From sequence record OP991903.1: 64,000 bases of DNA; one strand, given 5' to 3'. The notes beneath the pieces were generated by a model. The model did no database searches. It was given only the letters and a program-made list of their open reading frames with translations, and had not been told where the DNA came from. A program made the translations under genes and the position numbers. This document shows positions 1 to 64,000 of the stretch, in pieces. Numbering within the stretch: the stretch's first letter is position 1; each line of letters starts with the position of its first letter.

Positions 1-486
1 AGCGGCATAGACGGCAAACCAGGATACCGTACCGATAGAAATTCCCGGGGTGAAGATTATTTTCCCGTTATAGATGAACTTGTACCAGGTGCTGATGGTA
101 TTCAGAGTCATCCCGGCGGTAGTCGGGATTTGGGTTTTGATGTCGCCGGTGGTAAAGAGGTCAGCACTGGTCACCTCACCGAAGTACCCACAGAACCAAT
201 CACCTCGGGCTAAGGTAGTGGGGCCTGGTCCGGTGTCGTTGTAGTTCCCCGCTGTGAACGGTACACCACCAGTAACCTTACCGTCCTTTACCCCGGCAAT
301 GAGGTAGCTGTACGATGTGTTCTTCACAGCGGTGGTGTCGGTATACGTAACGGTATTCGCCGCCAGGTTCGCCACCAGTGGAGCAGGTAACGCCTGACTC
401 ATGTCGAACTTACCGGCATTACGGTAAATGTTTACCCCGGTATAACCTTTAAGCGAGAGGTCTTTCCAATCGAGTTTGATGGCCAT
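1..486 (-). CDS. Virion structural protein, fibre/baseplate paralog family (runs off window start)
   Basis: Not in ORF track. Manual translation from ATG at 486 gives MAIKLDWKD...VNIYRN...YTDTTAVKNTSYSYLI...GPGPTTLARGDWFCGYFGEV...WYKFIYNGKIIFTP, open to position 1; clearly paralogous to 490..1455. Confidence 0.8.
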   Translation of the reverse strand, partial: MAIKLDWKDLSLKGYTGVNIYRNAGKFDMSQALPAPLVANLAANTVTYTDTTAVKNTSYSYLIAGVKDGKVTGGVPFTAGNYNDTGPGPTTLARGDWFCGYFGEVTSADLFTTGDIKTQIPTTAGMTLNTISTWYKFIYNGKIIFTPGISIGTVSWFAVYAA

Positions 487-489
487 TCA

Positions 490-1455
490 TTAATCCTCTA
501 TCAGCTCTAAAACAGGGTACCAAAGCAAGGTGGATGCGGCACGGGCAGTGGGAATCGCTTGCATATACGTCATGATGTCCCTTCCCGTCAACCCGTTCGA
601 GTTACCGCGCGATAACATCGCCCCTTTCGAAACGCTCACTTCCTGGCACAGCACTGCACGAGTACTGGATACCACGAAGTTGGCAGCGGTAATGCTATCC
701 ACATTGAACAGGCGCTGTTTCAACGGCGTGTTTTGGACCACTGGATAGAAGAGGTCGTTGAACTCGCACTCAGGGGTGTTCGCCACGTTATCGTGATTCA
801 GACCGGTGGTATTACTTAGGTCGTACTGGTTGGCGTTATCGGCGTCAGCGTACCCGCGCGGTAGACGGAGGAAGTACCGGTCACTGCGATAGCTGACTAC
901 CCGGCGCTGGTTTTGTGCCGTACTCAACTGTCCGTCGGTTGGGCCGTTATCGTCTGTACCGAACACCCAACCAGCCTGATAAAGTTGCGTCATGGTGACC
1001 GCGGAACTCAGGTACGTATTGGGTACGTACAATATTTTCCCGCGACGGACGAACTTGTGCCATGTCGCAGTTCCACTGACCGACAACCCGGACCCGGCTT
1101 GCGAAGCCTGAAGGGTGGCAGCGGGGATAAAATCGGTGGCGGCGATGGAGCCGAAGTACCCCAGACGTTCATCACCTTGTTGCAGGAGGTTCGGCCCCAG
1201 ACCACGCCCGAGTCCCGTTTGCATTACAATGTTTCGCGTGGGCGCTTTCTGAGAGCCGTCTTTCGTGACCATCTGAATCACGTAGTTGTACGTGGCCCCG
1301 TAGACAACACCCGTGTCTTCCCATGCCGTTTCCCCATTGGTCAGGGTGATGAGTGGGTTAGACAAGTTTGCGGTATCCAGCGGGGTCAGTGAACGGTAAA
1401 TCTCCACGTTCGTTGCCAGGGCGTTGTTATTTACCCAAGAGAGTTTGTTACCCAT
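490..1455 (-). CDS. Virion structural protein with FN3-like N-terminus plus GPG..GD..GYFG/WxKFxxxGKILYVP domain
   Basis: 321 aa; motifs GLGPNLLQQGDERLGYFG and WHKFVRRGKILYVP shared with both neighbours; family typical of phiKZ-like fibre loci. Confidence 0.75.
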   Translation of the reverse strand: MGNKLSWVNNNALATNVEIYRSLTPLDTANLSNPLITLTNGETAWEDTGVVYGATYNYVIQMVTKDGSQKAPTRNIVMQTGLGRGLGPNLLQQGDERLGYFGSIAATDFIPAATLQASQAGSGLSVSGTATWHKFVRRGKILYVPNTYLSSAVTMTQLYQAGWVFGTDDNGPTDGQLSTAQNQRRVVSYRSDRYFLRLPRGYADADNANQYDLSNTTGLNHDNVANTPECEFNDLFYPVVQNTPLKQRLFNVDSITAANFVVSSTRAVLCQEVSVSKGAMLSRGNSNGLTGRDIMTYMQAIPTARAASTLLWYPVLELIED

Positions 1456-1460
1456 TGTTA

Positions 1461-2393
1461 TTACTCCGTTACGTAGGTGGCGGTACCGCGTGCAGCTGAC
1501 CAGTTATTGCTCTGGGAAACTACGGTACTGGCCGAAACTAAGGTTGCGTAGAACCCACTACCAACACCGGTATCCGGGTAACTGTTAACCGGTGGTTGTG
1601 TCGGAACAATCTGCGTGGCAGCGGATATCACGTCAAGGTCGCCCAGGTATCCACTTTTCGCTTGCTCGCCTAACACCGTGTTTCGCATCGCCACGTTCAT
1701 GGCGGCGACCAGACTTTCACCCGTACTGGTCAGTTCCAACACCGGTCGCCAATTGTACGCTGCCGTTTTGTTAGTTTGCGCCGAAGCCGTATTGAATCGT
1801 ACCCAGTTGTTGTTAGTGTTCGCCGAATACGTTGTTTGTGTCTCTTCGTAGACGTTGAGGTCCAACTGCGCTATCGTCATCGTCCCGAACTTACCGGTCG
1901 TCAACGACATCAGGAGTCGGTTGTATTCGGAAGCATCGGCGTTACTCAAAGTGGAGAGTGGGTCAGTTAACCCTCCTTTCACGGTACGCACCTTAAACCC
2001 GAAGGTACGACCACCGACTTTCTTACTCACCTGGTATAACTGATTGACGCCACCGGCGGCAGGCGGGTAGGCACCGTTTCCATCCACGCCGTACATCAAA
2101 GATGCATTATAGATGTTGTTCCACGTTGTGGAACGGAAAGCCCGATTGGGCACAAAAAGGAATTTACCGTCAAGCACGAATTTGTGCCAGACCAAATCAG
2201 AAGGGCCGTACGCGGTCCCGGTCAAGCCTACCAGGAAGCTATCAACCTCGGAGGCTGTGAACATGTCGGTCGTGGTCACTGTACCGAAATATCCGTGGGT
2301 GGCATCCCCGGCGGCCAGGGTTTTATTTCCGGGTCCAGAGTTAGGGAAGTAGTTAGCTTGCGCTCCTCCGGACATGTTCATGGATTCTAACAT
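1461..2393 (-). CDS. Virion structural protein, same paralog family
   Basis: 310 aa; GPGNKTLAAGDATHGYFG and WHKFVLDGKFLFVP; RBS-like AAGGGA upstream. Confidence 0.75.
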   Translation of the reverse strand: MLESMNMSGGAQANYFPNSGPGNKTLAAGDATHGYFGTVTTTDMFTASEVDSFLVGLTGTAYGPSDLVWHKFVLDGKFLFVPNRAFRSTTWNNIYNASLMYGVDGNGAYPPAAGGVNQLYQVSKKVGGRTFGFKVRTVKGGLTDPLSTLSNADASEYNRLLMSLTTGKFGTMTIAQLDLNVYEETQTTYSANTNNNWVRFNTASAQTNKTAAYNWRPVLELTSTGESLVAAMNVAMRNTVLGEQAKSGYLGDLDVISAATQIVPTQPPVNSYPDTGVGSGFYATLVSASTVVSQSNNWSAARGTATYVTE

Positions 2394-2465
2394 GGTTGTC
2401 CCTTAGGTAGTTACGGGCTGAGGTCATAGTAAACTGCCCTATAATGGTGCTGAAAAAGAGAATAA

Positions 2466-2495
2466 AAAAGAGGACTGGTTTCCCAGTCCTCTTTT
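2466..2495 (-). terminator. Intrinsic terminator
   Basis: AAAAGAGGACTGG-TTTC-CCAGTCCTCTTTT inverted repeat with a T-run on the minus strand, just past the stop of 2502..3182. Confidence 0.75.
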
Positions 2496-2501
2496 GGTTT
2501 A

Positions 2502-3182
2502 TTACGCGGCGGTACGTTCCAGGAAATCAGTGGTGATGACATCCGGAATTTCCGGAATCTCACTGACCTGGGTGGCGACAGAAATGTCATCCATCAGTTC
2601 CCAGAGTTTCTCCAGGACTTTTACCACGTACTCCATCAACGCCGTTGTCAGAGCAATGACTTCTTCAGCGGTGTAATCCACCGTGATATTGCTCAGCGTC
2701 CGGAGTTTGAACACACGGGTACCATCAGACTGTTTCGCAAGCAAATGCAAACCGGTCATCAGCTGCTGGTTATCTGACGTCAACGAGAACTGATGGACAA
2801 CGCCTTCAGATTTCGTGTACGAGAACCCCAGACCGTAGGTGTTTTCCAGAAGACCGTCCAGACGCGCGTAGGCAACAGCCATTGCGTCCTGGAACTGCTG
2901 CTGGATTTCATCCGGGTTATAAGCGCGGACTTCGTACTGCTGCACCCACTTCCCGTCAACCAGGATAGGGGTGGTTTCCGTTACTACGTCACCCGTTGGG
3001 CGCGTGCCCGGCAGCAGTGGCCAGTAACCGAAGTCGTACAGGTTCTCTTCGTTTTGTTCCGTTGAGAAACTGACGTTAGGCCACTCGCGACGTACGTCAA
3101 TCAGGTACACCGGCCATTGCATAACCAGGTTACCGTCACGGTCGTACGGACGAATGAGCGGGGTAGAACTGTTTACAATCAT
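2502..3182 (-). CDS. Tail fibre assembly/chaperone protein (DUF4376-like C-terminus)
   Basis: Start placed at MIVNSS (GGAG RBS). WPVYL..VRREWPNVSF and FGYWP..P...DGKWVQQYEV N-terminal pattern; GFSY...FSLTSDNQQLMTG...LRTLSNITVDYTAEEV DUF4376-like pattern; lies directly downstream of the fibre gene. Confidence 0.7.
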   Translation of the reverse strand: MIVNSSTPLIRPYDRDGNLVMQWPVYLIDVRREWPNVSFSTEQNEENLYDFGYWPLLPGTRPTGDVVTETTPILVDGKWVQQYEVRAYNPDEIQQQFQDAMAVAYARLDGLLENTYGLGFSYTKSEGVVHQFSLTSDNQQLMTGLHLLAKQSDGTRVFKLRTLSNITVDYTAEEVIALTTALMEYVVKVLEKLWELMDDISVATQVSEIPEIPDVITTDFLERTAA

Positions 3183-3193
3183 CTTTGGCTCCA

Positions 3194-3221
3194 AAAAGAG
3201 AAGGGCGGGTTTCCCCGCCCT
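3194..3221 (-). terminator. Hairpin/terminator after fibre gene
   Basis: On the minus strand GGGCGGG-GAAA-CCCGCCC followed by TTCTCTTTTT. Confidence 0.6.
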
Positions 3222-3227
3222 AATCAA

Positions 3228-6200
3228 TTACACGGTCTGACCAACAGAGCCGGTCAGGTTCGTGCCGTCCCAGTAAACCACGATGTTGGTCAGCGTAGTA
3301 CCCAGAGTCGGTGCTTCCGCATTCGACCACTTGAGTGCTGCTGGCCACGTCAGGTTACCACCTTTGCCCATCATCGTGAGGACCAGAGTCTGCACGCGGT
3401 TGGCTGGGAGGTTACTGAACGCAATCGTGGTGCTCACGGTGGCATCGAGCTTATAGGCGTTACCTTTGCTCGCATCTACCGCACCCGCAGTGACCGTAAT
3501 CAGCGGCATGTCGTAATGGTCGAAGCTAACCCACGCTTTACCTTTACGTACGTACTGCTTACCGTCGTCTGGGGCTTCCAGAACGTCAACGAGAACCCAT
3601 GTACCGTCTTTACGGGCGTACGCTTTACCGTCCTGAGGACCGTCGTACACGTTACCGCCGCCGAGGTAACCCAGAGGGCCCCACAGAACGTCAGAGGTTT
3701 TCACGAAGAACTGGAGAGTAGAGGAGTTCAGGTAGTAGTCACCGATACGACCATCAGCCGCAGCTGGGGGACGTGCCAGGACAACCCACGCGGTGCCTTT
3801 GTCACCGGTGTCACCCTTATCACCCTTGTCACCTTTATCACCTTTCAGGCCCTGGATACCGCGGAGACCTTGGTCACCTTTCGGTCCCTGGATTGCGCCG
3901 ACGTTCACGAATGCCGTGCCGTCCCACACCCAGAAGTTGGTGCCTACCATGTAACCGTCACCGGCTGCATCGGCAGTTGCTGGCAAGTCTTCTTCGGTGT
4001 CTTTCTTACCGAGAATCTTGATGCCCGCACCAATGTCACCTTTTTCACCCTGGATACCTTGCGGACCCTGGAAGTTACCGCCGTCATCCCAGCCAGTGCC
4101 GTTCCAGACCTTCATGTTGGTGCCTACGAAGTAGGTGTCACCTTTCACTTGGCCGGTGGTTGGCAGGTCACCAGTCGTTGCCACGGTACCTTTATAGCGA
4201 TAGCCGTCGCCGGTATCACCTTTAATACCTTGGTCACCAGTCAGACCTTGGATGCCCTGGAGGCCACGCCAATCGCCCTGGTCGACCCATGCGCTACCGC
4301 TGTAGACGTACGCGTGACCCGTAGAGGTCATGTTGTACAGCCAGCCAGCAACCGGGTTAGCCACTGCGTTCAGTGCGGTCAGGTCAGCAACAGTTCCTTT
4401 CGGAACCAGTGACGTACCGTTAGTACCGTTGGTCCCTTTCAGGGAAGCAACCCACTGTGCTTCGGTGCCAGCGTAACCGCCGTCAACCGCAGACTGATAA
4501 GCGGACTTACCAGTGGTACCTTTCAGCGAGGTTACCCACGCAGATTCAGTGCCAGAGAACCCGGAATCAACGGCGGACTGGTACGCAGATTTACCGGTAG
4601 TACCAGTATCACCTTTGTCGCCTTTATCCCCTTTGTCTCCCTTCAGACCTTGTGGGCCTTGGAAGCTACCGTTGTCAATCCAGGTGGTACCGTTCCATAC
4701 CCACAGGTTTACACCCACGAAGTACGCATCGGAAACCTGGTTACCGCTGGAAGGCAGCAGGTCAGAGGTGGCTACAGTACCACGGTAGTTAACCGCGTTA
4801 CCGGTTGCACCCGTGTCGCCCTTGTCCCCTTTATCACCTTTGTCACCCTGGATACCCTGGTCGCCACGGACGTTGCCCATGTCAATCCAATCGGAACCAT
4901 TGTAGATGAATTGGTGACCGGCATCGTCGCCGGAGAGAACATTGTAGACCCAACCCGCAACTGGGTTAGTGACGTTCAACAGGTCAGCAGAATCGGTTAC
5001 GTGACCTTTCGCTACCAGACCCGGACCAATCAAGGACTTCAGCCATTCAGCTTCGGTACCAGTAAAGCCAGCACCTTGGGCGATTTCGTAAGCGGTTGCG
5101 CCGTCTACACCGGCATCGCCGGTATCACCTTTAATACCTTGGTCACCTTTCTCGCCTTTGGCTCCGCGAACATCGCCCATGTCTACCCAGGTTGCCCCGT
5201 CGTAGATGAACTGATGGCCAGCAGATGCGCCGCCAGTGATGTTGTAGGCCCAACCGGCTTCCGGAGAAACCACACCCGCCAGGTTAGCGAAGTCAGCCAG
5301 TGTACCTTTCGCCTTAACAGCATTGCCTACGAGAGACGCCAGCCATTGGGTTTGGGTACCGGAGAAACCGCCAGCAACGGCAACTTCGAATGCAGACTTA
5401 CCGGTATCACCGGTGTCGCCTTTATCACCCTTATCGCCCTTGATGCCCTGAGGACCCTGGATAGGACCTGCATCGAACCAGGCAGTACCGGTCCAGACGA
5501 ACATGTTACCGCCAACCAGCCACGCGTCAGAGACGGTGTTACCGGTAGAAGGCAGTGATGCTTCGTCGGCCTTCTCGCCACGCAGCATGACTGCGGCAGC
5601 GTTATCGCCCTTCTCACCTTTTTCACCCTGGTCGCCTTTATCGCCTTTATCGCCTTTGTTCCCTTTCAGGGAGGCAATCCAGGCCGCTTCAGTACCGACA
5701 TAGCCGGTGTCGAGCGCAGACTGGTAAGCAGATTTACCTTGCGGGCCAACCTGACCTACCGGGGACCACTGAACGGTATCCCACACCCACATGACGGAGT
5801 TGATGATGTAAGCATCACCAGACTTCTCGCCCACTTCTGGGAGGTTATCCTTTGACGGCAGAGAACCGATGATTTTCAGACCGATGCCGTCAGCACCTTT
5901 CAGGCTTGACAGCCATTCAGCTTCGGTACCCACGAACCCGTTCGCTTTCGCAACCTGGTACGCAGACAGACCATCAGGGCCAGTGAAGTCGCCGATGTCG
6001 ACCCACTCAGTGCCGACTTTCGTCCAGAGGTGTGTGCCTACTACGTAGGTATCACCCGCGGTGAAGTCTGCGACCGGAGGCAGGTCTTCTTCTTTGTCGA
6101 CGATGCCGACAATCTGCATCCCGACGGCGTTCTTACCGGCTGTACCGGTATCACCTTTCTCGCCTTTATCCCCTTTGTCTCCCTTCAGGCCCTGTGGACC

Positions 6201-7106
6201 CAGGATGTTCCCCTGGATTACCCACTGAGTACCGTCGGAGACGTAGAGCGTACCTTTATCAGAAGCAGTTACGCTACCGTCGTTCGTGAACATCCAACCT
6301 GCGTTAGATTCACTTGCAACTGGCAATGCTACCTGAGAAGGGGTGGTACCTTTCGGTACGACGGAGATACCCGGCTTACCGTCAATACCCTGGATACCTT
6401 GTTCGCCCTTTTCAGAAGCAGACCAGGACAGGAATTGCGGACTACCGCCATCCGGCATGTAGGCGGAATAGTTACCTTGCTGACCGTTACCCAGCGCATT
6501 ACGACCGAAGACGTAAACGTAACGACCGGATTCGGTAGGGTAAATGGTCCAACCGCCCAGTGAGCTTTCACCCACCGCGCCTTCATGGTCAATCATCAGC
6601 ATCTTGCTGGTGACATCTACTGGCTTCGCACCGTTGACCGCAGCGGTCATCAATGTCAGGAAGTCAGCTTCGGTGACGTGGTCGGTTTCAACAGCCACCG
6701 GAGTGAAGTCTGGCAACATGCCATCAACACCGTCTTTACCGTCGTTACCGTCCGCGCCTTTTTGCGTGAGCAGCCAGGATGCCAGGTCGCCCTGATAACC
6801 CTGTTCCACGGCGAGGTCGTAGTTCGACTTACCGTCGGCTCCGTTATCGCCCTTATCGCCTTTATCGCCCTTCTCACCTTTCAGGGACGCCAGCCACTCT
6901 TGGAGAGTGCCCGTGTAGCCCGCTTCCTTGGCTACCTCGTATGCGTCACGCCCTTTCAGGTCTTCGAGAAGAACACGTTTGTTGTTGCCAGTCTCATCAA
7001 CGACCGGGACGTACTCCTGTCCCGTCCAGTCGGCGAGTACCGGCATCGACATGATGCTACCCTGTACAGGGGTTTGACCGTTAGCCATCGTGTACTCCGT
7101 ATTCAC
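3228..7106 (-). CDS. Collagen-like (Gly-X-Y) long fibre protein with repeated globular modules and C-terminal foldon-like motifs
   Basis: 1292 aa; many GDKGDKGEKG and GPQGIQG tracts; 8 GKSAY..A...GF.GTE..WL.SL.G modules; 10 W.D.G...GPQG modules; adjacent DUF4376-like gene. Confidence 0.9.
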   Translation of the reverse strand: MNTEYTMANGQTPVQGSIMSMPVLADWTGQEYVPVVDETGNNKRVLLEDLKGRDAYEVAKEAGYTGTLQEWLASLKGEKGDKGDKGDNGADGKSNYDLAVEQGYQGDLASWLLTQKGADGNDGKDGVDGMLPDFTPVAVETDHVTEADFLTLMTAAVNGAKPVDVTSKMLMIDHEGAVGESSLGGWTIYPTESGRYVYVFGRNALGNGQQGNYSAYMPDGGSPQFLSWSASEKGEQGIQGIDGKPGISVVPKGTTPSQVALPVASESNAGWMFTNDGSVTASDKGTLYVSDGTQWVIQGNILGPQGLKGDKGDKGEKGDTGTAGKNAVGMQIVGIVDKEEDLPPVADFTAGDTYVVGTHLWTKVGTEWVDIGDFTGPDGLSAYQVAKANGFVGTEAEWLSSLKGADGIGLKIIGSLPSKDNLPEVGEKSGDAYIINSVMWVWDTVQWSPVGQVGPQGKSAYQSALDTGYVGTEAAWIASLKGNKGDKGDKGDQGEKGEKGDNAAAVMLRGEKADEASLPSTGNTVSDAWLVGGNMFVWTGTAWFDAGPIQGPQGIKGDKGDKGDTGDTGKSAFEVAVAGGFSGTQTQWLASLVGNAVKAKGTLADFANLAGVVSPEAGWAYNITGGASAGHQFIYDGATWVDMGDVRGAKGEKGDQGIKGDTGDAGVDGATAYEIAQGAGFTGTEAEWLKSLIGPGLVAKGHVTDSADLLNVTNPVAGWVYNVLSGDDAGHQFIYNGSDWIDMGNVRGDQGIQGDKGDKGDKGDTGATGNAVNYRGTVATSDLLPSSGNQVSDAYFVGVNLWVWNGTTWIDNGSFQGPQGLKGDKGDKGDKGDTGTTGKSAYQSAVDSGFSGTESAWVTSLKGTTGKSAYQSAVDGGYAGTEAQWVASLKGTNGTNGTSLVPKGTVADLTALNAVANPVAGWLYNMTSTGHAYVYSGSAWVDQGDWRGLQGIQGLTGDQGIKGDTGDGYRYKGTVATTGDLPTTGQVKGDTYFVGTNMKVWNGTGWDDGGNFQGPQGIQGEKGDIGAGIKILGKKDTEEDLPATADAAGDGYMVGTNFWVWDGTAFVNVGAIQGPKGDQGLRGIQGLKGDKGDKGDKGDTGDKGTAWVVLARPPAAADGRIGDYYLNSSTLQFFVKTSDVLWGPLGYLGGGNVYDGPQDGKAYARKDGTWVLVDVLEAPDDGKQYVRKGKAWVSFDHYDMPLITVTAGAVDASKGNAYKLDATVSTTIAFSNLPANRVQTLVLTMMGKGGNLTWPAALKWSNAEAPTLGTTLTNIVVYWDGTNLTGSVGQTV

Positions 7107-7114
7107 CTATAGGT

Positions 7115-7648
7115 TTACGCTGTTTCTTCCAGCATCATCACTGACCCGTCTTCCCATCGCATGGCGCTACCATCTTCCCAACGGATGATGTTCGAGCCGT
7201 CTTCCGGTCCTACCCAAAGGGTTAAGTGGCCGATGTAAACGAGGGAGTCCTTAAAGAACAGTGTATGCATTGCCCCATTAGCATCCGTTACGTCGTGAGA
7301 GACGGGGTTTTCAATCACTTCGGTTGCAACGATGCCTAAATCGTACTTAGCGTTCAGCCGCGCCAGTAGGTCGCTACTGGTCTGCGCATCTGGTACGTCA
7401 AGAATAACGTCGATGCCTTCAAAGAGGCTGGCGATATCGAGACGGAAGTACTCTACATCCACATAACCCGTGTAGCCTTTCCCTACCACAGCACTGACCC
7501 GGAGACCGGTATTCACATTCGGGTCGGAGCTGATTTTGGCAATCGGCTTCCCGAAGGTGATTTGGTCACGGCGCACCGGGATATTCCCGGGTGTGTTGTT
7601 AATAAGGCCAAGCATTAGGGTGTCGGACGGTTTGTTCAGATAACTCAT
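7115..7648 (-). CDS. Virion structural protein (phiKZ-like fibre-locus family)
   Basis: Start at MSYLNK with GGAG RBS; LINN...ITFGKP...NTGLRVSA..GKGYTGYVDVEYFRLDIASLF pattern seen in jumbo-phage structural proteins. Confidence 0.6.
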   Translation of the reverse strand: MSYLNKPSDTLMLGLINNTPGNIPVRRDQITFGKPIAKISSDPNVNTGLRVSAVVGKGYTGYVDVEYFRLDIASLFEGIDVILDVPDAQTSSDLLARLNAKYDLGIVATEVIENPVSHDVTDANGAMHTLFFKDSLVYIGHLTLWVGPEDGSNIIRWEDGSAMRWEDGSVMMLEETA

Positions 7649-7783
7649 AGCGTTCTCCACCAAACTTCAGTCCCCTAGTAAAACATATAAAGATGTGCAA
7701 CTTTCGGTCATTTTTTAAGGATTAGCTTCGGTTCTTATGCGTCTACGAAGCGCACGATACCTAATGTTAAAGGAAGCGAGAAC

Positions 7784-8434
7784 ATGAACAACGTGAACCT
7801 TCGTCGATTACTTTGTGTTAACATTGACCTCGACGATTGCATTTACGATACGGAACCAGAGATGTGTCGCATCCTTCTGGCCGAGTACGGGTACAACGCA
7901 CCACGCGACTGTTACCTCACCCCGGAGAACACGGACGGTCTATTACCCGAGATACTGACATCAGCATCTTTCATGGCGAGCACTCCGCTGCGCAAGGAAT
8001 TTGAAAAATGCGAAGGGTACTTCAACCGTATGCGTACTCACTGGGCGAGAGTTGCGCGCTTCCAGTTTGTGACGCACCGCGGTTACCATGAACAGGGTCC
8101 GGCTCTGACCCGTCAGGCGTTGTGCCGGGATAAGCTCCAGCACATGAACATTGTCTACCTGGACCCGAAGGTTCACTCCGACAAAATGGCCTGGTTATTA
8201 AAGAACCAACCTCAGTACGACCACATTCTTTTCGATGACCGCCCGTGCCATAATTTTGAACACGGGACATCCGAGGGTGCTGATAGTGTGTACGTCATGG
8301 ACCAACCCTGGAACCGTGACGCACGCTATGGGGGATACCCCAACCGTATCACCTGCGCCTCAGGAATGGTGACCGTCATTGACCGGGCGATTCACAACCA
8401 CGTGGCGAAGTACTTTGGGAAACCGAAAAAATGA
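7784..8434 (+). CDS. HAD-superfamily 5'(3')-deoxyribonucleotidase-like protein
   Basis: Motif I NIDLDDCIYD, motif II VTHRG, motif IV LFDDRP, and VYVMDQPWN typical of NT5C-like HADs. Confidence 0.8.
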   Translation: MNNVNLRRLLCVNIDLDDCIYDTEPEMCRILLAEYGYNAPRDCYLTPENTDGLLPEILTSASFMASTPLRKEFEKCEGYFNRMRTHWARVARFQFVTHRGYHEQGPALTRQALCRDKLQHMNIVYLDPKVHSDKMAWLLKNQPQYDHILFDDRPCHNFEHGTSEGADSVYVMDQPWNRDARYGGYPNRITCASGMVTVIDRAIHNHVAKYFGKPKK

Positions 8435-9108
8435 GCGTAGCAAGCATCAAGGCAGTGCAACAAAACCTGAAGAACCTCGGGTTGTATTCAGGTGTTGTCG
8501 ATGGATTATGGGGCAAGGTGTCACAGGGAGCGTTCGATGCAGCGTTAGACGCGGGTAAAGGAAATCTGGTAACCAAAGGGATTTATGACATTGCCTGGTC
8601 GGCAAAAGTCAGCCCGGCGTTTACTACAGCAGTTGGGTCGATGTCGAAGAAGCTTGGGCTTCCCGATGACGGTCCCGACAAGATGATGGGTTGCATGGCG
8701 TTCGAGACGGGTGAGACGTTCAGTCCTACCATCAAGAACGGCGCAGGGGCACCTTACTACGGACTGATTCAGTTCGGTGCAGCAGCAGCCAAGGACGCCG
8801 GTACCTCGTTACCTGAACTCCTTAAAATGTCCGCGGAAGGGCAGCTGGAATACGTGTACCGCTTCTTCAAGCCATACACGGGCAAGCTCCAAACGCTAAG
8901 CGATATCTACATGCGCATTCTGTGGCCAGCGGCTGTCGGAAAGCCTGAGAATTATCGCCTCTGGGAACAGGGTTCTAAAACCTACTTGCAGAACAAAGGT
9001 TTGGACATCGACAAAGATGGCGTTATCCTGAAAAGTGAAGCCGCTGCAAAAGTGGCCGAAAAAATGCGTAAGGGTCAACAACTCGTTAACCGCCGCGCAC
9101 TTATCTAA
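8431..9108 (+). CDS. Endolysin: N-terminal peptidoglycan-binding domain plus lysozyme-like catalytic domain
   Basis: VQQNLKNLGLYSGVVDGLWG PG-binding signature; MAFETGETFSP...YYGLIQF lysozyme/transglycosylase-like core; QLEYVYRFF.PY. Confidence 0.85.
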   Translation: MSVASIKAVQQNLKNLGLYSGVVDGLWGKVSQGAFDAALDAGKGNLVTKGIYDIAWSAKVSPAFTTAVGSMSKKLGLPDDGPDKMMGCMAFETGETFSPTIKNGAGAPYYGLIQFGAAAAKDAGTSLPELLKMSAEGQLEYVYRFFKPYTGKLQTLSDIYMRILWPAAVGKPENYRLWEQGSKTYLQNKGLDIDKDGVILKSEAAAKVAEKMRKGQQLVNRRALI

Positions 9109-9125
9109 CACAGCTCAGAAATTCA

Positions 9126-9147
9126 CGGGGACTTCGGTCCCCGCTTT
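9126..9147 (+). terminator. Intrinsic terminator (cUUCGg loop)
   Basis: CGGGACTTCGGTCCCCG-CTTTT after the endolysin stop. Confidence 0.6.
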
Positions 9148-9162
9148 TATGTCTGGAGAAAT

Positions 9163-9370
9163 TATGACAACCCCGTTTGAAGAAATGACCAACCAAGAGT
9201 TGCACGCGTTCTCCATGGATATGGTAGAGCGCCGCGAGCGCGCCAGTAAACAAATGAAGCCCTGTCCGAAGTGTGGGAGTGTTCAGGTACAGTTAGTGGA
9301 CTGGTACACTGATGTCTTAGCGCACAAGTGTCGACATTGCAAACACAAATTCACGAGTACCCTCGAATGA
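9163..9370 (+). CDS. Small zinc-ribbon protein
   Basis: 68 aa from MTTPFEE (GGAG RBS); CPKC...CRHC. Confidence 0.7.
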
Positions 9371-9378
9371 GCATAAAT

Positions 9379-9409
9379 AGCCCAGGAGCCCCGAAAGGCT
9401 CCTGGGTCT
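9379..9409. terminator. Bidirectional hairpin between convergent genes
   Basis: CCCAGGAGCC-CCGAAA-GGCTCCTGGG inverted repeat between the zinc-ribbon gene and the tail tube stop. Confidence 0.65.
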
Positions 9410-9421
9410 ATGCACGGGTTA

Positions 9422-10285
9422 TTACACCATTGCGTTCTTCGCGGCAGTCATGGAGCTCAGGTAACCGGTATCCGCAGACTTGACGTCCGCTTCAATCGCC
9501 TGGAGCCATGCACGACGTTGAGACGGGTCGATACCTGTCTGGTTCGCCGTGTCCAGCAGCTGCTGACCAAGCTTACGCACGCCAGCACCAACCTGTTGCA
9601 GGCAGGTGAAGCCGATGGAGTGGGTAACGTTCTCTGGGGTTTCCGTGATGTCACGAGAACCTTCGATTTTCGCACCGGCACGTGGCATCATGTTGGTACA
9701 CAGCCACGCTTCCACAACGTACTTCTGCGTTGGGTCTGGTTCCACGAACAGTACGGTGAAGGCCGTGTAGTCCGGGTACAAACCGTATGGCGTGTTACGG
9801 CCACGGGCAACAACAGCAGGGACGTTGGTGTCAGGGTTACCCAGCAGGTTAATGATGTAATCCTGCCAGAACCATTTCACCGGAGTACCGATTTTCTCCA
9901 CCCATTCGAACTGTGGCTGAGAACGGGCACGTTTGACTTTCGCCAGCGTTTCCATTTCTTCGCCCGCAGCACCGAACGGCGTGCTCACGTATTCCACTTC
10001 GAGCGACTGGTCAAGACCAGTGATGCGGCGAGGGTGCAATTCGATGAGCGCCTTCAGAGCAGCCACACGCTTGTCCGGGTCGTTCAAATCCTGGAAGCCC
10101 GCTGGGGCCTCCATCAGGAAAGGAATGACCGGACGGCGGGTGTAATCCGCCGCAGCATGGTAGAACTCCAGGTTGTTGGTGTAACCACCCTGTCCCGGGA
10201 TTTCCAGACTCGTCACGGGACCGTAGGTCCCCTTAGAGTAGGATTCGCCGGAGTTCATGATGGTATTCGGGTCTTTCTTAGCCAT
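9422..10285 (-). CDS. Tail tube protein (phiKZ gp30-like)
   Basis: Start MAKKDPN overlaps the sheath stop; ~287 aa; VLFVEPDPTQKYVVEAWLCTNMMP motif; directly downstream of the sheath gene. Confidence 0.8.
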   Translation of the reverse strand: MAKKDPNTIMNSGESYSKGTYGPVTSLEIPGQGGYTNNLEFYHAAADYTRRPVIPFLMEAPAGFQDLNDPDKRVAALKALIELHPRRITGLDQSLEVEYVSTPFGAAGEEMETLAKVKRARSQPQFEWVEKIGTPVKWFWQDYIINLLGNPDTNVPAVVARGRNTPYGLYPDYTAFTVLFVEPDPTQKYVVEAWLCTNMMPRAGAKIEGSRDITETPENVTHSIGFTCLQQVGAGVRKLGQQLLDTANQTGIDPSQRRAWLQAIEADVKSADTGYLSSMTAAKNAMV

Positions 10286-12359
10286 TGTCTTCCAGCTCCT
10301 CACGACGGTAGGCCACAACAGAGGCGTTCAGAACGGTACGCATACCGCTCACCCCGATGTCAGTGCGCAGAGTCCAGCTGTAACCGTTGTCATCGTCGAG
10401 ACGAGTGATTTCGGCGTGCGGCTTGGCAATCATACGGCCGTTCGGAATGTTCGCGGCGATGCGAGCAGCAATCTGCTTCTCGGACCGTTCTACCAGCTGT
10501 GCATCGGTCAGGTTCTGGTTACCCGTATAGGAACGCCAGACTTCCCACGCATAGCGGTTGATGTTGGCCACGCAGAGACCCACCAACGCAGAACGCAGTA
10601 CCGAGGTCTGGTCTGGGTAGAAGGACTGGATGCCAGAGTAGAACTGCGAACGGGTGTCGTAGTCCTCCACGTAGCAAATACCAGCCATCCACTGACGACG
10701 CTTCACGCGATACGACATGTCGAGGTTGGAGATGTTCTTGGTGCGCTGAACGATACGGTTGTCACCGTTATCCGGTGCACTGTCTTCATCCAGGCGGCCA
10801 GTTGGGTCTTTGCCCCAGTCGCAGAACTTACGGTACAGGTCAATGCCCTGCACACAAGCAATCTTACGCTGAGCGCCTACCCAAAGCGCAGAGTGACCAG
10901 CAATCAGACCACGGAAGGACTGAGTGTTGAACTCCACGGAATCCGGGTACTGCTGCAAACGGGTCATCAGCGACAGGGCGATTGACTCATCCGTAGCTTC
11001 GTCGTTCGCAGGCAGGCTGATATCCTGTGTACTGAGGCCAATCCAGCAGTCCGGACGAGCGGTCAGCAGTTTCGGGAACAGCAGCTTGGTGTCCATGTCG
11101 AACCCGGTGTCCCACACGGCGTTGAACGGATAACGCGCGAGGTTAGACAGGCGGTAAACACCATCAACGTCAGTCAGGATTTTATTCACTGCCTGGTTGA
11201 AAGTTTTGTTCGTCATGGTACCGGTACCACCACCTTGCAGGTAATGCGTGGTGTTGGCGGTCAGCGCGACTGCACCGTTCAGCACACCCTGGATAACCAG
11301 AGAGTGGTACGGGATACCGTCGATGCTTTGTGCACTGATGAAGTTCATCTGGTGCAGGGTTTCTTCCACGGTGCCGATTGGCATCGTGTCAGTGAACGCC
11401 GATTCGTTAGCCTGAACTTTCGCCAGGAACGCTTCGAGGTTAGTCTGATAGTAATTCACAGTACCAACCGGTGGGCGTTGCATGGTGTCGATTGCATCGT
11501 CGGTCCAACGGCCCGGGATACGCTCGTTCAAGTCGTAAATCGTGTTACCCGCATCTTTATCCACCACGTTCTCTTTGAAGGAGAACAGGATGCTGGTTTC
11601 GTCGTAGGTCGTGGCGACCGCAGACGGGGATGAGAGTTCATCCGCACGCTTCATGAACTGGAAGCGATACAGGCGGGTACCCAGGGTTTCTTCTTTGTCC
11701 GCATCGGCCGGAATCGCAGAAGAAGTGGTCGGGGCCCAGAGACGAATACCGAACTTGCTACCGTCACCGAAGTCCAGGGCTTCGAAGTCGAGCAGAGGCA
11801 TTAACACCGATTTGGTGCTGCCGTCTTCTGACTCCATGGAACCTTCACCGACTTTACGACGACCGAGGAGGGACCCTTCTGCGTCAGTACCGACAGGTGC
11901 AACCACGAACTTCATGATGATGCCCGGGGTTGTGGTACCAGTTTCCTGGCGATTACCGTTGTCGTCCAGGTCGAAAGAACCGTCAGCTTTACGCTTGTAT
12001 TCTGGGACCGGGGTTTCCAGGTAATCAATGGACAGACCCAGGTTGGATTTGTCCGGCATGTCTTCCGGCGTAACGCGGATACTGACAAACCGGGACACAG
12101 CGTCAATAGCCTCGTTAAGGAACGGGGTGGAGTGGGTAGCGAAGGCCGAGTTAACGTCCAACGCATCCGCGCCGTAAAACTCTGCGAACTGAGCAGTGCT
12201 CAGATATTGCGGAGTGGTATCGCCTTGCGGCGAGAAGAAGAAATGGAGCGGGCGGTGAAACGCGAGCGCTTCTGCCACTCCTGTAGCTCGGTTCCCACTG
12301 ACGTCTTTTGTCCCTCGAAAATTAACGCCAGGAGTTGAGCTGGTAATGACCTCGGCCAT
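10278..12359 (-). CDS. Contractile tail sheath protein (phiKZ gp29-like)
   Basis: 693 aa (phiKZ sheath is about the same size); YPFNAVWDTGFDMDTK motif; synteny tube-sheath<>structural-structural-structural-terminase. Confidence 0.85.
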   Translation of the reverse strand: MAEVITSSTPGVNFRGTKDVSGNRATGVAEALAFHRPLHFFFSPQGDTTPQYLSTAQFAEFYGADALDVNSAFATHSTPFLNEAIDAVSRFVSIRVTPEDMPDKSNLGLSIDYLETPVPEYKRKADGSFDLDDNGNRQETGTTTPGIIMKFVVAPVGTDAEGSLLGRRKVGEGSMESEDGSTKSVLMPLLDFEALDFGDGSKFGIRLWAPTTSSAIPADADKEETLGTRLYRFQFMKRADELSSPSAVATTYDETSILFSFKENVVDKDAGNTIYDLNERIPGRWTDDAIDTMQRPPVGTVNYYQTNLEAFLAKVQANESAFTDTMPIGTVEETLHQMNFISAQSIDGIPYHSLVIQGVLNGAVALTANTTHYLQGGGTGTMTNKTFNQAVNKILTDVDGVYRLSNLARYPFNAVWDTGFDMDTKLLFPKLLTARPDCWIGLSTQDISLPANDEATDESIALSLMTRLQQYPDSVEFNTQSFRGLIAGHSALWVGAQRKIACVQGIDLYRKFCDWGKDPTGRLDEDSAPDNGDNRIVQRTKNISNLDMSYRVKRRQWMAGICYVEDYDTRSQFYSGIQSFYPDQTSVLRSALVGLCVANINRYAWEVWRSYTGNQNLTDAQLVERSEKQIAARIAANIPNGRMIAKPHAEITRLDDDNGYSWTLRTDIGVSGMRTVLNASVVAYRREELEDNG

Positions 12360-12528
12360 AGTTCAATACTCCAACTAATTAGTGGATAACGCAGTATGTA
12401 CATATTACGTCATACTAATTCGTGCTTTCGGCGAGTGAAAAAGTACGACGAGCTATAATAGTGCGTTTTCTTGTGCGTCATTCCCCTTCTTTTTTTGCCC
12501 CTTTCAGTTCTAATGGAGAATAATTACC

Positions 12529-13446
12529 ATGTTTAAAAGTGCGTACGAAACGACGTCTGGCTCCTCGTTTTTTGATGCTACGCTGAGCCGTCGTTTGATT
12601 TTAGCTCGGGCAGAAGGGGTACTGACCAACTCGGTAGTCGACGGTTGTCCAGACCTGTACGCCGTTCTCGAGTCTGATGCGCGTAGCAAAGACATCCCTA
12701 CGTTCGAACACCCGGTGCGGGTTGAAGAACCAGGGCGTCCAGAGTATTGGGTCATTGACCTGCGTTCCCATGCTGGGAAGATTCGTGCCAACGGTGGGAA
12801 GCTGCCGATGGAAGGCGGTTCCGGTATTCTGGTGAAACGTACCCTGCTGGAAATCTACTGGAACAAATTCGGTGGGCTGGCTGTGCAACACGCTGGGGAC
12901 TTACCGATGGCGGTTTACGCACGCTGGTTATCCGGTCTGTTGTCTACCCGCTGTAACCTGGATGCGGCAGTGCAAGCCCAGGTCCTGCTTCTGGCTGCTT
13001 TCTATTACTGCTGCCAGCACATCGAGAAAGACCGCCTGACCGAAAAACAATGTGAAGCTTTCTGTCTGCGTATTTCTCGTGCCCTGCGCGTGAACCCTTC
13101 CGACGTGATTCGTTTCCTGAGTCAGGTTAACTACATGGATAACCTGGGTGAGTTCTGCGATGAACTGAAAGCCCGGGTGTACTCGAAGTCGCTGAGCATT
13201 GTCGACTCGCGCTTCATTTACACCATCACCATGACCAGTTGGTTCGGTGGTACGGATGCCCGTGCGCTGATTGCAGCGGCATTGGAATTCCCGCCGGTGT
13301 TCATTGCGCTGGTGTTGGCGGCCGGTAAAGAACCGCTGTACCGCAAAACGACGCTGTCGGAAATCGTGAAACGCGAAGGTCGTCAGCACAACTACGCTCA
13401 GTATGCCCATATCGTCGAAGGTCTGCTGCGTGAACTGAAAAAGTGA
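12529..13446 (+). CDS. Virion structural protein (phiKZ gp28 position)
   Basis: 305 aa, GGAG RBS, divergent from the sheath gene in the conserved phiKZ-like order. Confidence 0.6.
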   Translation: MFKSAYETTSGSSFFDATLSRRLILARAEGVLTNSVVDGCPDLYAVLESDARSKDIPTFEHPVRVEEPGRPEYWVIDLRSHAGKIRANGGKLPMEGGSGILVKRTLLEIYWNKFGGLAVQHAGDLPMAVYARWLSGLLSTRCNLDAAVQAQVLLLAAFYYCCQHIEKDRLTEKQCEAFCLRISRALRVNPSDVIRFLSQVNYMDNLGEFCDELKARVYSKSLSIVDSRFIYTITMTSWFGGTDARALIAAALEFPPVFIALVLAAGKEPLYRKTTLSEIVKREGRQHNYAQYAHIVEGLLRELKK

Positions 13447-13456
13447 GGAGTAAGCC

Positions 13457-16012
13457 ATGTCGATGGTTGACTACTTGATGCAACACGCTCGTGACAATGT
13501 TTGGTGTATGCCGTTTCAGGACCGTCAAAGTATCCTGAAGCTGAGCCGACTCACCAAAGACGGTGGCGAGCGTGGGTACGTGGATGCGCTGTGGGAGTCA
13601 ATTGCACTCCCGGATAAAACCAACTTCTTCCACGTCTACCAGATTGGCCAGAACCATCCGCAATCCATCGGGTTACCGTCGGAACGCCAGAAGTGGTTTA
13701 GTTTCCAGGATTGGGGGAGCCTCAACAGCCAGGTGATTAACCTGTACGCTGATTCGGGGATTTCTTATCCACTGTCCATGGCGTACGTGTACCGCGCGGA
13801 TGATTACAATATCCTGGTGGCGGTTAAGATTCAGCAGTGGCGTTCTAACTACACGCCGATTCTGAACCTGGACACCCAGGACCTGTACATGCGTCTGTAT
13901 CGGAACGCGTACTACTTCTCCGATACCGGTTCTCAGCTGCAATACAAAGTTGAGTACGGTGGCGGCCTGGTGACCAGTGCAACCCGGACCGGTGAGATTC
14001 TCTCTGAGGTGCAAACCTACCGTCGTTTAAACGGTGTGGTCAACATGTACCTTAACGGGGTCTGGATTAGTGACGTGACCTCGACTGCGGTCAAGGTGGG
14101 GGATTTCCTGGAGTACTGCTACGACGCCGCTGTAGCGCGCGTGGTGGACTTTAAGGTCAATACCCTGTACGACTTCGAATCTGAACTTGACGCCAAGCGT
14201 AAGTACCTCCTACATCCAGCAAAAGGGTCTAGCGGGCAAACCATCCGTTATCGTGACGACGTGGACGTCTTCGTTTACGTTACGGGGGCTGATGGCAAGT
14301 TGCTGGGACGGTATTACCACCGTAACATGGAAAACTCGTTACGCATGGTGACTCACGCCGACTACAGTATCCCGGTCGATTACGTCCGTGCTTATTGGGA
14401 AGGTCAAACCTGGGCGACTGAGGCGACGTTGCGCATCCGTTTACAGGTTCGCAATGCCGGACTGGACCGCCCACTGATTCTTGAAGCGCACCGCATCAAC
14501 GAACTGTACCGGTTATCGGATACCGACATCGTGCGCGCCATGGTCGGAATTGACTCCACGTTGGAAGAGTGGCAGGCGGCCTCGTTAGAGAAAAGTCTGT
14601 ACACGGCCATCATGCGCAGCTATTACGGTCCGGAAGAAGTCCGTGACGTACTGGAAGCGTACGGGTACAACGCGGTCAGTAAGTTGGTCGACCCGTCACC
14701 GCTCACGGTACAGACGTCCGGTAACGACCGCTTCGTGACACTGGGGTACGGCCAGCTCAACAACTCGACTATGCTGGAGTACGACAAAGACGGTATCCTA
14801 CTCGGGTTCTATCAGCACAGCGGGGGTGAGCGTTACTACGTGACCAACGATAACTGTACGCTGGTTGAAGTGCAGGTTGGGGTTGGTCAGAAGCAGCTCG
14901 ATTGGCATCAGGGGAATACCGATGTCGATACCACGGGCTACAACTTCGAAACCTACTTCTGTAATAAGGTCAAAGACGTTCCGGACCTGGTGTGGAAGAA
15001 AGCGGTGGAAGGCGTGAACTACCAGATGGTCGGGAACACCGTCAACTGGTTGCACTCTACCACGAAGTACGAAGGGTTAGTGGTGACGGACAAGTACTTC
15101 TTGCTCTACACCTCTCAATTCTCCGCCCTGAGCGCTGTCTACACCTTCGACATCACGCACACCGATACCCTGGGTACGCCGTTGACGTTACAACCGGGGC
15201 GGTTAGCGCTGTTCTTGAATGGGCATCCGATTATCGAGAACCTCGACTATCGCATGGGCGTGTTCCCGCAACTGACCCTGACCTCCACGAAGTATTTGAA
15301 CGTGGGCGGTCCGAACGTGATGACTGTCATGGGAACCGGGTTCTGTGGAGATGACATGCTGCGGGACATTCCAACGGATGTAGGGTTTGCCTACGCTGGG
15401 TATATCTCTGCCAACAACCACTACGACGTTCGTGACGATAAAGTCATGCATCTCATTGTGGGCGGCGGTGTGAAGGACCCAGCGAAAGCGCCGTACGCTG
15501 AACGGTATGGTCAAAGCGGTCTGTTCCCGGTACCGAACGGTTCGCCGTACGCGTCGTACCAGGTGCATACGCCGATTCGTGGGATTTCAAATGCCGCGCA
15601 GAAAGCCTTGCGTAATGCCGCACTGGATTTCGACAGTCGTCTGGAAGACTACCTGACGTGGAAGCGCCCACAGGCTGAAATCGTGGGACCAAGTCCGATT
15701 ACCGACTTCTATCCGCTCTACAGTCCGTTCTTTACGCGCCTGGTCTATGAGCTGGAACAAGGTACATTGACGTCACCGTACACCCCAGAGGATGCGATGT
15801 CGGTGAGTGCGAAGGTGAAACCGTACGTGGCGTTACTTGACGTCGACCCGTGCCGGTTTGATACCAACGTGAACTTCTCACGTATCTACCCGGTCCCTGA
15901 CCGTGTGATGCGCAGTGTCAGTGAGCGTGACTACCGTTTCCTGAAACAAGTCATCAAACTGTACCTGAACGACAAACTGGACATGTCGAACTTCTTCCGC
16001 ATTGAGGGCTGA
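13457..16012 (+). CDS. Large virion/baseplate structural protein (phiKZ gp27 position)
   Basis: 851 aa; HARDNVWC.P.QDRQ N-terminus; synteny upstream of terminase. Confidence 0.7.
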   Translation: MSMVDYLMQHARDNVWCMPFQDRQSILKLSRLTKDGGERGYVDALWESIALPDKTNFFHVYQIGQNHPQSIGLPSERQKWFSFQDWGSLNSQVINLYADSGISYPLSMAYVYRADDYNILVAVKIQQWRSNYTPILNLDTQDLYMRLYRNAYYFSDTGSQLQYKVEYGGGLVTSATRTGEILSEVQTYRRLNGVVNMYLNGVWISDVTSTAVKVGDFLEYCYDAAVARVVDFKVNTLYDFESELDAKRKYLLHPAKGSSGQTIRYRDDVDVFVYVTGADGKLLGRYYHRNMENSLRMVTHADYSIPVDYVRAYWEGQTWATEATLRIRLQVRNAGLDRPLILEAHRINELYRLSDTDIVRAMVGIDSTLEEWQAASLEKSLYTAIMRSYYGPEEVRDVLEAYGYNAVSKLVDPSPLTVQTSGNDRFVTLGYGQLNNSTMLEYDKDGILLGFYQHSGGERYYVTNDNCTLVEVQVGVGQKQLDWHQGNTDVDTTGYNFETYFCNKVKDVPDLVWKKAVEGVNYQMVGNTVNWLHSTTKYEGLVVTDKYFLLYTSQFSALSAVYTFDITHTDTLGTPLTLQPGRLALFLNGHPIIENLDYRMGVFPQLTLTSTKYLNVGGPNVMTVMGTGFCGDDMLRDIPTDVGFAYAGYISANNHYDVRDDKVMHLIVGGGVKDPAKAPYAERYGQSGLFPVPNGSPYASYQVHTPIRGISNAAQKALRNAALDFDSRLEDYLTWKRPQAEIVGPSPITDFYPLYSPFFTRLVYELEQGTLTSPYTPEDAMSVSAKVKPYVALLDVDPCRFDTNVNFSRIYPVPDRVMRSVSERDYRFLKQVIKLYLNDKLDMSNFFRIEG

Positions 16013-16015
16013 TGA

Positions 16016-17725
16016 ATGACAACGTTACAAACGACCGCATCAGGGGTAGCGTACGTTAATACCCTGAGCGACACCACACCGGCCGATGTGCCGGTGTACA
16101 ATCCGAATGGCCTCTACAAGGAGTGGGGTTATCCGGAGATTTACTTCGGGAAGGACAAAGTCGGGGAAGGAAACCTCGGGCGCTACGTCCCCAACGTGGG
16201 GGACAAGGTGTTTGACCGCGCCACGGGTTCGTACATCGTTGATGAAGTCAGTCAACTGTTGATTCCTACCCTGGTTCGTTACCGTGAGCCACCAATTGCG
16301 GGCGCTACGGACGAAGACTTCCTGATGGGCGTGGGAACGCGTTTCCCGCAACCGGGTTACTTCATCTACGTTGACTCTTCCGTGTCACCGCCGGTGATGG
16401 CTGTGGACAGTATGGCGTACATTCGTTTACCGAGTGTTTCGTACGTGCGTGTCTTTGCCGGACTGAACCCGTTACCGAGTGCGGAGATTCTCTCTGCTCG
16501 CTATAACGCCAGTGGGGAATACGTGGACGACAAGATTCCGTGTACGCGTCTTGATGATGCCGACGGGGTTGAAGCCTACGTACCGCAGGTGGGCTGGGCG
16601 AAGCGTGATGTGGTAGACGGGGAACCGTTGACCATGGCGTGCTACGATGCTAAGGCTAACGTCATTGGTACCGTCACCTGGTTGGCGCGTAACTCCGGGA
16701 TGGTTCGTCAGTCCAACACCGCCACGAAGAACATCCTCAGTATTGAACTGGTGGGTCCAACCGTGGACGTGGGCGCGAAGACCGTGAAGATTGCGGTGAA
16801 TGCGCTGCTGTCATCACTGACACTGATGTGCCGGGTCACCTACCGTGGTGGTAAACAAGTTGACCGTCCGATTGATGGCGTGAAGATTCGTCTGGTGTCT
16901 GACACCGACTACATTCCGTCTTCTCCGGGTATCAACCAGCAGGCGATTCTGATTTACAACCTCGACTCCACGGAAGCCTTCGACGGTTCAACGGATAACG
17001 TGACACGTTTCTTCCAGGACGTCTACGTTATTGAAGCCGACGCCACCATGAAAGCGTACGGGATGAAGTTGTTCAGTTTCCCATACTGGAAATCTGCGAG
17101 CGCCGGATACGGCATTCGTCACTTCCTCCAGAGCATCGACCGCGACATTGCACTGGATGTTACGGACCAGGTGGAAGTTGCCAGTACCTCGGCTATCTGG
17201 GACCCGCTCCTCTTTGGTGTGAAGCAACGTATGACGTTTGCACTCGACATCAGTAAGGTGGATGCGCGGTACTCCGATTACCGTCACACCCAGTCGTTAG
17301 CATTCTCGCTGATGCAGGCGGGGAACATCGACGGGACGACCAACTGGCTCGTGACCTTTGAAAACGGGTATGCGGATTACGGCGACAAAGTGGTGGCCAA
17401 CCTTGCGTACGTCTCTTCTCAGGTCTGGACGTGTGCTATCGACTGTGGTGCGGCGACGGTAGAAGAGTGGCTGGAACGTTTGTACACCCGGACCCGTCCG
17501 ATGTACGACCAATCCGCAGAAGCCGGTCCACTGACCCCGACCCACTTCGTGCTTCAGATTGGCGGGCTGCGTTACCGCAAACCAATCTCCAGTTGGAACT
17601 TACCGTTCACCGTACAAAGCGGTGGTGCAGAGGGCGACCTCGCGGTTATCCACTGGGTGCAGGAAGTGAACGGGGTTGACTTGCAGTTGGCGTCCTCGGG
17701 TCTCATCATTCACCAATCAGTATAA
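16016..17725 (+). CDS. Virion/baseplate structural protein (phiKZ gp26 position)
   Basis: 569 aa, beta-rich; GRYVPNVGDKVFD motif; synteny. Confidence 0.65.
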   Translation: MTTLQTTASGVAYVNTLSDTTPADVPVYNPNGLYKEWGYPEIYFGKDKVGEGNLGRYVPNVGDKVFDRATGSYIVDEVSQLLIPTLVRYREPPIAGATDEDFLMGVGTRFPQPGYFIYVDSSVSPPVMAVDSMAYIRLPSVSYVRVFAGLNPLPSAEILSARYNASGEYVDDKIPCTRLDDADGVEAYVPQVGWAKRDVVDGEPLTMACYDAKANVIGTVTWLARNSGMVRQSNTATKNILSIELVGPTVDVGAKTVKIAVNALLSSLTLMCRVTYRGGKQVDRPIDGVKIRLVSDTDYIPSSPGINQQAILIYNLDSTEAFDGSTDNVTRFFQDVYVIEADATMKAYGMKLFSFPYWKSASAGYGIRHFLQSIDRDIALDVTDQVEVASTSAIWDPLLFGVKQRMTFALDISKVDARYSDYRHTQSLAFSLMQAGNIDGTTNWLVTFENGYADYGDKVVANLAYVSSQVWTCAIDCGAATVEEWLERLYTRTRPMYDQSAEAGPLTPTHFVLQIGGLRYRKPISSWNLPFTVQSGGAEGDLAVIHWVQEVNGVDLQLASSGLIIHQSV

Positions 17726-17733
17726 CGCTCTGC

Positions 17734-17759
17734 CCCAGAGGACCTTCGGGTCCTCTGGG
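17734..17759 (+). terminator. cUUCGg hairpin before terminase
   Basis: CCCAGAGGACC-TTCG-GGTCCTCTGGG, 11-bp stem, short T tail. Confidence 0.55.
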
Positions 17760-17776
17760 TTCACACGGAGGCAAGT

Positions 17777-19894
17777 ATGATTCTGTTCATGAAGGACTGG
17801 GAAAAGTTCCCCAGTGCGATTCCGGATAAGAAAACCAATAACGGTTACTTCATGGATTTCGCATCGAAGTTGTACCATGAAGCCGGTGTAAAGAACTGCC
17901 TCTGGCCTATCTCTTTACTTAACCCCGAAATTCAGGGACTGGACCCGTTCTCCCCGAAGCTGACGTTCGAAGAGAAGTTGGCGATTAAGAACGAGTGCTA
18001 CAACAACGTTTGGTATTACCTGCGGGAATGCCTACTGATTCCACCGGCAGTCGGTGAAGGTGGTAACCAATTCCGTGCCAACCGTGCGAACATGTCGCTC
18101 ATCTGGTCGTACTGTAACCACATCGACTACCTGTTAATTCAACCACGACAGACCGGTAAGTCCATCTCCTCGGATGCCCTGTCCTCTTGGCTCTTGTACA
18201 TCAAGTACCGTAACGCCCGTATCGGCCTGGTTACAAAGTCCGACGAACTGCGTGCAGAGAACGCCGGTCGTTTACGTCGCATTAAAGAGTATCTGCCGCA
18301 GTACCTGGTGGTCCAGGACCGTAACGACTCCCTCAGTAATGAGATGGTCACTTACAAGTCTCGTAACAACCGCTACGCCATTGCCGTATCCCGAGCAGAT
18401 GAGAACGGCGCGTACCGCGTAGGTCGTGGTAACACCACCCCTACAAACATCTGGGATGAAGCCCCCTACATCGCAAACATCAAGATTGCGTACTCCGCAT
18501 GTATGGCGTCCGGTGATGCCGTAATCCAGGAAGCGAAGAAAAAAGGACTCCCCTACGGCTCCATCATCACCACAACGGCTGGTAAGCAGGATGACCGTGA
18601 CGGTGCGTTCATCTACAAACTGTGGGCGGAAGCCATGCGCTGGTCTGACACCTTGTACGATTGCAAGGACGAAGATGACCTGCGTGAGACCGTGAAGCGT
18701 CACTGTAAGGGTCGTAAGATTCTTATCAACGGGACCTGGTCACATCTGCAAGTGGGCGTATCGGACAAACAGCACTACGAGAACATGGCGAAGAACGCCG
18801 CGGAAGGTGGGGACGCTGACCGTGACTACTTCAACATCTGGACCGTAGGCGGGTTGAAGAACCCACTGGACAAAGAACTGCTGGGACGTATCAACGGTTC
18901 TCAACGTTACTCCGAATACTCAGAGACCTTACCGGGCGGTTTCATCATTCACTGGTACCTTACCCGTGATGAACTGGAAGCACGCCGTCTGACCCTACCT
19001 GCGGTGGTGGGTTCGGATACCTCGGAAGGCGGTGGTCGAGATGCGCTGTCGTTGGTCATCGAAGACTACACTGACCTGTCGGTGTTGGGTGTGTCGGTGG
19101 TGAACGAGGCCTTGATTCCACGTTACGCCGATTTCTTGTTCGAGTTCATGATGCGCTACCCAACGTCGGTGTTGATTCCAGAGCGTAAGTCCACCGGTCA
19201 GACGTTTATCGACTACCTGTGTATCCGACTGCACGCCGAAGGCATTGACCCGTTTGCGCGTATCTACAACAGCATCGTACAGGACCATGAGGTCAACCCG
19301 GATGCGTACATGGAAATCCGTCGTCCGCTGAATACCCGTGATGACAGTTTCTACGTACGGCGTAAAACTAAGTTCGGGTTCTGTACCGGTACCACCACCC
19401 GTAAGACACTGTACAACGAAATCCTGAAGATTGCTGCCCGTAAAGGTGCGAGCCGTGTTCACGATAAACAGTTGATTGCGGAAATCAGTGGGCTGGAAGA
19501 TAAGAACGGGCGTGTGGACCACAGCCGCGATGGTCACGATGATACCGTCATCGCCTGGCTCCTTCCTGTGTGGTTCCTGGTCTACGGACGTAACCTCGGT
19601 TACTACGGACTTGACCGGAAGAAAGTATTGGCGAAAGCCATTGAAGAAGCTGGGTTGTCGAAAGAAGAACGTCAGATGAACTATCAGCTGGACGAACTTA
19701 ACGATGCATTGGAAGAAACGATTCAGGTGTTGCGCGATACCAGTAACCCGGTACTCATCACCAAGTACGAGGCACAGCTTCGTTACCTGGAAGGCGAGTT
19801 GCAGGGTATGGGCGTGCAGAACATCAACGTCTCGTCCCTCATCGAAGAGCTCAACAGTTCTCGTCGTCGGGATTCGTACAGTCGTTACCGATAA
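17777..19894 (+). CDS. terL: Terminase large subunit (phiKZ gp25-like)
   Basis: 705 aa; Walker A-like QPRQTGKS, Walker B IWDEAPY, motif ITTTAG, nuclease acidic motifs GSDTSEG and HDDTVIA. Confidence 0.9.
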   Translation: MILFMKDWEKFPSAIPDKKTNNGYFMDFASKLYHEAGVKNCLWPISLLNPEIQGLDPFSPKLTFEEKLAIKNECYNNVWYYLRECLLIPPAVGEGGNQFRANRANMSLIWSYCNHIDYLLIQPRQTGKSISSDALSSWLLYIKYRNARIGLVTKSDELRAENAGRLRRIKEYLPQYLVVQDRNDSLSNEMVTYKSRNNRYAIAVSRADENGAYRVGRGNTTPTNIWDEAPYIANIKIAYSACMASGDAVIQEAKKKGLPYGSIITTTAGKQDDRDGAFIYKLWAEAMRWSDTLYDCKDEDDLRETVKRHCKGRKILINGTWSHLQVGVSDKQHYENMAKNAAEGGDADRDYFNIWTVGGLKNPLDKELLGRINGSQRYSEYSETLPGGFIIHWYLTRDELEARRLTLPAVVGSDTSEGGGRDALSLVIEDYTDLSVLGVSVVNEALIPRYADFLFEFMMRYPTSVLIPERKSTGQTFIDYLCIRLHAEGIDPFARIYNSIVQDHEVNPDAYMEIRRPLNTRDDSFYVRRKTKFGFCTGTTTRKTLYNEILKIAARKGASRVHDKQLIAEISGLEDKNGRVDHSRDGHDDTVIAWLLPVWFLVYGRNLGYYGLDRKKVLAKAIEEAGLSKEERQMNYQLDELNDALEETIQVLRDTSNPVLITKYEAQLRYLEGELQGMGVQNINVSSLIEELNSSRRRDSYSRYR

Positions 19895-19905
19895 ACTTTC
19901 AGACC

Positions 19906-19921
19906 TATATTACTCAAGTGA
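19906..19921 (+). promoter_or_regulatory. Putative early (virion-RNAP) promoter TATATTAC-N5-TGA
   Basis: TATATTACTCAAGTGA at the head of an accessory operon; matches the phiKZ early motif TATATTAC. Confidence 0.65.
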
Positions 19922-20070
19922 GAAAGAAAAGTCCTGGTAAAAAATTACTCAGTCGCTACGTGGTATGTGCACGTGTGGTTAGTAGTTCTTTATCAGGACC
20001 TCACTTTTATTATCCATTTAATCGAGGGCGCTTAGCAATGCCTGCCACGTAATTCAAGAGGTGTTCCATC

Positions 20071-20745
20071 ATGTTGATTCGTTTAGCCAATTCGACCCTG
20101 ACTCAGAAGAGTCCGCAGAAACCAAAGAAGAAACGTCCTGAGCTGACTTTGGTGACTGTCACTACCCGTAACGATGTGGATATCGAACCGGGCTATCATC
20201 GTGGTGCCAACCACTATCTGATTACCAACACGTTTGGTAACCACCGTCTCTATTCTCTCACCGTTAACCGCAAAGGCTTGACCGCGCCGATGATTGTTGA
20301 CGATGTCATGAAACGCCTGCGTCAAACTGCTGGCTGGACCAAGGTCGTTGCTCACGGTCCAAACTTCTATCCTGTCGAAGTGCAGAGCGATACCAGTAAA
20401 GAACCTGTCATCGGTTTGAAGCTGGGTGATTACAACGTCGGGTTTGTTATTCCAGGGAACGAGGCGGACTACCGTCTGGTACTGGATAAAGACCTTGACG
20501 GTATCAGTCTGAGTACCCTTTCTACTTTCATCCACGAATTCCTTAAACAGGAGATTGCCATGGCCGCCGATGAGAATTGTGCAAGTAACGCAGGAATGGA
20601 CACGGTAGAAGGTACCATCAACCCGGTGAAAGCATTTATGCTGGACTACGAGAAGAGACTTGGTTCCAAGTTGAATTTCGATGAATGGCAGGACCTGATT
20701 GAACTGGCGTATGACAGCCTGCTCGATGACGAGGAGGAAGAATGA
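20071..20745 (+). CDS. Hypothetical protein with acidic tail
   Basis: 224 aa, GAGG RBS, ends DDEEEE. Confidence 0.7.
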   Translation: MLIRLANSTLTQKSPQKPKKKRPELTLVTVTTRNDVDIEPGYHRGANHYLITNTFGNHRLYSLTVNRKGLTAPMIVDDVMKRLRQTAGWTKVVAHGPNFYPVEVQSDTSKEPVIGLKLGDYNVGFVIPGNEADYRLVLDKDLDGISLSTLSTFIHEFLKQEIAMAADENCASNAGMDTVEGTINPVKAFMLDYEKRLGSKLNFDEWQDLIELAYDSLLDDEEEE

Positions 20746-21779
20746 AAAACTTCCGTCTGGTAATTGTTGAGACGGGCTGGGAACTGTGGGGTGGTGGGCG
20801 TCTACTCGGACGCTTGCTGTCCCACAGGGACAACCCTTGTGCTGACTATCTCTTTCTTTTTTCGGAAACGCAGAAACGCTGCCATCGGTATTTCCTTTAC
20901 CAGGAGTCCCCTGACGCGATTAACCGTCACCAGCTAGTCAAGGTCATGGTTGAGCTGATATACCAGACAGGGTACTTCCCAGGCGTTCTGAAGGCAGCTC
21001 TGGCGACCAAGGTGCGCTTTGCTATCGAAGACACCGGGTTTGTGATGTACAGCAAAAATAAAAGGGTAGCGCGAGCCGACCGCAATGGGTCTGACTTACG
21101 CTGGGCGATGGATGCATCGGTACTGCAACGATACGGGTATTGTGACGACTCGTTGAACGCGGAACTGAACGCCGATTACCGTGACTGGGTTTTACTGCAC
21201 CCGAAGACCTCGGTGGGTCACGTGGAACGCATCAACATCGAGAACCGGTTCAATTACCATTCAAAGAGCCTCTACTACTTTGCCCCGGGGTACACTATTC
21301 CGGATGTGAAGTTTGTGCGCCGGGTGAGTCGGGACGATGAGATTCGTGCGGTGATTGTGGGACTGCTCTTTGGTCATCCGTTTGCCTACGCCATCACGTA
21401 CACCTCGATGAGTTTTGAAGACACCCTCCCACTGTTACGGGAAGCGTTGTCCAAGACTTTTGGCTTCGAACTCAGCAGTAGCGAGTTACACCTGCAACTT
21501 GTGAACCTGGACTTGTTCAACGACACGGGCCTGACCACCATTGCTAACAACGGTAAACCGATTGGACGTCTCCCAACCAATGCGTTGAACAGCGTAGCGG
21601 GGATTCGTAAGGTGGTGGAGTGGTTCGGTTGGGCGTTCGGGTTTAAGTTCGATGAGATTACCGACTTACCAGATATCCTGGTCGAAGGGATTTATCGTCT
21701 GTACCGTCGGGAACAACTGCTTCTGGAAGAGGCGGATGCGGCGCTGTTAGAAGAAGAGGCTGCGCTTGAAACTGAGTAA
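20742..21779 (+). CDS. Hypothetical protein with acidic tail
   Basis: 345 aa, ATGA overlap with previous stop, followed by terminator. Confidence 0.7.
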   Translation: MKNFRLVIVETGWELWGGGRLLGRLLSHRDNPCADYLFLFSETQKRCHRYFLYQESPDAINRHQLVKVMVELIYQTGYFPGVLKAALATKVRFAIEDTGFVMYSKNKRVARADRNGSDLRWAMDASVLQRYGYCDDSLNAELNADYRDWVLLHPKTSVGHVERINIENRFNYHSKSLYYFAPGYTIPDVKFVRRVSRDDEIRAVIVGLLFGHPFAYAITYTSMSFEDTLPLLREALSKTFGFELSSSELHLQLVNLDLFNDTGLTTIANNGKPIGRLPTNALNSVAGIRKVVEWFGWAFGFKFDEITDLPDILVEGIYRLYRREQLLLEEADAALLEEEAALETE

Positions 21780-21782
21780 CCG

Positions 21783-21809
21783 GTGCCGGGAAACCGGCAC
21801 TTTTTTTTT
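21783..21809 (+). terminator. Intrinsic terminator
   Basis: GTGCCGG-GAAA-CCGGCAC followed by a T9 run. Confidence 0.85.
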
Positions 21810-21827
21810 GCCCTCTCGAAACAAAAA

Positions 21828-21857
21828 GAAAAAAAAACGAGGACCCGAAGGCCCTCG
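21828..21857 (-). terminator. Intrinsic terminator for the minus-strand gene
   Basis: On the minus strand CGAGGGCC-TTCG-GGTCCTCG followed by a T-run. Confidence 0.75.
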
Positions 21858-21943
21858 TGGAAAATTATCCGCTTAAATTGCGCGTCAATCTAGTGGGTCG
21901 GGCCTGAACTCCCAATCCATGTTCAGCTACAATGAACATACCA

Positions 21944-23164
21944 TTAGCGTTTCTTGAAGTAGTTCACCGTCATCGCCCTAAGCACCAAGTAAAGAATCAA
22001 CCCGGTACGTTCCCCGGATACAGGTGTTGGACTCTTACGTCCGGTCGCAGTCCGAACAATCTTGTCGCCTTCGTTACGCAGGTACAGGACGTCTTTCTCT
22101 TTGTTACGGGAGGCGTTGATAATCCCCTTCAGGACTTCGGAGACCGCAACCAGGTTACGGGAATCAATCCCCTTCTCCTTAATCAGGTCAAACGCAAACT
22201 CCAGCACCTTATCCACAAACTCCGGTAACTTGGCTTTTGGGTTAGCCTGGTAGTTCGCCGATACCCAGTTCAAGGTTTGCACGAACGCACTGGGGGTCAT
22301 GGACGGGTTCATCCCTGCTACGGTGTTCACCAGTTCGAGGCGAACAAAGGATGGACCGTCAACGATGATTTCCTTCAGGTATCGACTGTACGTACTGAGG
22401 GTACGCGTCATGTCACGCACTTCCAGTTCCCCGTCCACTTCCACCATGCTGGAGACGGAAGCGACCCGCCCATCATCGGCACGGACTTCGTAATACAGAG
22501 CAGTGAGTTTCTTAATCACCACACGGATACGGGTCTGTGGGTCGGTAACCGCATACTGGATATCTTCGTCGTCAGCAAAGGCGATGAAGGTTTTGTAGTG
22601 GATACCGGATTTGGCAATGATGCTTTCGGCGCGGGCGTGAATCAGATTACCCCACGTCTTCAGGACCTTCAGGTCAAACTTGAAGTTCATCGCCTCGTAC
22701 GTACGCAGCGCAATCTGGGGGTCAGACTGATACTGGAAGTAGTTGGTGAGAATACTGGAGATGTACTTGAAGTGCAGGATACTGATGAGGTGTACCGCGC
22801 ACTCATGTTGTTCTTTGGCGTTCAGTGCCTTGCTGGTCAGTGTCCGGTGGACCAGATAAATCACACTGAGGTTCAGGGCGTCAGAGGCCACGATGTGGTT
22901 TCGGTCAACGCTATCCAGTTCCCAGAGGGCTTCCTGGATTTCATCACGGTCGCCTTCCAGGATGTCATCGAACCAGTTCCCGGTTTCCTGGTCTGTCCAA
23001 CGCAGACGGTGTACGGCTAATAAACCGGAACCGAAGAAGCCGGAATGTTCAGGGTTCTTGTTAATGAACCCATTGTAAAACGCTTTCACCCGATTGGCGA
23101 ACTTCTTGTCGAAGCTCTGGACGCGGGAGAGGCGCAAGAAAACGTCACGAATGGCCATATTCAC
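21944..23164 (-). CDS. Conserved phiKZ-like hypothetical (possibly virion) protein
   Basis: 406 aa; KNPEHSGFFGSGLL.V.RLRW.D...WFDD and RTGLILYLVLRA patterns recalled from phiKZ-like core genes. Confidence 0.7.
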   Translation of the reverse strand: MNMAIRDVFLRLSRVQSFDKKFANRVKAFYNGFINKNPEHSGFFGSGLLAVHRLRWTDQETGNWFDDILEGDRDEIQEALWELDSVDRNHIVASDALNLSVIYLVHRTLTSKALNAKEQHECAVHLISILHFKYISSILTNYFQYQSDPQIALRTYEAMNFKFDLKVLKTWGNLIHARAESIIAKSGIHYKTFIAFADDEDIQYAVTDPQTRIRVVIKKLTALYYEVRADDGRVASVSSMVEVDGELEVRDMTRTLSTYSRYLKEIIVDGPSFVRLELVNTVAGMNPSMTPSAFVQTLNWVSANYQANPKAKLPEFVDKVLEFAFDLIKEKGIDSRNLVAVSEVLKGIINASRNKEKDVLYLRNEGDKIVRTATGRKSPTPVSGERTGLILYLVLRAMTVNYFKKR

Positions 23165-23190
23165 AACCCGTTTTAAAGTGAGGAAAGGTC

Positions 23191-23206
23191 TATATTATCA
23201 GCATGA
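23191..23206 (+). promoter_or_regulatory. Putative early promoter
   Basis: TATATTATCAGCATGA ahead of the 23.2-27.2 kb operon. Confidence 0.55.
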
Positions 23207-23264
23207 GAAGGTGTACTTATGCCTTCCACTACAACAATAATCCGTAACACCATTGGAGGTATTT

Positions 23265-23660
23265 ATGACGGAAAAATATAAAGAGATAATTGAAGCACTC
23301 AGTTTGTACAGTATCGAAGAACGCAAAGAAATCATCCTTGCGATTCAAGGGACGTTTGACCCGCAGCAAGAAGTCATTGGTTTCTTGCGTCAACATCTTT
23401 CATCGGAACCGATGTCCATGAACGATGTGAAGAAGAACTTCTTAAAGGTGTCCATTGGACTCTTCAAGATGACGCATATCCCACTCTTTGAAGACTTTGA
23501 ATTCAGAGAGGCCATTACGAAGTTCATGGACTGGCTACCTGAACGTTATCCGTGGTACCGCAGTCAGCACTACTACTCAAAGCAATGGAACAGCTACATC
23601 GGACATCTCATCAAGATAGTTCAGGCTGGTCGCTGCTTACGTAAACAAAACACTAACTAA
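23265..23660 (+). CDS. Hypothetical protein (paralog of next gene)
   Basis: Start MTEKYK with GGAGG RBS; helical. Confidence 0.7.
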   Translation: MTEKYKEIIEALSLYSIEERKEIILAIQGTFDPQQEVIGFLRQHLSSEPMSMNDVKKNFLKVSIGLFKMTHIPLFEDFEFREAITKFMDWLPERYPWYRSQHYYSKQWNSYIGHLIKIVQAGRCLRKQNTN

Positions 23661-23695
23661 TAACCCGGGGTCCATGGACCCCTATCGGAGTAAAC

Positions 23696-24097
23696 ATGAA
23701 ACAAGAAAAAATATACGATGTCATCGTGGGCCTAATCGAAGAACTCGACGATGAGCATAAAGAAAAACTTATCAAGCTTTTGAATAAGCAAACCGAAGCA
23801 CCTTTGTCCGAGCTTACTGACTATTTGGATAAAGTGCGTCTCCCAACTGTCGGGGAAATGAAAGCCTCCAAAGCGGGGATGCAGTACCAGACCGTCAAAT
23901 CCCACGTCGTGTCTACCTGGCCATCCATGTTCGACCACCATGACTTCAAAGGGGTGATGCGTGCGATGGAAATCGAAATCAATGCGTTCCCTGAATTCGG
24001 TCACGCCAGCGAATTGTACCGCAAGTGGAACGACACGGTCGACGCGTTGAAACGCATTGTCAACGGTATCGCTGCTCATCAGAATCGTAAGTCATAA
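23696..24097 (+). CDS. Hypothetical protein (paralog of previous gene)
   Basis: 133 aa, GGAG RBS. Confidence 0.7.
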   Translation: MKQEKIYDVIVGLIEELDDEHKEKLIKLLNKQTEAPLSELTDYLDKVRLPTVGEMKASKAGMQYQTVKSHVVSTWPSMFDHHDFKGVMRAMEIEINAFPEFGHASELYRKWNDTVDALKRIVNGIAAHQNRKS

Positions 24098-24177
24098 TTT
24101 ACGACGGACATAAACCTTATGCCACCAGGTTCCTTCGGGGACCTGGAGTGTATTCTTTTATTCAGGAGAAAAAAGTA

Positions 24178-24837
24178 ATGTACAACAACTTCGACAACAA
24201 GAAGAAGCTCATTTACGTTCAGATGGCAGCAGCCACCATGCAGGACCTGTTGAACCTGACTGAACGGGCAAAAACAACCGCACTGAACAAACCAATGGTT
24301 GCCAGCCTCCAATCCAATCTCGCGGCGCGTCTTCCGGGGCTGGTTGCCGAGACTGAGCGTTCGGAACAAGTCTGGTTAGAAGGGATGTTGAAAAACAGTC
24401 AGAACTGGCGAGACATCATACTCCCTGATTTTCTGGCGGTTGAAAGTCAGATGGTGGATTTCATCTCCGAGTTCGTGCGGGATGTGGAACACCAACTGTT
24501 CATCGTGGGCGGGTCTGACCGCCTGAAGGCTTTACTCGATGCGGTCCGCGATATCTACGAAGTGCACTACAAAGAAGTACAAGAGAAATACGCACTGAAC
24601 GCTGTGGTACACGACATTCACAAACGTCTGGGACAAGAAGTTGCGTTCCAGGAATTCGACCCGCATCATCGCGATTACCTGGTTGACCAAATTAACAGCG
24701 CTAAAACCCTGACGGGGTTACGGGCGATTCTGAACAATGCGGTTTATCATTTCAACCTCGAAATGGTTTACCTGCGCAAAGAACAACAAGTGCAGGCCGG
24801 GGCCAGCAAAACAGGCGGGAGTCTTAAAGTACAATGA
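24178..24837 (+). CDS. Hypothetical alpha-helical protein
   Basis: Start MYNNFD with AGGAG RBS; ATGA overlap with next gene. Confidence 0.7.
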   Translation: MYNNFDNKKKLIYVQMAAATMQDLLNLTERAKTTALNKPMVASLQSNLAARLPGLVAETERSEQVWLEGMLKNSQNWRDIILPDFLAVESQMVDFISEFVRDVEHQLFIVGGSDRLKALLDAVRDIYEVHYKEVQEKYALNAVVHDIHKRLGQEVAFQEFDPHHRDYLVDQINSAKTLTGLRAILNNAVYHFNLEMVYLRKEQQVQAGASKTGGSLKVQ

Positions 24838-25418
24838 CCACAGAATTCTTTCGCGGCATTTACGGTGCGGGAGACGTCTTAGACAAGCGGTTGGCGTCAT
24901 GGACCTTCAGTAACCATCGGCCCACCGCTCACTACTACGCCATCCATCCGCTGGATGCGTTGGGGCAAGTCGAGAACCCACGCATCGTCGTCGCCACTCT
25001 TGACTGCAAGAACTTTTTCCAGAATACCCCGACTGACCCCTTCCTGGAGTTAGGTGAGGTTGAAGCTAAACTCGGGCGTACCGAAGCCCTACGCATTGCC
25101 CGCAAGTTCAAAGAGTGGATTGCCAACACCAACCTCTGGGAAGACATGACCGTATCGGAATTTGCGCAGTACCCGAACCACACGATTGACCAATGGTTGG
25201 ACCGTTACCCGGACCGACTGGAGGAACTCTACTTCCAAGCCTATCCGTTCTACGACGACCCTGAAGAGGTTACTAAGTTAATCGCAGCAGGCTTTGACGG
25301 TGCGGCGTACGGCGGCAATGCTGCTTCCATGTACACGACGGAGTGGCGAGTCTTCGCCAAAGAAACCATTAAAATCGTTCGTGTCGAACAAATCATTCCT
25401 CAGGAGGAAACCAAATGA
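24834..25418 (+). CDS. Putative ADP-ribosyltransferase-fold protein (ART-PolyVal-like, R-S-E)
   Basis: FFRG...SWTFS...AHYYA...PRIVVATL..KN...LIAAGFDGAAY...TEWRVF...IK follows the ART motif order. Confidence 0.55.
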   Translation: MTTEFFRGIYGAGDVLDKRLASWTFSNHRPTAHYYAIHPLDALGQVENPRIVVATLDCKNFFQNTPTDPFLELGEVEAKLGRTEALRIARKFKEWIANTNLWEDMTVSEFAQYPNHTIDQWLDRYPDRLEELYFQAYPFYDDPEEVTKLIAAGFDGAAYGGNAASMYTTEWRVFAKETIKIVRVEQIIPQEETK

Positions 25419-26446
25419 CTTCACTTTTCGCAATCAACAAAGACGTACAAGAAATTTACCTGACCTTCGTTGACGACCGCTGTGAGTGGCGTCGCGAAAT
25501 CTCCGAGAAGGGTTATCACTCTCTCGACCAGCTTCAGAAGATTACCGTCGACACTATCTCCCTGGACTGGAAGGTTAACGAAAGCATCGACTGCCCACTG
25601 TCTGATGAGGACATGGCGAAAGCGGACCTCAACAAAGACTTCACGTTGTACCTAGAGTTAGACGGTGGGTACGGTACGCTACAACTCATCAACAAAGACG
25701 GGGTACTGACGCTAGGCGGCGATAGCGACATCAACTACACGGTTTCTCACATGAGCGTGAAGGTGGAGGCAAACTACTACCTGGGTGACCACGGTGTAGA
25801 AGGTATCCCTGAGCGTCCGCTGTTGATAGAAATTCTGGCGTTACGCTCTTTCCTCGCCGACCTGGAACTACCGGTCTTCGCATCATCGGAACCCGGTAAG
25901 ACCAATGGGCACAGTCCGTGGTTAGGTCTCTTCAACGAAGCCGTCCATAAGGTAAAAGACCTGCGTAAAAGTTTGGCAGTTGACCACATCCAGTATTCCG
26001 GTGATGCACCTGAACTCGTGGTGTCGTTCTTCGAACATGCGCAGACCGAAACCCCAGACTGGTTCTGGACAGAGCAGGAGAAGGTTGGTCATGTGGCCAT
26101 GGCGCTCAAATACGACGATGCTCGCCGCTTCTGTCTGACAGCCATTGGTCACGGTGACCTGACCCCATGGCGTGATGTACATGTGGCGTTGTACCAGCTG
26201 TTCGCGTGCAGTCTGAAGGAAACCCTGGACGGTGTACGTGATGCCTTCTTCCAGCACGTGCGTGGCGTCTACCGTAAACACAAGGCGATTCAGGAAAAAT
26301 CCCCTTCAGTCACCATCCTGCTGGAAGCGTACTACGACTTCGATTACGTGAATATCTACCAGGGGGTACGTAAAGGAACACTACAGTACCTTAACCACCT
26401 CGAAATCAAAGCTCACCAGGAGCTCTGGGAAAAGATTCACCCGTAA
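25415..26446 (+). CDS. Hypothetical protein
   Basis: 343 aa, AGGAGG RBS, ATGA overlap. Confidence 0.7.
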   Translation: MTSLFAINKDVQEIYLTFVDDRCEWRREISEKGYHSLDQLQKITVDTISLDWKVNESIDCPLSDEDMAKADLNKDFTLYLELDGGYGTLQLINKDGVLTLGGDSDINYTVSHMSVKVEANYYLGDHGVEGIPERPLLIEILALRSFLADLELPVFASSEPGKTNGHSPWLGLFNEAVHKVKDLRKSLAVDHIQYSGDAPELVVSFFEHAQTETPDWFWTEQEKVGHVAMALKYDDARRFCLTAIGHGDLTPWRDVHVALYQLFACSLKETLDGVRDAFFQHVRGVYRKHKAIQEKSPSVTILLEAYYDFDYVNIYQGVRKGTLQYLNHLEIKAHQELWEKIHP

Positions 26447-26453
26447 CAACATC

Positions 26454-26486
26454 AAAGGTGGGGCTTTCCCCACCTTTTCTTTTTTA
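26454..26486 (+). terminator. Intrinsic terminator
   Basis: AAAGGTGGGG-CTTT-CCCCACCTTT plus T-run. Confidence 0.75.
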
Positions 26487-26515
26487 AACGCTTACAGCGC
26501 TTTACAGGAGCGTAT

Positions 26516-27163
26516 ATGGACAGAAGTTATTACGAGTTTAGCGAAGATGCGAAACGTCGCTTCAATGACCGCCTACGTTGGATACTGGTAGGGGTAGGGG
26601 TTGTTTGGCAGGGTGATGATGAAGCGATAAACGAGATGGTGGTCCCACCGGAACGTATTCGTGCTATCCTGGAAGAGTTCTACAGCAAAGCTGCCGAATG
26701 CTACAAAGAACTGGCTGATGAACAACCTCAGGCCATGGAACGTATCGACATGTTGCGTGAACTGGTTGAGCAAGAACTGGAGCGGGGACAGATGGTCACC
26801 TTGCCTGCGGTGAAGGTGTTGGTTGACCGGGGCGTGAAGTTAATCTGGGAAGCCATCAACTTCCACGAAAGTGGCGGGGACGACCAACCGCTGTTCCAGT
26901 TGCTAATTAACCTGTCGTACATCAACACCCGTATCAAAACGTTAATCGACATGGTGCGGGTTGAAAGTGCTCAGCGAGTATTGGAAGAACAAATCGCTAA
27001 GTACGTGGAGAGTGGTGAGTTCGATGATTACTACATCCACAAACTGATGGACGGAATTCTACATCAGGCGGTGTCATGGACAGAGTTCCGTCGCATGATT
27101 GACATCACGTTGAAGTACATCGAACCAAGTGCTTCACCGGAACCTCCAGTCCTCGAACAGTAA
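26516..27163 (+). CDS. Hypothetical alpha-helical acidic protein
   Basis: 215 aa, AGGAG RBS. Confidence 0.7.
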   Translation: MDRSYYEFSEDAKRRFNDRLRWILVGVGVVWQGDDEAINEMVVPPERIRAILEEFYSKAAECYKELADEQPQAMERIDMLRELVEQELERGQMVTLPAVKVLVDRGVKLIWEAINFHESGGDDQPLFQLLINLSYINTRIKTLIDMVRVESAQRVLEEQIAKYVESGEFDDYYIHKLMDGILHQAVSWTEFRRMIDITLKYIEPSASPEPPVLEQ

Positions 27164-27196
27164 TTTCACGATTTGGTCACTCTGACTTATTATATT

Positions 27197-27424
27197 TATC
27201 GAACATCTCTGAAAAGGGGTGTTTCGATAGGTATTCCATCGTATAACGGTTATTTTTTACGGTGGGGTGCATTGTTTTGAACTTCCAGCCAAAAGGCCCG
27301 TAGGGGCTTTTGTGCTGTTAACTAGTACCCGTATGATTGCGAGTGAATACGAGTAATCATTAGAGGGTACTGAGTGAGTACGCTAGTACTCTATCCTTCT
27401 TTCAGAGTGAGAGACTAATCACTC
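27197..27424. other. Non-coding hairpin array (candidate structured RNA or cis element)
   Basis: Five inverted repeats in a 320-bp ORF-free gap (see findings). Confidence 0.45.
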
Positions 27425-27484
27425 GAAAAATTTCAAACTAATTAAATTAACCATTCAATAAAAAACCTTATTCAGGAGAGAATC

Positions 27485-27784
27485 ATGTTACACGCTAATT
27501 ACGGAATCGTTGTTCCTATCATTGTACCCCACTCAGTACGCGATATGGCTAAAGGTGAAACGCAATGTCTGACGCATCGCAACATTCCCGAGAACACCTT
27601 CGTCTTACGCGGAAGTTACGTAGAGTTTGCTCCACAGAACTACGAAGACGCACTGGTACTCGTGAGCAAGGTAGTGACGGAAACCTCTGGGGACGCTACC
27701 CTGGATGAACTGCACGCTTGGGCAATGAAAGTCTTAACCTGGGTAATCACACGCCGTAATGACAAAGGGTGGGAGAAGCCATGA
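27485..27784 (+). CDS. Hypothetical protein
   Basis: 99 aa, AGGAG RBS. Confidence 0.65.
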   Translation: MLHANYGIVVPIIVPHSVRDMAKGETQCLTHRNIPENTFVLRGSYVEFAPQNYEDALVLVSKVVTETSGDATLDELHAWAMKVLTWVITRRNDKGWEKP

Positions 27785-28194
27785 TTAAAACCAATGAAAG
27801 CTTCCCTGTAGACGATAAGGGAAAGGAAGCGGACTTAGTCGTCAGTACGGCTGGGATGGTGTTTCCGTTCTGGGGGATTCGTACTGGATGGGCGGGGGCA
27901 GTGGAAGGCGGTGAATACCTGATGCTGGCCATGGACACCAAAGAACTTCCTGAGGGTGTGACACCTGTTCCGGACAAAAGTCCGATGATGGTCTTCTACC
28001 CCAACCGTAAACTGGACCTGACACATTGGGCACTGGTTGCAGCACAAGTTAGACACGGCGGACACACGCCTATGGTGATTCGGGTATTGTGGAATACGGG
28101 GGAGGAGTTCCAGTACGAGAACGTCCTGAAGAACGAAGGGAAACGCACCCTCAGTTACAAAGGGAATGTCAGCAGTGGGGTGAATGCACAATGA
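27781..28194 (+). CDS. Hypothetical protein
   Basis: Start MIKTNE with GGAG RBS; ATGA overlaps at both ends. Confidence 0.65.
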   Translation: MIKTNESFPVDDKGKEADLVVSTAGMVFPFWGIRTGWAGAVEGGEYLMLAMDTKELPEGVTPVPDKSPMMVFYPNRKLDLTHWALVAAQVRHGGHTPMVIRVLWNTGEEFQYENVLKNEGKRTLSYKGNVSSGVNAQ

Positions 28195-28412
28195 GCACAA
28201 AGGACCGCTTTGAAATACGGTTAATCGAGGACGTTCCGCCCGATGAAATTACCCCAGAGGAATTCAAGCAGCTCATGGAACTTACCGGGGAGGTCAGTCA
28301 GACCCGGATGGTCCGACGTGCATTGAAAACGTACCTGGGGAATTACGCCGAGATGGAAATCGTCGCTCTGGAAGACCGTATCAGGACGCTACGCAAGTTG
28401 ACGGAGAAATGA
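28191..28412 (+). CDS. Putative ribbon-helix-helix (CopG-like) regulator with coiled-coil tail
   Basis: 73 aa from MSTKDRFEIRL; EEFKQLMELTGEVSQTRMVRRALKTYL fits the RHH helix A/B pattern. Confidence 0.5.
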   Translation: MSTKDRFEIRLIEDVPPDEITPEEFKQLMELTGEVSQTRMVRRALKTYLGNYAEMEIVALEDRIRTLRKLTEK

Positions 28413-29020
28413 TGAAATATTACAAACTTGACCCGGTGGAAAAGGAGTTCCACAACCAACTGCTGGTCAACACCTTGCGCAAGTTCATCACTGATGAATG
28501 GCAGGACCCCGAGTTTCACGACACCGTCTTCTCCAGCTTGAAAGACTTCAGTCCAAACGGGACTGGTCGCATCTTCCGTGCAGGGGCAGTGAATGTCGGG
28601 ATGGTGGTCATGTACAACATCGGTAAGTTGGAAGGTGTGAATGATTGGTGGGAGAAAGCTTGGCGTGAGTTCGGTAACCTCAACCTGGAAGGGGAGGACT
28701 TTGACAAAGAGCTTAACAGCCTCATTGACAAAACCGTCGCCTCCCTCAACCGGGTGCGAACTAACGAAGATAAGATTGTCCCGGCTATCATTGAACTGGA
28801 AGATGTACGGACGTTCTTCCAGGAAGCCTCTCGGGATTATATCCACAGCTACCGCAAGAAGATTCTGGCCGGAGCACTCATCGACTGGTACAAGGCAAAA
28901 CAGCTGGACTCGAAGTTTGTGGGTAAGATTGTGGAGCCTATTCTTAATGCGGACACCCCTGAAGAATTCAAACGCCGAGCGGAGGCGGTAATAAAACACT
29001 TCACCACTCCTATGAATTAA
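28409..29020 (+). CDS. Hypothetical protein
   Basis: 203 aa, GGAG RBS, overlap coupling. Confidence 0.7.
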   Translation: MMKYYKLDPVEKEFHNQLLVNTLRKFITDEWQDPEFHDTVFSSLKDFSPNGTGRIFRAGAVNVGMVVMYNIGKLEGVNDWWEKAWREFGNLNLEGEDFDKELNSLIDKTVASLNRVRTNEDKIVPAIIELEDVRTFFQEASRDYIHSYRKKILAGALIDWYKAKQLDSKFVGKIVEPILNADTPEEFKRRAEAVIKHFTTPMN

Positions 29021-29036
29021 ACTAAGGAGTATCACC

Positions 29037-29360
29037 ATGTTCCATTCGAAGTGGGATAAGAAAACCCGGATGTGGAAGATTGGGTTGTGTGTGGAAGAGG
29101 AAGAACGGACCATGGCGCTACGCTACATGGAACAAGTTCACCGCTTCGGCCGTCCGCACAACCTGGACCAGGCACTGAACTTGTTGTACGCACAACAGGG
29201 CGATGACCTCATCAAACATGAAGAGTTCTTCCGTCAACTGTTGGACCGTCAGCCGGTTCAGAACTGGTACGATATCATGCAGAACGAGTACGACCGTCTG
29301 GGCCACCGGATGTGCGCTAAACAGGATGCATGGTTAGCCAGTCTGAAGAGAGGGGCCTAA
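29037..29360 (+). CDS. Hypothetical protein
   Basis: 107 aa, AAGGAG RBS; terminator AGGGGCC-TAAC-GGCCCCT-TT at 29351..29368. Confidence 0.7.
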   Translation: MFHSKWDKKTRMWKIGLCVEEEERTMALRYMEQVHRFGRPHNLDQALNLLYAQQGDDLIKHEEFFRQLLDRQPVQNWYDIMQNEYDRLGHRMCAKQDAWLASLKRGA

Positions 29361-29432
29361 CGGCCCCTTTATTTTTATTTTTTAAATCAAAGACTCAGTT
29401 ATAGGGTCAAAAAAGAATCCGTTGGAGGAAGC

Positions 29433-29804
29433 ATGGCAAAACGTAAGACATGGTGGCATAAACTCATCGCACTCATCTTTGGTGACAAGTTACAGCTCAT
29501 CGAACAGAACGAAGAGTACCGGTACATCATCGAGGACTTGAACTTGATGCGTGACCTGGAAGTGCAAAGTACCAAATACAGTGACAAGATTGGCGCTGTA
29601 ACGTTAGCCCAGATTCTGCTCGTGCATTACACCACCCCGGATAAAATGGACGAACATCTCCATCACATCGTGTCTGCCCTGCCGCTGGACCTGCGCACGG
29701 AGACACTGCACTACCTGGACGAATTACGTATCAACATCGAAAGTGAGATTCGGGCGAAGCAATGCCGCCTGAAGTTAGTTGACAAGGACATCCAAAATGA
29801 CTGA
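29433..29804 (+). CDS. Hypothetical protein
   Basis: 123 aa, GGAGG RBS. Confidence 0.7.
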   Translation: MAKRKTWWHKLIALIFGDKLQLIEQNEEYRYIIEDLNLMRDLEVQSTKYSDKIGAVTLAQILLVHYTTPDKMDEHLHHIVSALPLDLRTETLHYLDELRINIESEIRAKQCRLKLVDKDIQND

Positions 29805-30375
29805 CGTACGCCGAGGGGCACAAGCCCGTACTCCTAAAGAATCACTCGACTGGTTGTACGAGGATGTCTGCCGGTTACTGGAAACAAAGTTCACGGTCTA
29901 CGCCGACTCGAGAAAGTTATACGGGATGGTGGGCGACCTGCCTCGTGAACACGCCAACATGCTGCGTCTGCGTTGGGCACCCGAGCTCAGTGCCGTGATG
30001 GAACAGTTCATGTTGTTAGGCGAAGAGCGCGCAGGGGTTCAGCTCAGTTACGCACTGATGCGAAAGAACCGCCCGGCACTCTATCAGGAACTGGTGATTC
30101 AGATTACCCATCCTGATACCCCACCGATTATCCGGGAAATGTTTGTCGAGTACTGCGAGAAGTTACGAGAACTGAACGACTGGTTCAACAGCGCACTTCA
30201 CGCCGCCTTCGAAGAACATTCTGGTCGATGGTGGGATGACATGGATGAATCTATTCTGTCGTTCGGGGAATACGAGTGTTACGTTGACGCGATTCAGTTA
30301 GCGTTCAATGAGGCGTACATCAACTTCGATATCCTGGAACAAGTTCTCGCCGCCATGCGCCGAGTAATACGCTAA
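29797..30375 (+). CDS. Hypothetical protein
   Basis: Start MTDVRR with AAGGA RBS. Confidence 0.7.
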   Translation: MTDVRRGAQARTPKESLDWLYEDVCRLLETKFTVYADSRKLYGMVGDLPREHANMLRLRWAPELSAVMEQFMLLGEERAGVQLSYALMRKNRPALYQELVIQITHPDTPPIIREMFVEYCEKLRELNDWFNSALHAAFEEHSGRWWDDMDESILSFGEYECYVDAIQLAFNEAYINFDILEQVLAAMRRVIR

Positions 30376-30410
30376 AAGAGAGGGGTTTGCGCCCCTCTCT
30401 TTTTTTTTTG
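30374..30410 (+). terminator. Intrinsic terminator
   Basis: AAAAGAGAGGGG-TTTGCG-CCCCTCTCTTTT plus long T-run. Confidence 0.85.
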
Positions 30411-30483
30411 ACGCATCGGGTCTTCGTATGTAATTTGAGATTTACTTTCTTTAGTCGAAGGATGAAATGGCGGAGAACTACCG

Positions 30484-30984
30484 ATGGGCGGAACTACTGA
30501 TACACAATCACAAGACGTTGCTATGCTGCCTCGCTACAAGTTTCGTATGCCTGTTAGCGGTACGATTCATATTTCCGATTTATCGGAGTTTCGTGAGAAA
30601 CAGCTGGCGGGATACGTACGACTCGCGCGACTAGACCTCCCGTTCCTGGACATGCACCCGTGCCGCACTATCCAGGTTGCAGAAGAACTGAAGGCCGACC
30701 TGAATGATAAGGTTTTCTGGGACACCCCACTAGTGACCAAAACGTACCATGTCCTGCGTCATGTCTGGGTTGAATTCCTGCAAGACCCGCGCTGGGAAGT
30801 GAAGTTGATTGACCGCGCACTGAAAATGGCGAAGGATGCCAAATTTACGGAAGTCGAGTTTTACGACGCTTATTGTAAGCACGTGTTGTCTTCTAACACG
30901 ACGGTCTACAACAACGCCGTGAAGGTCATGACGCTGTTCCGTGAAGAGCGCATTGACTCCGGTTTAAGCTTCGGAGACTTCTGA
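30484..30984 (+). CDS. Hypothetical protein
   Basis: 166 aa, GGAG RBS. Confidence 0.65.
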   Translation: MGGTTDTQSQDVAMLPRYKFRMPVSGTIHISDLSEFREKQLAGYVRLARLDLPFLDMHPCRTIQVAEELKADLNDKVFWDTPLVTKTYHVLRHVWVEFLQDPRWEVKLIDRALKMAKDAKFTEVEFYDAYCKHVLSSNTTVYNNAVKVMTLFREERIDSGLSFGDF

Positions 30985-31604
30985 TGATTCACTCCCATGG
31001 TGCTTTACGCAGTTCGTTAGCGTTAGCCTATCTCGTTAACATGGAAATTCAGGTATTGCAGAACTTCCGTGAGATGGCGCTGAAGTTACCCACTAACCGC
31101 GACAGCTGTCGCTTCGTCCGAGGTATCATCGAGTGGACACGCAACAACCACACCTGGAAGGCACTCCCCTTGTCCCTTCGTCTCCGCGTCCTTATCCCGA
31201 TGAGTCTGGCGAGTCGCCAGGGGACCTACCACGGGATGGTTGGCAAGATTAACGAAGTTGCTTCCACGATATCCTACAGTACCACCCGCGGTAAAAAGCT
31301 ACCACCCGTCTGGTTTAACTTGAGGGACGTGACAGCTGGCGTTGAACAGGTCGCCTACCGGGAAATGGGGATTCGTTTCTGTGGCCGCATTCGTAACTAT
31401 TTTGCAGGGAAGGAAGGATGTCTCGATTTGACATTTTGGAACCAGCTATGCGAGCTGGAACAAAGTGCGTATCAGGAAGAGGTCTCGGCGAAGATTTACC
31501 GCGAAGCCTTTACCATGCGGTATCTGCGTCTGGTCGAGATTGCCAAAACGCAATTATCGGACATGTCGGACACGGAGTTCCAAACCCGTTCCAAACAAAT
31601 CTGA
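30984..31604 (+). CDS. Hypothetical protein
   Basis: 206 aa, TGATG coupling with previous stop. Confidence 0.65.
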   Translation: MIHSHGALRSSLALAYLVNMEIQVLQNFREMALKLPTNRDSCRFVRGIIEWTRNNHTWKALPLSLRLRVLIPMSLASRQGTYHGMVGKINEVASTISYSTTRGKKLPPVWFNLRDVTAGVEQVAYREMGIRFCGRIRNYFAGKEGCLDLTFWNQLCELEQSAYQEEVSAKIYREAFTMRYLRLVEIAKTQLSDMSDTEFQTRSKQI

Positions 31605-31608
31605 AGTA

Positions 31609-31624
31609 TATATTCTCTGGGTGA
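31609..31624 (+). promoter_or_regulatory. Putative early promoter (variant)
   Basis: TATATTCTCTGGGTGA has the same spacing as the other copies. Confidence 0.45.
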
Positions 31625-31712
31625 ATTAGGGTACTATACCTTGCTTCACTCAGGGAATTCTCCCACTTATTATCTTTTCTATCATCGAGCAAATACGCTC
31701 TAAGGAAATATC

Positions 31713-32342
31713 ATGAACGCATCTAACAACGCAAACGTAAACGTAAATGTCAACGGTAAAAATGAACTGGTTGTTACCGTCGCTGGCAAAGATTACGTAT
31801 TTGACAAAAACAAATCTAACGTCGGTAAAGTAAACCTGGGTGGCGAATTCCCGTTCCCAATCTTCGACGGTATCAAAAACGATATCGCCAAAAATAACTG
31901 GGTCGCTGGTTACGTTACCCAGGAGTTCAACGGGAAACAAGCAGCGTTAATCATGGCCGGTCCTATCGAAGAAATGATGGTCGGGGAAACTGCCATGACC
32001 TGGTTTGCGTTAGACGTTAACGCACCAGAAGCAGAAGAAGCCCAGGTCGCTAAACTGGTTAGTAGCGAGAAAGGTTTCAGCACCTACGAAGCCAACGGCA
32101 AGAAGTTCTGCTTTGATGACACCACTGCCGAGAACGGCTCCTTCATCAAACCGGATTATTTGGGCGTGGTACTGCCAGCTGCAATTCAACATGCGCTGGC
32201 GAAACCGTGCCGCATGGCAGTATTTAAGTACCAGGCTAAAACCCTGATGATTGAAGTTTACCAAGCCCCGCGTTCTTGGGGAATGGGTAGCGACGGCATC
32301 TGGATTATCGAAGACGTTGAAACACTCAACATTGTAAACTAA
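31713..32342 (+). CDS. Hypothetical protein with internal two-domain repeat, strongly biased codons
   Basis: 209 aa, AAGGA RBS; terminator AAGGAGCC-AGT-GGCTCCTT at 32349..32371. Confidence 0.75.
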   Translation: MNASNNANVNVNVNGKNELVVTVAGKDYVFDKNKSNVGKVNLGGEFPFPIFDGIKNDIAKNNWVAGYVTQEFNGKQAALIMAGPIEEMMVGETAMTWFALDVNAPEAEEAQVAKLVSSEKGFSTYEANGKKFCFDDTTAENGSFIKPDYLGVVLPAAIQHALAKPCRMAVFKYQAKTLMIEVYQAPRSWGMGSDGIWIIEDVETLNIVN

Positions 32343-32389
32343 AACCTCAAGGAGCCAGTGGCTCCTTTTTTAAACTACGGAGAATAATT

Positions 32390-32758
32390 ATGTTCAGTCA
32401 CATCACCCTGAAAGAAGAAGTACTCAAGTTCAGCCGCATCGACCGTTCTCACTTCCTTCTTCGGGGTGACAATGTGTCACTGGACTTCTACAAAGGTTTT
32501 ATGGAAATGCCGGTACTGGTAGGTCCAATCCTGAAAACGCAACAGTACCAGATTCACCAGGAAATCGAAACGTTCCTGAAAATCAAAGGCCTGATTAGTG
32601 AAAGTAGTCGTATGCAGGCCGTTGTCACTATGGGTGTTGACGTGTTTGAAGGTGTATGGCGTGGTACTTCTACTCGCCTGACTCCGTTTGCAGTTTATGT
32701 GCGCGCACGCACTAGCGGCAACAAACACACCCTGGAAATCTATCGCGTTAAAGAATGA
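32390..32758 (+). CDS. Hypothetical protein
   Basis: 122 aa, GGAG RBS. Confidence 0.7.
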   Translation: MFSHITLKEEVLKFSRIDRSHFLLRGDNVSLDFYKGFMEMPVLVGPILKTQQYQIHQEIETFLKIKGLISESSRMQAVVTMGVDVFEGVWRGTSTRLTPFAVYVRARTSGNKHTLEIYRVKE

Positions 32759-32798
32759 TTCTTAACTTATCATCGCGGCTAGCCGCTAAGGACTTACC

Positions 32799-33173
32799 AT
32801 GACCGTATTATTCCGCTGCAAAGAAGAACTCTCTCGCCAGGCTTCGATTGTCATCTCCCGTCTTAACATGCTGTGTGCAGACCCTGCGATTCACTTTGGT
32901 GAACAGACAGTACAGGAACTGTTTGAGTACGATTACTTCCACATCTACAACTATCTTCAGAACGCCATGTTCACGGATAGCGGTGAAATCAAGTGGGCAC
33001 TTGCGACCCACCTGGAACGTGCAGGGTTTATCGTACACCGGGTTGACATCGGCGTGTGCATCAAACTTCCAATTGGCGACATCGAAGTCGCCTCGAAGGT
33101 TGAAGCCATGTCTCGAACTGGTTACCTCTTACCATCCGAATTACGTGCTATGGAAGCAGGAGCGCAAGCATGA
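32799..33173 (+). CDS. Hypothetical protein
   Basis: 124 aa, AAGGA RBS. Confidence 0.7.
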   Translation: MTVLFRCKEELSRQASIVISRLNMLCADPAIHFGEQTVQELFEYDYFHIYNYLQNAMFTDSGEIKWALATHLERAGFIVHRVDIGVCIKLPIGDIEVASKVEAMSRTGYLLPSELRAMEAGAQA

Positions 33174-33505
33174 AAGTATTAACTCTCACTCACGCCCAGG
33201 CCCAGAAGTTACATCGCCATATCCTGAAACTGAAGCGTCAAGTCGACAAAGGGTTCTACGTTATCCCTTCGAAAGAATGGCGCGGTTTCATGGAAGAACT
33301 GGTTGAAGATAAATGTCACATCTCCATGGGGAAAGTTGAACTCGACGTTCTCTTTTCTCGCCTGTACAACTACCTGACCTATCGGAAACCCCGGGGTCTG
33401 ATTCTGGAACACCAGGTCTATCCGGGAAAGTACCACCGTCGTCAAATCGGTGCCATCACGTCGATTGACTTTGTGATGGAACCGGGGATGAAGGTCCCTA
33501 GTTAA
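33170..33505 (+). CDS. Hypothetical protein
   Basis: 111 aa, AGGAG RBS, ATGA overlap. Confidence 0.7.
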   Translation: MKVLTLTHAQAQKLHRHILKLKRQVDKGFYVIPSKEWRGFMEELVEDKCHISMGKVELDVLFSRLYNYLTYRKPRGLILEHQVYPGKYHRRQIGAITSIDFVMEPGMKVPS

Positions 33506-33600
33506 AATTTACGGCCGTGTTCTTTGTTGTGAACAAAATAACGAACTACATGGCTCATTCGCCTACCGCTTGTGTCAGCAAGCAAGTAGGTCTTTCCCTG

Positions 33601-33629
33601 ACCGGCGTCCACGCGCCGGTTTCTTTTTT
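33601..33629 (+). terminator. Intrinsic terminator
   Basis: ACCGGCG...CGCCGGT followed by TTCTTTTTT. Confidence 0.7.
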
Positions 33630-33649
33630 GTTTGTTTCTGGAGAAGAAC

Positions 33650-34276
33650 ATGAACAAGCCTTTACCTAAGGTGACGGTTCGCCGTGGTGGTGTCGTCAAG
33701 TTTGAAGACAACGTAGCAGTCGTTGACCTGACAGCATTGACGGGCGACAGTACTCCGGTACGTTTCCCGATTCCTGCTCCGCTGTTACCCCGCCCGGAAG
33801 AGTATTCAACCTCGCCTGCGATTACCCAATACGGGTCTGCTGGCGCGTTAACCGATTTAGCCGGGATGATGGGTGAAGATTACGTGCAGTACCGTTTCTT
33901 CCACCTCATTGCCCTGTACCCTGACTTCAAGAAACTGGGGTATCATCACAGCGAAACGTCCAGTCACCTCATCCTGGAACACGGCGACAACAAGCGTGTC
34001 CTTGCCTGGTGGGTGAACGATATGCCGGAGACCTTCCTCTGCTTTGAAGAAGGTGAAGACCTCCCTGCACCGCGTGAAGATGACACTAAAACGCCGGATT
34101 TGTTCAATCCAAGCGAACTTATGTATGCACTGAGTATCATGGCCCAACACGGTTCCATGGGCTCGGACATCTTTGCGATTTATAATACCCCGGAACGTAA
34201 AACCGTTCTGTTCAATGACTACGAAGACCCAACGTTCTTCATGGGAGCTTACTTTAATCCAGTCGAGCAAGACTGA
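33650..34276 (+). CDS. Hypothetical protein
   Basis: Start MNKPLP with GGAG RBS. Confidence 0.7.
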   Translation: MNKPLPKVTVRRGGVVKFEDNVAVVDLTALTGDSTPVRFPIPAPLLPRPEEYSTSPAITQYGSAGALTDLAGMMGEDYVQYRFFHLIALYPDFKKLGYHHSETSSHLILEHGDNKRVLAWWVNDMPETFLCFEEGEDLPAPREDDTKTPDLFNPSELMYALSIMAQHGSMGSDIFAIYNTPERKTVLFNDYEDPTFFMGAYFNPVEQD

Positions 34277-34323
34277 TAATAATTTAAGGGGAGTGGCGAC
34301 TCCCCTAACTTGGAGACTACCAC

Positions 34324-35022
34324 ATGCGCATCTTTACGCTCTGGCTCAGCACCCTTTTGCTGACCCTTGGCCTGTTAGCGGCACCGGCAATGGCGACCAC
34401 CAGTACCGGACCCGTGAAGGTCAATTACGCCGGGATGGAGAAGTACGGCAAGTTAGTGTTACAAGTCGCTAACCAAACCGGGGTCGACCCGATGGAGCTG
34501 GTGACCTTCATCAGCATTGAGTCGAAGTTCAACCCCAAAGCAAAGAACGGTGAGGGTAGTAGCGCTGCCGGAATGGGTGCCTTTATTGACAGCACCTGGC
34601 TCGCGATGCTAAAGACGTACGGGAAAAAATATGGGCTTTCCATGAAGACTCGGAAATCCAATCCCCGCGCCAACCTGCTTATGACTGCCGAATACATCAA
34701 GGAGAACCGTGGTATCCTGGAGAGTCGACTTGGTCGGCCTGTTAGTACCGCCGAGGTTTATACCGCCCACCTGCTAGGACCAGGCGGCGCGCTGAAAATC
34801 CTGAGTGCCAAAAGTAATCGCGTCGCCTATCAAGCGGCCCGAACATCACCGTCGAAAAATAAACGGTATTTCCTGAAAGAGAATGGGAAGCCACGGACTG
34901 TAGCTGAATTTCGCAAGTTCACCCGCCAGATGGTTGAGAGCCATAAGCGAGCCTACCGCGAGATTACCATGCTGACTGCCTTCGAGCACCAGATGGAATT
35001 TGTTACAGCCTCACGAACCTAA
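34324..35022 (+). CDS. Lytic transglycosylase (SLT, phiKZ gp144 catalytic-domain-like) with N-terminal signal peptide
   Basis: MRIFTLWLSTLLLTLGLLAAPAMA signal; VTFISIESKFNP.AK...SSAAG...FIDSTW..MLKTYGKKYG; NPRANLLMTAEYIKEN; VYTAHLLGPGGA. Confidence 0.8.
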   Translation: MRIFTLWLSTLLLTLGLLAAPAMATTSTGPVKVNYAGMEKYGKLVLQVANQTGVDPMELVTFISIESKFNPKAKNGEGSSAAGMGAFIDSTWLAMLKTYGKKYGLSMKTRKSNPRANLLMTAEYIKENRGILESRLGRPVSTAEVYTAHLLGPGGALKILSAKSNRVAYQAARTSPSKNKRYFLKENGKPRTVAEFRKFTRQMVESHKRAYREITMLTAFEHQMEFVTASRT

Positions 35023-35189
35023 TCTTTTCGGCAATAAAGTCGGAAAAATTAATAAAGTCATCTTGTTCGCACCCGCAGTAGCGAACAGACCAAAAGATAA
35101 CTTTACCAATTCACCCCTTGAATAGACCCGTGAATAATATCCGGGTCTGTTCCCCGAATATGCTTTTATTTTGCATTCGGACTGAGGTC

Positions 35190-35205
35190 TATATTACTTA
35201 CTTGA
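35190..35205 (+). promoter_or_regulatory. Putative early promoter
   Basis: TATATTACTTACTTGA upstream of the 35.2-38.5 kb operon. Confidence 0.6.
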
Positions 35206-35230
35206 ACTTAACCTTAATAAGGATTTTGCC

Positions 35231-35833
35231 ATGAGTACTGCCAAAGAAGCAGAGTTATGTTTGTTTGTCATGTTGGGTGTCGGGTCCAAAGCCATGTTGA
35301 ACAGTAAACGCAGTAATGCCCAGTACATGATTCAGGCCGAGACAAACTCGACTACCGATAAAGGAATGCGTGTTACCAACCGCGTTCGCCGTACTGTCAC
35401 ATTTGATGACCGTGGGGAAACCGATAAAGAACTGTACGAGGCAGCCACCAAGTTCCGCCTCCCTCGAACTGCCGGTTCCATCAACAGCGAATGTATCGAA
35501 ACCGAAGTGGTGATTGACGAACACGGCTTCCGTCAGGTCCTTGCCTTTGCCGGGAACATCCACCACAAGTTCCGCCACTCCATTCCGATGAACGAACTGA
35601 AGATTGAAATTGACCACTATGTTCCACCGGGTGAAATCTACGGCGGAGCGTTTGCGAAGATTGATATCGAAGGGGCGGAAGAGAAAGGGTTGTCCGGTAT
35701 CATGGAACTCTTGCGTCAGCACGGTATCACGTTTGTCGATGTCATCAACCCACCGGGCGTTGAGAGCGACGGCATCAAACAACGTATTCAGCAGCTGATG
35801 GCCGAAGAGTACAACCACGTTAACTGTCACTAG
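35231..35833 (+). CDS. CYTH-like (triphosphate tunnel) domain protein
   Basis: EAELC (degenerate ExExK), RVRR, ETEV, HKFRH, EIDHY and KIDIE in CYTH order. Confidence 0.5.
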   Translation: MSTAKEAELCLFVMLGVGSKAMLNSKRSNAQYMIQAETNSTTDKGMRVTNRVRRTVTFDDRGETDKELYEAATKFRLPRTAGSINSECIETEVVIDEHGFRQVLAFAGNIHHKFRHSIPMNELKIEIDHYVPPGEIYGGAFAKIDIEGAEEKGLSGIMELLRQHGITFVDVINPPGVESDGIKQRIQQLMAEEYNHVNCH

Positions 35834-35841
35834 GAGGTAAC

Positions 35842-36303
35842 ATGGATATCTTCCAGCGCCGTTGGGAAATGACCCGACGGGAATATGTTGAGCTATTAAA
35901 CGAATGGATAAAGATAGACCGGGAGTATCAGAATGCAGTAGCACCGTATGAAGGTGACCCGATTTACGAAATCCAGAAGATGCTCGATAACTACATGACG
36001 GTCGAGATGGTTTCTCAGGCATTCACCATGTCGCACGATGACATTGAGAATGTTCTCGCTGCCATGAAGAAGTTTCGTGGTGAAATGCGCGAGTGGAACG
36101 AGAAATCAGCGGCGTTCGAACAGACCCACGGTAAGTCAGTCCATTCCGAAAACACCCGACACTTCTACCGGGTTGAGCGCGAATACTCTTACGCCGGGGC
36201 GGGGGATTACGTCCTTAGCGACAAACCTTTTGATGAGTCGATGTACAGCTTGTACCCCGACTTCCCTCCACAAAGTGACTATGGTTTCGGGAGACTACCA
36301 TGA
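35842..36303 (+). CDS. Hypothetical protein (paralog of next gene), HTH-like segment
   Basis: 153 aa, GGAGG RBS. Confidence 0.7.
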   Translation: MDIFQRRWEMTRREYVELLNEWIKIDREYQNAVAPYEGDPIYEIQKMLDNYMTVEMVSQAFTMSHDDIENVLAAMKKFRGEMREWNEKSAAFEQTHGKSVHSENTRHFYRVEREYSYAGAGDYVLSDKPFDESMYSLYPDFPPQSDYGFGRLP

Positions 36304-36692
36304 GCGAACAATTCGAAAGCGAACGTCGTGAGTGTTTGGACATTCTGATGGAGTCGGACCGTATCGAATCAGAACGTGCCCGGGCAGTTTCTGGTTTGCA
36401 ATACGCCCCGTACGAAAGCTTTCACCAGATGCGTGAGAACAACTTCACCGATGAGATGATTGCACACGCTTTTAGTCTCCCGGTCTCTGATGTAGAAGAA
36501 ACCATTCAGGCACTCGACAAACACCAAGACGACTATCTGGCAAACATACAACGTCAGCAGGAGTTCCATCGCAAAACCGGTCAAGTGGCCACGTCACGTG
36601 AAGCACGGAAACACTACCGCATTGCAAGTAGTGAAGGGTATTTTGACGACGAACCATCCTACATGCTCGTTGACAAAGTTATCAAGCTTTAA
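36300..36692 (+). CDS. Hypothetical protein (paralog of previous gene)
   Basis: 130 aa, GGAG RBS, ATGA overlap. Confidence 0.7.
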   Translation: MSEQFESERRECLDILMESDRIESERARAVSGLQYAPYESFHQMRENNFTDEMIAHAFSLPVSDVEETIQALDKHQDDYLANIQRQQEFHRKTGQVATSREARKHYRIASSEGYFDDEPSYMLVDKVIKL

Positions 36693-36740
36693 CCAACACC
36701 ATTTACCATCGCGGCATTGACCGCTAATAAGGAATATCAA

Positions 36741-37175
36741 ATGTTAGACCGTAACGGCAACCAGTACGACCCGAACCAGTTCTTTCACAGTACCCCTATC
36801 AAAGCCGGTACTGCCAACAAGGACGTTAAGAAACCTCGGGTCACCAAAGTGAAGGAGGTTCTCACCGAGAAAGAATGTCCGTGCTGTAAAGAACAGCTCG
36901 ACATTGCGGAGTTCACGTTCCGCGACAAAATTTACAAGTACTGCACCACCTGTAGGGAAACCACCGCCATAACCAACGACCGCCTCATCCGTGAAGAATT
37001 TAAAAGTAATCCACTGATGGTCTTTGTCCCCGACAATATTCGGCTGGCTAAATGTCAAGGTTGCGGTCGGGTTAACCCTGTTATCTCTGATTTCCCTGTT
37101 AACTTAACAACCATAACAGGGTTTGGTAAATACTGCCAACCAAACTGTAAGGGTAAGAAACCATGTCCTCGTTAA
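36741..37175 (+). CDS. Double zinc-finger protein
   Basis: Start MLDRNG (AAGGA RBS); CPCC...YCTTC and CQGC...YCQPNC. Confidence 0.7.
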   Translation: MLDRNGNQYDPNQFFHSTPIKAGTANKDVKKPRVTKVKEVLTEKECPCCKEQLDIAEFTFRDKIYKYCTTCRETTAITNDRLIREEFKSNPLMVFVPDNIRLAKCQGCGRVNPVISDFPVNLTTITGFGKYCQPNCKGKKPCPR

Positions 37176-37630
37176 TGACAGTCACTATTCGCCTATCAGA
37201 AGGGAAGCTGCGCGAAATCTCCGTCATTGGTACTGATGAGAAACGCAGTGTTCTCCTTCGCATGAGCCATAACGCTCGCCACATGCCTTACTCCGCGGTT
37301 GTCCTCACCGACGCCGGTCTGGAGGTTTTTCAATTAACCCGTAACAGCCCAGGTAAAATTCATCGCATCAGCCATTACGCTGAAGTCATCCGTGATGACC
37401 TGAAGAACAACTACGGTCTGACCTTTGACGCCATCGTCTGGGGTTCCCCAACCGTTGTTTCCATTGACGACGAAGAATGGCTTGCCTTCTCCGACCGTCC
37501 CATCATCAGTCGCAGCGGTAAGCTAAGCGACTACTTCCGCCAGGCGCTGCAAGAACACAACGCCACCGGGACTGACCCGGAACGCGTGTTTGGGTTTGCG
37601 CAATCTATCTTCCGCAACATCGCGGCATAA
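37163..37630 (+). CDS. Hypothetical protein
   Basis: 155 aa, overlaps previous stop. Confidence 0.65.
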   Translation: MSSLMTVTIRLSEGKLREISVIGTDEKRSVLLRMSHNARHMPYSAVVLTDAGLEVFQLTRNSPGKIHRISHYAEVIRDDLKNNYGLTFDAIVWGSPTVVSIDDEEWLAFSDRPIISRSGKLSDYFRQALQEHNATGTDPERVFGFAQSIFRNIAA

Positions 37631-37665
37631 CGTCGGGAGGGGCTTCCCTCCCTACTGAGGTTTTC

Positions 37666-38154
37666 ATGAGTACACGCAAGGAACTGGACCAACTCTATTC
37701 TAACGTTCGCAGTGCCGTCGCAGAAAGAGGCTGGGTTCCGATTGAAGTCCGTGACCCGAAGAACGGCGCGAACAACTTTATCTACACCGTGGGCCTCACC
37801 ACCCTCAAACTCCCCGAAGTTGTCCTTACGGGAGCCAGCGCATTATCGCAGTCCAGTCGTTATCTGAAAGACTTCATTGATGCACTGGTAAATGGCGCAC
37901 CCTTCGAGCTGGACGTTCCGTTCACGTTCAAGGTGGTGGACAGCCGTAGCGACAACCATAACCGCAGTAGCCTTCGCCGCTGCATGTTACGCACCCTGAC
38001 GCCAGAGAGCATCAAAGAGAAAGCCTACTTTGCCGTCAACCAGAAAGTTTGTCTGCCGACCCACGGACTTGTCCAGTTGATTCTGGCAGATGACCAAAAT
38101 CGCCTTCCTACTGAGAAAGGCTATAACTCTTCCCTCGTTCAACCTCTTATTTAA
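37666..38154 (+). CDS. DUF4262-family protein
   Basis: GWVPIEV...FIYTVGLT.L.LPEVVLTG and VQLILADDQNRLP match the DUF4262 pattern. Confidence 0.65.
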   Translation: MSTRKELDQLYSNVRSAVAERGWVPIEVRDPKNGANNFIYTVGLTTLKLPEVVLTGASALSQSSRYLKDFIDALVNGAPFELDVPFTFKVVDSRSDNHNRSSLRRCMLRTLTPESIKEKAYFAVNQKVCLPTHGLVQLILADDQNRLPTEKGYNSSLVQPLI

Positions 38155-38166
38155 AGGACCGAACTA

Positions 38167-38523
38167 ATGTCAAAACGTATTAAGAATCAAGCTCTTGTAG
38201 AAGCCCGTAACTTTTTCGGTGTTCGTCTCAGCTACTTGCTCGACAAGTTAGCACAAGAGGCTACCATGCGTGATATCGCCGCATCTCTCGGTATTCAGTA
38301 TTACGCTATCTGCGCCATCCGTAATGGGCGCTACCACACGTTCTCGCTGAACTACCTGATGAACGTGGCGGAAACCATGCACCTCGACTTCAGTGTCACC
38401 ATGGAGTCTAAGAAAGGTAAGACCCAGGTTAAAGCAACCGGGATGGAAAAGTATACTCAGGTGAACTACGACCTGACGAAATCCAAACGTGGCGGGTTAA
38501 CAATCTCTCGCGTAACGCACTAA
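38167..38523 (+). CDS. XRE-family HTH transcriptional regulator (HigA2-like)
   Basis: TMRDIAASLGIQYYAICAIRNGRYHTFSLNYLMNVAETM. Confidence 0.7.
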   Translation: MSKRIKNQALVEARNFFGVRLSYLLDKLAQEATMRDIAASLGIQYYAICAIRNGRYHTFSLNYLMNVAETMHLDFSVTMESKKGKTQVKATGMEKYTQVNYDLTKSKRGGLTISRVTH

Positions 38524-38531
38524 CCTCGAGC

Positions 38532-38551
38532 AAGGGACCTTCGGGTCCCTT
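38532..38551 (+). terminator. cUUCGg terminator
   Basis: AAGGGACC-TTCG-GGTCCCTT plus T-rich tail. Confidence 0.75.
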
Positions 38552-38580
38552 CTCTATTTTTTGTTTTGGGAGTAAGTAAA

Positions 38581-38910
38581 ATGGCGAAGTGGCTAATTTG
38601 GGAAGAAGAGCAGAAGAAGGGATGGTACGAGTGGATTACCGGTCGTCCGCAAGTTATCCAGGATATGGCGGAAAAGTACAACCTGGTCGGTGATGAACTG
38701 TATCGCCTGAAGACCACGGGGCAACGTGTGATGCTCCATTCTCTGTCAGAGGACGGGACCATTACAGTAGTCGTCCTTAGGAAATATAATGTCGATGTCC
38801 GCCCTTTCGATATCGACAAACGGGTCTTCGGCATTAACCCGGCTGACTTAGAACCGTGTGATTTACCGGAAGGAATGGAGCCGGAGGTGATGGGCAATGA
38901 AGAAGAATAA
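38581..38910 (+). CDS. Hypothetical protein
   Basis: Start MAKWLI with GGAG RBS. Confidence 0.65.
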   Translation: MAKWLIWEEEQKKGWYEWITGRPQVIQDMAEKYNLVGDELYRLKTTGQRVMLHSLSEDGTITVVVLRKYNVDVRPFDIDKRVFGINPADLEPCDLPEGMEPEVMGNEEE

Positions 38911-39457
38911 ACCGAAAGGCTTTCAGCGCACAGTGGCCAGCTACACCGAGTGGGCACCACCCCTCACCAGCGATGCTCGCCGCCAGACTAGTACCCCTAA
39001 TCCAATCAATGAAGCACTACTCAAGCAACCGCGCTCCTCTAATGGACCATTGGTACCCCAGGTGGCGTTCGACGCCGTAACGAAGGACTGGGCGCGTCTG
39101 TACCCCGATAAGAAGCTGGACAAGGAGATGCACTACCAACTGGCTCTCCGTAAACACCTGGCATTCGAAAAGCAACACCCCATGGTGTCTGGAAAACTGG
39201 TTTTCGAAATGAAGGCCACCCACGGGTTACCGTTCGACGTTATCTTCGGGCAGATTATTCTGGAGCGCAACAGTCGCGTTAACTGGGTAGAGTTCGTCGA
39301 CACCGCGTTAGAAAACGGCTGGCTCATCAATAACATCGTCGTCTCCGTCCGCGCTGGACTGGAAGACGCCAGCATCCATCGTGAATACATTGACGCGGTT
39401 ATCCAACGCATCAAACTGTATATCACTAAAAAGTTTGAGGTAGAGAATGCGCATTAA
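38897..39457 (+). CDS. Hypothetical protein with alanyl-tRNA synthetase helical-domain-like segment
   Basis: VSGKLVFEMKATHGLPFDVIF..I.LE....VNWVEF resembles the AlaRS LSG..AF.LYDTYGFP.DLT..I..E....VD...F motif. Confidence 0.5.
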   Translation: MKKNKPKGFQRTVASYTEWAPPLTSDARRQTSTPNPINEALLKQPRSSNGPLVPQVAFDAVTKDWARLYPDKKLDKEMHYQLALRKHLAFEKQHPMVSGKLVFEMKATHGLPFDVIFGQIILERNSRVNWVEFVDTALENGWLINNIVVSVRAGLEDASIHREYIDAVIQRIKLYITKKFEVENAH

Positions 39458-40229
39458 AGAAGTTACGAAAGAAGAGTTCTTCAAATACCTGGAAAAGCTA
39501 GACGATTGCCCCGATTGTCAACTGTCTGCCTCCAACTGGGGCGAGGTGGCAAAGGACGAACACGGCGATGTCGTCTTAACCTTGGCAGAAGTGAAAGCTT
39601 GGTATGGCGCACGGTTCTTTGTCCGTACCGGTGAAGCGTATTACGAGCACTTGTACGTAGTGCGGCTATCAGACGAAGATGATAGTTGGGAGGATAAATT
39701 CTCCCGTCCAAACACGCATTGGTATCATTTCCAGGGTAACTGTTGGACCGGGGATAAAAGTGAACCGTGGCCGTTCGAGATGAGTCTGCACATGCATGGC
39801 GAACATGTGAACATGCGCCGTACTGTCATCTTTGAAGGGTCTGGGTATGATGAAGACCGTCCGTTCGAAGACCTGGTGAAAGTCATGGGTGATTTAGCTA
39901 ACGTCTATCGTCTGGTCGGCCTGTCCGAAGTGGAGTATCGTGACGTCGAACTCCGCTTAGAACAAGGACTGGCTGCCCCAGAATGGAAATACTTTGATAA
40001 GCGTTCCTTGAATCGTCCTCTCGCCGCCGGAACAAAGGTTTACATTGACGATGAAGAACTGACCGTTCACTACGAAACCCGCCAGATGGGCGGGGGTCAT
40101 GGTGAAGGACGTTGGATGGGACAGGTGGTCACCTTGAAGAACCGCGATGGAGCCCCGGTTAACTTCTACAACCGCCTCATCAAAGCGAAGATACCAGTGG
40201 ATACTCGTCGGTTCAACCCTAATCGGTAA
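39447..40229 (+). CDS. Hypothetical protein
   Basis: 260 aa, GAGG RBS. Confidence 0.7.
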   Translation: MRIKEVTKEEFFKYLEKLDDCPDCQLSASNWGEVAKDEHGDVVLTLAEVKAWYGARFFVRTGEAYYEHLYVVRLSDEDDSWEDKFSRPNTHWYHFQGNCWTGDKSEPWPFEMSLHMHGEHVNMRRTVIFEGSGYDEDRPFEDLVKVMGDLANVYRLVGLSEVEYRDVELRLEQGLAAPEWKYFDKRSLNRPLAAGTKVYIDDEELTVHYETRQMGGGHGEGRWMGQVVTLKNRDGAPVNFYNRLIKAKIPVDTRRFNPNR

Positions 40230-40240
40230 TAAAGCAGAAT

Positions 40241-40275
40241 AAAAGAAGGGGCATTGCGCCCCTTCTTTTTTTTTT
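40241..40275. terminator. Bidirectional terminator between convergent genes
   Basis: AAAAGAAGGGG-CATTGCG-CCCCTTCTTTT with A- and T-runs on either side. Confidence 0.85.
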
Positions 40276-40276
40276 G

Positions 40277-41107
40277 TCAAGAAGCAGCACCGCCGATGAG
40301 CGTGCGCAGGAAGTTCCCGTGTCGCGTGTCGTCGTTCATGAAGTTGACCGCAATCATTTCTTCATCGTAGTAGGTGTTGTACAGCTCGTTACAATCCGCG
40401 TAACCGTCAATGATGTCACGGATACGACCGATTTCACTACCACCGTACAGATGACCCATGTCGAGCGTAATCACACTGTTGGTGTAGATGTACGCCTTCA
40501 CCGCATACACGACAAACTTCGACAGCTGTTTAATGCTGGTTGGTTTGAAGGTATTCAGTTCCGGGTCATGACCGACACGTACGGTCATGTTACCCTGCTT
40601 CACCGACCCCATGTAATCGTTCAGGAGAATTACGTTCTCCCCGACGATACGGGTAGCTGCCGACCCCAGGATAGGTGCCGGGGATGCCGAACGAAGAATC
40701 TTTGCCGCGGAGTTCATTTGCGGGGAGTTCCCTTCGTTGGACATGTTAAACGAGTTGTTGTTATACCCGTTGTTGGTCATACCGGTCACGCCGTTGATGG
40801 TATAGTTGAACGCTAATACCTGCGTGATGATACGCCCGCCCGTCAATTCTTTTGGGATGCGTATGATGGTCTTGTACTGGTCGTCTTGCTCAACTTCGCA
40901 ACGCGCCAGAGGGATGTTGACTTCTTCAGCACCTTGAAGGCTTAAGTCCACCCAGACACGGGCGTCAATGACCTTCTGGCGAATCTGAAAGTCGAGGTTG
41001 CTGGCAAAACGGTTCTCTCGACCCATGTCACCCAGGAAAGCAATTTCCAGGACTTGACGGGGGATTTCCGCTTTGACATCAGCGATGAGTTTCGTGATGA
41101 CGCTCAT
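40277..41107 (-). CDS. Conserved phiKZ-like protein, possibly virion (neck/adaptor-like)
   Basis: 276 aa, GGAG RBS; IPRQVLEIAF and VKAYIY...LDMGHLYGGSEIGRIRDIIDGYAD patterns; divergent from phuZ. Confidence 0.65.
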   Translation of the reverse strand: MSVITKLIADVKAEIPRQVLEIAFLGDMGRENRFASNLDFQIRQKVIDARVWVDLSLQGAEEVNIPLARCEVEQDDQYKTIIRIPKELTGGRIITQVLAFNYTINGVTGMTNNGYNNNSFNMSNEGNSPQMNSAAKILRSASPAPILGSAATRIVGENVILLNDYMGSVKQGNMTVRVGHDPELNTFKPTSIKQLSKFVVYAVKAYIYTNSVITLDMGHLYGGSEIGRIRDIIDGYADCNELYNTYYDEEMIAVNFMNDDTRHGNFLRTLIGGAAS

Positions 41108-41209
41108 TGGGCTCGCTCCGTTTCAAAATGTACGTATGTCACAGTAACTGTGTAGAAGTATAACGTTGGTAACCTTTTTGAATAACCTTTGTGTTAAGGA
41201 CCCAAAACA

Positions 41210-42178
41210 ATGAGCTCACGTAACACCGTTTCCATCTATGGCTGTGGCGGCACTGGTATCAACATTGTCAGCCTGCTGATGAAGAAAAACCTCGCGGGTC
41301 TGGCCGAAGTGAAAGCCCACTTCGTCGATACCTCTCGTTCAAACTTTAGCGCCATCGGCGGTTCCAACTTCCGTGATGAAGACTGCTATATCATCCCGGG
41401 TGCAACCGACGGTTCTGGCAAAGAGCGCAGCACCAACTATCACCCTATCGCCCGTGCCATCCCAGACGTGCTGGTCAGCCACCCTGCCGGTGACCTGAAC
41501 ATTCTGGTGTTCTCAGGCGGTGGCGGTTCCGGTTCTGTTATTGGACCGAAACTGGCCGAAGAACTGTTGCGCCAGAAAAAACCAACCGTGTTCTTTGTGG
41601 TAGGTTCTGCGGAAAACTCCCAGACCACCAAAAACACCATGGATACCTGGCAGACCCTGAACGGTATCGCGAAGAAGAACGAATCCACTGCGGTCGTCTT
41701 CTACGAAGATAACGGTTCTGTGGCACAGGACAACGACGTTGATGCGCAGATGGTTCTGGGCCTGCTGTCTATCCTTGACCTGTACTCTGGCGAACACGAC
41801 CGTCTCGACAGCTCTGACGTCCACCGTTTCTTCAACGTGAAAAATGGCCCAGGCGTTGCGCTGCTGGACATCACCCCAGACTACAGCCATGCGAAGTCAC
41901 TGCCATACCCACTGGCGGTTGCCAGCCTGCACGGTTCAGTCGACGGTGCCAACCCATCCCTGCCGTCTGAGTACGGTTGTGAAGGGTATCGCCGCGTAGC
42001 TGAAAAGAACGACCTGCACTTCATCATCTACACCCAAGACCTGGCGGGTGTGATTGCAGGCCTGCAAAAGACAGTGGACAACTTCGAAGCGCTGGCCCGT
42101 GCCCGTAAACAACGTGAGAGCGTTGACGTGCTGGATACCGCTGGTCTGAACGACGACGGCTTTAAATTCTCTTCGTAA
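41210..42178 (+). CDS. phuZ: PhuZ phage tubulin (tubulin/FtsZ family GTPase)
   Basis: GCGGTGINI T1 loop, DTS, GSGKERS, GGGGSGSVIG tubulin signature, acidic/aromatic C-tail; synteny with the nucleus block. Confidence 0.95.
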   Translation: MSSRNTVSIYGCGGTGINIVSLLMKKNLAGLAEVKAHFVDTSRSNFSAIGGSNFRDEDCYIIPGATDGSGKERSTNYHPIARAIPDVLVSHPAGDLNILVFSGGGGSGSVIGPKLAEELLRQKKPTVFFVVGSAENSQTTKNTMDTWQTLNGIAKKNESTAVVFYEDNGSVAQDNDVDAQMVLGLLSILDLYSGEHDRLDSSDVHRFFNVKNGPGVALLDITPDYSHAKSLPYPLAVASLHGSVDGANPSLPSEYGCEGYRRVAEKNDLHFIIYTQDLAGVIAGLQKTVDNFEALARARKQRESVDVLDTAGLNDDGFKFSS

Positions 42179-42209
42179 GAGAACCGTTCGCGGTTTAGTC
42201 TATTATATG

Positions 42210-42490
42210 TACAAATATGCAAGCTAACGTAGTTGTTCTCTGGATGGAATAGCTGCGGGGTGTCTGGTCAACACCTGCGTGCAGAGGTACCCCAAAAAAC
42301 CCAAGCTGCTTAACTGCGGCCATTAAGTTCCCAGCGGGGAACGTTGATTAACCACTCCTAGGAAACAGCTGCGCTGAACCCGACCGAGTATAGGTTAACA
42401 TGACAAGACTAAGATACCTGGTTACCCACACAATCGGCTTACGAGCGCGAGCGGTGAGGTAACCAGAATATCTTCTTTTATTTTCTTTTC
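42210..42490 (+). ncRNA. Candidate structured non-coding RNA
   Basis: ORF-free, at least five nested or adjacent helices and a terminal long hairpin plus U-tract; upstream TATG motif. No family recognised; strand assumed from the U-tract. Confidence 0.5.
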
Positions 42491-42512
42491 CTAACTAACA
42501 GAGTTTAAAGGA

Positions 42513-42528
42513 TATATTATCCAGATGA
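42513..42528 (+). promoter_or_regulatory. Putative early promoter
   Basis: TATATTATCCAGATGA ahead of the small-gene/DNA polymerase operon. Confidence 0.55.
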
Positions 42529-42662
42529 ATACAAATTCAGGAAACCGCCTGTATTAAATTCTACGCGGTTTTCTCTGTTATGTGGAACCTTGTATAGGGC
42601 GGATAGTTTAAAGCGCTCAGCGAGGGTTGTGGAGATGATTATGGCGAACCGAGAGGCGTTAC

Positions 42663-42977
42663 ATGAGATTCACCGTTGAGTGTCACGGGCGACTCAGTTT
42701 TATAGAAGAGGTATGCTACGAACTCATTGACGGGGAAAATTATAACCTGCTGGATATCCTGCTGTACATCTTGGTTAAGGACAACGACCTGATTGTGGAC
42801 GGCTTCGACCATCGAGCCATCGGCGGCGGGGAGTTATTCGTGGCCGAGAAAGTGCGCAACATTTACGGTAAACGCGCCATGCATTTGCCGTCGTATGTCC
42901 ACGCAGTGAAGGACCCGAAGTTGAGCTGTGGGTTCTTGAGCATGACGGAGGTAGATGTACGTGATTACTGGACATAG
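42663..42977 (+). CDS. Small hypothetical protein
   Basis: 104 aa, GAGG RBS. Confidence 0.65.
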   Translation: MRFTVECHGRLSFIEEVCYELIDGENYNLLDILLYILVKDNDLIVDGFDHRAIGGGELFVAEKVRNIYGKRAMHLPSYVHAVKDPKLSCGFLSMTEVDVRDYWT

Positions 42978-43410
42978 GTTCGATGTCCCACGCTTCCTTC
43001 AGAATGCGTTAGACCGAACTCCAATTAACCTCGACCTTCAATGGGTCTATCAGTCCTTGCTGGAAACCTGGGTAACTATGCAAGGATTCTACCGCCGTAA
43101 CGCATTGGAAATTCGTTGGGACAAACGAATGGAAGAGCAGTTTATAATGGCGTGGGAAACCAACTTCTACGAGCTGTTTATCGACTCGCATGAAAGTGAC
43201 GATAACGACTTACCTGAACGACAGTGGCAAGAGTTCCAGGCCTTTGCCAACAGCTTTACTGGCCGAGGTGCTGAACGTCATGGTTACGAACGACTGTGGC
43301 GTTCATTTGACCGACTGTTAATACCTCTAAACATTATCAGCCCATACTGCCTGGAAGACCCGGAACCGACAGCCGAGTGGTTCTACGTCGCCGACAGTGA
43401 GGAGTACTAA
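42955..43410 (+). CDS. Small acidic hypothetical protein
   Basis: 151 aa, GGAGG RBS. Confidence 0.7.
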   Translation: MYVITGHRFDVPRFLQNALDRTPINLDLQWVYQSLLETWVTMQGFYRRNALEIRWDKRMEEQFIMAWETNFYELFIDSHESDDNDLPERQWQEFQAFANSFTGRGAERHGYERLWRSFDRLLIPLNIISPYCLEDPEPTAEWFYVADSEEY

Positions 43411-43411
43411 A

Positions 43412-43888
43412 ATGCGCTTTAAGATAGACCTGAGCCAATGGCAGGATTTACTCCATGCCTGGATTATACATGAGCGCGAACGAAACGATGCCTTTGACCG
43501 CCGATTCAAAAGCGACAAACTTACTTACGACGACACCCGGGATACCCTCCTGAACATTCTCTGGAATGAGTGTCATCGCAACGTCAAATACCAGGCTGAC
43601 AACTGGGATGTTGACACCGCGATAGAGAAGTGGTTTGACGGGTACTACCCGTACCCAGGGGTAACCCGAGATGGGACGGTTAGAGACCAGGAGTCGATAA
43701 CGTTGTCGGACATCATGTACCGGATTGAAGACCGCATCCGTGACCATGCATCCCGATTCTCGTTGCACAGCCGCTGGCAAATCTACGAACTCTACAATGA
43801 CTCCCGTGAGGTGTTCATTCTGGAAATGTTCGGAGATTGGCGGGCCCAGCAGTACTGTATTAATAAGGGTATCGCCTATGAGCCGTAA
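43412..43888 (+). CDS. Small acidic hypothetical protein (phiKZ-like conserved)
   Basis: Start MRFKID with GAGGAG RBS. Confidence 0.7.
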   Translation: MRFKIDLSQWQDLLHAWIIHERERNDAFDRRFKSDKLTYDDTRDTLLNILWNECHRNVKYQADNWDVDTAIEKWFDGYYPYPGVTRDGTVRDQESITLSDIMYRIEDRIRDHASRFSLHSRWQIYELYNDSREVFILEMFGDWRAQQYCINKGIAYEP

Positions 43889-44249
43889 CCGCCACGACGA
43901 ATTGATTCTGATTCCCGTTGACCGGTTGTACAGCAAATACGAATGTGTAATAGAGGAACGCTTTCCCGACTTGTTAGGGCAGTTGAACTTAGAAACCCAC
44001 ATCACCCTGTTCCTGGATACGGTCTTGTCTTCGGATAAGTACGGCCTCACGGAACGGGAGATGGATTTCGTGACTGACCTGATGATGTTTGACGTGAGTC
44101 GCGTTGACGCCGAAGAGATGCTTTCGGAAGCGAAGGCATTTACAAAAGGGGTTATCTACCGACACACGGGGAAAGTGCGTTTCCACCTGGTCAGCCGTTG
44201 GGAATTCTTGAACCGGCGTAAGGATACGATTGTCTTACGTGTGAAATAA
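43878..44249 (+). CDS. Small hypothetical protein
   Basis: Start MSRNRH with AAGGG RBS, overlaps previous stop. Confidence 0.65.
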   Translation: MSRNRHDELILIPVDRLYSKYECVIEERFPDLLGQLNLETHITLFLDTVLSSDKYGLTEREMDFVTDLMMFDVSRVDAEEMLSEAKAFTKGVIYRHTGKVRFHLVSRWEFLNRRKDTIVLRVK

Positions 44250-44260
44250 GCAGGGGTTAT

Positions 44261-44677
44261 ATGTCTAGACGTCAAGAAATAGAACTCATTGACATCGCCA
44301 TACGTAACCGTGATATCGGGGAGTACGCGATGAAATCGTTTATCGGCTCCCGGACGTTCTGCAAGGCCGCTGTTCTCGCTTCTTTCATCACTGCGAAAAG
44401 CGAGGACCGGCTCCATATGCGCATGAGTCTGTATTACGAATTGGCCGACTACGTGGAAGAAGCCATTTGTGACCAACTGAGGATTGACAGTCATAACCTG
44501 ACCGAATCCGAAGTGGAGCAGATTCGTGGGAAGGTGTATCGCGAGATACACCAGGTGGCCAAATGGTTGCGGAACAAAACCCACAATTACGCGGACCGAG
44601 TACAAGACATCAAGGAGGTCAGGGTCGCCCCTGACTTCGCCCGAGGGATTCTGGTCGTGAGGTTTGAACCACGATGA
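44261..44677 (+). CDS. Small hypothetical protein
   Basis: 138 aa. Confidence 0.65.
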   Translation: MSRRQEIELIDIAIRNRDIGEYAMKSFIGSRTFCKAAVLASFITAKSEDRLHMRMSLYYELADYVEEAICDQLRIDSHNLTESEVEQIRGKVYREIHQVAKWLRNKTHNYADRVQDIKEVRVAPDFARGILVVRFEPR

Positions 44678-45048
44678 GAACCATTCGGATAGTCCTACCA
44701 TCGTCGTATCGGGTTGATAGAACCCATCAGCGACTACTACGTTCCCCACACTACCGCGTCTTGCACACGGTAGCGTGGTCCTCATTCCTTTATGCTCATC
44801 GTCACCCTAATCGAGACTGGTTGGATGAAATCGCCTACCAGATTCAAATTGTACGTAATCGTCTGGATGATTTGGGGAGTGTTGAACTCCTCGATGTCCA
44901 GCGATTCGCCCAGGCTCTCTGGGAGTCGTACAAGACAGCGGTCATCCGACGTCATTATCCCGATGCAACCATTGTAGACGTTTCTTATACAAGCACGGGT
45001 ATTCGAGTCAAGGCGTTCGAGTGGGACGAAAGCGACAAACCGTTTTAA
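44674..45048 (+). CDS. Small hypothetical protein
   Basis: 124 aa, GAGG RBS, ATGA overlap. Confidence 0.65.
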   Translation: MRTIRIVLPSSYRVDRTHQRLLRSPHYRVLHTVAWSSFLYAHRHPNRDWLDEIAYQIQIVRNRLDDLGSVELLDVQRFAQALWESYKTAVIRRHYPDATIVDVSYTSTGIRVKAFEWDESDKPF

Positions 45049-45058
45049 CGGAGAGTAT

Positions 45059-45487
45059 ATGAGTTCATTTTTACATCGTGTTGAAGTGTTCTCCTTTGAC
45101 ACTAATCTGTCGCGCCGTGAGATACGTGAGTTCGTCCGCCGGTACCTGGATGAGTTCACTGTTTCAGAAGCCATCAAGATGGCAACCGAAGCTGTCATGG
45201 CGTATGAGAAAGCACCGGACAGCGGTTGGTTCGAAGACCTGCAAGATGCCGTAGAGGAAGTTCTTCGTCATGTGTACCGTGACGAGAAAATCTTCTTGAT
45301 GGACCACCTGCAAGACCTTTCGGAAGAACGCGCTAATTCCATATGTGATTTGTGTGCAGTAATCGAGCCCGGTCTCTTGGGTAGCCTTGACCACTTTAAC
45401 TTCAACTTCCGCCGTATGGATTATGAAGTGCAGGGGGCGGAGTTACTGGGGGTAGGGATTGCCGTGAGTATTGCTGTCGAGCGCTGA
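45059..45487 (+). CDS. Small acidic hypothetical protein
   Basis: 142 aa, GGAG RBS. Confidence 0.65.
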   Translation: MSSFLHRVEVFSFDTNLSRREIREFVRRYLDEFTVSEAIKMATEAVMAYEKAPDSGWFEDLQDAVEEVLRHVYRDEKIFLMDHLQDLSEERANSICDLCAVIEPGLLGSLDHFNFNFRRMDYEVQGAELLGVGIAVSIAVER

Positions 45488-45494
45488 GGTATTT

Positions 45495-45869
45495 ATGAAA
45501 GAGCCAAGTAGCAGCGGCGTTCAAATATTTGAATGTATGCGCGCCTTTGAGCTCCTCGATGACGTCGTAGAGATGGCCCCTATGGGCTGTCACATCAACT
45601 ACGACCTCTGGTTAGGAGGGGCGCTCCGTCAAGCCCTGACTAATCAGGGCGGTGAGTGGGAAACAGCTTGTACCTGGTGCAGTAGCGACCGGGGCGAACA
45701 AGAGTGGTATCGTACGGTCCTTTACGACGCGCAAGTCCGTATCATTGACATGTTCCGGAAGCAGTGGGATGAAGTGGCAGCCGATGACGCTCGAAACGTC
45801 CTGGTGGTGACAGACTGGAAGTTTCTGTTCAAAGCCCAAACCATCGTGGTGAGGTACGTTCGCAGATGA
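45495..45869 (+). CDS. Small acidic hypothetical protein
   Basis: Start MKEPSS with GAGG RBS. Confidence 0.65.
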   Translation: MKEPSSSGVQIFECMRAFELLDDVVEMAPMGCHINYDLWLGGALRQALTNQGGEWETACTWCSSDRGEQEWYRTVLYDAQVRIIDMFRKQWDEVAADDARNVLVVTDWKFLFKAQTIVVRYVRR

Positions 45870-46249
45870 GCAAAAAAAGAAAAGTACCGGAAATCAACAT
45901 CACGGAAACCCCTAACGCGGTCCTCTGTGATTGTAACCTGTTTCCGTACCTGGTCGACGGTGTCGGCCGGGAATACCTGAAAGACGACCCTGACATGCCG
46001 CCGATGTTGGCTGCCCAAATGGCCGTAAGTTGGGTGACCACGCAGATGCGCGTGCTTTTGGAGGGCAGTTCACCGCATGACGCCTGGAGTAACTACGACG
46101 ACGTGTGGGTGTCTGTGTTGAAACGCATTGTCAACGGTATCAGCGAACATTACAAACTTCCGATTGGCGAGAACTATAGTTACAAGGTTGAACCGATTAC
46201 CGGCCCTTCTCTGTGTATAGTCTACCGATTCAAAGGGGTGTTGCAGTGA
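45866..46249 (+). CDS. Small hypothetical protein
   Basis: 127 aa, ATGA overlap. Confidence 0.65.
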   Translation: MSKKRKVPEINITETPNAVLCDCNLFPYLVDGVGREYLKDDPDMPPMLAAQMAVSWVTTQMRVLLEGSSPHDAWSNYDDVWVSVLKRIVNGISEHYKLPIGENYSYKVEPITGPSLCIVYRFKGVLQ

Positions 46250-46668
46250 GCCTGATTCTCGACAAGTTCAAAATTGGGGATACCATCTCCTTCCAGTGTT
46301 ACTCCACATTGGCAGGTGGACCCTTCAATCGTGTTAAGGTAACCGACCAAGTGTCCGCGGATACCACGAAGTACTTCAACTTCGATGCCGCCGCAGTACA
46401 TGGTCAGGTGATTGCTGATGAGAACGTCCCCCGTGGACAAATCCCATTGGACTACGCCAGTTACCAGTACCTGGTAGTCACCCCGGCAGGTGACCCGACG
46501 ACGAAGTTAGTGGTGGGGATTCCATGGATTCGTGCCGACAGTATCACGGTCGAATCTACCCGCAATGCCGTGGGTTACTTCCCTAACTTGAGTGATGCGA
46601 AGTTGTCTGAACTTCGTCTGGCAATTTCGTCAGTGGACATCAGCGACTTTACCATCAACTTCGAGTAA
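46246..46668 (+). CDS. Conserved beta-rich (SH3-like) protein upstream of DNA polymerase
   Basis: GTG start overlapping previous TGA; FKIGDTISF and KLVVGIPWI motifs; cUUCGg hairpin at 46675..46692. Confidence 0.6.
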   Translation: MSLILDKFKIGDTISFQCYSTLAGGPFNRVKVTDQVSADTTKYFNFDAAAVHGQVIADENVPRGQIPLDYASYQYLVVTPAGDPTTKLVVGIPWIRADSITVESTRNAVGYFPNLSDAKLSELRLAISSVDISDFTINFE

Positions 46669-46756
46669 TAAAGCGGGGGACTTCGGTCCCCCATTTATTT
46701 TTTATTTTCTCCTGTCATGGTGTAGAACAAAAGTATCGGACTACAGGACCTGTACA

Positions 46757-48907
46757 ATGGAACCAACCAACCCGTTTAACCGCACGGCTGAGCAATATAG
46801 CCGCGATTTGGATATTCGTCGGGCGTACGTGGAACAAACCGCCATCTACCTGTCGAAGTCGACCGGGGTAGAAATGGACGAATGTCGCGTGTTCGTGATT
46901 CAGGAACTGCAAAGTCAGATGAAGGACCCACTGGTCTGCGTCCTGGAACGAGACGAGGAGGGGGACCGCTCGAAGAAAGCGTATCCGTTCACCCAGTACC
47001 TCGACTACGTTATCAAGAACCGCTATTACATTGCCCCAACGTTATCGGTCGTTCTCCCGCCGTGGATTCGTGAATCGAAGTTATCCAAATACATCAAGGG
47101 TAACTTGGCTGACCGTAACGAAGAAAAACATAAGCAGATGATTGCCAAGAACCGCGGTGACGCGTTCAAAGCGACTTTGCACAAGAACAACCAGAACAAC
47201 AAAAAGATTCTGAACAACGCCATCTCCGGTAACCACCGTTCAGAACACTCGCATCTGGTTGACCGCCCGACTCACCCGATACTGACCTCCAGTTGCCGTA
47301 TTGCGAACGGCGTGGCGAACAGTCATAACGAACGGTTCCTGGCAGGTAACCGACACTACTACTCCCCGGAGGTGGTGATAAATAACTTCGCCTCGATACT
47401 CGACCTCACCGACTTTACCATGGTCCGTGACGCGTGCGAGCATCACCGTCTCCATATGCCCTCGCCTGACGAAGTCATGCAAATGGTGGAGCGGTCTATC
47501 GAACCGTACTGGAGTGGTCGCGTGGGTCTGGTCAACATTGAGCGTTTTGTGCGCAATATGGAACCGGAAGAACGTGCCGCAGTCATGTACATGGGGGACT
47601 TCTACCACCTGCGTCTGTATAACGAAGAACTGGTGCGTACTTGGATTGACCGGTTGTCCTGTCGTGCCTCGCGCATTGTACCGGACCACGAAGACTGGTT
47701 GAAGAAAGTAGACGGTGACATCATTAACCAGGTGAAGGTTATCTATCCGGATATCCTGGGACGTGAAGAACTGGACAACCCGGAATTGCGTAACGACCCG
47801 AACTTTGGGTTAATCGGTAGCTCCTGCTACGAGATTACGCAGTGTCTGCATGACCACCGTCGGATTATTGATGCGTTCCACACCACGCGCAATATCCCGT
47901 TCCTGATTGCCGACTTCCCGTCCAGTATCCGTAAAGTGACCGTGGGGTCCGATACCGACTCCGCCATCTTTACGGTGCAGGATTGGGTGCGTTGGTACTC
48001 GGGTAACGATACCATCAACCACGCTAACATCATCGTGGCAGAAACCTTCGGCTTCCTGATTTCGCAGACCACGACCCATAACCTGGCCACCATGGTTTCG
48101 AACATCGGGGTGACTGACCCGAAAGAACTGTTCCGTCTGTCGATGAAGAACGAATACCTGTTCCCGGTGTTTGTCCTGACCTCGCGGGCGAAACACTACT
48201 TTGCGAACATGGCCGTGCAGGAAGGGGTTATCTTCAAGGAATACGACTTTGAACGTAAAGGCGTAGAACTGATTGCCTCGAACTTACCGCCGGTTATCCG
48301 TAAAGACCTGGACGGCGTACTGCACTACATCATCGACTCGGTCACGAATGACGAACCGGTGTCCATCCACAAGATACTCCGGATGGTAGCGCGTTGGGAA
48401 TACACGGTAATGGAAAGTGTGATGAGTGGGGAAACAGACTACCTGAAGACCGCACGTGTGAACGAAGAGGAAGGGTACTCAACCGAGAACTCTCGCTTCA
48501 TTAACTACGAAATGTGGCAACGGGTATTCGCACCGAACTACGGTGCCTGTGAACCGCCTCCGTATTCCGCCTTGTCGTTCAGTATCACACCGGATACCAA
48601 ACGTAAGACCGAACAGTGGATATCGACCTGGTCGAACCGCACAGCGGCTGATGAGATGACGGCGTGGTTAGCCAGTCGTGGGAAGTCGTACGTGGGAGAG
48701 ATGCTTCTTCCTGAAGCCATTATCCTGTCCGTGGGAATCCCCAAGGAAGTCCTGCCCGTGATTGACGTGCGTAAAATCGTGGCGAAAGCCATGAGCCCGT
48801 TCTACCTCGTGCTGGAATCCCTGGAGTTCTACTGCTTTGACGAGAAACAGTCGAAGTTAGTGATGGACATGGTCACCCGTGATGAGGCGTTCATGTTAGA
48901 TAGTTAA
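46757..48907 (+). CDS. Family-B DNA polymerase, catalytic half of a split enzyme (phiKZ gp50-like)
   Basis: Start MEPTNPF (AGGA RBS); motif B KKILNNAISG; motif C VGSDTDSAIF; KHYFA and RKGVE thumb-region motifs; no exonuclease domain. Confidence 0.88.
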   Translation: MEPTNPFNRTAEQYSRDLDIRRAYVEQTAIYLSKSTGVEMDECRVFVIQELQSQMKDPLVCVLERDEEGDRSKKAYPFTQYLDYVIKNRYYIAPTLSVVLPPWIRESKLSKYIKGNLADRNEEKHKQMIAKNRGDAFKATLHKNNQNNKKILNNAISGNHRSEHSHLVDRPTHPILTSSCRIANGVANSHNERFLAGNRHYYSPEVVINNFASILDLTDFTMVRDACEHHRLHMPSPDEVMQMVERSIEPYWSGRVGLVNIERFVRNMEPEERAAVMYMGDFYHLRLYNEELVRTWIDRLSCRASRIVPDHEDWLKKVDGDIINQVKVIYPDILGREELDNPELRNDPNFGLIGSSCYEITQCLHDHRRIIDAFHTTRNIPFLIADFPSSIRKVTVGSDTDSAIFTVQDWVRWYSGNDTINHANIIVAETFGFLISQTTTHNLATMVSNIGVTDPKELFRLSMKNEYLFPVFVLTSRAKHYFANMAVQEGVIFKEYDFERKGVELIASNLPPVIRKDLDGVLHYIIDSVTNDEPVSIHKILRMVARWEYTVMESVMSGETDYLKTARVNEEEGYSTENSRFINYEMWQRVFAPNYGACEPPPYSALSFSITPDTKRKTEQWISTWSNRTAADEMTAWLASRGKSYVGEMLLPEAIILSVGIPKEVLPVIDVRKIVAKAMSPFYLVLESLEFYCFDEKQSKLVMDMVTRDEAFMLDS

Positions 48908-49964
48908 TCACTTCTTCATCTATTTCTTTCTCGATGCCCGGATAGGAACTGAGGAACCCGGCGTTCTTGAAGTAACGGTACTTCTTCTTGAGATAAGCGG
49001 CAGCCGCGGTGTTATCGTTGCTGCCCGCTTTCTTACTGAGTTGTACCAGATACGCCAGATACGGCAGGTACCCGAGCAACCAGAGTCCGGAGTTCTTGTT
49101 CGTGTACACGCCAGGGGGTAACTGCAAGAAGTCCCACAGGGTTTCACTGAACACCATCGGTGTACCCAACGCCAGGTCCATGATGGAAGCATTGCTACTG
49201 ATGGCTTCCTTCAGAAACTCGGCTTGCTCTTTCTCCACGAAGTTGGTGACGTCGTTCAAGCCTAACCCATAGCGCCGTTTCTGCGGTACATTGGGGCGAC
49301 CTTGTGCGGCGTTGCGTAACTGGTTAAAGTAGCAAACGTCCGTGTCAGACGGTATCAGGTTTACCACCGGATACTGAAACACGAACTGGGCAATGTCCGG
49401 TTGTTGGTCCAGATACTTCTCGCAGTACAAACGCCAGCGGGTGTATTGAAGCATCAACAACGGTACATCCAGGGTCAGGACCGCAACACCTTTAACGCCA
49501 ACGGTTTCGCTGCCGTTACGGGGGTTCATGTTGAGGTCACTGTACGGGTGGGAAACCGCCTGTAACGGTTGGAACGACTGCCAGTACTTCCCGGCATCCA
49601 ATCCTGTTGGGTAACCACGGGTCACCGCCAGAACGTACTCGGTCACGTCCGAACCGTAGAAGTGATTTTTTACTAGCGGTCCACTTTTGTGAACAGCTGT
49701 GTTCAGTCGCAAAGCAGTGGCAATCTTTTCCACGCGACTGGCGACAGCGTAGTAGTACTGCTCATCATTACCCGTGTACACGACGTTTGCATGGTGGATG
49801 ACCTGACACAGCAGATTGTCCGACTCCACCGTTCTTACCGATTTCCGGAAGTAGTGCGCCAACCGAACGTAAGCTTCATCAAAGCGTGAGGAAACGTACT
49901 CGTGTCGGGGTGAAACGTGGAGTGATGAATTGCCGTGAGTTTTCTGACTAAAGAGTTCAAACAT
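48891..49964 (-). CDS. Conserved phiKZ-like protein between DNA polymerase and chimallin (possibly virion)
   Basis: 357 aa, GGGG RBS; conserved position in nucleus-forming phages. Confidence 0.65.
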   Translation of the reverse strand: MFELFSQKTHGNSSLHVSPRHEYVSSRFDEAYVRLAHYFRKSVRTVESDNLLCQVIHHANVVYTGNDEQYYYAVASRVEKIATALRLNTAVHKSGPLVKNHFYGSDVTEYVLAVTRGYPTGLDAGKYWQSFQPLQAVSHPYSDLNMNPRNGSETVGVKGVAVLTLDVPLLMLQYTRWRLYCEKYLDQQPDIAQFVFQYPVVNLIPSDTDVCYFNQLRNAAQGRPNVPQKRRYGLGLNDVTNFVEKEQAEFLKEAISSNASIMDLALGTPMVFSETLWDFLQLPPGVYTNKNSGLWLLGYLPYLAYLVQLSKKAGSNDNTAAAAYLKKKYRYFKNAGFLSSYPGIEKEIDEEVINYLT

Positions 49965-50088
49965 GACGCCCCCAGTACAGTAATCATTTTTTACGTTACT
50001 GTATATATCTTATGTAGAAAGTATTGCCATCCAGAATGGCAATGCTGGATTAACGGGAGTAAGTGCCTTTTGAAACTTTTTTCAGGCA

Positions 50089-50104
50089 TACATTACTGTA
50101 GTGA
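50089..50104 (+). promoter_or_regulatory. Putative early promoter of chmA
   Basis: TACATTACTGTAGTGA ~115 bp upstream of the chimallin start; chimallin is an early gene in related phages. Confidence 0.6.
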
Positions 50105-50215
50105 ATTGAGTCCTTTATAGGAATTGATTCGAACGTTTAGTCTTTCCGGAAAAGCTAAATTCATAGAAGGTTCTCTAAGGACCGTAACGTCACAGTACGT
50201 TTAAGGAGAAATGAA

Positions 50216-52186
50216 ATGGGTTGGAATTCTGGTGATAGTGAACACGGTAATAAGGATGAAGGTGAAGGTAAACGCCAAAACCCGCCTAACCCGTTAGCTC
50301 AGTATCGCCAACACCAGAGTGCCAAAAAGCACTCGCAGCAGCAACCGAATACCCAAGCGTCAGCTCCTCACGAAGAAGAAGTTGTCGCAGCTCGTCATGT
50401 ACCACAAACCGAAACTAATACAGAAGCCTATAAAGGGAAAACTGCAATGAACGATATCCTGAACATGTTCAATCCTGGTCAACCGCTGATTCAGTCTGCC
50501 GCTGGCGGCGACGAGATGGGTAAATTCATCGACGCGGGTAACAAGTTCCTCGAAGCGAACAAAAACCGTCTGAGCATGGGTGGCAAAACTAAGTGGCAGC
50601 TGATTCCGGTTCCGGGTCATCTGACTGGTTTCCAGCTGGACTCAGTTGTCCTGGCTGCGGCCTTTACTTACGGCGACGTGAAATTCGTCGGCGCAATCAC
50701 TGCGGTCATGATGGGTCGCCAGCAGCTGCCTAAGCAAGAAGTGACTGAAGGTCAGCGCCGTTACGTGTTCTCTGCGGTACCGAGCGATGTGTGGACCGAA
50801 GGCTTCAAAGGTTCCGTCATCAATCAGGTGCAGAAAAACGTGGGCCTGGGTGCTGATGTACCGGTTGTCCTCTTCGGTGCGGTAACCGTTCCAGTCACCT
50901 TCGGTTACTCCGAGCGTGAAGTGGATGAAGTTATCACCAACCTGATTAACACCGCAGCGTACAGCATGTACGATGAGCTGACTCAGGGTGACCACCAGTT
51001 CAAGCTGGAAGATATCATTCCAGAGAACTACGAAGTCAGCGGTCGCGTAACTTACGCACCGGGTGATGACTCTACCGTCTTTGGCGAACCACTGCGTCGT
51101 GACCTGTCTCTGCAAGTCACTACCGGTCCTGCGGGCCGCAAAGGTCAGGTAAACGCCCTGGAAGGTAACCGTAACTCTAACCTGGTGCAGATTGACGGTT
51201 TCACCGACTACATCTACCTGGGTCCAAAAGATGGCGGTCGTCGTCGTGGCGGTAGCCGTGCGCGCCGTCGTGAAGTTGATGAGCTGGACATCTACGCACT
51301 GGGTCTGAACCTGACCAAGATTGCGTCCAACAACAACTTCACTACCGAGATGAACCTGCTGGGTCTGTCCACCGTATCGGCTCTGATGCGTGAAGACTGC
51401 CTGGTGAAATCTCTGCGCCCGGTTGGCGATTCTGCTGACCTGCGTGATGCACGTGCTCTGGAAGTTGAGCAGCTGGTCGAGTTTGACCCGCCGATTCCAG
51501 CTGACCCATCAGAAGTTGAGTGGGCTGAGCTGAACGAAGCGGTCGTTCAGGAAGATTCTCTGAACGTCTTCCTGCACATCGAAAAATCCGGCCTGCAAAC
51601 GCGTACCCAGCGTCTGTACCTGGAAGCGGCTGACGATAAGCACCCGAACCACCGTCAGGCTCGTATCCAGCTGTGGGAAGCGGCACACCGTCTGACCGGC
51701 GGCGTCATCGAAGATTACCTCGATGAAGCTACTCCGTTCGGTGCTCTGGAAGAGCGCATCATCCTGCTGGGCCACTGGACCGATTCTAAAGGTCGTATCC
51801 GTGACCTGCGTGAACTGGACCGTTTCTTCATGATGACCCACTTCGGTCTGGCGAAGAATCGCGACCTCGAAGCGATTGCCATGTGGGATGACGCGTGCTG
51901 GAACCGCAACATCAGCGAAGAAGCACGTCTGGCGAAAATGGAAGAAATCATCGCTTCCGTTACCGGCAGCTACACCATCACTGGTCATGCGTACCTGGTT
52001 CAGATTAACCCTGACTGGCTGTACAAACTGACTCAGGCGGTGGATAAAGCTGGCCTGACCATCCCGACTGAAGGTCTGCTGCAAGACAGCGTTCGTCGTG
52101 GTTACTTCGACAACCGTTTCGGCGGTTCCGGTAACTACAACGGTAACACCTTCAACTCTCGTGGCGGTTACGGCTTCGGTCGCTAA
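50216..52186 (+). CDS. chmA: Chimallin, phage nuclear shell protein (ChmA/PhuN; phiKZ gp54-like)
   Basis: 656 aa, strongly biased codons, TAAGGAG RBS, disordered N-terminus and Gly/Asn/aromatic C-tail; diagnostic position directly upstream of the nvRNAP beta' gene and downstream of DNA polymerase. Confidence 0.85.
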   Translation: MGWNSGDSEHGNKDEGEGKRQNPPNPLAQYRQHQSAKKHSQQQPNTQASAPHEEEVVAARHVPQTETNTEAYKGKTAMNDILNMFNPGQPLIQSAAGGDEMGKFIDAGNKFLEANKNRLSMGGKTKWQLIPVPGHLTGFQLDSVVLAAAFTYGDVKFVGAITAVMMGRQQLPKQEVTEGQRRYVFSAVPSDVWTEGFKGSVINQVQKNVGLGADVPVVLFGAVTVPVTFGYSEREVDEVITNLINTAAYSMYDELTQGDHQFKLEDIIPENYEVSGRVTYAPGDDSTVFGEPLRRDLSLQVTTGPAGRKGQVNALEGNRNSNLVQIDGFTDYIYLGPKDGGRRRGGSRARRREVDELDIYALGLNLTKIASNNNFTTEMNLLGLSTVSALMREDCLVKSLRPVGDSADLRDARALEVEQLVEFDPPIPADPSEVEWAELNEAVVQEDSLNVFLHIEKSGLQTRTQRLYLEAADDKHPNHRQARIQLWEAAHRLTGGVIEDYLDEATPFGALEERIILLGHWTDSKGRIRDLRELDRFFMMTHFGLAKNRDLEAIAMWDDACWNRNISEEARLAKMEEIIASVTGSYTITGHAYLVQINPDWLYKLTQAVDKAGLTIPTEGLLQDSVRRGYFDNRFGGSGNYNGNTFNSRGGYGFGR

Positions 52187-52200
52187 GTTGTAGTGCGATA

Positions 52201-52233
52201 AAAAAGAGGGGACTTCGCGTCCCCTTCTTTTTT
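52201..52233 (+). terminator. Terminator after chmA
   Basis: AAGAGGGGAC-TTCGC-GTCCCCTTCTT plus T-run. Confidence 0.8.
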
Positions 52234-52273
52234 GTCTTTTCGTACCGAAAAAGCCATAAGAGGTTAGAGAGAA

Positions 52274-53683
52274 ATGGGTATATTTCTAATCAACCCGGAC
52301 TTCGATGAAGACATTAAACGATTGCCGCGCGAGCCGATAATCCTGAACCAATACCATGCCGGTGTTGAAGGTATCGACGTGGTAAAGGCTTTGATGGTTA
52401 CGGAGTACGATTGCGATTACATTGACACAATGCCAACGTGTGGATGTGGTCACAGTCGCGGACGTCATCTTAAAGTGTGTGAGCGTTGTGGAGATGAAGT
52501 CCTGTCAGTGATGGAACGTGGATTCTATTCTGACGTGTGGCTACAAACGCCGAAAGGTGTGCGGGCCTTTATCCGACCTAACTTGCTCGGGATGCTACTC
52601 GAAGCGTTCACGCAAGAAGGGTTCAGTGCCATTGAATGGTTGTGTAATCCGCGCTACAAGTTTGACGACCCGAACAGCATTGTCTATCGGCAGTTTATGG
52701 CGTTAAACATTCCCCGTGGGTACAACCATTTCATTGATAACTTCGATGAGATTTTGGAAACGCTGATGGCGGCCCGAATCTTTAAGAACAACATGCAGCG
52801 TCGCCGCGATGTCTATACGTGCATCAAAGAGAACCGCCATGTGTTGTTCCCGAAGCATCTTCCCCTGCCAAACAAACGTTCCATTATCACTGAAACGTCA
52901 ACCCGTGCAAAGACCGCCGTGAAAAGTATGTTCACGATTGTCGATGCTGCGCGTGCGTTGTACAGTATCGTGGGACAAGAAGACACCATGTCGTTGGCGC
53001 GAAAAGAATACCATGTGTTCCGTTCGCTCCAGATGATGATTGACTTCCGCGTATTCGTGGACAAGAAGATTATCGGACAAAAGGAAGGGTGGATTCGTAA
53101 GCAGGTTGTCGGTACGCGTGACGGTCCGTCATTCCGTGGGGTAATTACCTCGCTGGCGGGTGTGCACGACTACGACGAAATACACTTGCCGTGGGCAATG
53201 GCCATTGCAGTGTATATGCCGCAACTCATCAGTAAACTGTTGCGCCGGGGTTATACGCCAAACAGCGCACGCGGTTACCTGATACAAGCCATGAGTCGAT
53301 ACGATGCGGGGCTACACGACATCTTCGAGGAACTGAAACGCGAATCGGGATATAAAGGGTTACCAATACTTCTTGGCCGAAACCCAACTCTGAACTTACG
53401 TTCCATTCAGGCGCTGTACGTAACAGAGATTAAAAGTAATATCCACGACAACACGATTTCTCTCTCGGTGCATGTACTGCGCAGTCCGAACGCCGACTTC
53501 GATGGCGACCAGTTGGGCGGAAAACCGGTCCTCTCTCATGAAGACTGGAAAGTTGCACGGAAGCTGTCCCCGGAATCTGGTCTGGCCGACCTGAACAAAC
53601 CTAACGCCATGACTTCCAACATGGGGCTGGGTGTGCCAGTACTAGCAACCATTAACAACTTAATGTATGGACGGGCTCACTAG
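52274..53683 (+). CDS. Non-virion RNA polymerase beta'-like N-terminal subunit (phiKZ gp55-like)
   Basis: Zn-binding CGCG...CERC; RKQVVGTR, GRNPTL, catalytic NADFDGD motif. Confidence 0.92.
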   Translation: MGIFLINPDFDEDIKRLPREPIILNQYHAGVEGIDVVKALMVTEYDCDYIDTMPTCGCGHSRGRHLKVCERCGDEVLSVMERGFYSDVWLQTPKGVRAFIRPNLLGMLLEAFTQEGFSAIEWLCNPRYKFDDPNSIVYRQFMALNIPRGYNHFIDNFDEILETLMAARIFKNNMQRRRDVYTCIKENRHVLFPKHLPLPNKRSIITETSTRAKTAVKSMFTIVDAARALYSIVGQEDTMSLARKEYHVFRSLQMMIDFRVFVDKKIIGQKEGWIRKQVVGTRDGPSFRGVITSLAGVHDYDEIHLPWAMAIAVYMPQLISKLLRRGYTPNSARGYLIQAMSRYDAGLHDIFEELKRESGYKGLPILLGRNPTLNLRSIQALYVTEIKSNIHDNTISLSVHVLRSPNADFDGDQLGGKPVLSHEDWKVARKLSPESGLADLNKPNAMTSNMGLGVPVLATINNLMYGRAH

Positions 53684-54318
53684 TGGTAAAATTTCACTTT
53701 GTTGACGGAGATGACACCGTCTTTCAGGCCTCGGCATTCGGTATCCCCGACCGCCGTAATCTGGAAGAAGGTTATCGACGTCTTGAAGAGTACAGTAGAA
53801 ACTTGTCTGACCGCGCGGTTGGGTATCTGGAGCGGACACGTGACACGTTAACCCGACTCTTTGACCCATCGGTGCGTCGCGCCTTACACGCGCTAAACAC
53901 GTCGAAGCGAGGTCTGTATCGCGATAACGTAATTCAGTACCTGGATGATTACAGTGAAATCTCCATGGCACCGGATACCATGCGCCGCTGGCTTCTGGCT
54001 AACCCGCGCTTACGTACGCGCTACCATTCGCAGTCAATTGAGGCCTGGGGTGCTAAACCTGGGGTATTTGATGTGACCCCAATGAATGCACCGGACCCGT
54101 ATTGGAAAGCTATCCAGAATGGCGTAGCCAGACCGGAAGAGCAAGAAGACGAGACCGTGCGTTGGGTAACAGAGTACGAGATTGGTGCCCATACCGTGGA
54201 AGGCGAAGAGGAACTGTTCATTGAACAGCAACTTGACCTCTTGGCAACCCATGCGTTGGTGGATGCAGCACTCGACGATGGTATCGACCCAACCAGTCGA
54301 TTCCTGGAAAAACTCTAA
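53683..54318 (+). CDS. Conserved nucleus-block hypothetical protein
   Basis: 211 aa; MRRWLLANP.LR..Y and IDPTS motifs; cUUCGg terminator at 54323..54350. Confidence 0.7.
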   Translation: MVKFHFVDGDDTVFQASAFGIPDRRNLEEGYRRLEEYSRNLSDRAVGYLERTRDTLTRLFDPSVRRALHALNTSKRGLYRDNVIQYLDDYSEISMAPDTMRRWLLANPRLRTRYHSQSIEAWGAKPGVFDVTPMNAPDPYWKAIQNGVARPEEQEDETVRWVTEYEIGAHTVEGEEELFIEQQLDLLATHALVDAALDDGIDPTSRFLEKL

Positions 54319-54375
54319 AAGCAAGGGGACTTCGGTCCCCTTCTTTTTTTGTATCTCAGCTGCGAGGATTTACCC

Positions 54376-54777
54376 ATGTCTATTGTCTTCCCTACCCTGA
54401 ACGGTAATGGCTACGCCACCGATATCGGGACCATCTGTGACGAGGTCTTTGCCGCCTCTATCTTTGCCCGAAACCGTTACAGCGAAATCTACTTCGGTAA
54501 AGTGGCCGCACTCGATACGTTGATGAAAGACTTCAACAACAAACCCGAGCAACTGGCCGCCGCTGTCGAACAGATGTACAAGGATTTGTTCACCCGTGTC
54601 TTTGGAACCGCCGACGCCACCTGTTCCGTAGAGGAAGACACGGTCACCGGGATTTGTACCATCGTGTTAGAAATTACGGGAAAGTACAATGGTGTGAACT
54701 TTAACGTCGGCCATGAAGTGCAATCCCGAAACGGTGCCTTCGTGAAAACTATAAAGAGGACGAACGGCGATGACTGA
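54376..54777 (+). CDS. Conserved hypothetical protein
   Basis: Start MSIVFPTL with GAGGA RBS. Confidence 0.7.
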   Translation: MSIVFPTLNGNGYATDIGTICDEVFAASIFARNRYSEIYFGKVAALDTLMKDFNNKPEQLAAAVEQMYKDLFTRVFGTADATCSVEEDTVTGICTIVLEITGKYNGVNFNVGHEVQSRNGAFVKTIKRTNGDD

Positions 54778-55366
54778 ACCCGAAGAAGTGGAACTGACGC
54801 CTCCCTTAGAACCTGAGGATACGTCATTCCTTGACTATATCCTTACCGAGTACACGATGGAAGAGTTACCCAAACTCGACATCGACATCTTCCGTGCTCG
54901 TTATCTTCCATACCTCGCCGGTGACCTGGATTCGAAAGATTCGGTGGCTGCCCTGCGTATGTGGGAAGCGGAAGTGTCAAAGAACGCCCGCCGCCCAGTA
55001 TTGATTGTGGACAAAGCCGGTAACCACCTGTATACCGTGCCACCCATTACCGGTACGGTGCAGACGCGTCAGACAGGGAACCCCCATTCAATCGAATCCC
55101 GTACCCGTATGATGCAAGCGCAGATGAACCGCCTGGTGTCATTCGGTATCCGTGCGCAGAAAGAGATGTTCAATAATCTCTCCCAAAGTGATGCGCAGCA
55201 GAAACAATGGGCATTGGACTGGTACAAAATCCTGAAAGACTTTGGTTACCTTGACGGGAAACCAAAGACGGGGATACTCGGTCCGGGCAGTAAAGGGGCT
55301 ACGGTAGTTAACGCGACTGAGGATTTCGAAATTGGCGACGTCGACTTTGTTGAAGACGATTTCTGA
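54770..55366 (+). CDS. Conserved hypothetical protein
   Basis: 198 aa, GAGGA RBS. Confidence 0.7.
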   Translation: MTEPEEVELTPPLEPEDTSFLDYILTEYTMEELPKLDIDIFRARYLPYLAGDLDSKDSVAALRMWEAEVSKNARRPVLIVDKAGNHLYTVPPITGTVQTRQTGNPHSIESRTRMMQAQMNRLVSFGIRAQKEMFNNLSQSDAQQKQWALDWYKILKDFGYLDGKPKTGILGPGSKGATVVNATEDFEIGDVDFVEDDF

Positions 55367-55370
55367 GTGG

Positions 55371-56477
55371 TTGCGTATCTTTGTGTTCAGTGACCCACAT
55401 TTCGGGCACAATCGTACGCCATCCCTGTCAACGTTAGCTGCGGTTCGCCGGTATTTCCCGGATAGCCCCGAAACCGCCGTGTACGACATCTGTTTCATCC
55501 CTGGCGACTTCTTTGACCATTTGCTTACCATGTCAGACGAAGACGTCTACGCGGCGCAGATGGCCATGGCGCACGTCCTGCGTGTGTGTGCAAAGTACAA
55601 CATCAAACTGCGTATCCTGGAAGGCACGCGCTCCCATGACCGCGGACAGTCAAAGCATTTCCTTTGGTTGAACGAAGCCATGGAAACAAACTGTGATGTA
55701 AAGTACTTCACCACCATGACGCTGGACTACATGGAAGAGTACGACCTGAACGTGTTGTACATTCCTGATGAGTACCACCCCGAAGCCGAACAGACTTATC
55801 AGCAAGCGAAAGAGCTGCTGCATTCGCGTGGCCTGGCTAAAGCTGACCTGTCTATTATGCACGGAGCATGGTTACACCAGTTGCAAGGACACCAGTCCCC
55901 TGCGTATCACGATGCAGAGAAATGGTCTGAACTGGTAACGATGGCAATCCTTTCTGGGCATGTCCATACCTTCTCGCGTTTTCTGAAACACATCTCCATC
56001 GGTTCAACGAACCGTTGTGGGCACGGAGAAGAAGAAGCAAAAGGGTTCCTGGACATTACCTACCGAAATAAAGTGGAGCACGAGTTCCGGTTTATTGAGA
56101 ATCAGCTGGCGAAAAAGTACGTGACCCTCGCAGTCTATGACTTTACCGTCACGGACATTGCCCAGTTAATTGAAGGACAGAACTTACCGAAAGGGAGTGC
56201 TATCCGACTGGAGCACGGAGCCACTGACCCCATGCGGGCGATTCTCGAAGAACTCCAGGACTTGTACCAGGATTACATCTTAACGTCGATAGAGAAGGGC
56301 GGTAAAAAAGACAACAAGGTTAACACCGGTTTCAAGTTGTTGAACGTGGGCAATGCGGTTACCCCGCTCACGGAAGAGAACCTGGTCGGGTTGTTGACCG
56401 AGCACCTGCAAAGTACCGGAGAAGCTTCTGGACGAATCAATCACGCGGTGAACTTGGTCCGCGGCGTAATGCACTGA
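55371..56477 (+). CDS. sbcD: SbcD/Mre11-family metallophosphoesterase nuclease
   Basis: Probable TTG start; FSDPHFG, PGDFFD, EGTRSHD, IMHG and SGHVH phosphoesterase motifs. Confidence 0.85.
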   Translation: MRIFVFSDPHFGHNRTPSLSTLAAVRRYFPDSPETAVYDICFIPGDFFDHLLTMSDEDVYAAQMAMAHVLRVCAKYNIKLRILEGTRSHDRGQSKHFLWLNEAMETNCDVKYFTTMTLDYMEEYDLNVLYIPDEYHPEAEQTYQQAKELLHSRGLAKADLSIMHGAWLHQLQGHQSPAYHDAEKWSELVTMAILSGHVHTFSRFLKHISIGSTNRCGHGEEEAKGFLDITYRNKVEHEFRFIENQLAKKYVTLAVYDFTVTDIAQLIEGQNLPKGSAIRLEHGATDPMRAILEELQDLYQDYILTSIEKGGKKDNKVNTGFKLLNVGNAVTPLTEENLVGLLTEHLQSTGEASGRINHAVNLVRGVMH

Positions 56478-56480
56478 CGA

Positions 56481-56509
56481 CTGCTACAGGGGTGGGTCCC
56501 CTGTAGCAG
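56481..56509. other. Perfect 12-bp hairpin between sbcD and next gene
   Basis: CTGCTACAGGGG-TGGGT-CCCCTGTAGCAG, with only a weak U tail. Confidence 0.6.
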
Positions 56510-56541
56510 TTCTTAACCCATCTATCTAAAGGAGCGACGAC

Positions 56542-57402
56542 ATGGCAGCAGACCCGTATGACATATTGGCCAAGCGTGCTACCGGTGAACTTCCGTTATC
56601 CATCGGCACGTCCATGGCCATCGAAGCATTGAAAGAACCTGCGGTGTATGAGAAGTACGATACACTGTGGATTAACATTCGTACGCTGTGGCGTAACATC
56701 TACGACGCCATTGAACGCGAAGACCGGGAACGGATGATTAAACCGCCGTCCCCTGCACAAATGGACGCCCACTATCGTCAAATCTGTAAGGCGATGGCGG
56801 ACACCATGAAGGAAGAACTGCAACAGATACGCGGCTTCCTGGACGGTAAGTTGAAAGGGGTACGTGTGTACCACCTGGGGTACAAAGACCTCGCCAAGAA
56901 GTACCCAATGGCGATTCTGCGTGTTCCAACAACCCCGTTGCAACAGCAGTACGCCGACCTGATGGAACGCACACTGGACTACGTGTTAATGGAAGATGCG
57001 GACACGTTAATCGAACAGGATAAAGGAAGCGAACTTCGGGGTGAACAGACCAAGTCGCTGATTATTACCCATTGTCCGGTTGACCTGCTCTCCCGTACCA
57101 AGTTTAACCAGTTGCGTTTACTGGAATCCCATACCGGTGCCATCAAGTCCAAAAGTCAGTGGTCCACCAAACTGACGGAAGGTAAAGAGATGAAGATTGT
57201 TCCTTTCAACTACTTTACTATCCAGGTGTTTGGTGACGGTGGGGTTCACTTCAATCGTTGGGCAATTAAAGCCCGACGTGAACTGCTCGAAGTGGCCACC
57301 TCGGCCAAGTGGACCCCGGTTACCACCATGGAAAAAATCAAGTATAACTTGAAGGGAATGAAGGACCAATTCCTGGCGAAGCAGCTCCAGCGCCTGCTGT
57401 GA
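56542..57402 (+). CDS. Conserved nucleus-block protein, degenerate FEN/5'-3' exonuclease-like fold
   Basis: 286 aa, AAGGAG RBS; LWINIRTL, IITHCPVDL and IQVFGD align loosely with PIN/H3TH motifs. Confidence 0.5.
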   Translation: MAADPYDILAKRATGELPLSIGTSMAIEALKEPAVYEKYDTLWINIRTLWRNIYDAIEREDRERMIKPPSPAQMDAHYRQICKAMADTMKEELQQIRGFLDGKLKGVRVYHLGYKDLAKKYPMAILRVPTTPLQQQYADLMERTLDYVLMEDADTLIEQDKGSELRGEQTKSLIITHCPVDLLSRTKFNQLRLLESHTGAIKSKSQWSTKLTEGKEMKIVPFNYFTIQVFGDGGVHFNRWAIKARRELLEVATSAKWTPVTTMEKIKYNLKGMKDQFLAKQLQRLL

Positions 57403-57470
57403 GACATTTTTTACGAACGGGTCTTATCTAATGTGGACCCCTTATCAAAACCTAAGAAGGCGAATGAACA

Positions 57471-58250
57471 ATGGCTGATAACAAGCTGAACCGACCGACG
57501 CGTTTACTGGATGACTGGAACATGCGTCTGTTCGCGGACCCCCTGAATGGCGGTGACAAACAACCGTTCATGTTCTGGGACTTCCGTTACGAAGAAAACG
57601 GTAAAGTGGCTATCCCGCACATCGGTGTTAACCTGCGCACCGATGATAAAAACAGTCGCATCGACTTCTATACCGACCCGGAAAACCTCCAGATTATTCT
57701 GGACGAGCTTCACGCCATTGCCTCTGGTACCCGTGATTTCTTCAAAGTGGGTAACATGGTGCTGTGGAAGTTCGGTAAGAAGCTGGATAAGAAAGAGCTG
57801 GACGTGTCACTGGTTATCATGCGTGACAACGATGGCGTGTTCTTCGGTCTGGCGCAACAGGGTCGTCCAAGCGTGAAGTTCTACTTCAAGCCGGGTCGTG
57901 ACGTTGTCTACCAGGCGAAAGACGGTTCTATCCTGCCGAACAACGAAGCCTCCATGTTGGTGGCACGTGCGAAAGCGAAAATCTTCGAACGTCAGTTCTT
58001 CCGTCTGATTGACGCCGGTTACATGGACCGCGATGAGGTAAAGGTTGCCTCAGAGAACAAACGCAAGAATGCCTTCTCCGGCCGGAACGGTGGTGGGAAC
58101 GGCGGCCAGGGCGGCGGCGGTTGGGGCAAACCTCAACAGAACCAGCAACAACAAGCTCCTCAACAGCAGGCTACAGGCGGCGGATGGGGCGGCGAAACTG
58201 GTGGTGGTAGCGCCACTGGCGGCGATTTCGATTCCGATATCCCGTTCTGA
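57471..58250 (+). CDS. chmC: Probable ChmC nucleus-associated nucleic-acid-binding protein with Gly/Gln tail ending DFDSDIPF
   Basis: 259 aa; position two genes upstream of the PicA-position gene and directly upstream of the gp68-like gene; disordered G/Q-rich C-terminus. Identity rests on synteny. Confidence 0.55.
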   Translation: MADNKLNRPTRLLDDWNMRLFADPLNGGDKQPFMFWDFRYEENGKVAIPHIGVNLRTDDKNSRIDFYTDPENLQIILDELHAIASGTRDFFKVGNMVLWKFGKKLDKKELDVSLVIMRDNDGVFFGLAQQGRPSVKFYFKPGRDVVYQAKDGSILPNNEASMLVARAKAKIFERQFFRLIDAGYMDRDEVKVASENKRKNAFSGRNGGGNGGQGGGGWGKPQQNQQQQAPQQQATGGGWGGETGGGSATGGDFDSDIPF

Positions 58251-58291
58251 TTCCCTTCGTCTGAGCATGTAGCAAAGACAGCACAGCGATG

Positions 58292-58317
58292 ACCGTCGCG
58301 GCTAAGGCCGCGACGGT
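58292..58317 (+). terminator. GC-rich 11-bp hairpin after chmC-position gene
   Basis: ACCGTCGCGGC-TAAG-GCCGCGACGGT followed by TTATT. Confidence 0.55.
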
Positions 58318-58346
58318 TTATTCCGAATCTTAAAAAGACTCGAGTA

Positions 58347-58362
58347 TATATTACCTAAGTGA
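58347..58362 (+). promoter_or_regulatory. Putative early promoter
   Basis: TATATTACCTAAGTGA upstream of the gp68-like/picA operon. Confidence 0.65.
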
Positions 58363-58410
58363 AGCATTGGCTTTATTGACAATGGTTATACTTTTTAAGG
58401 AGAAGTGTCA

Positions 58411-59958
58411 ATGAGAATCCGCTCTGATGTTGAGCTGCTCGGTGAAACCAAAGCGGTTATAATCGAGCATGGGAGTGAACAGATTGTTTACAACCTTGGG
58501 TACTATTCGAAAATCCGGGCAGGCGACATCAACGATACTTTCCGCGACATTAACAATTATTGGGAATGGCGTGAGAAGATGGGGGATGATGAAACCCGTG
58601 AAGTCTTTGCGTTGTTTAAAGAAGCAGCAGAATCGTTGAATAACACGATTAACCAAACATACCGCTTCCGTGAAGTACGGGACGCGGTGAAAAAATTAAT
58701 GGCATTGCATCCGGTTGACCTGATGTGCCATTGGGTGAAAACGCACAGCGACATCCGTTTCCCGGATACGTTGGCGACCACCCTAAACGATGGACACCGG
58801 GTAGAGCAAACCTACCTGGAACCTGAGTACCATGACTTGACAGCATTGTCGGTGGTACTGAAAGTGATGTTACCTATCTGGGGGGAATACCTCGGGATGC
58901 GTAACTCAATAACCGATACGTTCCCAGAGAAACGAGCGTTGGGGTTAGTGGAACAAACGGTACTGGCTGAGAGCAATGCTTATCAGCGTCTGGAAGAATT
59001 CGTGAGTGCAACGTTGGAGCACAAAGGAATCATTTCCGGCACCAGTACGTTACTGCAAGGGATTGGGACGTTGGACATGCCAGACTGGATGTTCAGTCAA
59101 TGTGTTGTTGACCGTTTGACCCAGATTCGTCTGTCGCACAAAGACGATGACCAGGAGAAGACGGGGAACGTCATTGCGAACTTGTTCAACTACATTGACA
59201 CCCGTGTCAAAGCCGTAGAAGAACGCCAGGGGTTCCGTGTCCGCGATAAAGAGATAGACCGTGGTGGCAAAAACGAAGAGGACAATACATCCACAGCGGA
59301 GAACCATACATTACGTGCTAACGTATCGGAGGTAACAGAAGCCATCTTCGACTTCTATACAGAAGACGACAGGGCGAATGCACTGGCGATAAAGCCGGAC
59401 ATTGACCTGGAGATGGTGCGTCATCAAATCAACATGAACATGGCAAGGAAATCTTTCAACCCGAAAGAGTTTCAGATGCGTCTGGCAGGGTTAATTACCA
59501 AGCCGGTCGTTACGCCACGTTCTTACGGATACATCAACCGAGATGGTACGGTCAAGCTGATGTCGATTGCACAGGTCGTCTGTCATGAGTGGGGGTTCTC
59601 CACCATCGCAGAATTGATTGGCGCAAGCGAAGCTCGACGCCGTGACCCCTCTCTAGGGGACAACAAATTCGGCCGTGTTCAAACCAAAGATTACCAGAAC
59701 TCGGCGCTGGAGAAGTTGCTCCCTTATCGACGTACCGTGAAGCTGAACAAACAAGGTAACCGCACCACGTCTAAGAACCCGGCGGTGATTGCAATTGAAG
59801 CAATCATGGCGGCGTGCTCAGACCACTGCTGGTCACCACAAGTTGTTGATGCTATCCACGATGAATCAGAGATGATTCGCGTCGAAGACAGTTGCTACAT
59901 CGTGCCGATGAATTTCCGCCAGGTGTTAGCAGACTTTTACATTAAACTCAATTCCTAA
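58411..59958 (+). CDS. Non-virion RNAP promoter-specificity subunit (phiKZ gp68-like)
   Basis: ~515 aa, AAGGAG RBS; size and position match gp68; LSVVLKVMLPIWGEY motif. Confidence 0.65.
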   Translation: MRIRSDVELLGETKAVIIEHGSEQIVYNLGYYSKIRAGDINDTFRDINNYWEWREKMGDDETREVFALFKEAAESLNNTINQTYRFREVRDAVKKLMALHPVDLMCHWVKTHSDIRFPDTLATTLNDGHRVEQTYLEPEYHDLTALSVVLKVMLPIWGEYLGMRNSITDTFPEKRALGLVEQTVLAESNAYQRLEEFVSATLEHKGIISGTSTLLQGIGTLDMPDWMFSQCVVDRLTQIRLSHKDDDQEKTGNVIANLFNYIDTRVKAVEERQGFRVRDKEIDRGGKNEEDNTSTAENHTLRANVSEVTEAIFDFYTEDDRANALAIKPDIDLEMVRHQINMNMARKSFNPKEFQMRLAGLITKPVVTPRSYGYINRDGTVKLMSIAQVVCHEWGFSTIAELIGASEARRRDPSLGDNKFGRVQTKDYQNSALEKLLPYRRTVKLNKQGNRTTSKNPAVIAIEAIMAACSDHCWSPQVVDAIHDESEMIRVEDSCYIVPMNFRQVLADFYIKLNS

Positions 59959-59973
59959 TAACGAGGCCTATAA

Positions 59974-61506
59974 ATGGAACCGCGTGTACTCGAAGCAACC
60001 TTCTACGTAACTTCCGGTCAAGAAGACCAGTACGGTCGTCACTACGTCCCGAACCGTCGTTCTGACCATGTACGTGAAACCTTCCTGCGTGAAACCAATG
60101 ACGGACGTAATCTGGATGCCTCCACCTGCGCCCGTGCCGTAGGTGAAATCCTGGAACTGCGTGCCGATGTGGGTCGTAATGACATTATTCAGATTGCCAA
60201 CGGTTGGGATGAAGAACGTCTGGCGTTCATCATCGTGGTCCTGACCGAAGACTACGCAGGGTCTTCCTGCCGCCAGGTACTGACCGGCTTTACTGACAAA
60301 GCTGACCTGTCGTTGTCTGGCGAGATGGACCCGGATACCGTACTGTACATCAACAACACGTTCACCATCCGTGATGAAGAAATTGAAACGGGTCGCGGCC
60401 GTCGTCGTGGTAGCCGTATGGAATCCAGTGAGTACATTATCCGTGGCCGTCGTGCAACGGAACGTAACCTCATTGGCGTACAGAACCATGATACTCTGAT
60501 TCGTCCACAGGACATCTTCTTCCAGAAGTCCGAAGCACAAACCGTGGGACGTTTCGGTGGCGCTGATGCGTACAACGATTCCCGTACGAACCTGTCCGGT
60601 GATTTTAAGACAGCCCGTCGTATCCACAACAACCCAGCGAACTACCTGTCCGATATCATTCGTACCGGTGTAACGGCAGAAACCGTTGACCAGAACGAAC
60701 GCGGTACCCGTCATTCTGACGATAACCGTATGGACGAAGAAATGGAACGTCAGGACGACCTCAACCCGAGCGAACGTGCAGCAGCGATGTTGCGTGGGAC
60801 CGAGTTGCACCGTAATGAACTGTTCCGTAACTTCCTGTCTCGTACCGAATACGAACGCAATGCCGAAATCACATTCTCTGAATTCCAGGACTGTGTTGAC
60901 TGGCCGCGTGATGTACGTGCAATGATGGTAGGCTTCGGCTCTGCTCGTCATACCGACACCAACCGTGTTCGTCGTGGTGATACCAACGAATGGCGTGGCG
61001 CGAACAACGTGACCATGGCCGCTGAGATGATTTCGAAGACCTTACCTGCTCTGGTCATGAACAACTTCATCTCGTCTGCCATCATCGAAATGACCAACGA
61101 AACTCTCGACGGTCAAATTCGTTGCAGCGTTATCAACGCAATGCCGCTGATTCGTGACATGGATATCTCCCGTTACGAACAGGCGCTGGAACTGCGTCTG
61201 GAAACCGACCTGGGTCTGCTGCTGTCTCGTAACAACCAGCTGCCTTTCAACATGTCCGTGAACATCCGTGTTACTACTGACATGCTGATTAAAATCTCCG
61301 TTGACGGTAGTCCAATGGAACCGTTTAACTCACCGGTCTTCTGTGATGGCCTGTTGTCTCCGATGAAAGCAAATGACAGTAGTGTCCTGCAAAACATCGT
61401 GAACGACATGGACGACCTGATTACCGCCGCGATTGACCATAACAGCCGTAGCCGCGACACCCGTCGTGAAGAAACGTCTGCGTCACGCTTCCTGCTCGAT
61501 TTATAA
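59974..61506 (+). CDS. picA: Probable PicA/Imp1 nuclear import factor (phiKZ gp69-like)
   Basis: 510 aa directly downstream of the gp68-like gene; NGWDEERLAF, RPQDIF and PVFCDGLLSP motifs. Identity mainly from synteny. Confidence 0.6.
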   Translation: MEPRVLEATFYVTSGQEDQYGRHYVPNRRSDHVRETFLRETNDGRNLDASTCARAVGEILELRADVGRNDIIQIANGWDEERLAFIIVVLTEDYAGSSCRQVLTGFTDKADLSLSGEMDPDTVLYINNTFTIRDEEIETGRGRRRGSRMESSEYIIRGRRATERNLIGVQNHDTLIRPQDIFFQKSEAQTVGRFGGADAYNDSRTNLSGDFKTARRIHNNPANYLSDIIRTGVTAETVDQNERGTRHSDDNRMDEEMERQDDLNPSERAAAMLRGTELHRNELFRNFLSRTEYERNAEITFSEFQDCVDWPRDVRAMMVGFGSARHTDTNRVRRGDTNEWRGANNVTMAAEMISKTLPALVMNNFISSAIIEMTNETLDGQIRCSVINAMPLIRDMDISRYEQALELRLETDLGLLLSRNNQLPFNMSVNIRVTTDMLIKISVDGSPMEPFNSPVFCDGLLSPMKANDSSVLQNIVNDMDDLITAAIDHNSRSRDTRREETSASRFLLDL

Positions 61507-61520
61507 GGAACCAGTAGAAA

Positions 61521-62879
61521 ATGTCCGATAAAAAGAAACCTATTGCGAAGTTTTACGGTCAAGTCCTTACTGCCATTGGACTGTCAGTTGACGACACCGG
61601 CTTCGTAACGCTGAAACAGGAGGGGGTTAACATCCCCTTCACCATCGAAGGGAAGCAACTGCGTGTCCCAACCGAAGAGTTCCTGGCAGACCCAGACTGG
61701 GATAACTTCTGGGCATTCCATCCGCTGGGTGAGAACCTGATTCGTAAGAAGTCTCTGATTCATGAACGTACCGTGAAGATGGCACAACACCATTTGAACG
61801 GCGCACTGACTGAACTGATTCTGACCATGAGCAAACTGGCGGCGGAAACCGAGCAGCATTCTCAGGTTACCACCGAACAGAAAGGGTTCCTGCGTCTGAT
61901 GGAAGATGCGGACGAGCGCACCTATAAAGGTATCAAAGACGTTCTGTTGAAAAACATGGACGGTGAGGAGAAAGCCCTCATCAACCTGTTCGTGCGTCGT
62001 AACGGTACCTGGAAAGGCGAAGAAGTGGCACGCCTGTGTTCCGTGTCCTTCCCCGTGATGGATGAAGAGTACACCGGCGGTAAAGCCATCTACGGTAAGA
62101 ACCTGGCGCGGGTCTCTGACAAAGAAGCTTTCTTCAAGCTGATTCGCCACATCCTGCCGGGTATCGACGAAGCCGACCTGCATTACAACTACGGGTCGAA
62201 TTCACCGGTGGCTCCAAACTTCCATGCGTTAATGATGGCCTACAGCCGTGTGGCGAAAGACATCAACGCGCAGCTCAAAATCTTTGAGTCCTATAACCCG
62301 GCGCTGAAAGCCTGGATTATCCCGACCAACTGGACGAAAGAGATGTCAATGTTGAACGATTACCGTTTAGACATTCCATCCTCTCTGCCGGGTAACGAAG
62401 GGGAAGCGGACGAAGGGACGCTGAAGGAAGAGAAGGACCGTCTGGCCAAAGAGAAAGGGCGTGAAGAACGTCGTGAACTCCGTGACCAGCACAGCCGTGG
62501 CGGAAACCGTTATACGGACAATCGTGGTAGCCGTGATGAACCTCGCCGTGCCTCTTGGGGTGGCGGACGTCGTGACGAACGTGACGATGACCGTGGTGGA
62601 CGTGGTGGTAACTGGGGCGGACGTGGGCGTGATGACGACCGCGATGACCGCGACAGTCGTTACAGCCGTGACCGTGGTCGCAGCCGTGATGATTACGACG
62701 ACCGCCGTGGTCGTGAACGTGACCGTGACGACCGCTATAGCCGTGACCGCGAAGATGACCGCGGGCGTGGACGCGATGATGCACGTGAAACCACCTCTTC
62801 CGGTATCAGCCGTGACTGGGGTGAATCAGTACGTGATGACCGCAGTCGCGACCGTGGGCGCGGCGGCTGGCGTCGTTAA
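61521..62879 (+). CDS. Conserved nucleus-block protein (phiKZ gp70 position) with ~145-aa R/D-rich tail
   Basis: 452 aa; FWAFHPLGEN motif; tail with RDDRYSRDR and RGRDD repeats. Confidence 0.7.
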   Translation: MSDKKKPIAKFYGQVLTAIGLSVDDTGFVTLKQEGVNIPFTIEGKQLRVPTEEFLADPDWDNFWAFHPLGENLIRKKSLIHERTVKMAQHHLNGALTELILTMSKLAAETEQHSQVTTEQKGFLRLMEDADERTYKGIKDVLLKNMDGEEKALINLFVRRNGTWKGEEVARLCSVSFPVMDEEYTGGKAIYGKNLARVSDKEAFFKLIRHILPGIDEADLHYNYGSNSPVAPNFHALMMAYSRVAKDINAQLKIFESYNPALKAWIIPTNWTKEMSMLNDYRLDIPSSLPGNEGEADEGTLKEEKDRLAKEKGREERRELRDQHSRGGNRYTDNRGSRDEPRRASWGGGRRDERDDDRGGRGGNWGGRGRDDDRDDRDSRYSRDRGRSRDDYDDRRGRERDRDDRYSRDREDDRGRGRDDARETTSSGISRDWGESVRDDRSRDRGRGGWRR

Positions 62880-62883
62880 CAGA

Positions 62884-62920
62884 AAAGAGGGGCTTCGGCC
62901 CCTCTTTCTTTTTTCTTTCT
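62884..62920 (+). terminator. cUUCGg terminator
   Basis: AAAGAGGGGC-TTCG-GCCCCTCTTT plus T-run. Confidence 0.85.
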
Positions 62921-62934
62921 TAGAGGACCCGAAC

Positions 62935-63153
62935 ATGGCAAAAGTACCCAAACCTAACCCGCTAAGGAAATCTCTCGACGACCTGATTAAGCAGGCGGAA
63001 ATTGACGCCAAAGAAATGCACCGGTTGCGCATGGAAACGCACTTGCGTAACGGGTTGGAGAATGGCGTTCCTATAGACAGCCTCTCTGCGGTATTCAATC
63101 TTTCTGTTGAAGAGATTCAACACTTTGAACAACACGGTCAATTAGAGGAATAA
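62935..63153 (+). CDS. Small protein with C-terminal HTH-like motif
   Basis: 72 aa from MAKVPKP (GAGGA RBS); GVPIDSLSAVFNLSVEEIQHF. Confidence 0.6.
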   Translation: MAKVPKPNPLRKSLDDLIKQAEIDAKEMHRLRMETHLRNGLENGVPIDSLSAVFNLSVEEIQHFEQHGQLEE

Positions 63154-63156
63154 CCC

Positions 63157-63489
63157 GTGATTACCATCGAGCTATATTTGACACGCAAGGAAGTGATGGC
63201 TCTAAAAGCAAAAGGGATGACGGACAAGGAAATTGGTCGTCAGCTGGAAGTTGTTCCCTCCCTCATTCCCCAGATACTCTCGAAAGAGGTATTTGTTGAT
63301 TTTCGTTTGAGTTCAACGTCCCCCAAGAAAGGGGATGACTTTGGTGCATTGTTGAAGTCACTGGTTCCGGAAGAACGTGACCGTCAATTACGGGAACTGG
63401 TTTACTGTCGGGTTAAGAAGATGGGGTACCATTTCAGCCAGAAACGGCTGGACCAACTTTACGATACCGCACTCCGAAATGCAGAATAA
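63157..63489 (+). CDS. Small HTH DNA-binding protein
   Basis: GTG start, GAGGA RBS; EVMALKAKGMTDKEIGRQLEVVPSLIPQIL. Confidence 0.6.
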   Translation: MITIELYLTRKEVMALKAKGMTDKEIGRQLEVVPSLIPQILSKEVFVDFRLSSTSPKKGDDFGALLKSLVPEERDRQLRELVYCRVKKMGYHFSQKRLDQLYDTALRNAE

Positions 63490-63491
63490 AA

Positions 63492-63516
63492 GAAGGGCTT
63501 GCGCCCTTCCTTTTTT
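63492..63516. terminator. Bidirectional terminator between convergent genes
   Basis: GAAGGGC-TTGC-GCCCTTC flanked by A- and T-runs. Confidence 0.7.
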
Positions 63517-63543
63517 ACGCCGAGACCACATGGGATGTAGTAT

Positions 63544-63891
63544 TCACCCAATTCCTTTTGCGGTTTTGAACAGCTCCATAACCCGGTCAACCACTGCCGT
63601 TTTCGGTAAGTAGATTGCCTGGTTATCCGCCCCAAATTCTTGCGGTGAGGTCATGTGGTTGGTCCGCAGAATCACGTACCAGTATTGCGGTTGTTTGATT
63701 TCGTGTACGTCTCGCAGATAACCGTAGAAATCAGCTTCGTAACGATGGCGGTCAATATCCGCTACCGTCACTAATTCGGAGTTGGTGGTATCGCGAAACA
63801 GGTACATGTGGTCTTCAATGGTCGCGTACCATGATGGGCGGTAATACCAGGCTGAGCCCGGGTTTACCATGAGGGTGTTAACTTCGGACAT
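63544..63891 (-). CDS. Conserved phiKZ-like small protein, possible LysM/baseplate gp53-like fold
   Basis: 115 aa; RYEADFYGYL...YWYVILRTNHMTSPQEF. Confidence 0.6.
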   Translation of the reverse strand: MSEVNTLMVNPGSAWYYRPSWYATIEDHMYLFRDTTNSELVTVADIDRHRYEADFYGYLRDVHEIKQPQYWYVILRTNHMTSPQEFGADNQAIYLPKTAVVDRVMELFKTAKGIG

Positions 63892-63939
63892 AACGCCACC
63901 TGTTCAACGGATGTGTTTAACCATACGGGAATTAAAGTA

Positions 63940-63955
63940 TATATTACCGTAGTGA
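63940..63955 (+). promoter_or_regulatory. Putative early promoter
   Basis: TATATTACCGTAGTGA. Confidence 0.6.
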
Positions 63956-63982
63956 CAGTGTTCCAATACTAAGGAATTATCA

Positions 63983-64000
63983 ATGAGTACTCTAGCCAAT
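63983..64000 (+). CDS. 5' start of a gene running off the window (MSTLAN...)
   Basis: AAGGA RBS and ATG downstream of the promoter motif; product unknowable here. Confidence 0.45.

Follow-up and report, generated by a model that had tools for sequence, protein, structure and literature searches.

The stretch of DNA analysed here (hereafter the window) comprises 64,000 nucleotides of the genome of Erwinia phage vB_Ea277G (OP991903.1; Ea277G in the following), a nucleus-forming jumbo phage of Iapetusvirus, and its coordinates correspond to those of the record minus 62000. The tubulin-like gene phuZ (41210-42178, + strand, 322 aa) is followed by a gap of 484 nt (42179-42662), the longest ORF-free gap in the window, and the next annotated gene is the first ORF of an operon on the same strand (42663-42977, +), which encodes 104 aa belonging to no family. 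An initial annotation, made from the letters of this DNA, had named the upstream gene phuZ and the phage a nucleus-forming one; the former is confirmed by RefSeq, where a PhiEaH1 protein of 100% identity is annotated as 'tubulin PhuZ', and the latter by a nuclear shell protein gene at 50216-52186. The close relatives of Ea277G are limited to PhiEaH1 and one IMG/VR contig. Upstream of phuZ, about 800 bp of Ea277G (39427-40230) are absent from PhiEaH1, which has about 10 bp in their place; they contain a 260-aa ORF (39447-40229) with no Pfam match.

The gap had been described as an ORF-free interval of about 480 bp holding a structured RNA, and this description stands. No + strand ORF of at least 30 aa is present in 42179-42662, and the stems, the TATG motif and the U tract that had been described were all found in place when the sequence was checked. 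The + strand of 42200-42500 folds with an MFE of -94.1 kcal/mol (z -3.53, 0/100 shuffles as good), supporting the view of a non-coding and structured region, and the - strand folds at z -2.33; the + strand MFE structure includes every stem initially described but CTTAA/TTAAG. The statement that the region is richer in GC than the other gaps is correct in part, the body of the predicted RNA (264 nt) having 50% GC and the whole gap 45.5%, against 37-55% in the other gaps.

Searches for known RNA classes agree with the earlier impression that no hallmark of a tRNA, tmRNA, RNase P or group I intron is present. Rfam 15 gave no gathering-threshold match in the whole window, the E-value mode returned for 42100-42700 chance matches only (E 3-7, far under the threshold), and ARAGORN predicted no tRNA or tmRNA genes in the window; the corresponding RNAs of the related phages discussed below likewise have no match in Rfam. 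A blastn search of the region against 50,697 phage records recovered only Ea277G itself and near-identical genomes, and the same search with the PCH45 and SPLA10 RNAs gave only self or near-identical matches and nothing across genera. No report of an RNA downstream of phuZ was found in the literature searched.

Three further candidates were considered and set aside. No direct repeats flank positions 42343-42411, as would be expected of a CRISPR mini-array or RNA anti-CRISPR, and a likeness of one hairpin (P3, below) to a CRISPR repeat was dismissed, as a type I-E repeat other than Erwinia's own aligns with it no better than with several coding sites of the window. An antitoxin RNA of a type III toxin-antitoxin system (ToxI-like, with tandem repeats of ~34-45 nt) was rejected, as 42150-42700 contains no direct repeats in tandem or in several copies. 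The pentamer TTAAC occurs 3 times in 272 nt of the RNA region against 1.16 per kb window-wide, a mild enrichment that was discarded as a hallmark since another part of the window is richer. The densest TTAAC/GTTAA cluster of the window lies inside coding sequence at 36900-37340 (6-7 per 280 nt), and no repeat structure was found in it.

Signals bounding the predicted transcript

The predicted RNA opens at a promoter-like initiator, CTATTATATGTAC (42200-42212, +), recognised by a motif scan and the phiKZ TATG rule, with TATG at 42206-42209 and the predicted +1 position at G42209. In phiKZ, TATG is the late promoter of the nvRNAP and its G is the +1 position (PMC4666361; PMC7598289), the non-virion RNA polymerase starting at this G (PMC12809450); the motif is necessary, not sufficient (PMC4666361). 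As in late promoters of the phiKZ type, the TATG of the gap is intergenic and sense to what follows. The longer motif TATGTA[CG] is rare, with a frequency of 0.05-0.2 per kb in the phages compared, and has only four sites in the window, all of them intergenic and sense to the next gene, namely at 12404 (-) for the tail sheath gene, 12395 (+) for its divergent neighbour, 50011 (+) for the nuclear shell protein gene and 42206 (+) in the gap; it is taken here as a putative strong-start motif. In Moabite, FBKp24, KpLz, PCH45 and SA002, too, the equivalent gap begins with this motif, and it lies at most 30 nt from the phuZ stop codon in Iapetusvirus, Moabite, FBKp24, KpLz, SA002 and L016.

Elsewhere in the window, a palindrome, TATGTACATA (12395-12410), lies between the divergently oriented tail sheath gene (10278-12359, -) and phrog_3227 gene (12529-13446, +); with TATGTAC on both strands, it has the look of a strong promoter acting in both directions. 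A hybrid motif, TGTATATATCTTATGTAG, belongs to the nuclear shell gene (50000-50017).

At the other end of the predicted RNA, a long terminal helix of ~24 bp (42413-42472, +; dG ~-27 kcal/mol) is the strongest terminator-type hairpin in the window scan. It is followed directly by the U tract TTCTTTTATTTTCTTTT (42473-42489, +), which is the arrangement of an intrinsic terminator and places the predicted 3' end near 42480; no comparable run of T is found on the - strand. A first, simple terminator scan, in which loops were limited to 3-8 nt, missed this helix, the apical part of which is longer. The usual terminators of Ea277G are 7-bp GGGGAC-TTCG-GTCCCC hairpins (12 canonical), next to which the helix is exceptionally long. 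It is invariant in PhiEaH1, and the RNAs of Moabite, L031 and PCH45 also end in long terminal helices. As regards terminators in general, those of Ea277G itself end in plain T runs, and those of Eowyn (L046 3990-4020), Proteus phage 10 (L047 4105-4135), SA002 (L048 4080-4120) and Goslar (L045 4221-4250) consist of a GC hairpin followed by (T)TATGCCGC, resembling the hairpin-TTAT terminator motif reported for phiKZ (PMC10914365).

Directly after the phuZ stop codon, a scan for terminator-like hairpins identified GAACCG-TTCG-CGGTTT (42181-42196, +), a small hairpin of 6 bp without a U run, whose sole difference in PhiEaH1 is in the loop and which may be a weak phuZ terminator. As this hairpin is weak, phuZ transcripts probably read into the region and part of any signal there could be 3' UTR. 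The hairpin forms the first part of a repeat module, D1, in which a hairpin ending CGCGGTTT is combined with TCTnTTAT(AT)G. This module recurs with 81% identity at 42539-42584 (+) in the leader of ORF 42663 (repeats D1 and I4, the D1 copy at 42564-42584), where a second hairpin (AGGAAACCGC...GCGGTTTTCT) is accompanied by a TTATG module with TATG at 42579-42582. The pairing of hairpin and TTATG motif is unique in the window, and the copy at 42539-42584 may be a second start site or the relic of a duplication.

An early-promoter-like motif, TATATTATC-CAG-ATGA (42513-42530, +), is found 40 nt past the terminal helix, outside the predicted RNA and in the position of a promoter for the downstream operon. 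In these phages, an early promoter is an AT-rich ~10-mer located around position -10 (PMC7598289). The window has four copies of the core TATATTA[TC]C, all of which are intergenic, lie on the + strand and share their flanks; the copies of the extended form TATATTA(T/C)C-N3-(A/G)TGA lie at 23191, 42513, 58347 and 63940 (all +), with a TTAAAG-like element upstream, and are likely to be the early (virion RNA polymerase) promoters of Ea277G. Thus, with a separate early-type promoter downstream, the RNA unit is bracketed. A TATATTAYC-type motif follows the terminator in SPLA10, PCH45, L031, Moabite and KpLz as well, and FBKp24 has a one-base variant, TATATCACC, in this place.

Domains of the predicted RNA and a replaced block

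In the consensus fold of Ea277G and PhiEaH1, a 5' domain (42209-42290, +) is closed by GUAC (42209-42212) pairing with GUAC (42287-42290) and encloses hairpins at 42228-42257 and 42258-42276. The stem formed by GCGGGGTGT (42255-42263) and ACACCTGC (42271-42278) on the + strand, confirmed by the sequence check, lies within its bounds. The 5' domain is identical in the two phages and so offers no covariation test, and no similarity to the related phages was detectable in it.

The following segment (42293-42327, +) was delimited by a covariance model match and covariation (see below) as a conserved module, consisting of an A/C-rich linker, AAAAAACCCAA, a hairpin designated P2 and the sequence CAUUAAG. 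P2, seen in the MFE structure and in the comparison with relatives, is formed by GCUGC (42305-42309), the loop UUAACU and GCGGC (42316-42320) on the + strand. The initially proposed stem between CTTAA (42309-42313, +) and TTAAG (42323-42327, +), both of which are present in the sequence, has to be given up, as it is displaced in the MFE by GCUGC-UUAACU-GCGGC (42305-42320) and it is this rival hairpin that is backed by covariation in the relatives. The next hairpin, P3 (GUUCCC-AGCG-GGGAAC, 42327-42332 with 42337-42342, +), is found in the MFE folds, and its GGGAAC aligns with AGGGAAC/AGGGAAU of L031 and PCH45, in the case of L031 by pairwise alignment.

P3 is followed by a variable block (42343-42411, +), which differs completely in PhiEaH1 and in the IMG/VR relative. 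In the fold of the Ea277G version, which includes a GCUGAA-containing loop, TTAACC and ACTC (42348-42357) pair with GAGT (42386-42389) and GGTTAA (42393-42398) and enclose a CAGC/GCTG hairpin (42366-42376). As a conserved structure this multibranch domain, put forward in the initial annotation, does not survive, lying wholly within the 69 nt that are replaced in PhiEaH1. Over 6.5 kb, Ea277G shares ~98% identity with PhiEaH1, and 1-3 positions differ in every 50 nt; the 69 nt of the block, where TTAACC is kept at the same offset, have ~41 differences. The 415 nt of the gap outside the block carry three differences, of which one falls in the loop of the hairpin that precedes the predicted start, another in the loop of P2 and the third in the U tract. 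The IMG/VR contig carries the PhiEaH1 version, and the two versions fold differently.

Compared with one another and with the downstream leader, the two versions are not significantly alike. A search of the window for sense and antisense matches to either version gave nothing significant, and no donor for either was found in the phage collection. The Ea277G block extends a collinear alignment with L031 (GCUGAA...AGUA), and it may be suggested that Ea277G keeps the ancestral version; this stays only a suggestion, because its basis is the collinear alignment and the block alone is not significant against L031 (z 0.9).

Equivalent loci and the P2 module in related phages

The gene order at the locus, with a phiKZ gp042-like gene on the minus strand, phuZ, the gap and small ORFs, is shared by Moabite, FBKp24, KpLz, SPLA10, PCH45 and metagenomic contigs. 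A promoter-RNA-terminator layout follows phuZ in Moabitevirus and SPLA10, and follows small ORFs that part phuZ from the RNA in PCH45, L032 and L031. In four other jumbo-phage lineages, one of them metagenomic (Moabite/Totoro, SPLA10, PCH45/L032 and L031), the layout comprises a TATG start, 215-330 nt, a long helix with a T-rich tail, and TATATTAYC. The start motif is TATG(TA), with TATGAG in SPLA10 and L031 and with TATGTAG directly before the RNA in PCH45 and L032; the terminal helix with T-rich tail of SPLA10 is weak. No ORF is common to the 215-330 nt units across the lineages. Since phuZ is separated from the RNA by small ORFs in PCH45, L032 and L031, the constant neighbour of the RNA is the downstream early promoter and not phuZ; the description of the RNA as next to phuZ is therefore right as to its position in Ea277G, the tie being positional only. 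A basic ORF of ~29 aa (MPVHYRLPKVSFKPSLMDRLLKRRL...) is conserved immediately 5' of the RNA in PCH45 (L008 3866-3952), L032 (3863-3952) and L031 (3871-3960). In SPLA10 the corresponding position (L007 3436-3534) is occupied by an annotated ORF of 32 aa, and Iapetusvirus has none.

Short units of 65-140 nt, with a promoter and a terminator and without the P2 module, occur in FBKp24, KpLz, SA002 and Proteus phage 10, and conservation in these phages may concern the signals and not an RNA product. Such a region is absent from Eowyn and Goslar, whose phuZ is closed by a short terminator of the ordinary type. PhuZ-anchored scans of IMG/VR and metagenomes yielded no relative between 45% and 100% PhuZ identity, and hence a dense covariation set could not be built. 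The RNA regions of Moabite and Totoro are 86% identical, and the 45 substitutions in Totoro break 14 of the 105 pairs of the Moabite MFE fold, against 20.9 +/- 2.8 expected from random placement (P 0.012), with compensatory changes in four helices. A 30-codon ORF in these two phages is judged not to be coding because it has 6 amino-acid changes between them.

A module of ~35 nt, first spotted by eye and then modelled, is shared across the lineages. It consists of an AAACC-type linker, a hairpin of 3-6 bp with the loop UUAAnU (UUUGGU in PCH45) and an (A)UUAAG-like 3' flank. For the covariance model R2, training segments were hand-picked by eye, with the Ea277G sequence in view, from Moabite, Totoro, SPLA10, L031 and PCH45, no Iapetusvirus sequence being included. 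The best match of R2 in the whole window (both strands, filters off) is 42293-42327, with 22.6 bits and an E-value of 0.0014 that is rough owing to a shortened calibration; the next match has 15.1 bits. As negative controls, other phuZ loci amounting to ~214 kb gave scores of at most 14.3 bits. The initial annotation had proposed covariation across related phages as a check on the RNA, and such covariation is present in P2, the element covered by the formal test: in the model-fitted alignment, compensatory changes are seen at 5/5 pairs, and pairing cells amount to 88.6%, against 62.5 +/- 6.2% in shuffles (0/500) and 31-54% with slid partners.

Searches on a wider scale were less uniform in outcome. 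A wide model, R1, built from PCH45 and L031 only, did not find the Ea277G site even with filters off and found SPLA10 weakly (E 0.38). Sequence-only HMMs built without Moabite did not find the Ea277G site, and those including Moabite ranked it first (E 0.65). In Smith-Waterman comparisons with dinucleotide shuffles, the Ea277G RNA resembles that of L031 over its full length (z 4.2), without the U tracts (z 3.1, 2/500 shuffles) and in the segment from P2 to the block (z 3.5); for comparison, SPLA10 and L031 give z ~4.8, and PCH45 and L031 z 8.9. Pairwise alignment of the Ea277G RNA with those of PCH45, SPLA10 and Moabite shows no significant similarity. A 4-way MAFFT alignment was out of register beyond P2 and was not used.

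Homology of the P2 module across the lineages thus appears likely, and homology over the full length of the RNA plausible. A family of phuZ-downstream RNAs is proposed, comprising those of Iapetusvirus, Moabitevirus, PCH45/L032, L031 and SPLA10. Ea277G is placed in it by the P2 module, with its R2 match (from hand-picked training segments) and covariation, and by its position after the phuZ block together with TATG, the long helix with T-rich tail and TATATTAYC.

Interpretation and comparison with known systems

The reading preferred here, to which we assign a probability of about 0.58, is that the gap holds an independent non-coding RNA gene of ~270 nt. The initial claim of a discrete phage RNA is sustained, as a prediction from sequence signals, in so far as the signals of a transcript are present and analogous or homologous units occur in related phages. 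On this reading, the multisubunit RNA polymerase of the phage would start at G42209 of TATG and produce a structured RNA of ~264 nt, stopping at the helix 42413-42472 and the U tract. The RNA would be modular, consisting of a lineage-specific 5' domain, an A/C-rich linker, P2, the GGGAAC hairpin, a replaceable domain of ~69 nt and the terminal helix. P2 would present the UUAAnU loop on a freely covarying stem, and the very stable terminal helix would protect the 3' end. Probably made in quantity, the RNA would act through a protein reading the P2 loop, the swappable domain serving to tune or diversify its action. Action in trans as a protein-binding RNA appears the most likely mode, because a conserved loop on a stem that changes in sequence with its pairing kept is the usual signature of loop-specific recognition by a protein. 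We infer the use of the promoter and the terminator, the accumulation of the RNA, and its partner and function. The roles of ribozyme, scaffold or ChmC ligand raised in the initial annotation are speculation, and a functional link between the RNA and PhuZ finds no support.

The same signals could, however, act in cis, as a leader or attenuator in which the TATG start, a structured leader and the strong terminator gate middle/late read-through into the operon at 42663, the short RNA being a by-product of premature termination. The unit lies directly 5' of this same-strand operon, the leader of which contains the second hairpin and TATG module, and a start site followed immediately by a terminator is common in the transcriptomes of 201phi2-1 and phiKZ (PMC11512511; PMC10914365); FBKp24, KpLz, SA002 and Proteus phage 10, moreover, keep the promoter and the terminator only. 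Such a role is nevertheless doubtful, as a terminator with a 24-bp helix of -27 kcal/mol hardly lends itself to regulation, ~170 nt and the early promoter separate the terminator from ORF 42663, and P2 is conserved with covariation independently of the terminator. No alternative anti-terminator pairing was seen in a non-exhaustive look, and Rfam gave no match to a riboswitch or leader family and no aptamer family. It is unlikely that the region simply forms the end of the phuZ mRNA, as a long structured 3' UTR with its terminator, and lacks a separate promoter. The weakness of the 6-bp hairpin after the phuZ stop codon, which has no U run, is in keeping with it, as is the fact that the first strong terminator 3' of phuZ is that at 42413-42489. 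Yet small ORFs intervene between phuZ and the RNA in PCH45, L032 and L031, TATGTAG stands right before the RNA in PCH45 and L032, in PCH45 just after the small ORF preceding it, and TATGTA[CG], rare as it is, lies close to the phuZ stop codon in the six lineages or phages named above; no comparable region follows phuZ in Eowyn and Goslar, which have a short terminator of the ordinary kind there.

That a hidden small protein gene explains the region has a very slight probability. One candidate, a 20-codon ORF (42400-42462) with AGG 5 nt before its ATG, shares its frame, C-terminus and stop codon with a 48-codon TTG ORF in PhiEaH1, but the shared part is the terminator helix, which explains its conservation, the start codon and the N-terminus are not conserved, and no ORF of the region recurs in Moabite, PCH45, L031 or SPLA10. 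An element acting at the level of DNA, for instance an origin of replication, a site for packaging or a centromere-like site used by PhuZ, is brought to mind by a long non-coding stretch adjoining a segregation-type tubulin gene and by the three TTAAC copies in 272 nt. It is nonetheless judged very improbable, as there are no iterons or tandem repeats and no GC-skew switch, all the signals are strand-specific, and stems that vary around loops that stay are the opposite of a protein-binding DNA palindrome.

Within the preferred reading of an independent RNA gene, a more far-reaching version, which we regard as rather improbable, may be put forward, in which an abundant trans-acting RNA would combine a constant part, in which P2 and the terminal helix serve as a protein-binding scaffold, with an exchangeable specificity cassette of ~69 nt under diversifying selection. 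Were this true, the RNA could be a decoy or guide directed against a host defence, a host RNA-binding factor or a competing phage, and close phage relatives would differ in the target of their RNA.

Non-coding RNAs of nucleus-forming jumbo phages have barely been explored, with a handful from the phiKZ and 201phi2-1 transcriptomes and none with a function. The present analysis adds a further candidate RNA family, defined by comparative sequence evidence across genera. The rare putative strong-start motif is shared with the tail sheath and nuclear shell genes, and the RNA may thus be abundant. Two phages of ~98% identity that differ by the clean swap of one internal domain provide a natural experiment, and the promoter motifs TATGTA[CG] and TATATTAYC-N3-RTG can be used for the clade. 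Even if the RNA were inert, a mapped promoter-terminator-promoter junction would be useful for the annotation and engineering of Erwinia and Serratia jumbo phages.

Type I 3' UTR sRNAs, such as DapZ and MicL, are transcribed from an internal promoter of their own and act by Hfq-dependent base-pairing through a short seed. The Ea277G RNA is like these in lying 3' of a coding gene on the same strand, with a start signal near the stop codon and a terminator shared with read-through mRNA, but differs in having no seed or target that could be found in the window and in its predicted transcription by the phage's own polymerase. Hairpins with a conserved loop on a free stem are recognised by proteins in the cases of phage lambda boxB, bound by N, and the MS2 operator. 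In P2, likewise, the UUAAnU loop and the flanking sequences are retained and the stem varies with its pairing preserved; the analogy is one of logic only, as P2 has no sequence resemblance to these hairpins and a loop of 6 nt instead of a GNRA-like pentaloop.

The nearest known systems are the small RNAs derived from intergenic regions and 5' UTRs that were identified in phiKZ and 201phi2-1 by ONT-cappable-seq, such as sRNA005 and the sRNA upstream of phiKZ gp182 (PMC10914365; PMC11512511). Like the Ea277G RNA, these are non-coding RNAs of jumbo phages with a phage start site and an intrinsic terminator, conserved in position between genera and with no function assigned. They measure 70-250 nt, lie upstream of the tail gene gp182, PHIKZ221 and PHIKZ302 and have been seen experimentally, whereas the Ea277G RNA is predicted only. 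The latter is set apart from them by locus and features, as it follows phuZ, belongs to an enterobacterial sub-clade only, ends in a helix of atypical length and contains an internal block that can be replaced. Small RNAs of jumbo phages are thus known as a kind, and the phuZ-downstream RNA, with its unusual swap polymorphism, has no report in the literature searched.

Follow-up and report, generated by a model that had tools for sequence, protein, structure and literature searches.

An SSB-like C-terminal tip on a ChmC/Imp6 orthologue of an Erwinia nucleus-forming jumbo phage: a probable tethered docking motif

The window analysed here is a stretch of 64,000 nucleotides from sequence record OP991903.1, and its source is Erwinia phage vB_Ea277G/PhiEaH1. 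It contains a complete coding sequence that equals PhiEaH1 gp015 (YP_009010068), which is annotated there as "hypothetical". As listed in Table 1, the gene order gp65-66-67-68-69 is kept around this gene, and the block lies downstream of chmA. In tblastn, the product of the downstream neighbour also matched genes annotated as nvRNAP subunit. The hairpin 3' of the gene has a fold energy of -25.1 kcal/mol (z -4.0), and none of 200 shuffled sequences was equally stable; it was not flagged by a simple consensus terminator scan.

Table 1. Features of the chmC locus, in window coordinates
Feature	Position	Strand	Evidence or remark
SbcD-like nuclease, homologue of phiKZ gp65 / PhiPA3 gp59, start of the block	55332..56477	+	PHROG 100, E 4e-54
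phiKZ gp66 homologue, upstream neighbour	56542..57402	+	BLASTP 32% identity, E 1e-36; PHROG 3229
Shine-Dalgarno-like AAGAAGG, 10 nt 5' of the ATG	57454..57460	+	putative, from reading of the sequence
chmC/imp6 orthologue, complete CDS	57471..58250	+	ATG start, 259 aa + stop
Folded core, residues 1-206, predicted Whirly/PUR-like	57471..58088	+	AF2 model
G/Q/N-rich disordered linker, residues 207-251, two GGGWG elements	58089..58223	+	pLDDT < 50 over 207-259
Acidic tip DFDSDIPF, residues 252-259, extreme C-terminus, SSB-Ct type	58224..58247	+	
Terminator-like element 3' of chmC, 12-bp G+C-rich hairpin then UUUAUU	58291..58318	+	
phiKZ gp68 homologue, nvRNAP subunit, downstream neighbour	58405..59958	+	tblastn to PHIKZ068; PHROG 3209
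phiKZ gp69 (PicA/Imp1) homologue	59974..61506	+	BLASTP 26% identity over 476 residues, E 5e-33

The gene product is identified, from sequence homology and gene order, as the ChmC/Imp6 orthologue of an Erwinia nucleus-forming jumbo phage. The family profile (alignment A1) matched phiKZ gp67 with a probability of 99.05% and an E-value of 1.9e-18 (hhalign), and the protein matched PHROG 3284 (E 7e-62). An HMM built from the core only recovered phiKZ (1.6e-21), PhiPA3 (1.7e-20), and Goslar (2.2e-14), as well as the orthologues of PCH45, RAY, RSF1, and pVa-21, all at the corresponding locus; ChrisDB gp45 was undetected by this HMM despite its equivalent position. With the window protein as query, PCH45 QFP93121 was also recovered, which has been listed as a gp61 homologue (PMC10643120). 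The original prediction had placed the protein in the ChmC position, and this placement is upheld by the conserved gp65-gp69 synteny and the core homology to phiKZ gp67. In phiKZ, gp67/Imp6 is reported to bind directly to gp69/Imp1, a nuclear import factor (bioRxiv 10.1101/2024.03.27.586873). In PhiPA3 ChmC, the residues K30, R35, R44, K48, K59, and R63 are required for RNA/ssDNA binding. Three of these six positions align with basic residues of the window protein (K30, R39, and R63) in a 25% identity alignment (A2), and further basic residues (K45, R56, and K60) lie near the PhiPA3 RNA-binding positions.

The C-terminal part of the protein resembles that of a bacterial SSB. A G/Q/W-rich stretch ending in GGDFDSDIPF had been noticed at positions 58070-58250, a span that corresponds to residues ~201-259 and the stop codon; the ORF translation does contain this stretch, and the stop codon follows directly. 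The linker is about 45 residues long, G/Q-rich, and predicted to be intrinsically disordered. For the comparison of the tip, E. coli SSB was used as a stand-in for the SSB of Erwinia amylovora. The C-termini of E. coli SSB (PDB 1eqq/4mz9) and 7f2n read ...NEPPMDFDDDIPF. DFDSDIPF is identical in 7 of 8 residues to the E. coli end DFDDDIPF, and DSDIPF in 5 of 6 to DDDIPF, by which the SSB-Ct is defined (PMC5872125). Two relatives, P0008 and P0009, end in EPPMDFDDAIPF, with 11 of the last 12 residues as in E. coli SSB. An E. coli prophage SSB (WP_171877310), encoded beside an ERF recombinase, ends in PPMDFDDDIPF. The NCBIfam model of the enterobacterial SSB (NF006533) matched residues 192-259 only, over model positions 103-177 of 177 (E 0.0098), with 15.8 bits against the model's own cut-off of 260. 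This tail match and the E. coli SSB ends bear out the view of the linker and tip as SSB-type. ChmC itself is already known as an RNA/ssDNA-binding protein associated with the phage nucleus; in the literature searched, up to late 2026, no published mention of its SSB-type tip was found, and SSB was never mentioned in connection with ChmC.

The core has a different fold. In the AF2 model, it is confident from about residue 60 to 170 (pLDDT of 10-residue blocks mostly 89-96), and consists of a strand-strand-strand-helix unit, followed by four strands and a helix, and a terminal helix (187-206). The recurrent PDB fold matches were MRP1/2 (2gje, 2gia), Pur-alpha (3k44, 5fgp), and plant Whirly proteins (4koo, 4kop, 1l3a), and no classical OB-fold SSB was among them. 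The Foldseek matches were weak (E 0.026-0.1, TM on target 0.35-0.45), so the Whirly/PUR assignment is one of topology, without strong structural statistics. The window protein had no SSB, Whirly, or PUR match in Pfam at E <= 1, and the protein and family-profile searches gave no significant PDB sequence match for the core. The core is thus predicted to be Whirly/PUR-like, a likeness in structure without sequence-family membership. Its topology agrees with that published for ChmC, where the same PDB families recur (MRP1 2gje, Pur-alpha, and Whirly), and this class binds both ssDNA and ssRNA (PMC11077065). The original prediction had stated that the N-terminal domain does not look like an OB fold and had proposed structure prediction as the check; this was run, and the model agrees with the statement. 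A canonical OB-fold SSB of the bacterial type, gained by the phage, was accordingly rejected, and there is hardly any chance that the protein is simply such an SSB. Only the tail speaks for it, through the NF006533 match and through SSB chains in the PDB sequence search that were reached via the tail at non-significant E-values (0.36-8.6). Against it stand the missing Pfam SSB domain, the low score of the tail-only NF006533 match, the confident core, which has no OB barrel and retrieves no SSB, and the homology of this core to phiKZ gp67.

The tail had been taken as special to this one protein. This did not hold, as the survey of orthologue tails showed that it is common to most of the family. 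Among 162 diverse family members, 147 have an acidic run with a terminal hydrophobic residue, and 123 have a hydrophobic-Pro-hydrophobic end. Proline is found at position -2 in 126 members (78%) and aspartate at -4 in 114. About 85% have an aliphatic residue at -3, and in 90% the last residue is aromatic or large and hydrophobic. The last residue is W in 22 members, M in 20, and L in 11. Entropy anchored at the C-terminus ranges from 1.5 to 2.6 bits over positions -1 to -6, and from 3.0 to 3.5 bits over -7 to -20. Alignment A1 shows no variation at F253 and P258 and almost none at D254. The linkers of the homologues vary freely in length and sequence (family composition G 27%, N 14%, Q 10%). 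Sequence comparison thus confirms the tip as a family trait, conserved while the linker drifts. The end is also unique in the phage genome. Among 1,541 six-frame ORFs (at least 60 aa; window plus PhiEaH1 loci), an acidic-[ILMVF]-P-[FWMLY] end was found only in chmC, once in the window and once in the PhiEaH1 copy of the gene; the sole other match to the pattern ends in RRIPM, which is non-acidic. Because the end is unique among the genome ORFs and conserved despite the drifting linkers, a chance origin of the tip is excluded.

The tip varies in a clade-wise manner. The nearest-neighbour concordance of the last three residues is 0.30, versus 0.10 after shuffling, and this inheritance is compatible with a co-evolving receptor. 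The phages studied by experiment have degenerate tips: PhiPA3, phiKZ, and Goslar end in FDEDMPSF, FDDEIPNF, and AFDGLAF, respectively. The Pseudomonas phages have an extra residue inserted before the last F, and the end of Goslar, an E. coli phage, is divergent. A Pro-aromatic end is missing in Goslar, RSF1, pVa-21, and ChrisDB. At the DNA level, the tail of the window gene gave one 29-nt match (E 7) to the 3' end of a prophage ssb. The P0009 tail matched the ssb 3' ends of about 1,900 E. coli genomes with 80-85% identity over 40-54 nt at marginal E-values, a level that is given by shared amino acids with different codons. The comparisons of these two tails showed no DNA-level sign of a recent capture from ssb. 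A tblastn search with the tail against plasmids returned no match, as the tail is masked by the low-complexity filter.

Taken together, these analyses show a three-part layout as in bacterial SSB (a predicted single-strand-binding core, a disordered linker, and an acidic tip), built on a different fold. The tip of this ChmC/Imp6 orthologue probably acts as an SSB-like tethered docking and self-regulating motif, with partners that are more likely phage-encoded than host-encoded. By analogy, the tip of the free protein would rest on the basic face that binds nucleic acid, either in its own tetramer or in a neighbouring one, and would thereby restrain non-specific binding and cross-link the molecules into condensates. 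When RNA or ssDNA fills this face, the tip would be released, and its terminal aromatic residue and carboxylate might then enter a pocket on a partner protein. The likeliest partners would be encoded by the phage and located at the nuclear shell or on nascent nucleic acid; ChmB, PicA/Imp1, nvRNAP, RNase H-clamp with its DNA polymerase, and UvsX are candidates. The position-specific proline and the terminal aromatic residue point to a pocket rather than to mere charge.

Published results are in line with parts of this mechanism. PhiPA3 ChmC that lacks residues 204-251 loses its condensates and its nuclear-shell localisation, and keeps the tetramer and RNA binding; this deletion takes out the linker and the tip jointly. 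ChmC co-purifies with ChmB, RNAP subunits, and RNase H-clamp, and the proteins named for the published PhiPA3 ChmC pull-down are ChmB, RNAP subunits, and ribosomal proteins rather than classic SSB partners. For bacterial SSB, condensation requires IDL-IDL contacts and is enhanced by tip-OB contacts, the tip and ssDNA are competitors, and the condensates become enriched in partners (bioRxiv 10.1101/797431). Several observations count against the docking motif. About 9% of the family members have no tip motif, and two members carry a 16-residue extension beyond IPF. The MPSF, IPNF, and GLAF tips belong to the three experimental models, which are still functional. In addition, gp67-FLAG, possibly tagged at the C-terminus, still bound Imp1 (bioRxiv 10.1101/2024.03.27.586873); if the tag is C-terminal, Imp1 binding needs no free carboxylate, and Imp1 would not be the tip receptor.

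Other readings of the tip were weighed against the docking motif. One is that the tail is only a solubilising "electronegative cluster" on a condensate-forming linker, and that its likeness to SSB has no specific docking meaning. The ChmC paper reads the end in this way, as an electronegative cluster rich in S/D/E by which non-specific RNA binding is suppressed, and the four phages without the Pro-aromatic end would fit. However, charge leaves unexplained the proline at -2, the aliphatic residue at -3, and the aromatic or large hydrophobic last residue, and it does not account for the position of the motif at the extreme C-terminus of almost every member; this reading is quite improbable. Another is that the tip copies the C-terminus of the host SSB, so that the abundant ChmC tetramer would recruit, sequester, or help to import host SSB-interacting enzymes. 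Its targets might be ExoI, RecQ, PriA, the Pol III chi subunit, RNase HI, Ung, and topoisomerases. The near identity of DFDSDIPF and DFDDDIPF, with a letter-perfect tip in the window lineage, the shared ends of P0008 and P0009, and the host-type tips carried by mobile elements, such as the prophage SSB, are consistent with mimicry. Part of PhiPA3 ChmC is cytoplasmic, the phiKZ nucleus imports TopA, and the PhiPA3 ChmC pull-down list includes host SSB, TopA, RecC, and RecD. This table has no control column and low peptide counts, and RecQ and PriA are absent from its accessible part. Moreover, the canonical DDDIPF does not vary as the family tips do, with their terminal W, M, or L; the Pseudomonas phages have their insertion before the final F, and Goslar is divergent although it infects E. 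coli. No host protein other than TopA is known from inside the nucleus, and TopA import has been mapped to Imp1, Imp3, Imp4, and Imp5, not Imp6. A DNA-level trace of recent ssb capture was also missing. Host recruitment or an import handle is therefore not favoured as the family-wide role of the tip, and mimicry as a whole seems rather unlikely. Mimicry in the window lineage is possible in view of its letter-perfect tip, and this match makes cross-reaction with host SSB partners physically plausible as an extra effect.

The remaining reading concerns the phage's own single-strand binding. Because no canonical SSB is annotated in the genome, ChmC might also serve as the phage SSB: beside its mRNA role, it would be a Whirly-fold ssDNA coat that organises replication and recombination enzymes via the tip. 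No SSB annotation was found among the 241 PhiEaH1 features, and phmmer found no OB-fold SSB-like ORF; this was a single-sequence query, insensitive to gp32-like or gp2.5-like proteins, which weakens the point. In a published listing of hallmarks, a classic OB-fold SSB marks the jumbo phages of group 2 and not the phiKZ-like phages of group 1 (PMC7824862). PhiPA3 ChmC is a homotetramer with cooperative ssDNA binding (Kd 184 nM, Hill coefficient 2.4). It is, moreover, an early protein of high abundance that receives proximity label from nuclear UvsX, and it was recovered in a pull-down with RNase H-clamp, described as a DNA polymerase subunit. Yet RNA is preferred about 3-fold, phage mRNAs are bound in cells, knock-down leads to defects in mRNA localisation and protein levels, and PhiPA3 ChmC is found at the shell and in the cytoplasm, not throughout the nucleus. 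A function as chimallivirus SSB is thus doubtful. In its widest form, ChmC would be the missing single-strand-binding hub, a Whirly-fold protein that took over the whole SSB design and also taps the host SSB interactome in the enterobacterial lineages with a letter-perfect tip. The tip would then organise replication, recombination, RNase H, transcription, and shell/import factors on ssRNA and ssDNA, inside and at the phage nucleus. We hold this hub to be a speculative option with a small share of the probability.

The docking motif, if it exists, would matter for the study of these phages. Nucleus-forming phages conserve ChmC/Imp6 as an essential and abundant protein that binds PicA/Imp1; the tip might be a small and specific handle on how it links mRNA export, protein import, and polymerases. 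The published C-terminal deletion has been interpreted solely as a loss of condensation, and needs rereading, as the tip and the linker were both removed. If true, the same modular design (core, disordered linker, and acidic-aromatic tip) on an unrelated fold would be a striking case. The possibility is also raised that phages showing no canonical SSB use ChmC as their SSB.

The closest known system is ChmC/Imp6 itself (PhiPA3 gp61, phiKZ gp67, and Goslar gp176). The core is homologous and lies in the same gp65-gp69 slot, adjoining nvRNAP and PicA/Imp1; the proteins also share a predicted Whirly/PUR-like fold and a disordered G/N/Q-rich C-terminal region with an acidic cluster last. However, the window protein and its close relatives end in DFDxDIPF, whereas the PhiPA3, phiKZ, and Goslar ends are degenerate; its linker is Q/G-rich with GGGWG elements, whereas theirs are N/G-rich; and only three of the six basic residues mutated in PhiPA3 ChmC have basic counterparts at this level of identity. 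Among known folds, the Whirly/PUR/MRP1-MRP2 class (4kop, 1l3a, 3k44, 2gje) matches the core best, with weak structural scores. Bacterial SSB is similar in its oligomeric single-strand-binding core, its G/Q/P-rich disordered linker, and its acidic IPF-ending tip at the free C-terminus, and condensation depends on the disordered region both in SSB and in the studied ChmC. In contrast, the core of the window protein has no OB fold and no sequence similarity to SSB, and ChmC prefers RNA and binds mRNAs. The prophage SSB WP_171877310 is likewise a mobile-element protein with a Q/N-rich linker followed by the host-type tip, but prophage and plasmid SSBs are true OB-fold proteins, while the window protein has another fold and comes from a nucleus-forming phage. 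T7 gp2.5 and T4 gp32 are phage proteins that bind single strands. Their acidic C-terminal tails vie with ssDNA for access to the binding cleft, and also dock a polymerase or helicase encoded by the phage itself; these proteins have OB-fold cores and lack the bacterial-type hydrophobic-Pro-aromatic end. By analogy, T7 gp2.5 and T4 gp32 are favoured as the model for a phage-encoded receptor of the ChmC tip.

Sequence comparison showed that the window is identical (100%) to Erwinia phage vB_Ea277G (OP991903) and shares 99.4% identity with PhiEaH1 (NC_023610, genus Iapetusvirus). In the PhiEaH1 RefSeq record, the annotations include a nuclear shell protein and PhuZ as well as multisubunit RNA polymerases and a DNA polymerase, all of these split, which identifies the source as a jumbo phage of the nucleus-forming (chimallivirus) type that infects a bacterium. 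Translation of the chmC ORF confirmed the predicted tail: the Gly/Gln/Trp-rich stretch is present, and the product ends in GGDFDSDIPF, followed by a stop codon.

Features of the chmC region and C-terminal ends of ChmC proteins in named phages
Feature	Position	Strand	Remarks
Shine-Dalgarno-like AAGAAGG	10 nt 5' of chmC ORF	+	read from sequence
chmC ORF	57471..58250	+	259 aa; PhiEaH1 gp015, labelled hypothetical
GGGWG elements in linker	58110-58125, 58179-58196		columns ~230-275 of homologue alignment A1; kept in close relatives
G+C-rich hairpin, 12 bp, then UUUAUU	58291-58318		-25.1 kcal/mol, z -4.0
PicA/Imp1 homologue	59974-61506	+
Open frame antisense to PicA/Imp1 homologue	59968-60951	-	327 aa
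PCH45 ChmC end			YDEDIPF
RAY ChmC end			DFADDLPF
phiKZ ChmC end			FDEDMPSF
PhiPA3 ChmC end			FDDEIPNF
Goslar ChmC end			AFDGLAF
RSF1 ChmC end			DFDDISF
pVa-21 ChmC end			LDDYLP
ChrisDB gp45 end (ChmC position)	L013:886-1530		NFDEFL, after G/N-rich tail

The original prediction had placed the protein at the ChmC position and had seen no likeness to a bacterial SSB OB fold in its N-terminal domain, and both points were borne out. An hhalign comparison shows the product to be a homologue of phiKZ gp67 (probability 99.05%, E 1.9e-18), and the surrounding genes encode homologues of gp65 (SbcD-like), gp66 (E 1e-36), gp68 (nvRNAP subunit) and gp69 (E 5e-33), an order identical in phiKZ, PhiPA3 and Goslar. 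The placement is therefore right, and by sequence the product is a new member of the known ChmC family. ChmC (PhiPA3 gp61, phiKZ gp67, Goslar gp176) is described as a homotetramer of Whirly fold, binding ssRNA (58 nM), ssDNA (184 nM) and, in cells, phage mRNAs; it forms condensates via its disordered C-terminal region and is needed for infection (PMC11077065). As Imp6, it binds the import factor Imp1/PicA (gp69) directly, 2:1 (bioRxiv 10.1101/2024.03.27.586873).

AlphaFold2 modelled the core confidently (pLDDT of 10-residue blocks mostly 89-96, about residues 60-170) as a unit of three strands plus a helix, a second unit of four strands plus a helix, and one more helix after these; residues 207-259 are disordered in the model. 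The Foldseek matches in the PDB were weak (E 0.026-0.1, TM on target up to 0.45). They recurrently included MRP1/MRP2 (2gje, 2gia), Pur-alpha (3k44, 5fgp), human PURA and plant Whirly (4koo, 4kop, 1l3a, 3n1h), with no classical OB-fold SSB among them, and in BFVD, proteins from other chimalliviruses (Eowyn, Miami, EL) matched strongly. A PDB sequence search found no match for the core. No Pfam SSB domain was found in the product, and NCBIfam NF006533 (enterobacterial single-stranded DNA-binding protein) matched only residues 192-259 (model positions 103-177 of 177; E 0.0098, 15.8 bits vs a family cut-off of 260). A canonical OB-fold SSB is thus refuted by the missing domain, the missing fold match and the tail-only family match.

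The neighbourhood varies in some relatives. Two small genes lie between chmC and the gp68 homologue in phage RAY (L010:945-1572), and a 211-aa gene does so in a metagenomic relative (L014:4465-5100). In the Goslar block (L008:18236-19646), a group I intron that carries an HNH endonuclease is annotated beside an nvRNAP subunit gene; the homologous part of PhiEaH1 has no such annotation. The antisense 327-aa frame is most likely a spurious ORF within a real gene.

No SSB is annotated among the 241 features of the whole PhiEaH1 record, and none was found elsewhere in the phage genome by a simple, insensitive search. UvsX, SbcCD, a DnaB-like helicase and a 526-aa RNase H (gp177, probably the RNase H-clamp homologue) are annotated beside the split DNA polymerase. 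In a comparative study, the classic OB-fold SSB is given as a hallmark of the jumbo phages of group 2 and not of those in the phiKZ-like group (PMC7824862). ChmC is tetrameric, abundant, early and cooperative on ssDNA, and it is close to UvsX and RNase H-clamp/DNA polymerase. Taken with the lack of an annotated SSB, these properties suggest that ChmC might double as the SSB of the phage, which we consider unlikely. In the same record, gp225 and gp226 (199522-200913; L006:25523-26914) overlap almost fully on opposite strands, and one or both are probably artefacts of annotation.

Among 1,541 six-frame ORFs (>=60 aa, whole phage genome), only the chmC gene, in the window and PhiEaH1 copies, has an acidic-[ILMVF]-P-[FWMLY] ending. 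Nearly all of 15 homologues from a 90%-clustered protein collection (identity down to 26%) end in xFDxDIPF, although their linkers vary in length and sequence. When 1.84 billion cluster representatives were searched with a profile, 812 belonged to the family at E <= 0.001, and 162 sequences were used for tip and linker statistics. The ending is hydrophobic-Pro-hydrophobic in 123 and [IL]PF in 60, and 147 have an acidic run with a terminal hydrophobic residue; Pro occurs at -2 in 126 and Asp at -4 in 114. At the last position stand F (87), W (22), M (20) or L (11). When aligned from the C-terminus, the sequences have an entropy of 1.5-2.6 bits at -1 to -6, compared with 3.0-3.5 bits at -7 to -20. 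These counts and entropies indicate purifying selection on the tip throughout the ChmC family. The linker (G 27%, N 14%, Q 10%) is constrained in composition only. Linker Trp occurs in 84/162 members and GWG in 19/162; these elements may be aromatic 'stickers' for condensation or base stacking. In one sub-lineage, represented by P0016 (L014:3001-3807) and P0011 (L015:80-886), a perfect PPMDFDxxIPF is internal, with a conserved extension of 16 residues, APIGLQYGKMS[VL]YALA, after it. Its presence in two independent samples shows that this extension is no sequencing error, and it would bury the C-terminal carboxylate required by SSB-type docking.

Orthologs in named phages were identified at the same locus by a core-only HMM, with the tail left out. 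The core of ChrisDB gp45 was not matched at E 1e-3, so this protein is either a highly divergent ChmC or one that has been replaced. The experimental models phiKZ, PhiPA3 and Goslar have a degenerate tip, whereas most of the family has a clean motif; this may be why the ChmC paper refers to this end only as an "S/D/E-rich electronegative cluster" (PMC11077065). The term "SSB" is absent from that paper and from two recent reviews, and a literature search found no relevant paper pairing ChmC with SSB. The SSB-type tip is a family-wide ChmC feature that has apparently not been reported before.

ChmC has a three-part layout of core, linker and selected tip, and by analogy with SSB we infer that the tip serves as a docking motif on a tether. 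Condensation of E. coli SSB requires linker-linker contacts and is enhanced by tip-OB contacts; the tip and ssDNA compete for the OB fold, and partner proteins become concentrated in the condensates (bioRxiv 10.1101/797431). PhiPA3 ChmC without residues 204-251 forms no condensates, with or without RNA, and loses nuclear-shell localisation, while tetramer and RNA binding are kept. Based on this paradigm and these deletion effects, the favoured model is that the tip would alternate between ChmC's basic nucleic-acid-binding face and pockets in partner proteins; on the basic face it might provide self-restraint and cross-linking. The deletion took linker and tip together, so the lost localisation could mean lost docking, not lost condensation. 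A purely electrostatic role is disfavoured, since it leaves the position-specific Pro and the terminal aromatic residue unexplained.

For a family-wide receptor of the tip, phage-encoded partners are likelier than host ones. The family allows terminal W, M and L and, in Pseudomonas phages, an inserted residue, variation of a kind absent from the canonical SSB-Ct (PMC5872125). Inheritance of tip variants follows clades (concordance of the three final residues between nearest neighbours 0.30, vs 0.10 in shuffles). The known associates of ChmC (ChmB, nvRNAP and vRNAP subunits, Imp1, RNase H-clamp) are phage proteins, and import of TopA, the only host protein known in the phage nucleus, maps to Imp factors other than Imp6. 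Imp1 itself is disfavoured, because FLAG-tagged gp67, its tag possibly C-terminal, still bound Imp1 (bioRxiv 10.1101/2024.03.27.586873). Recruitment or hijacking of host SSB partners is therefore not favoured as the family-wide function; it is possible for this lineage, where the tip is letter-perfect. Host SSB, RecD, RecC and topoisomerase I do occur in the GFP-gp61 (PhiPA3 ChmC) pull-down, with 2, 9, 3 and 3 peptides (Table S3, bioRxiv 10.1101/2023.09.22.559000), entries passed over in the main text of that study; however, the list lacks a control column, its peptide counts are low, and neither RecQ nor PriA was seen in the accessible part of it.

The SSB-type tip makes the protein contacts of ChmC directly testable. 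E. coli SSB (PDB 1eqq/4mz9) and 7f2n end in NEPPMDFDDDIPF, an E. coli prophage SSB encoded beside an ERF recombinase ends in PPMDFDDDIPF, and the SSB-Ct is defined as DDDIPF (PMC5872125). At the DNA level, nothing indicated that the tip had been captured recently from an ssb gene; it might reflect either ancient capture or convergence. The predicted SSB-type tail is upheld by the tail-only NF006533 match and by its likeness to E. coli SSB, used as a stand-in for the host's own SSB: seven of the last eight residues are identical, and in the relatives P0008 and P0009 (EPPMDFDDAIPF) 11 of the last 12.
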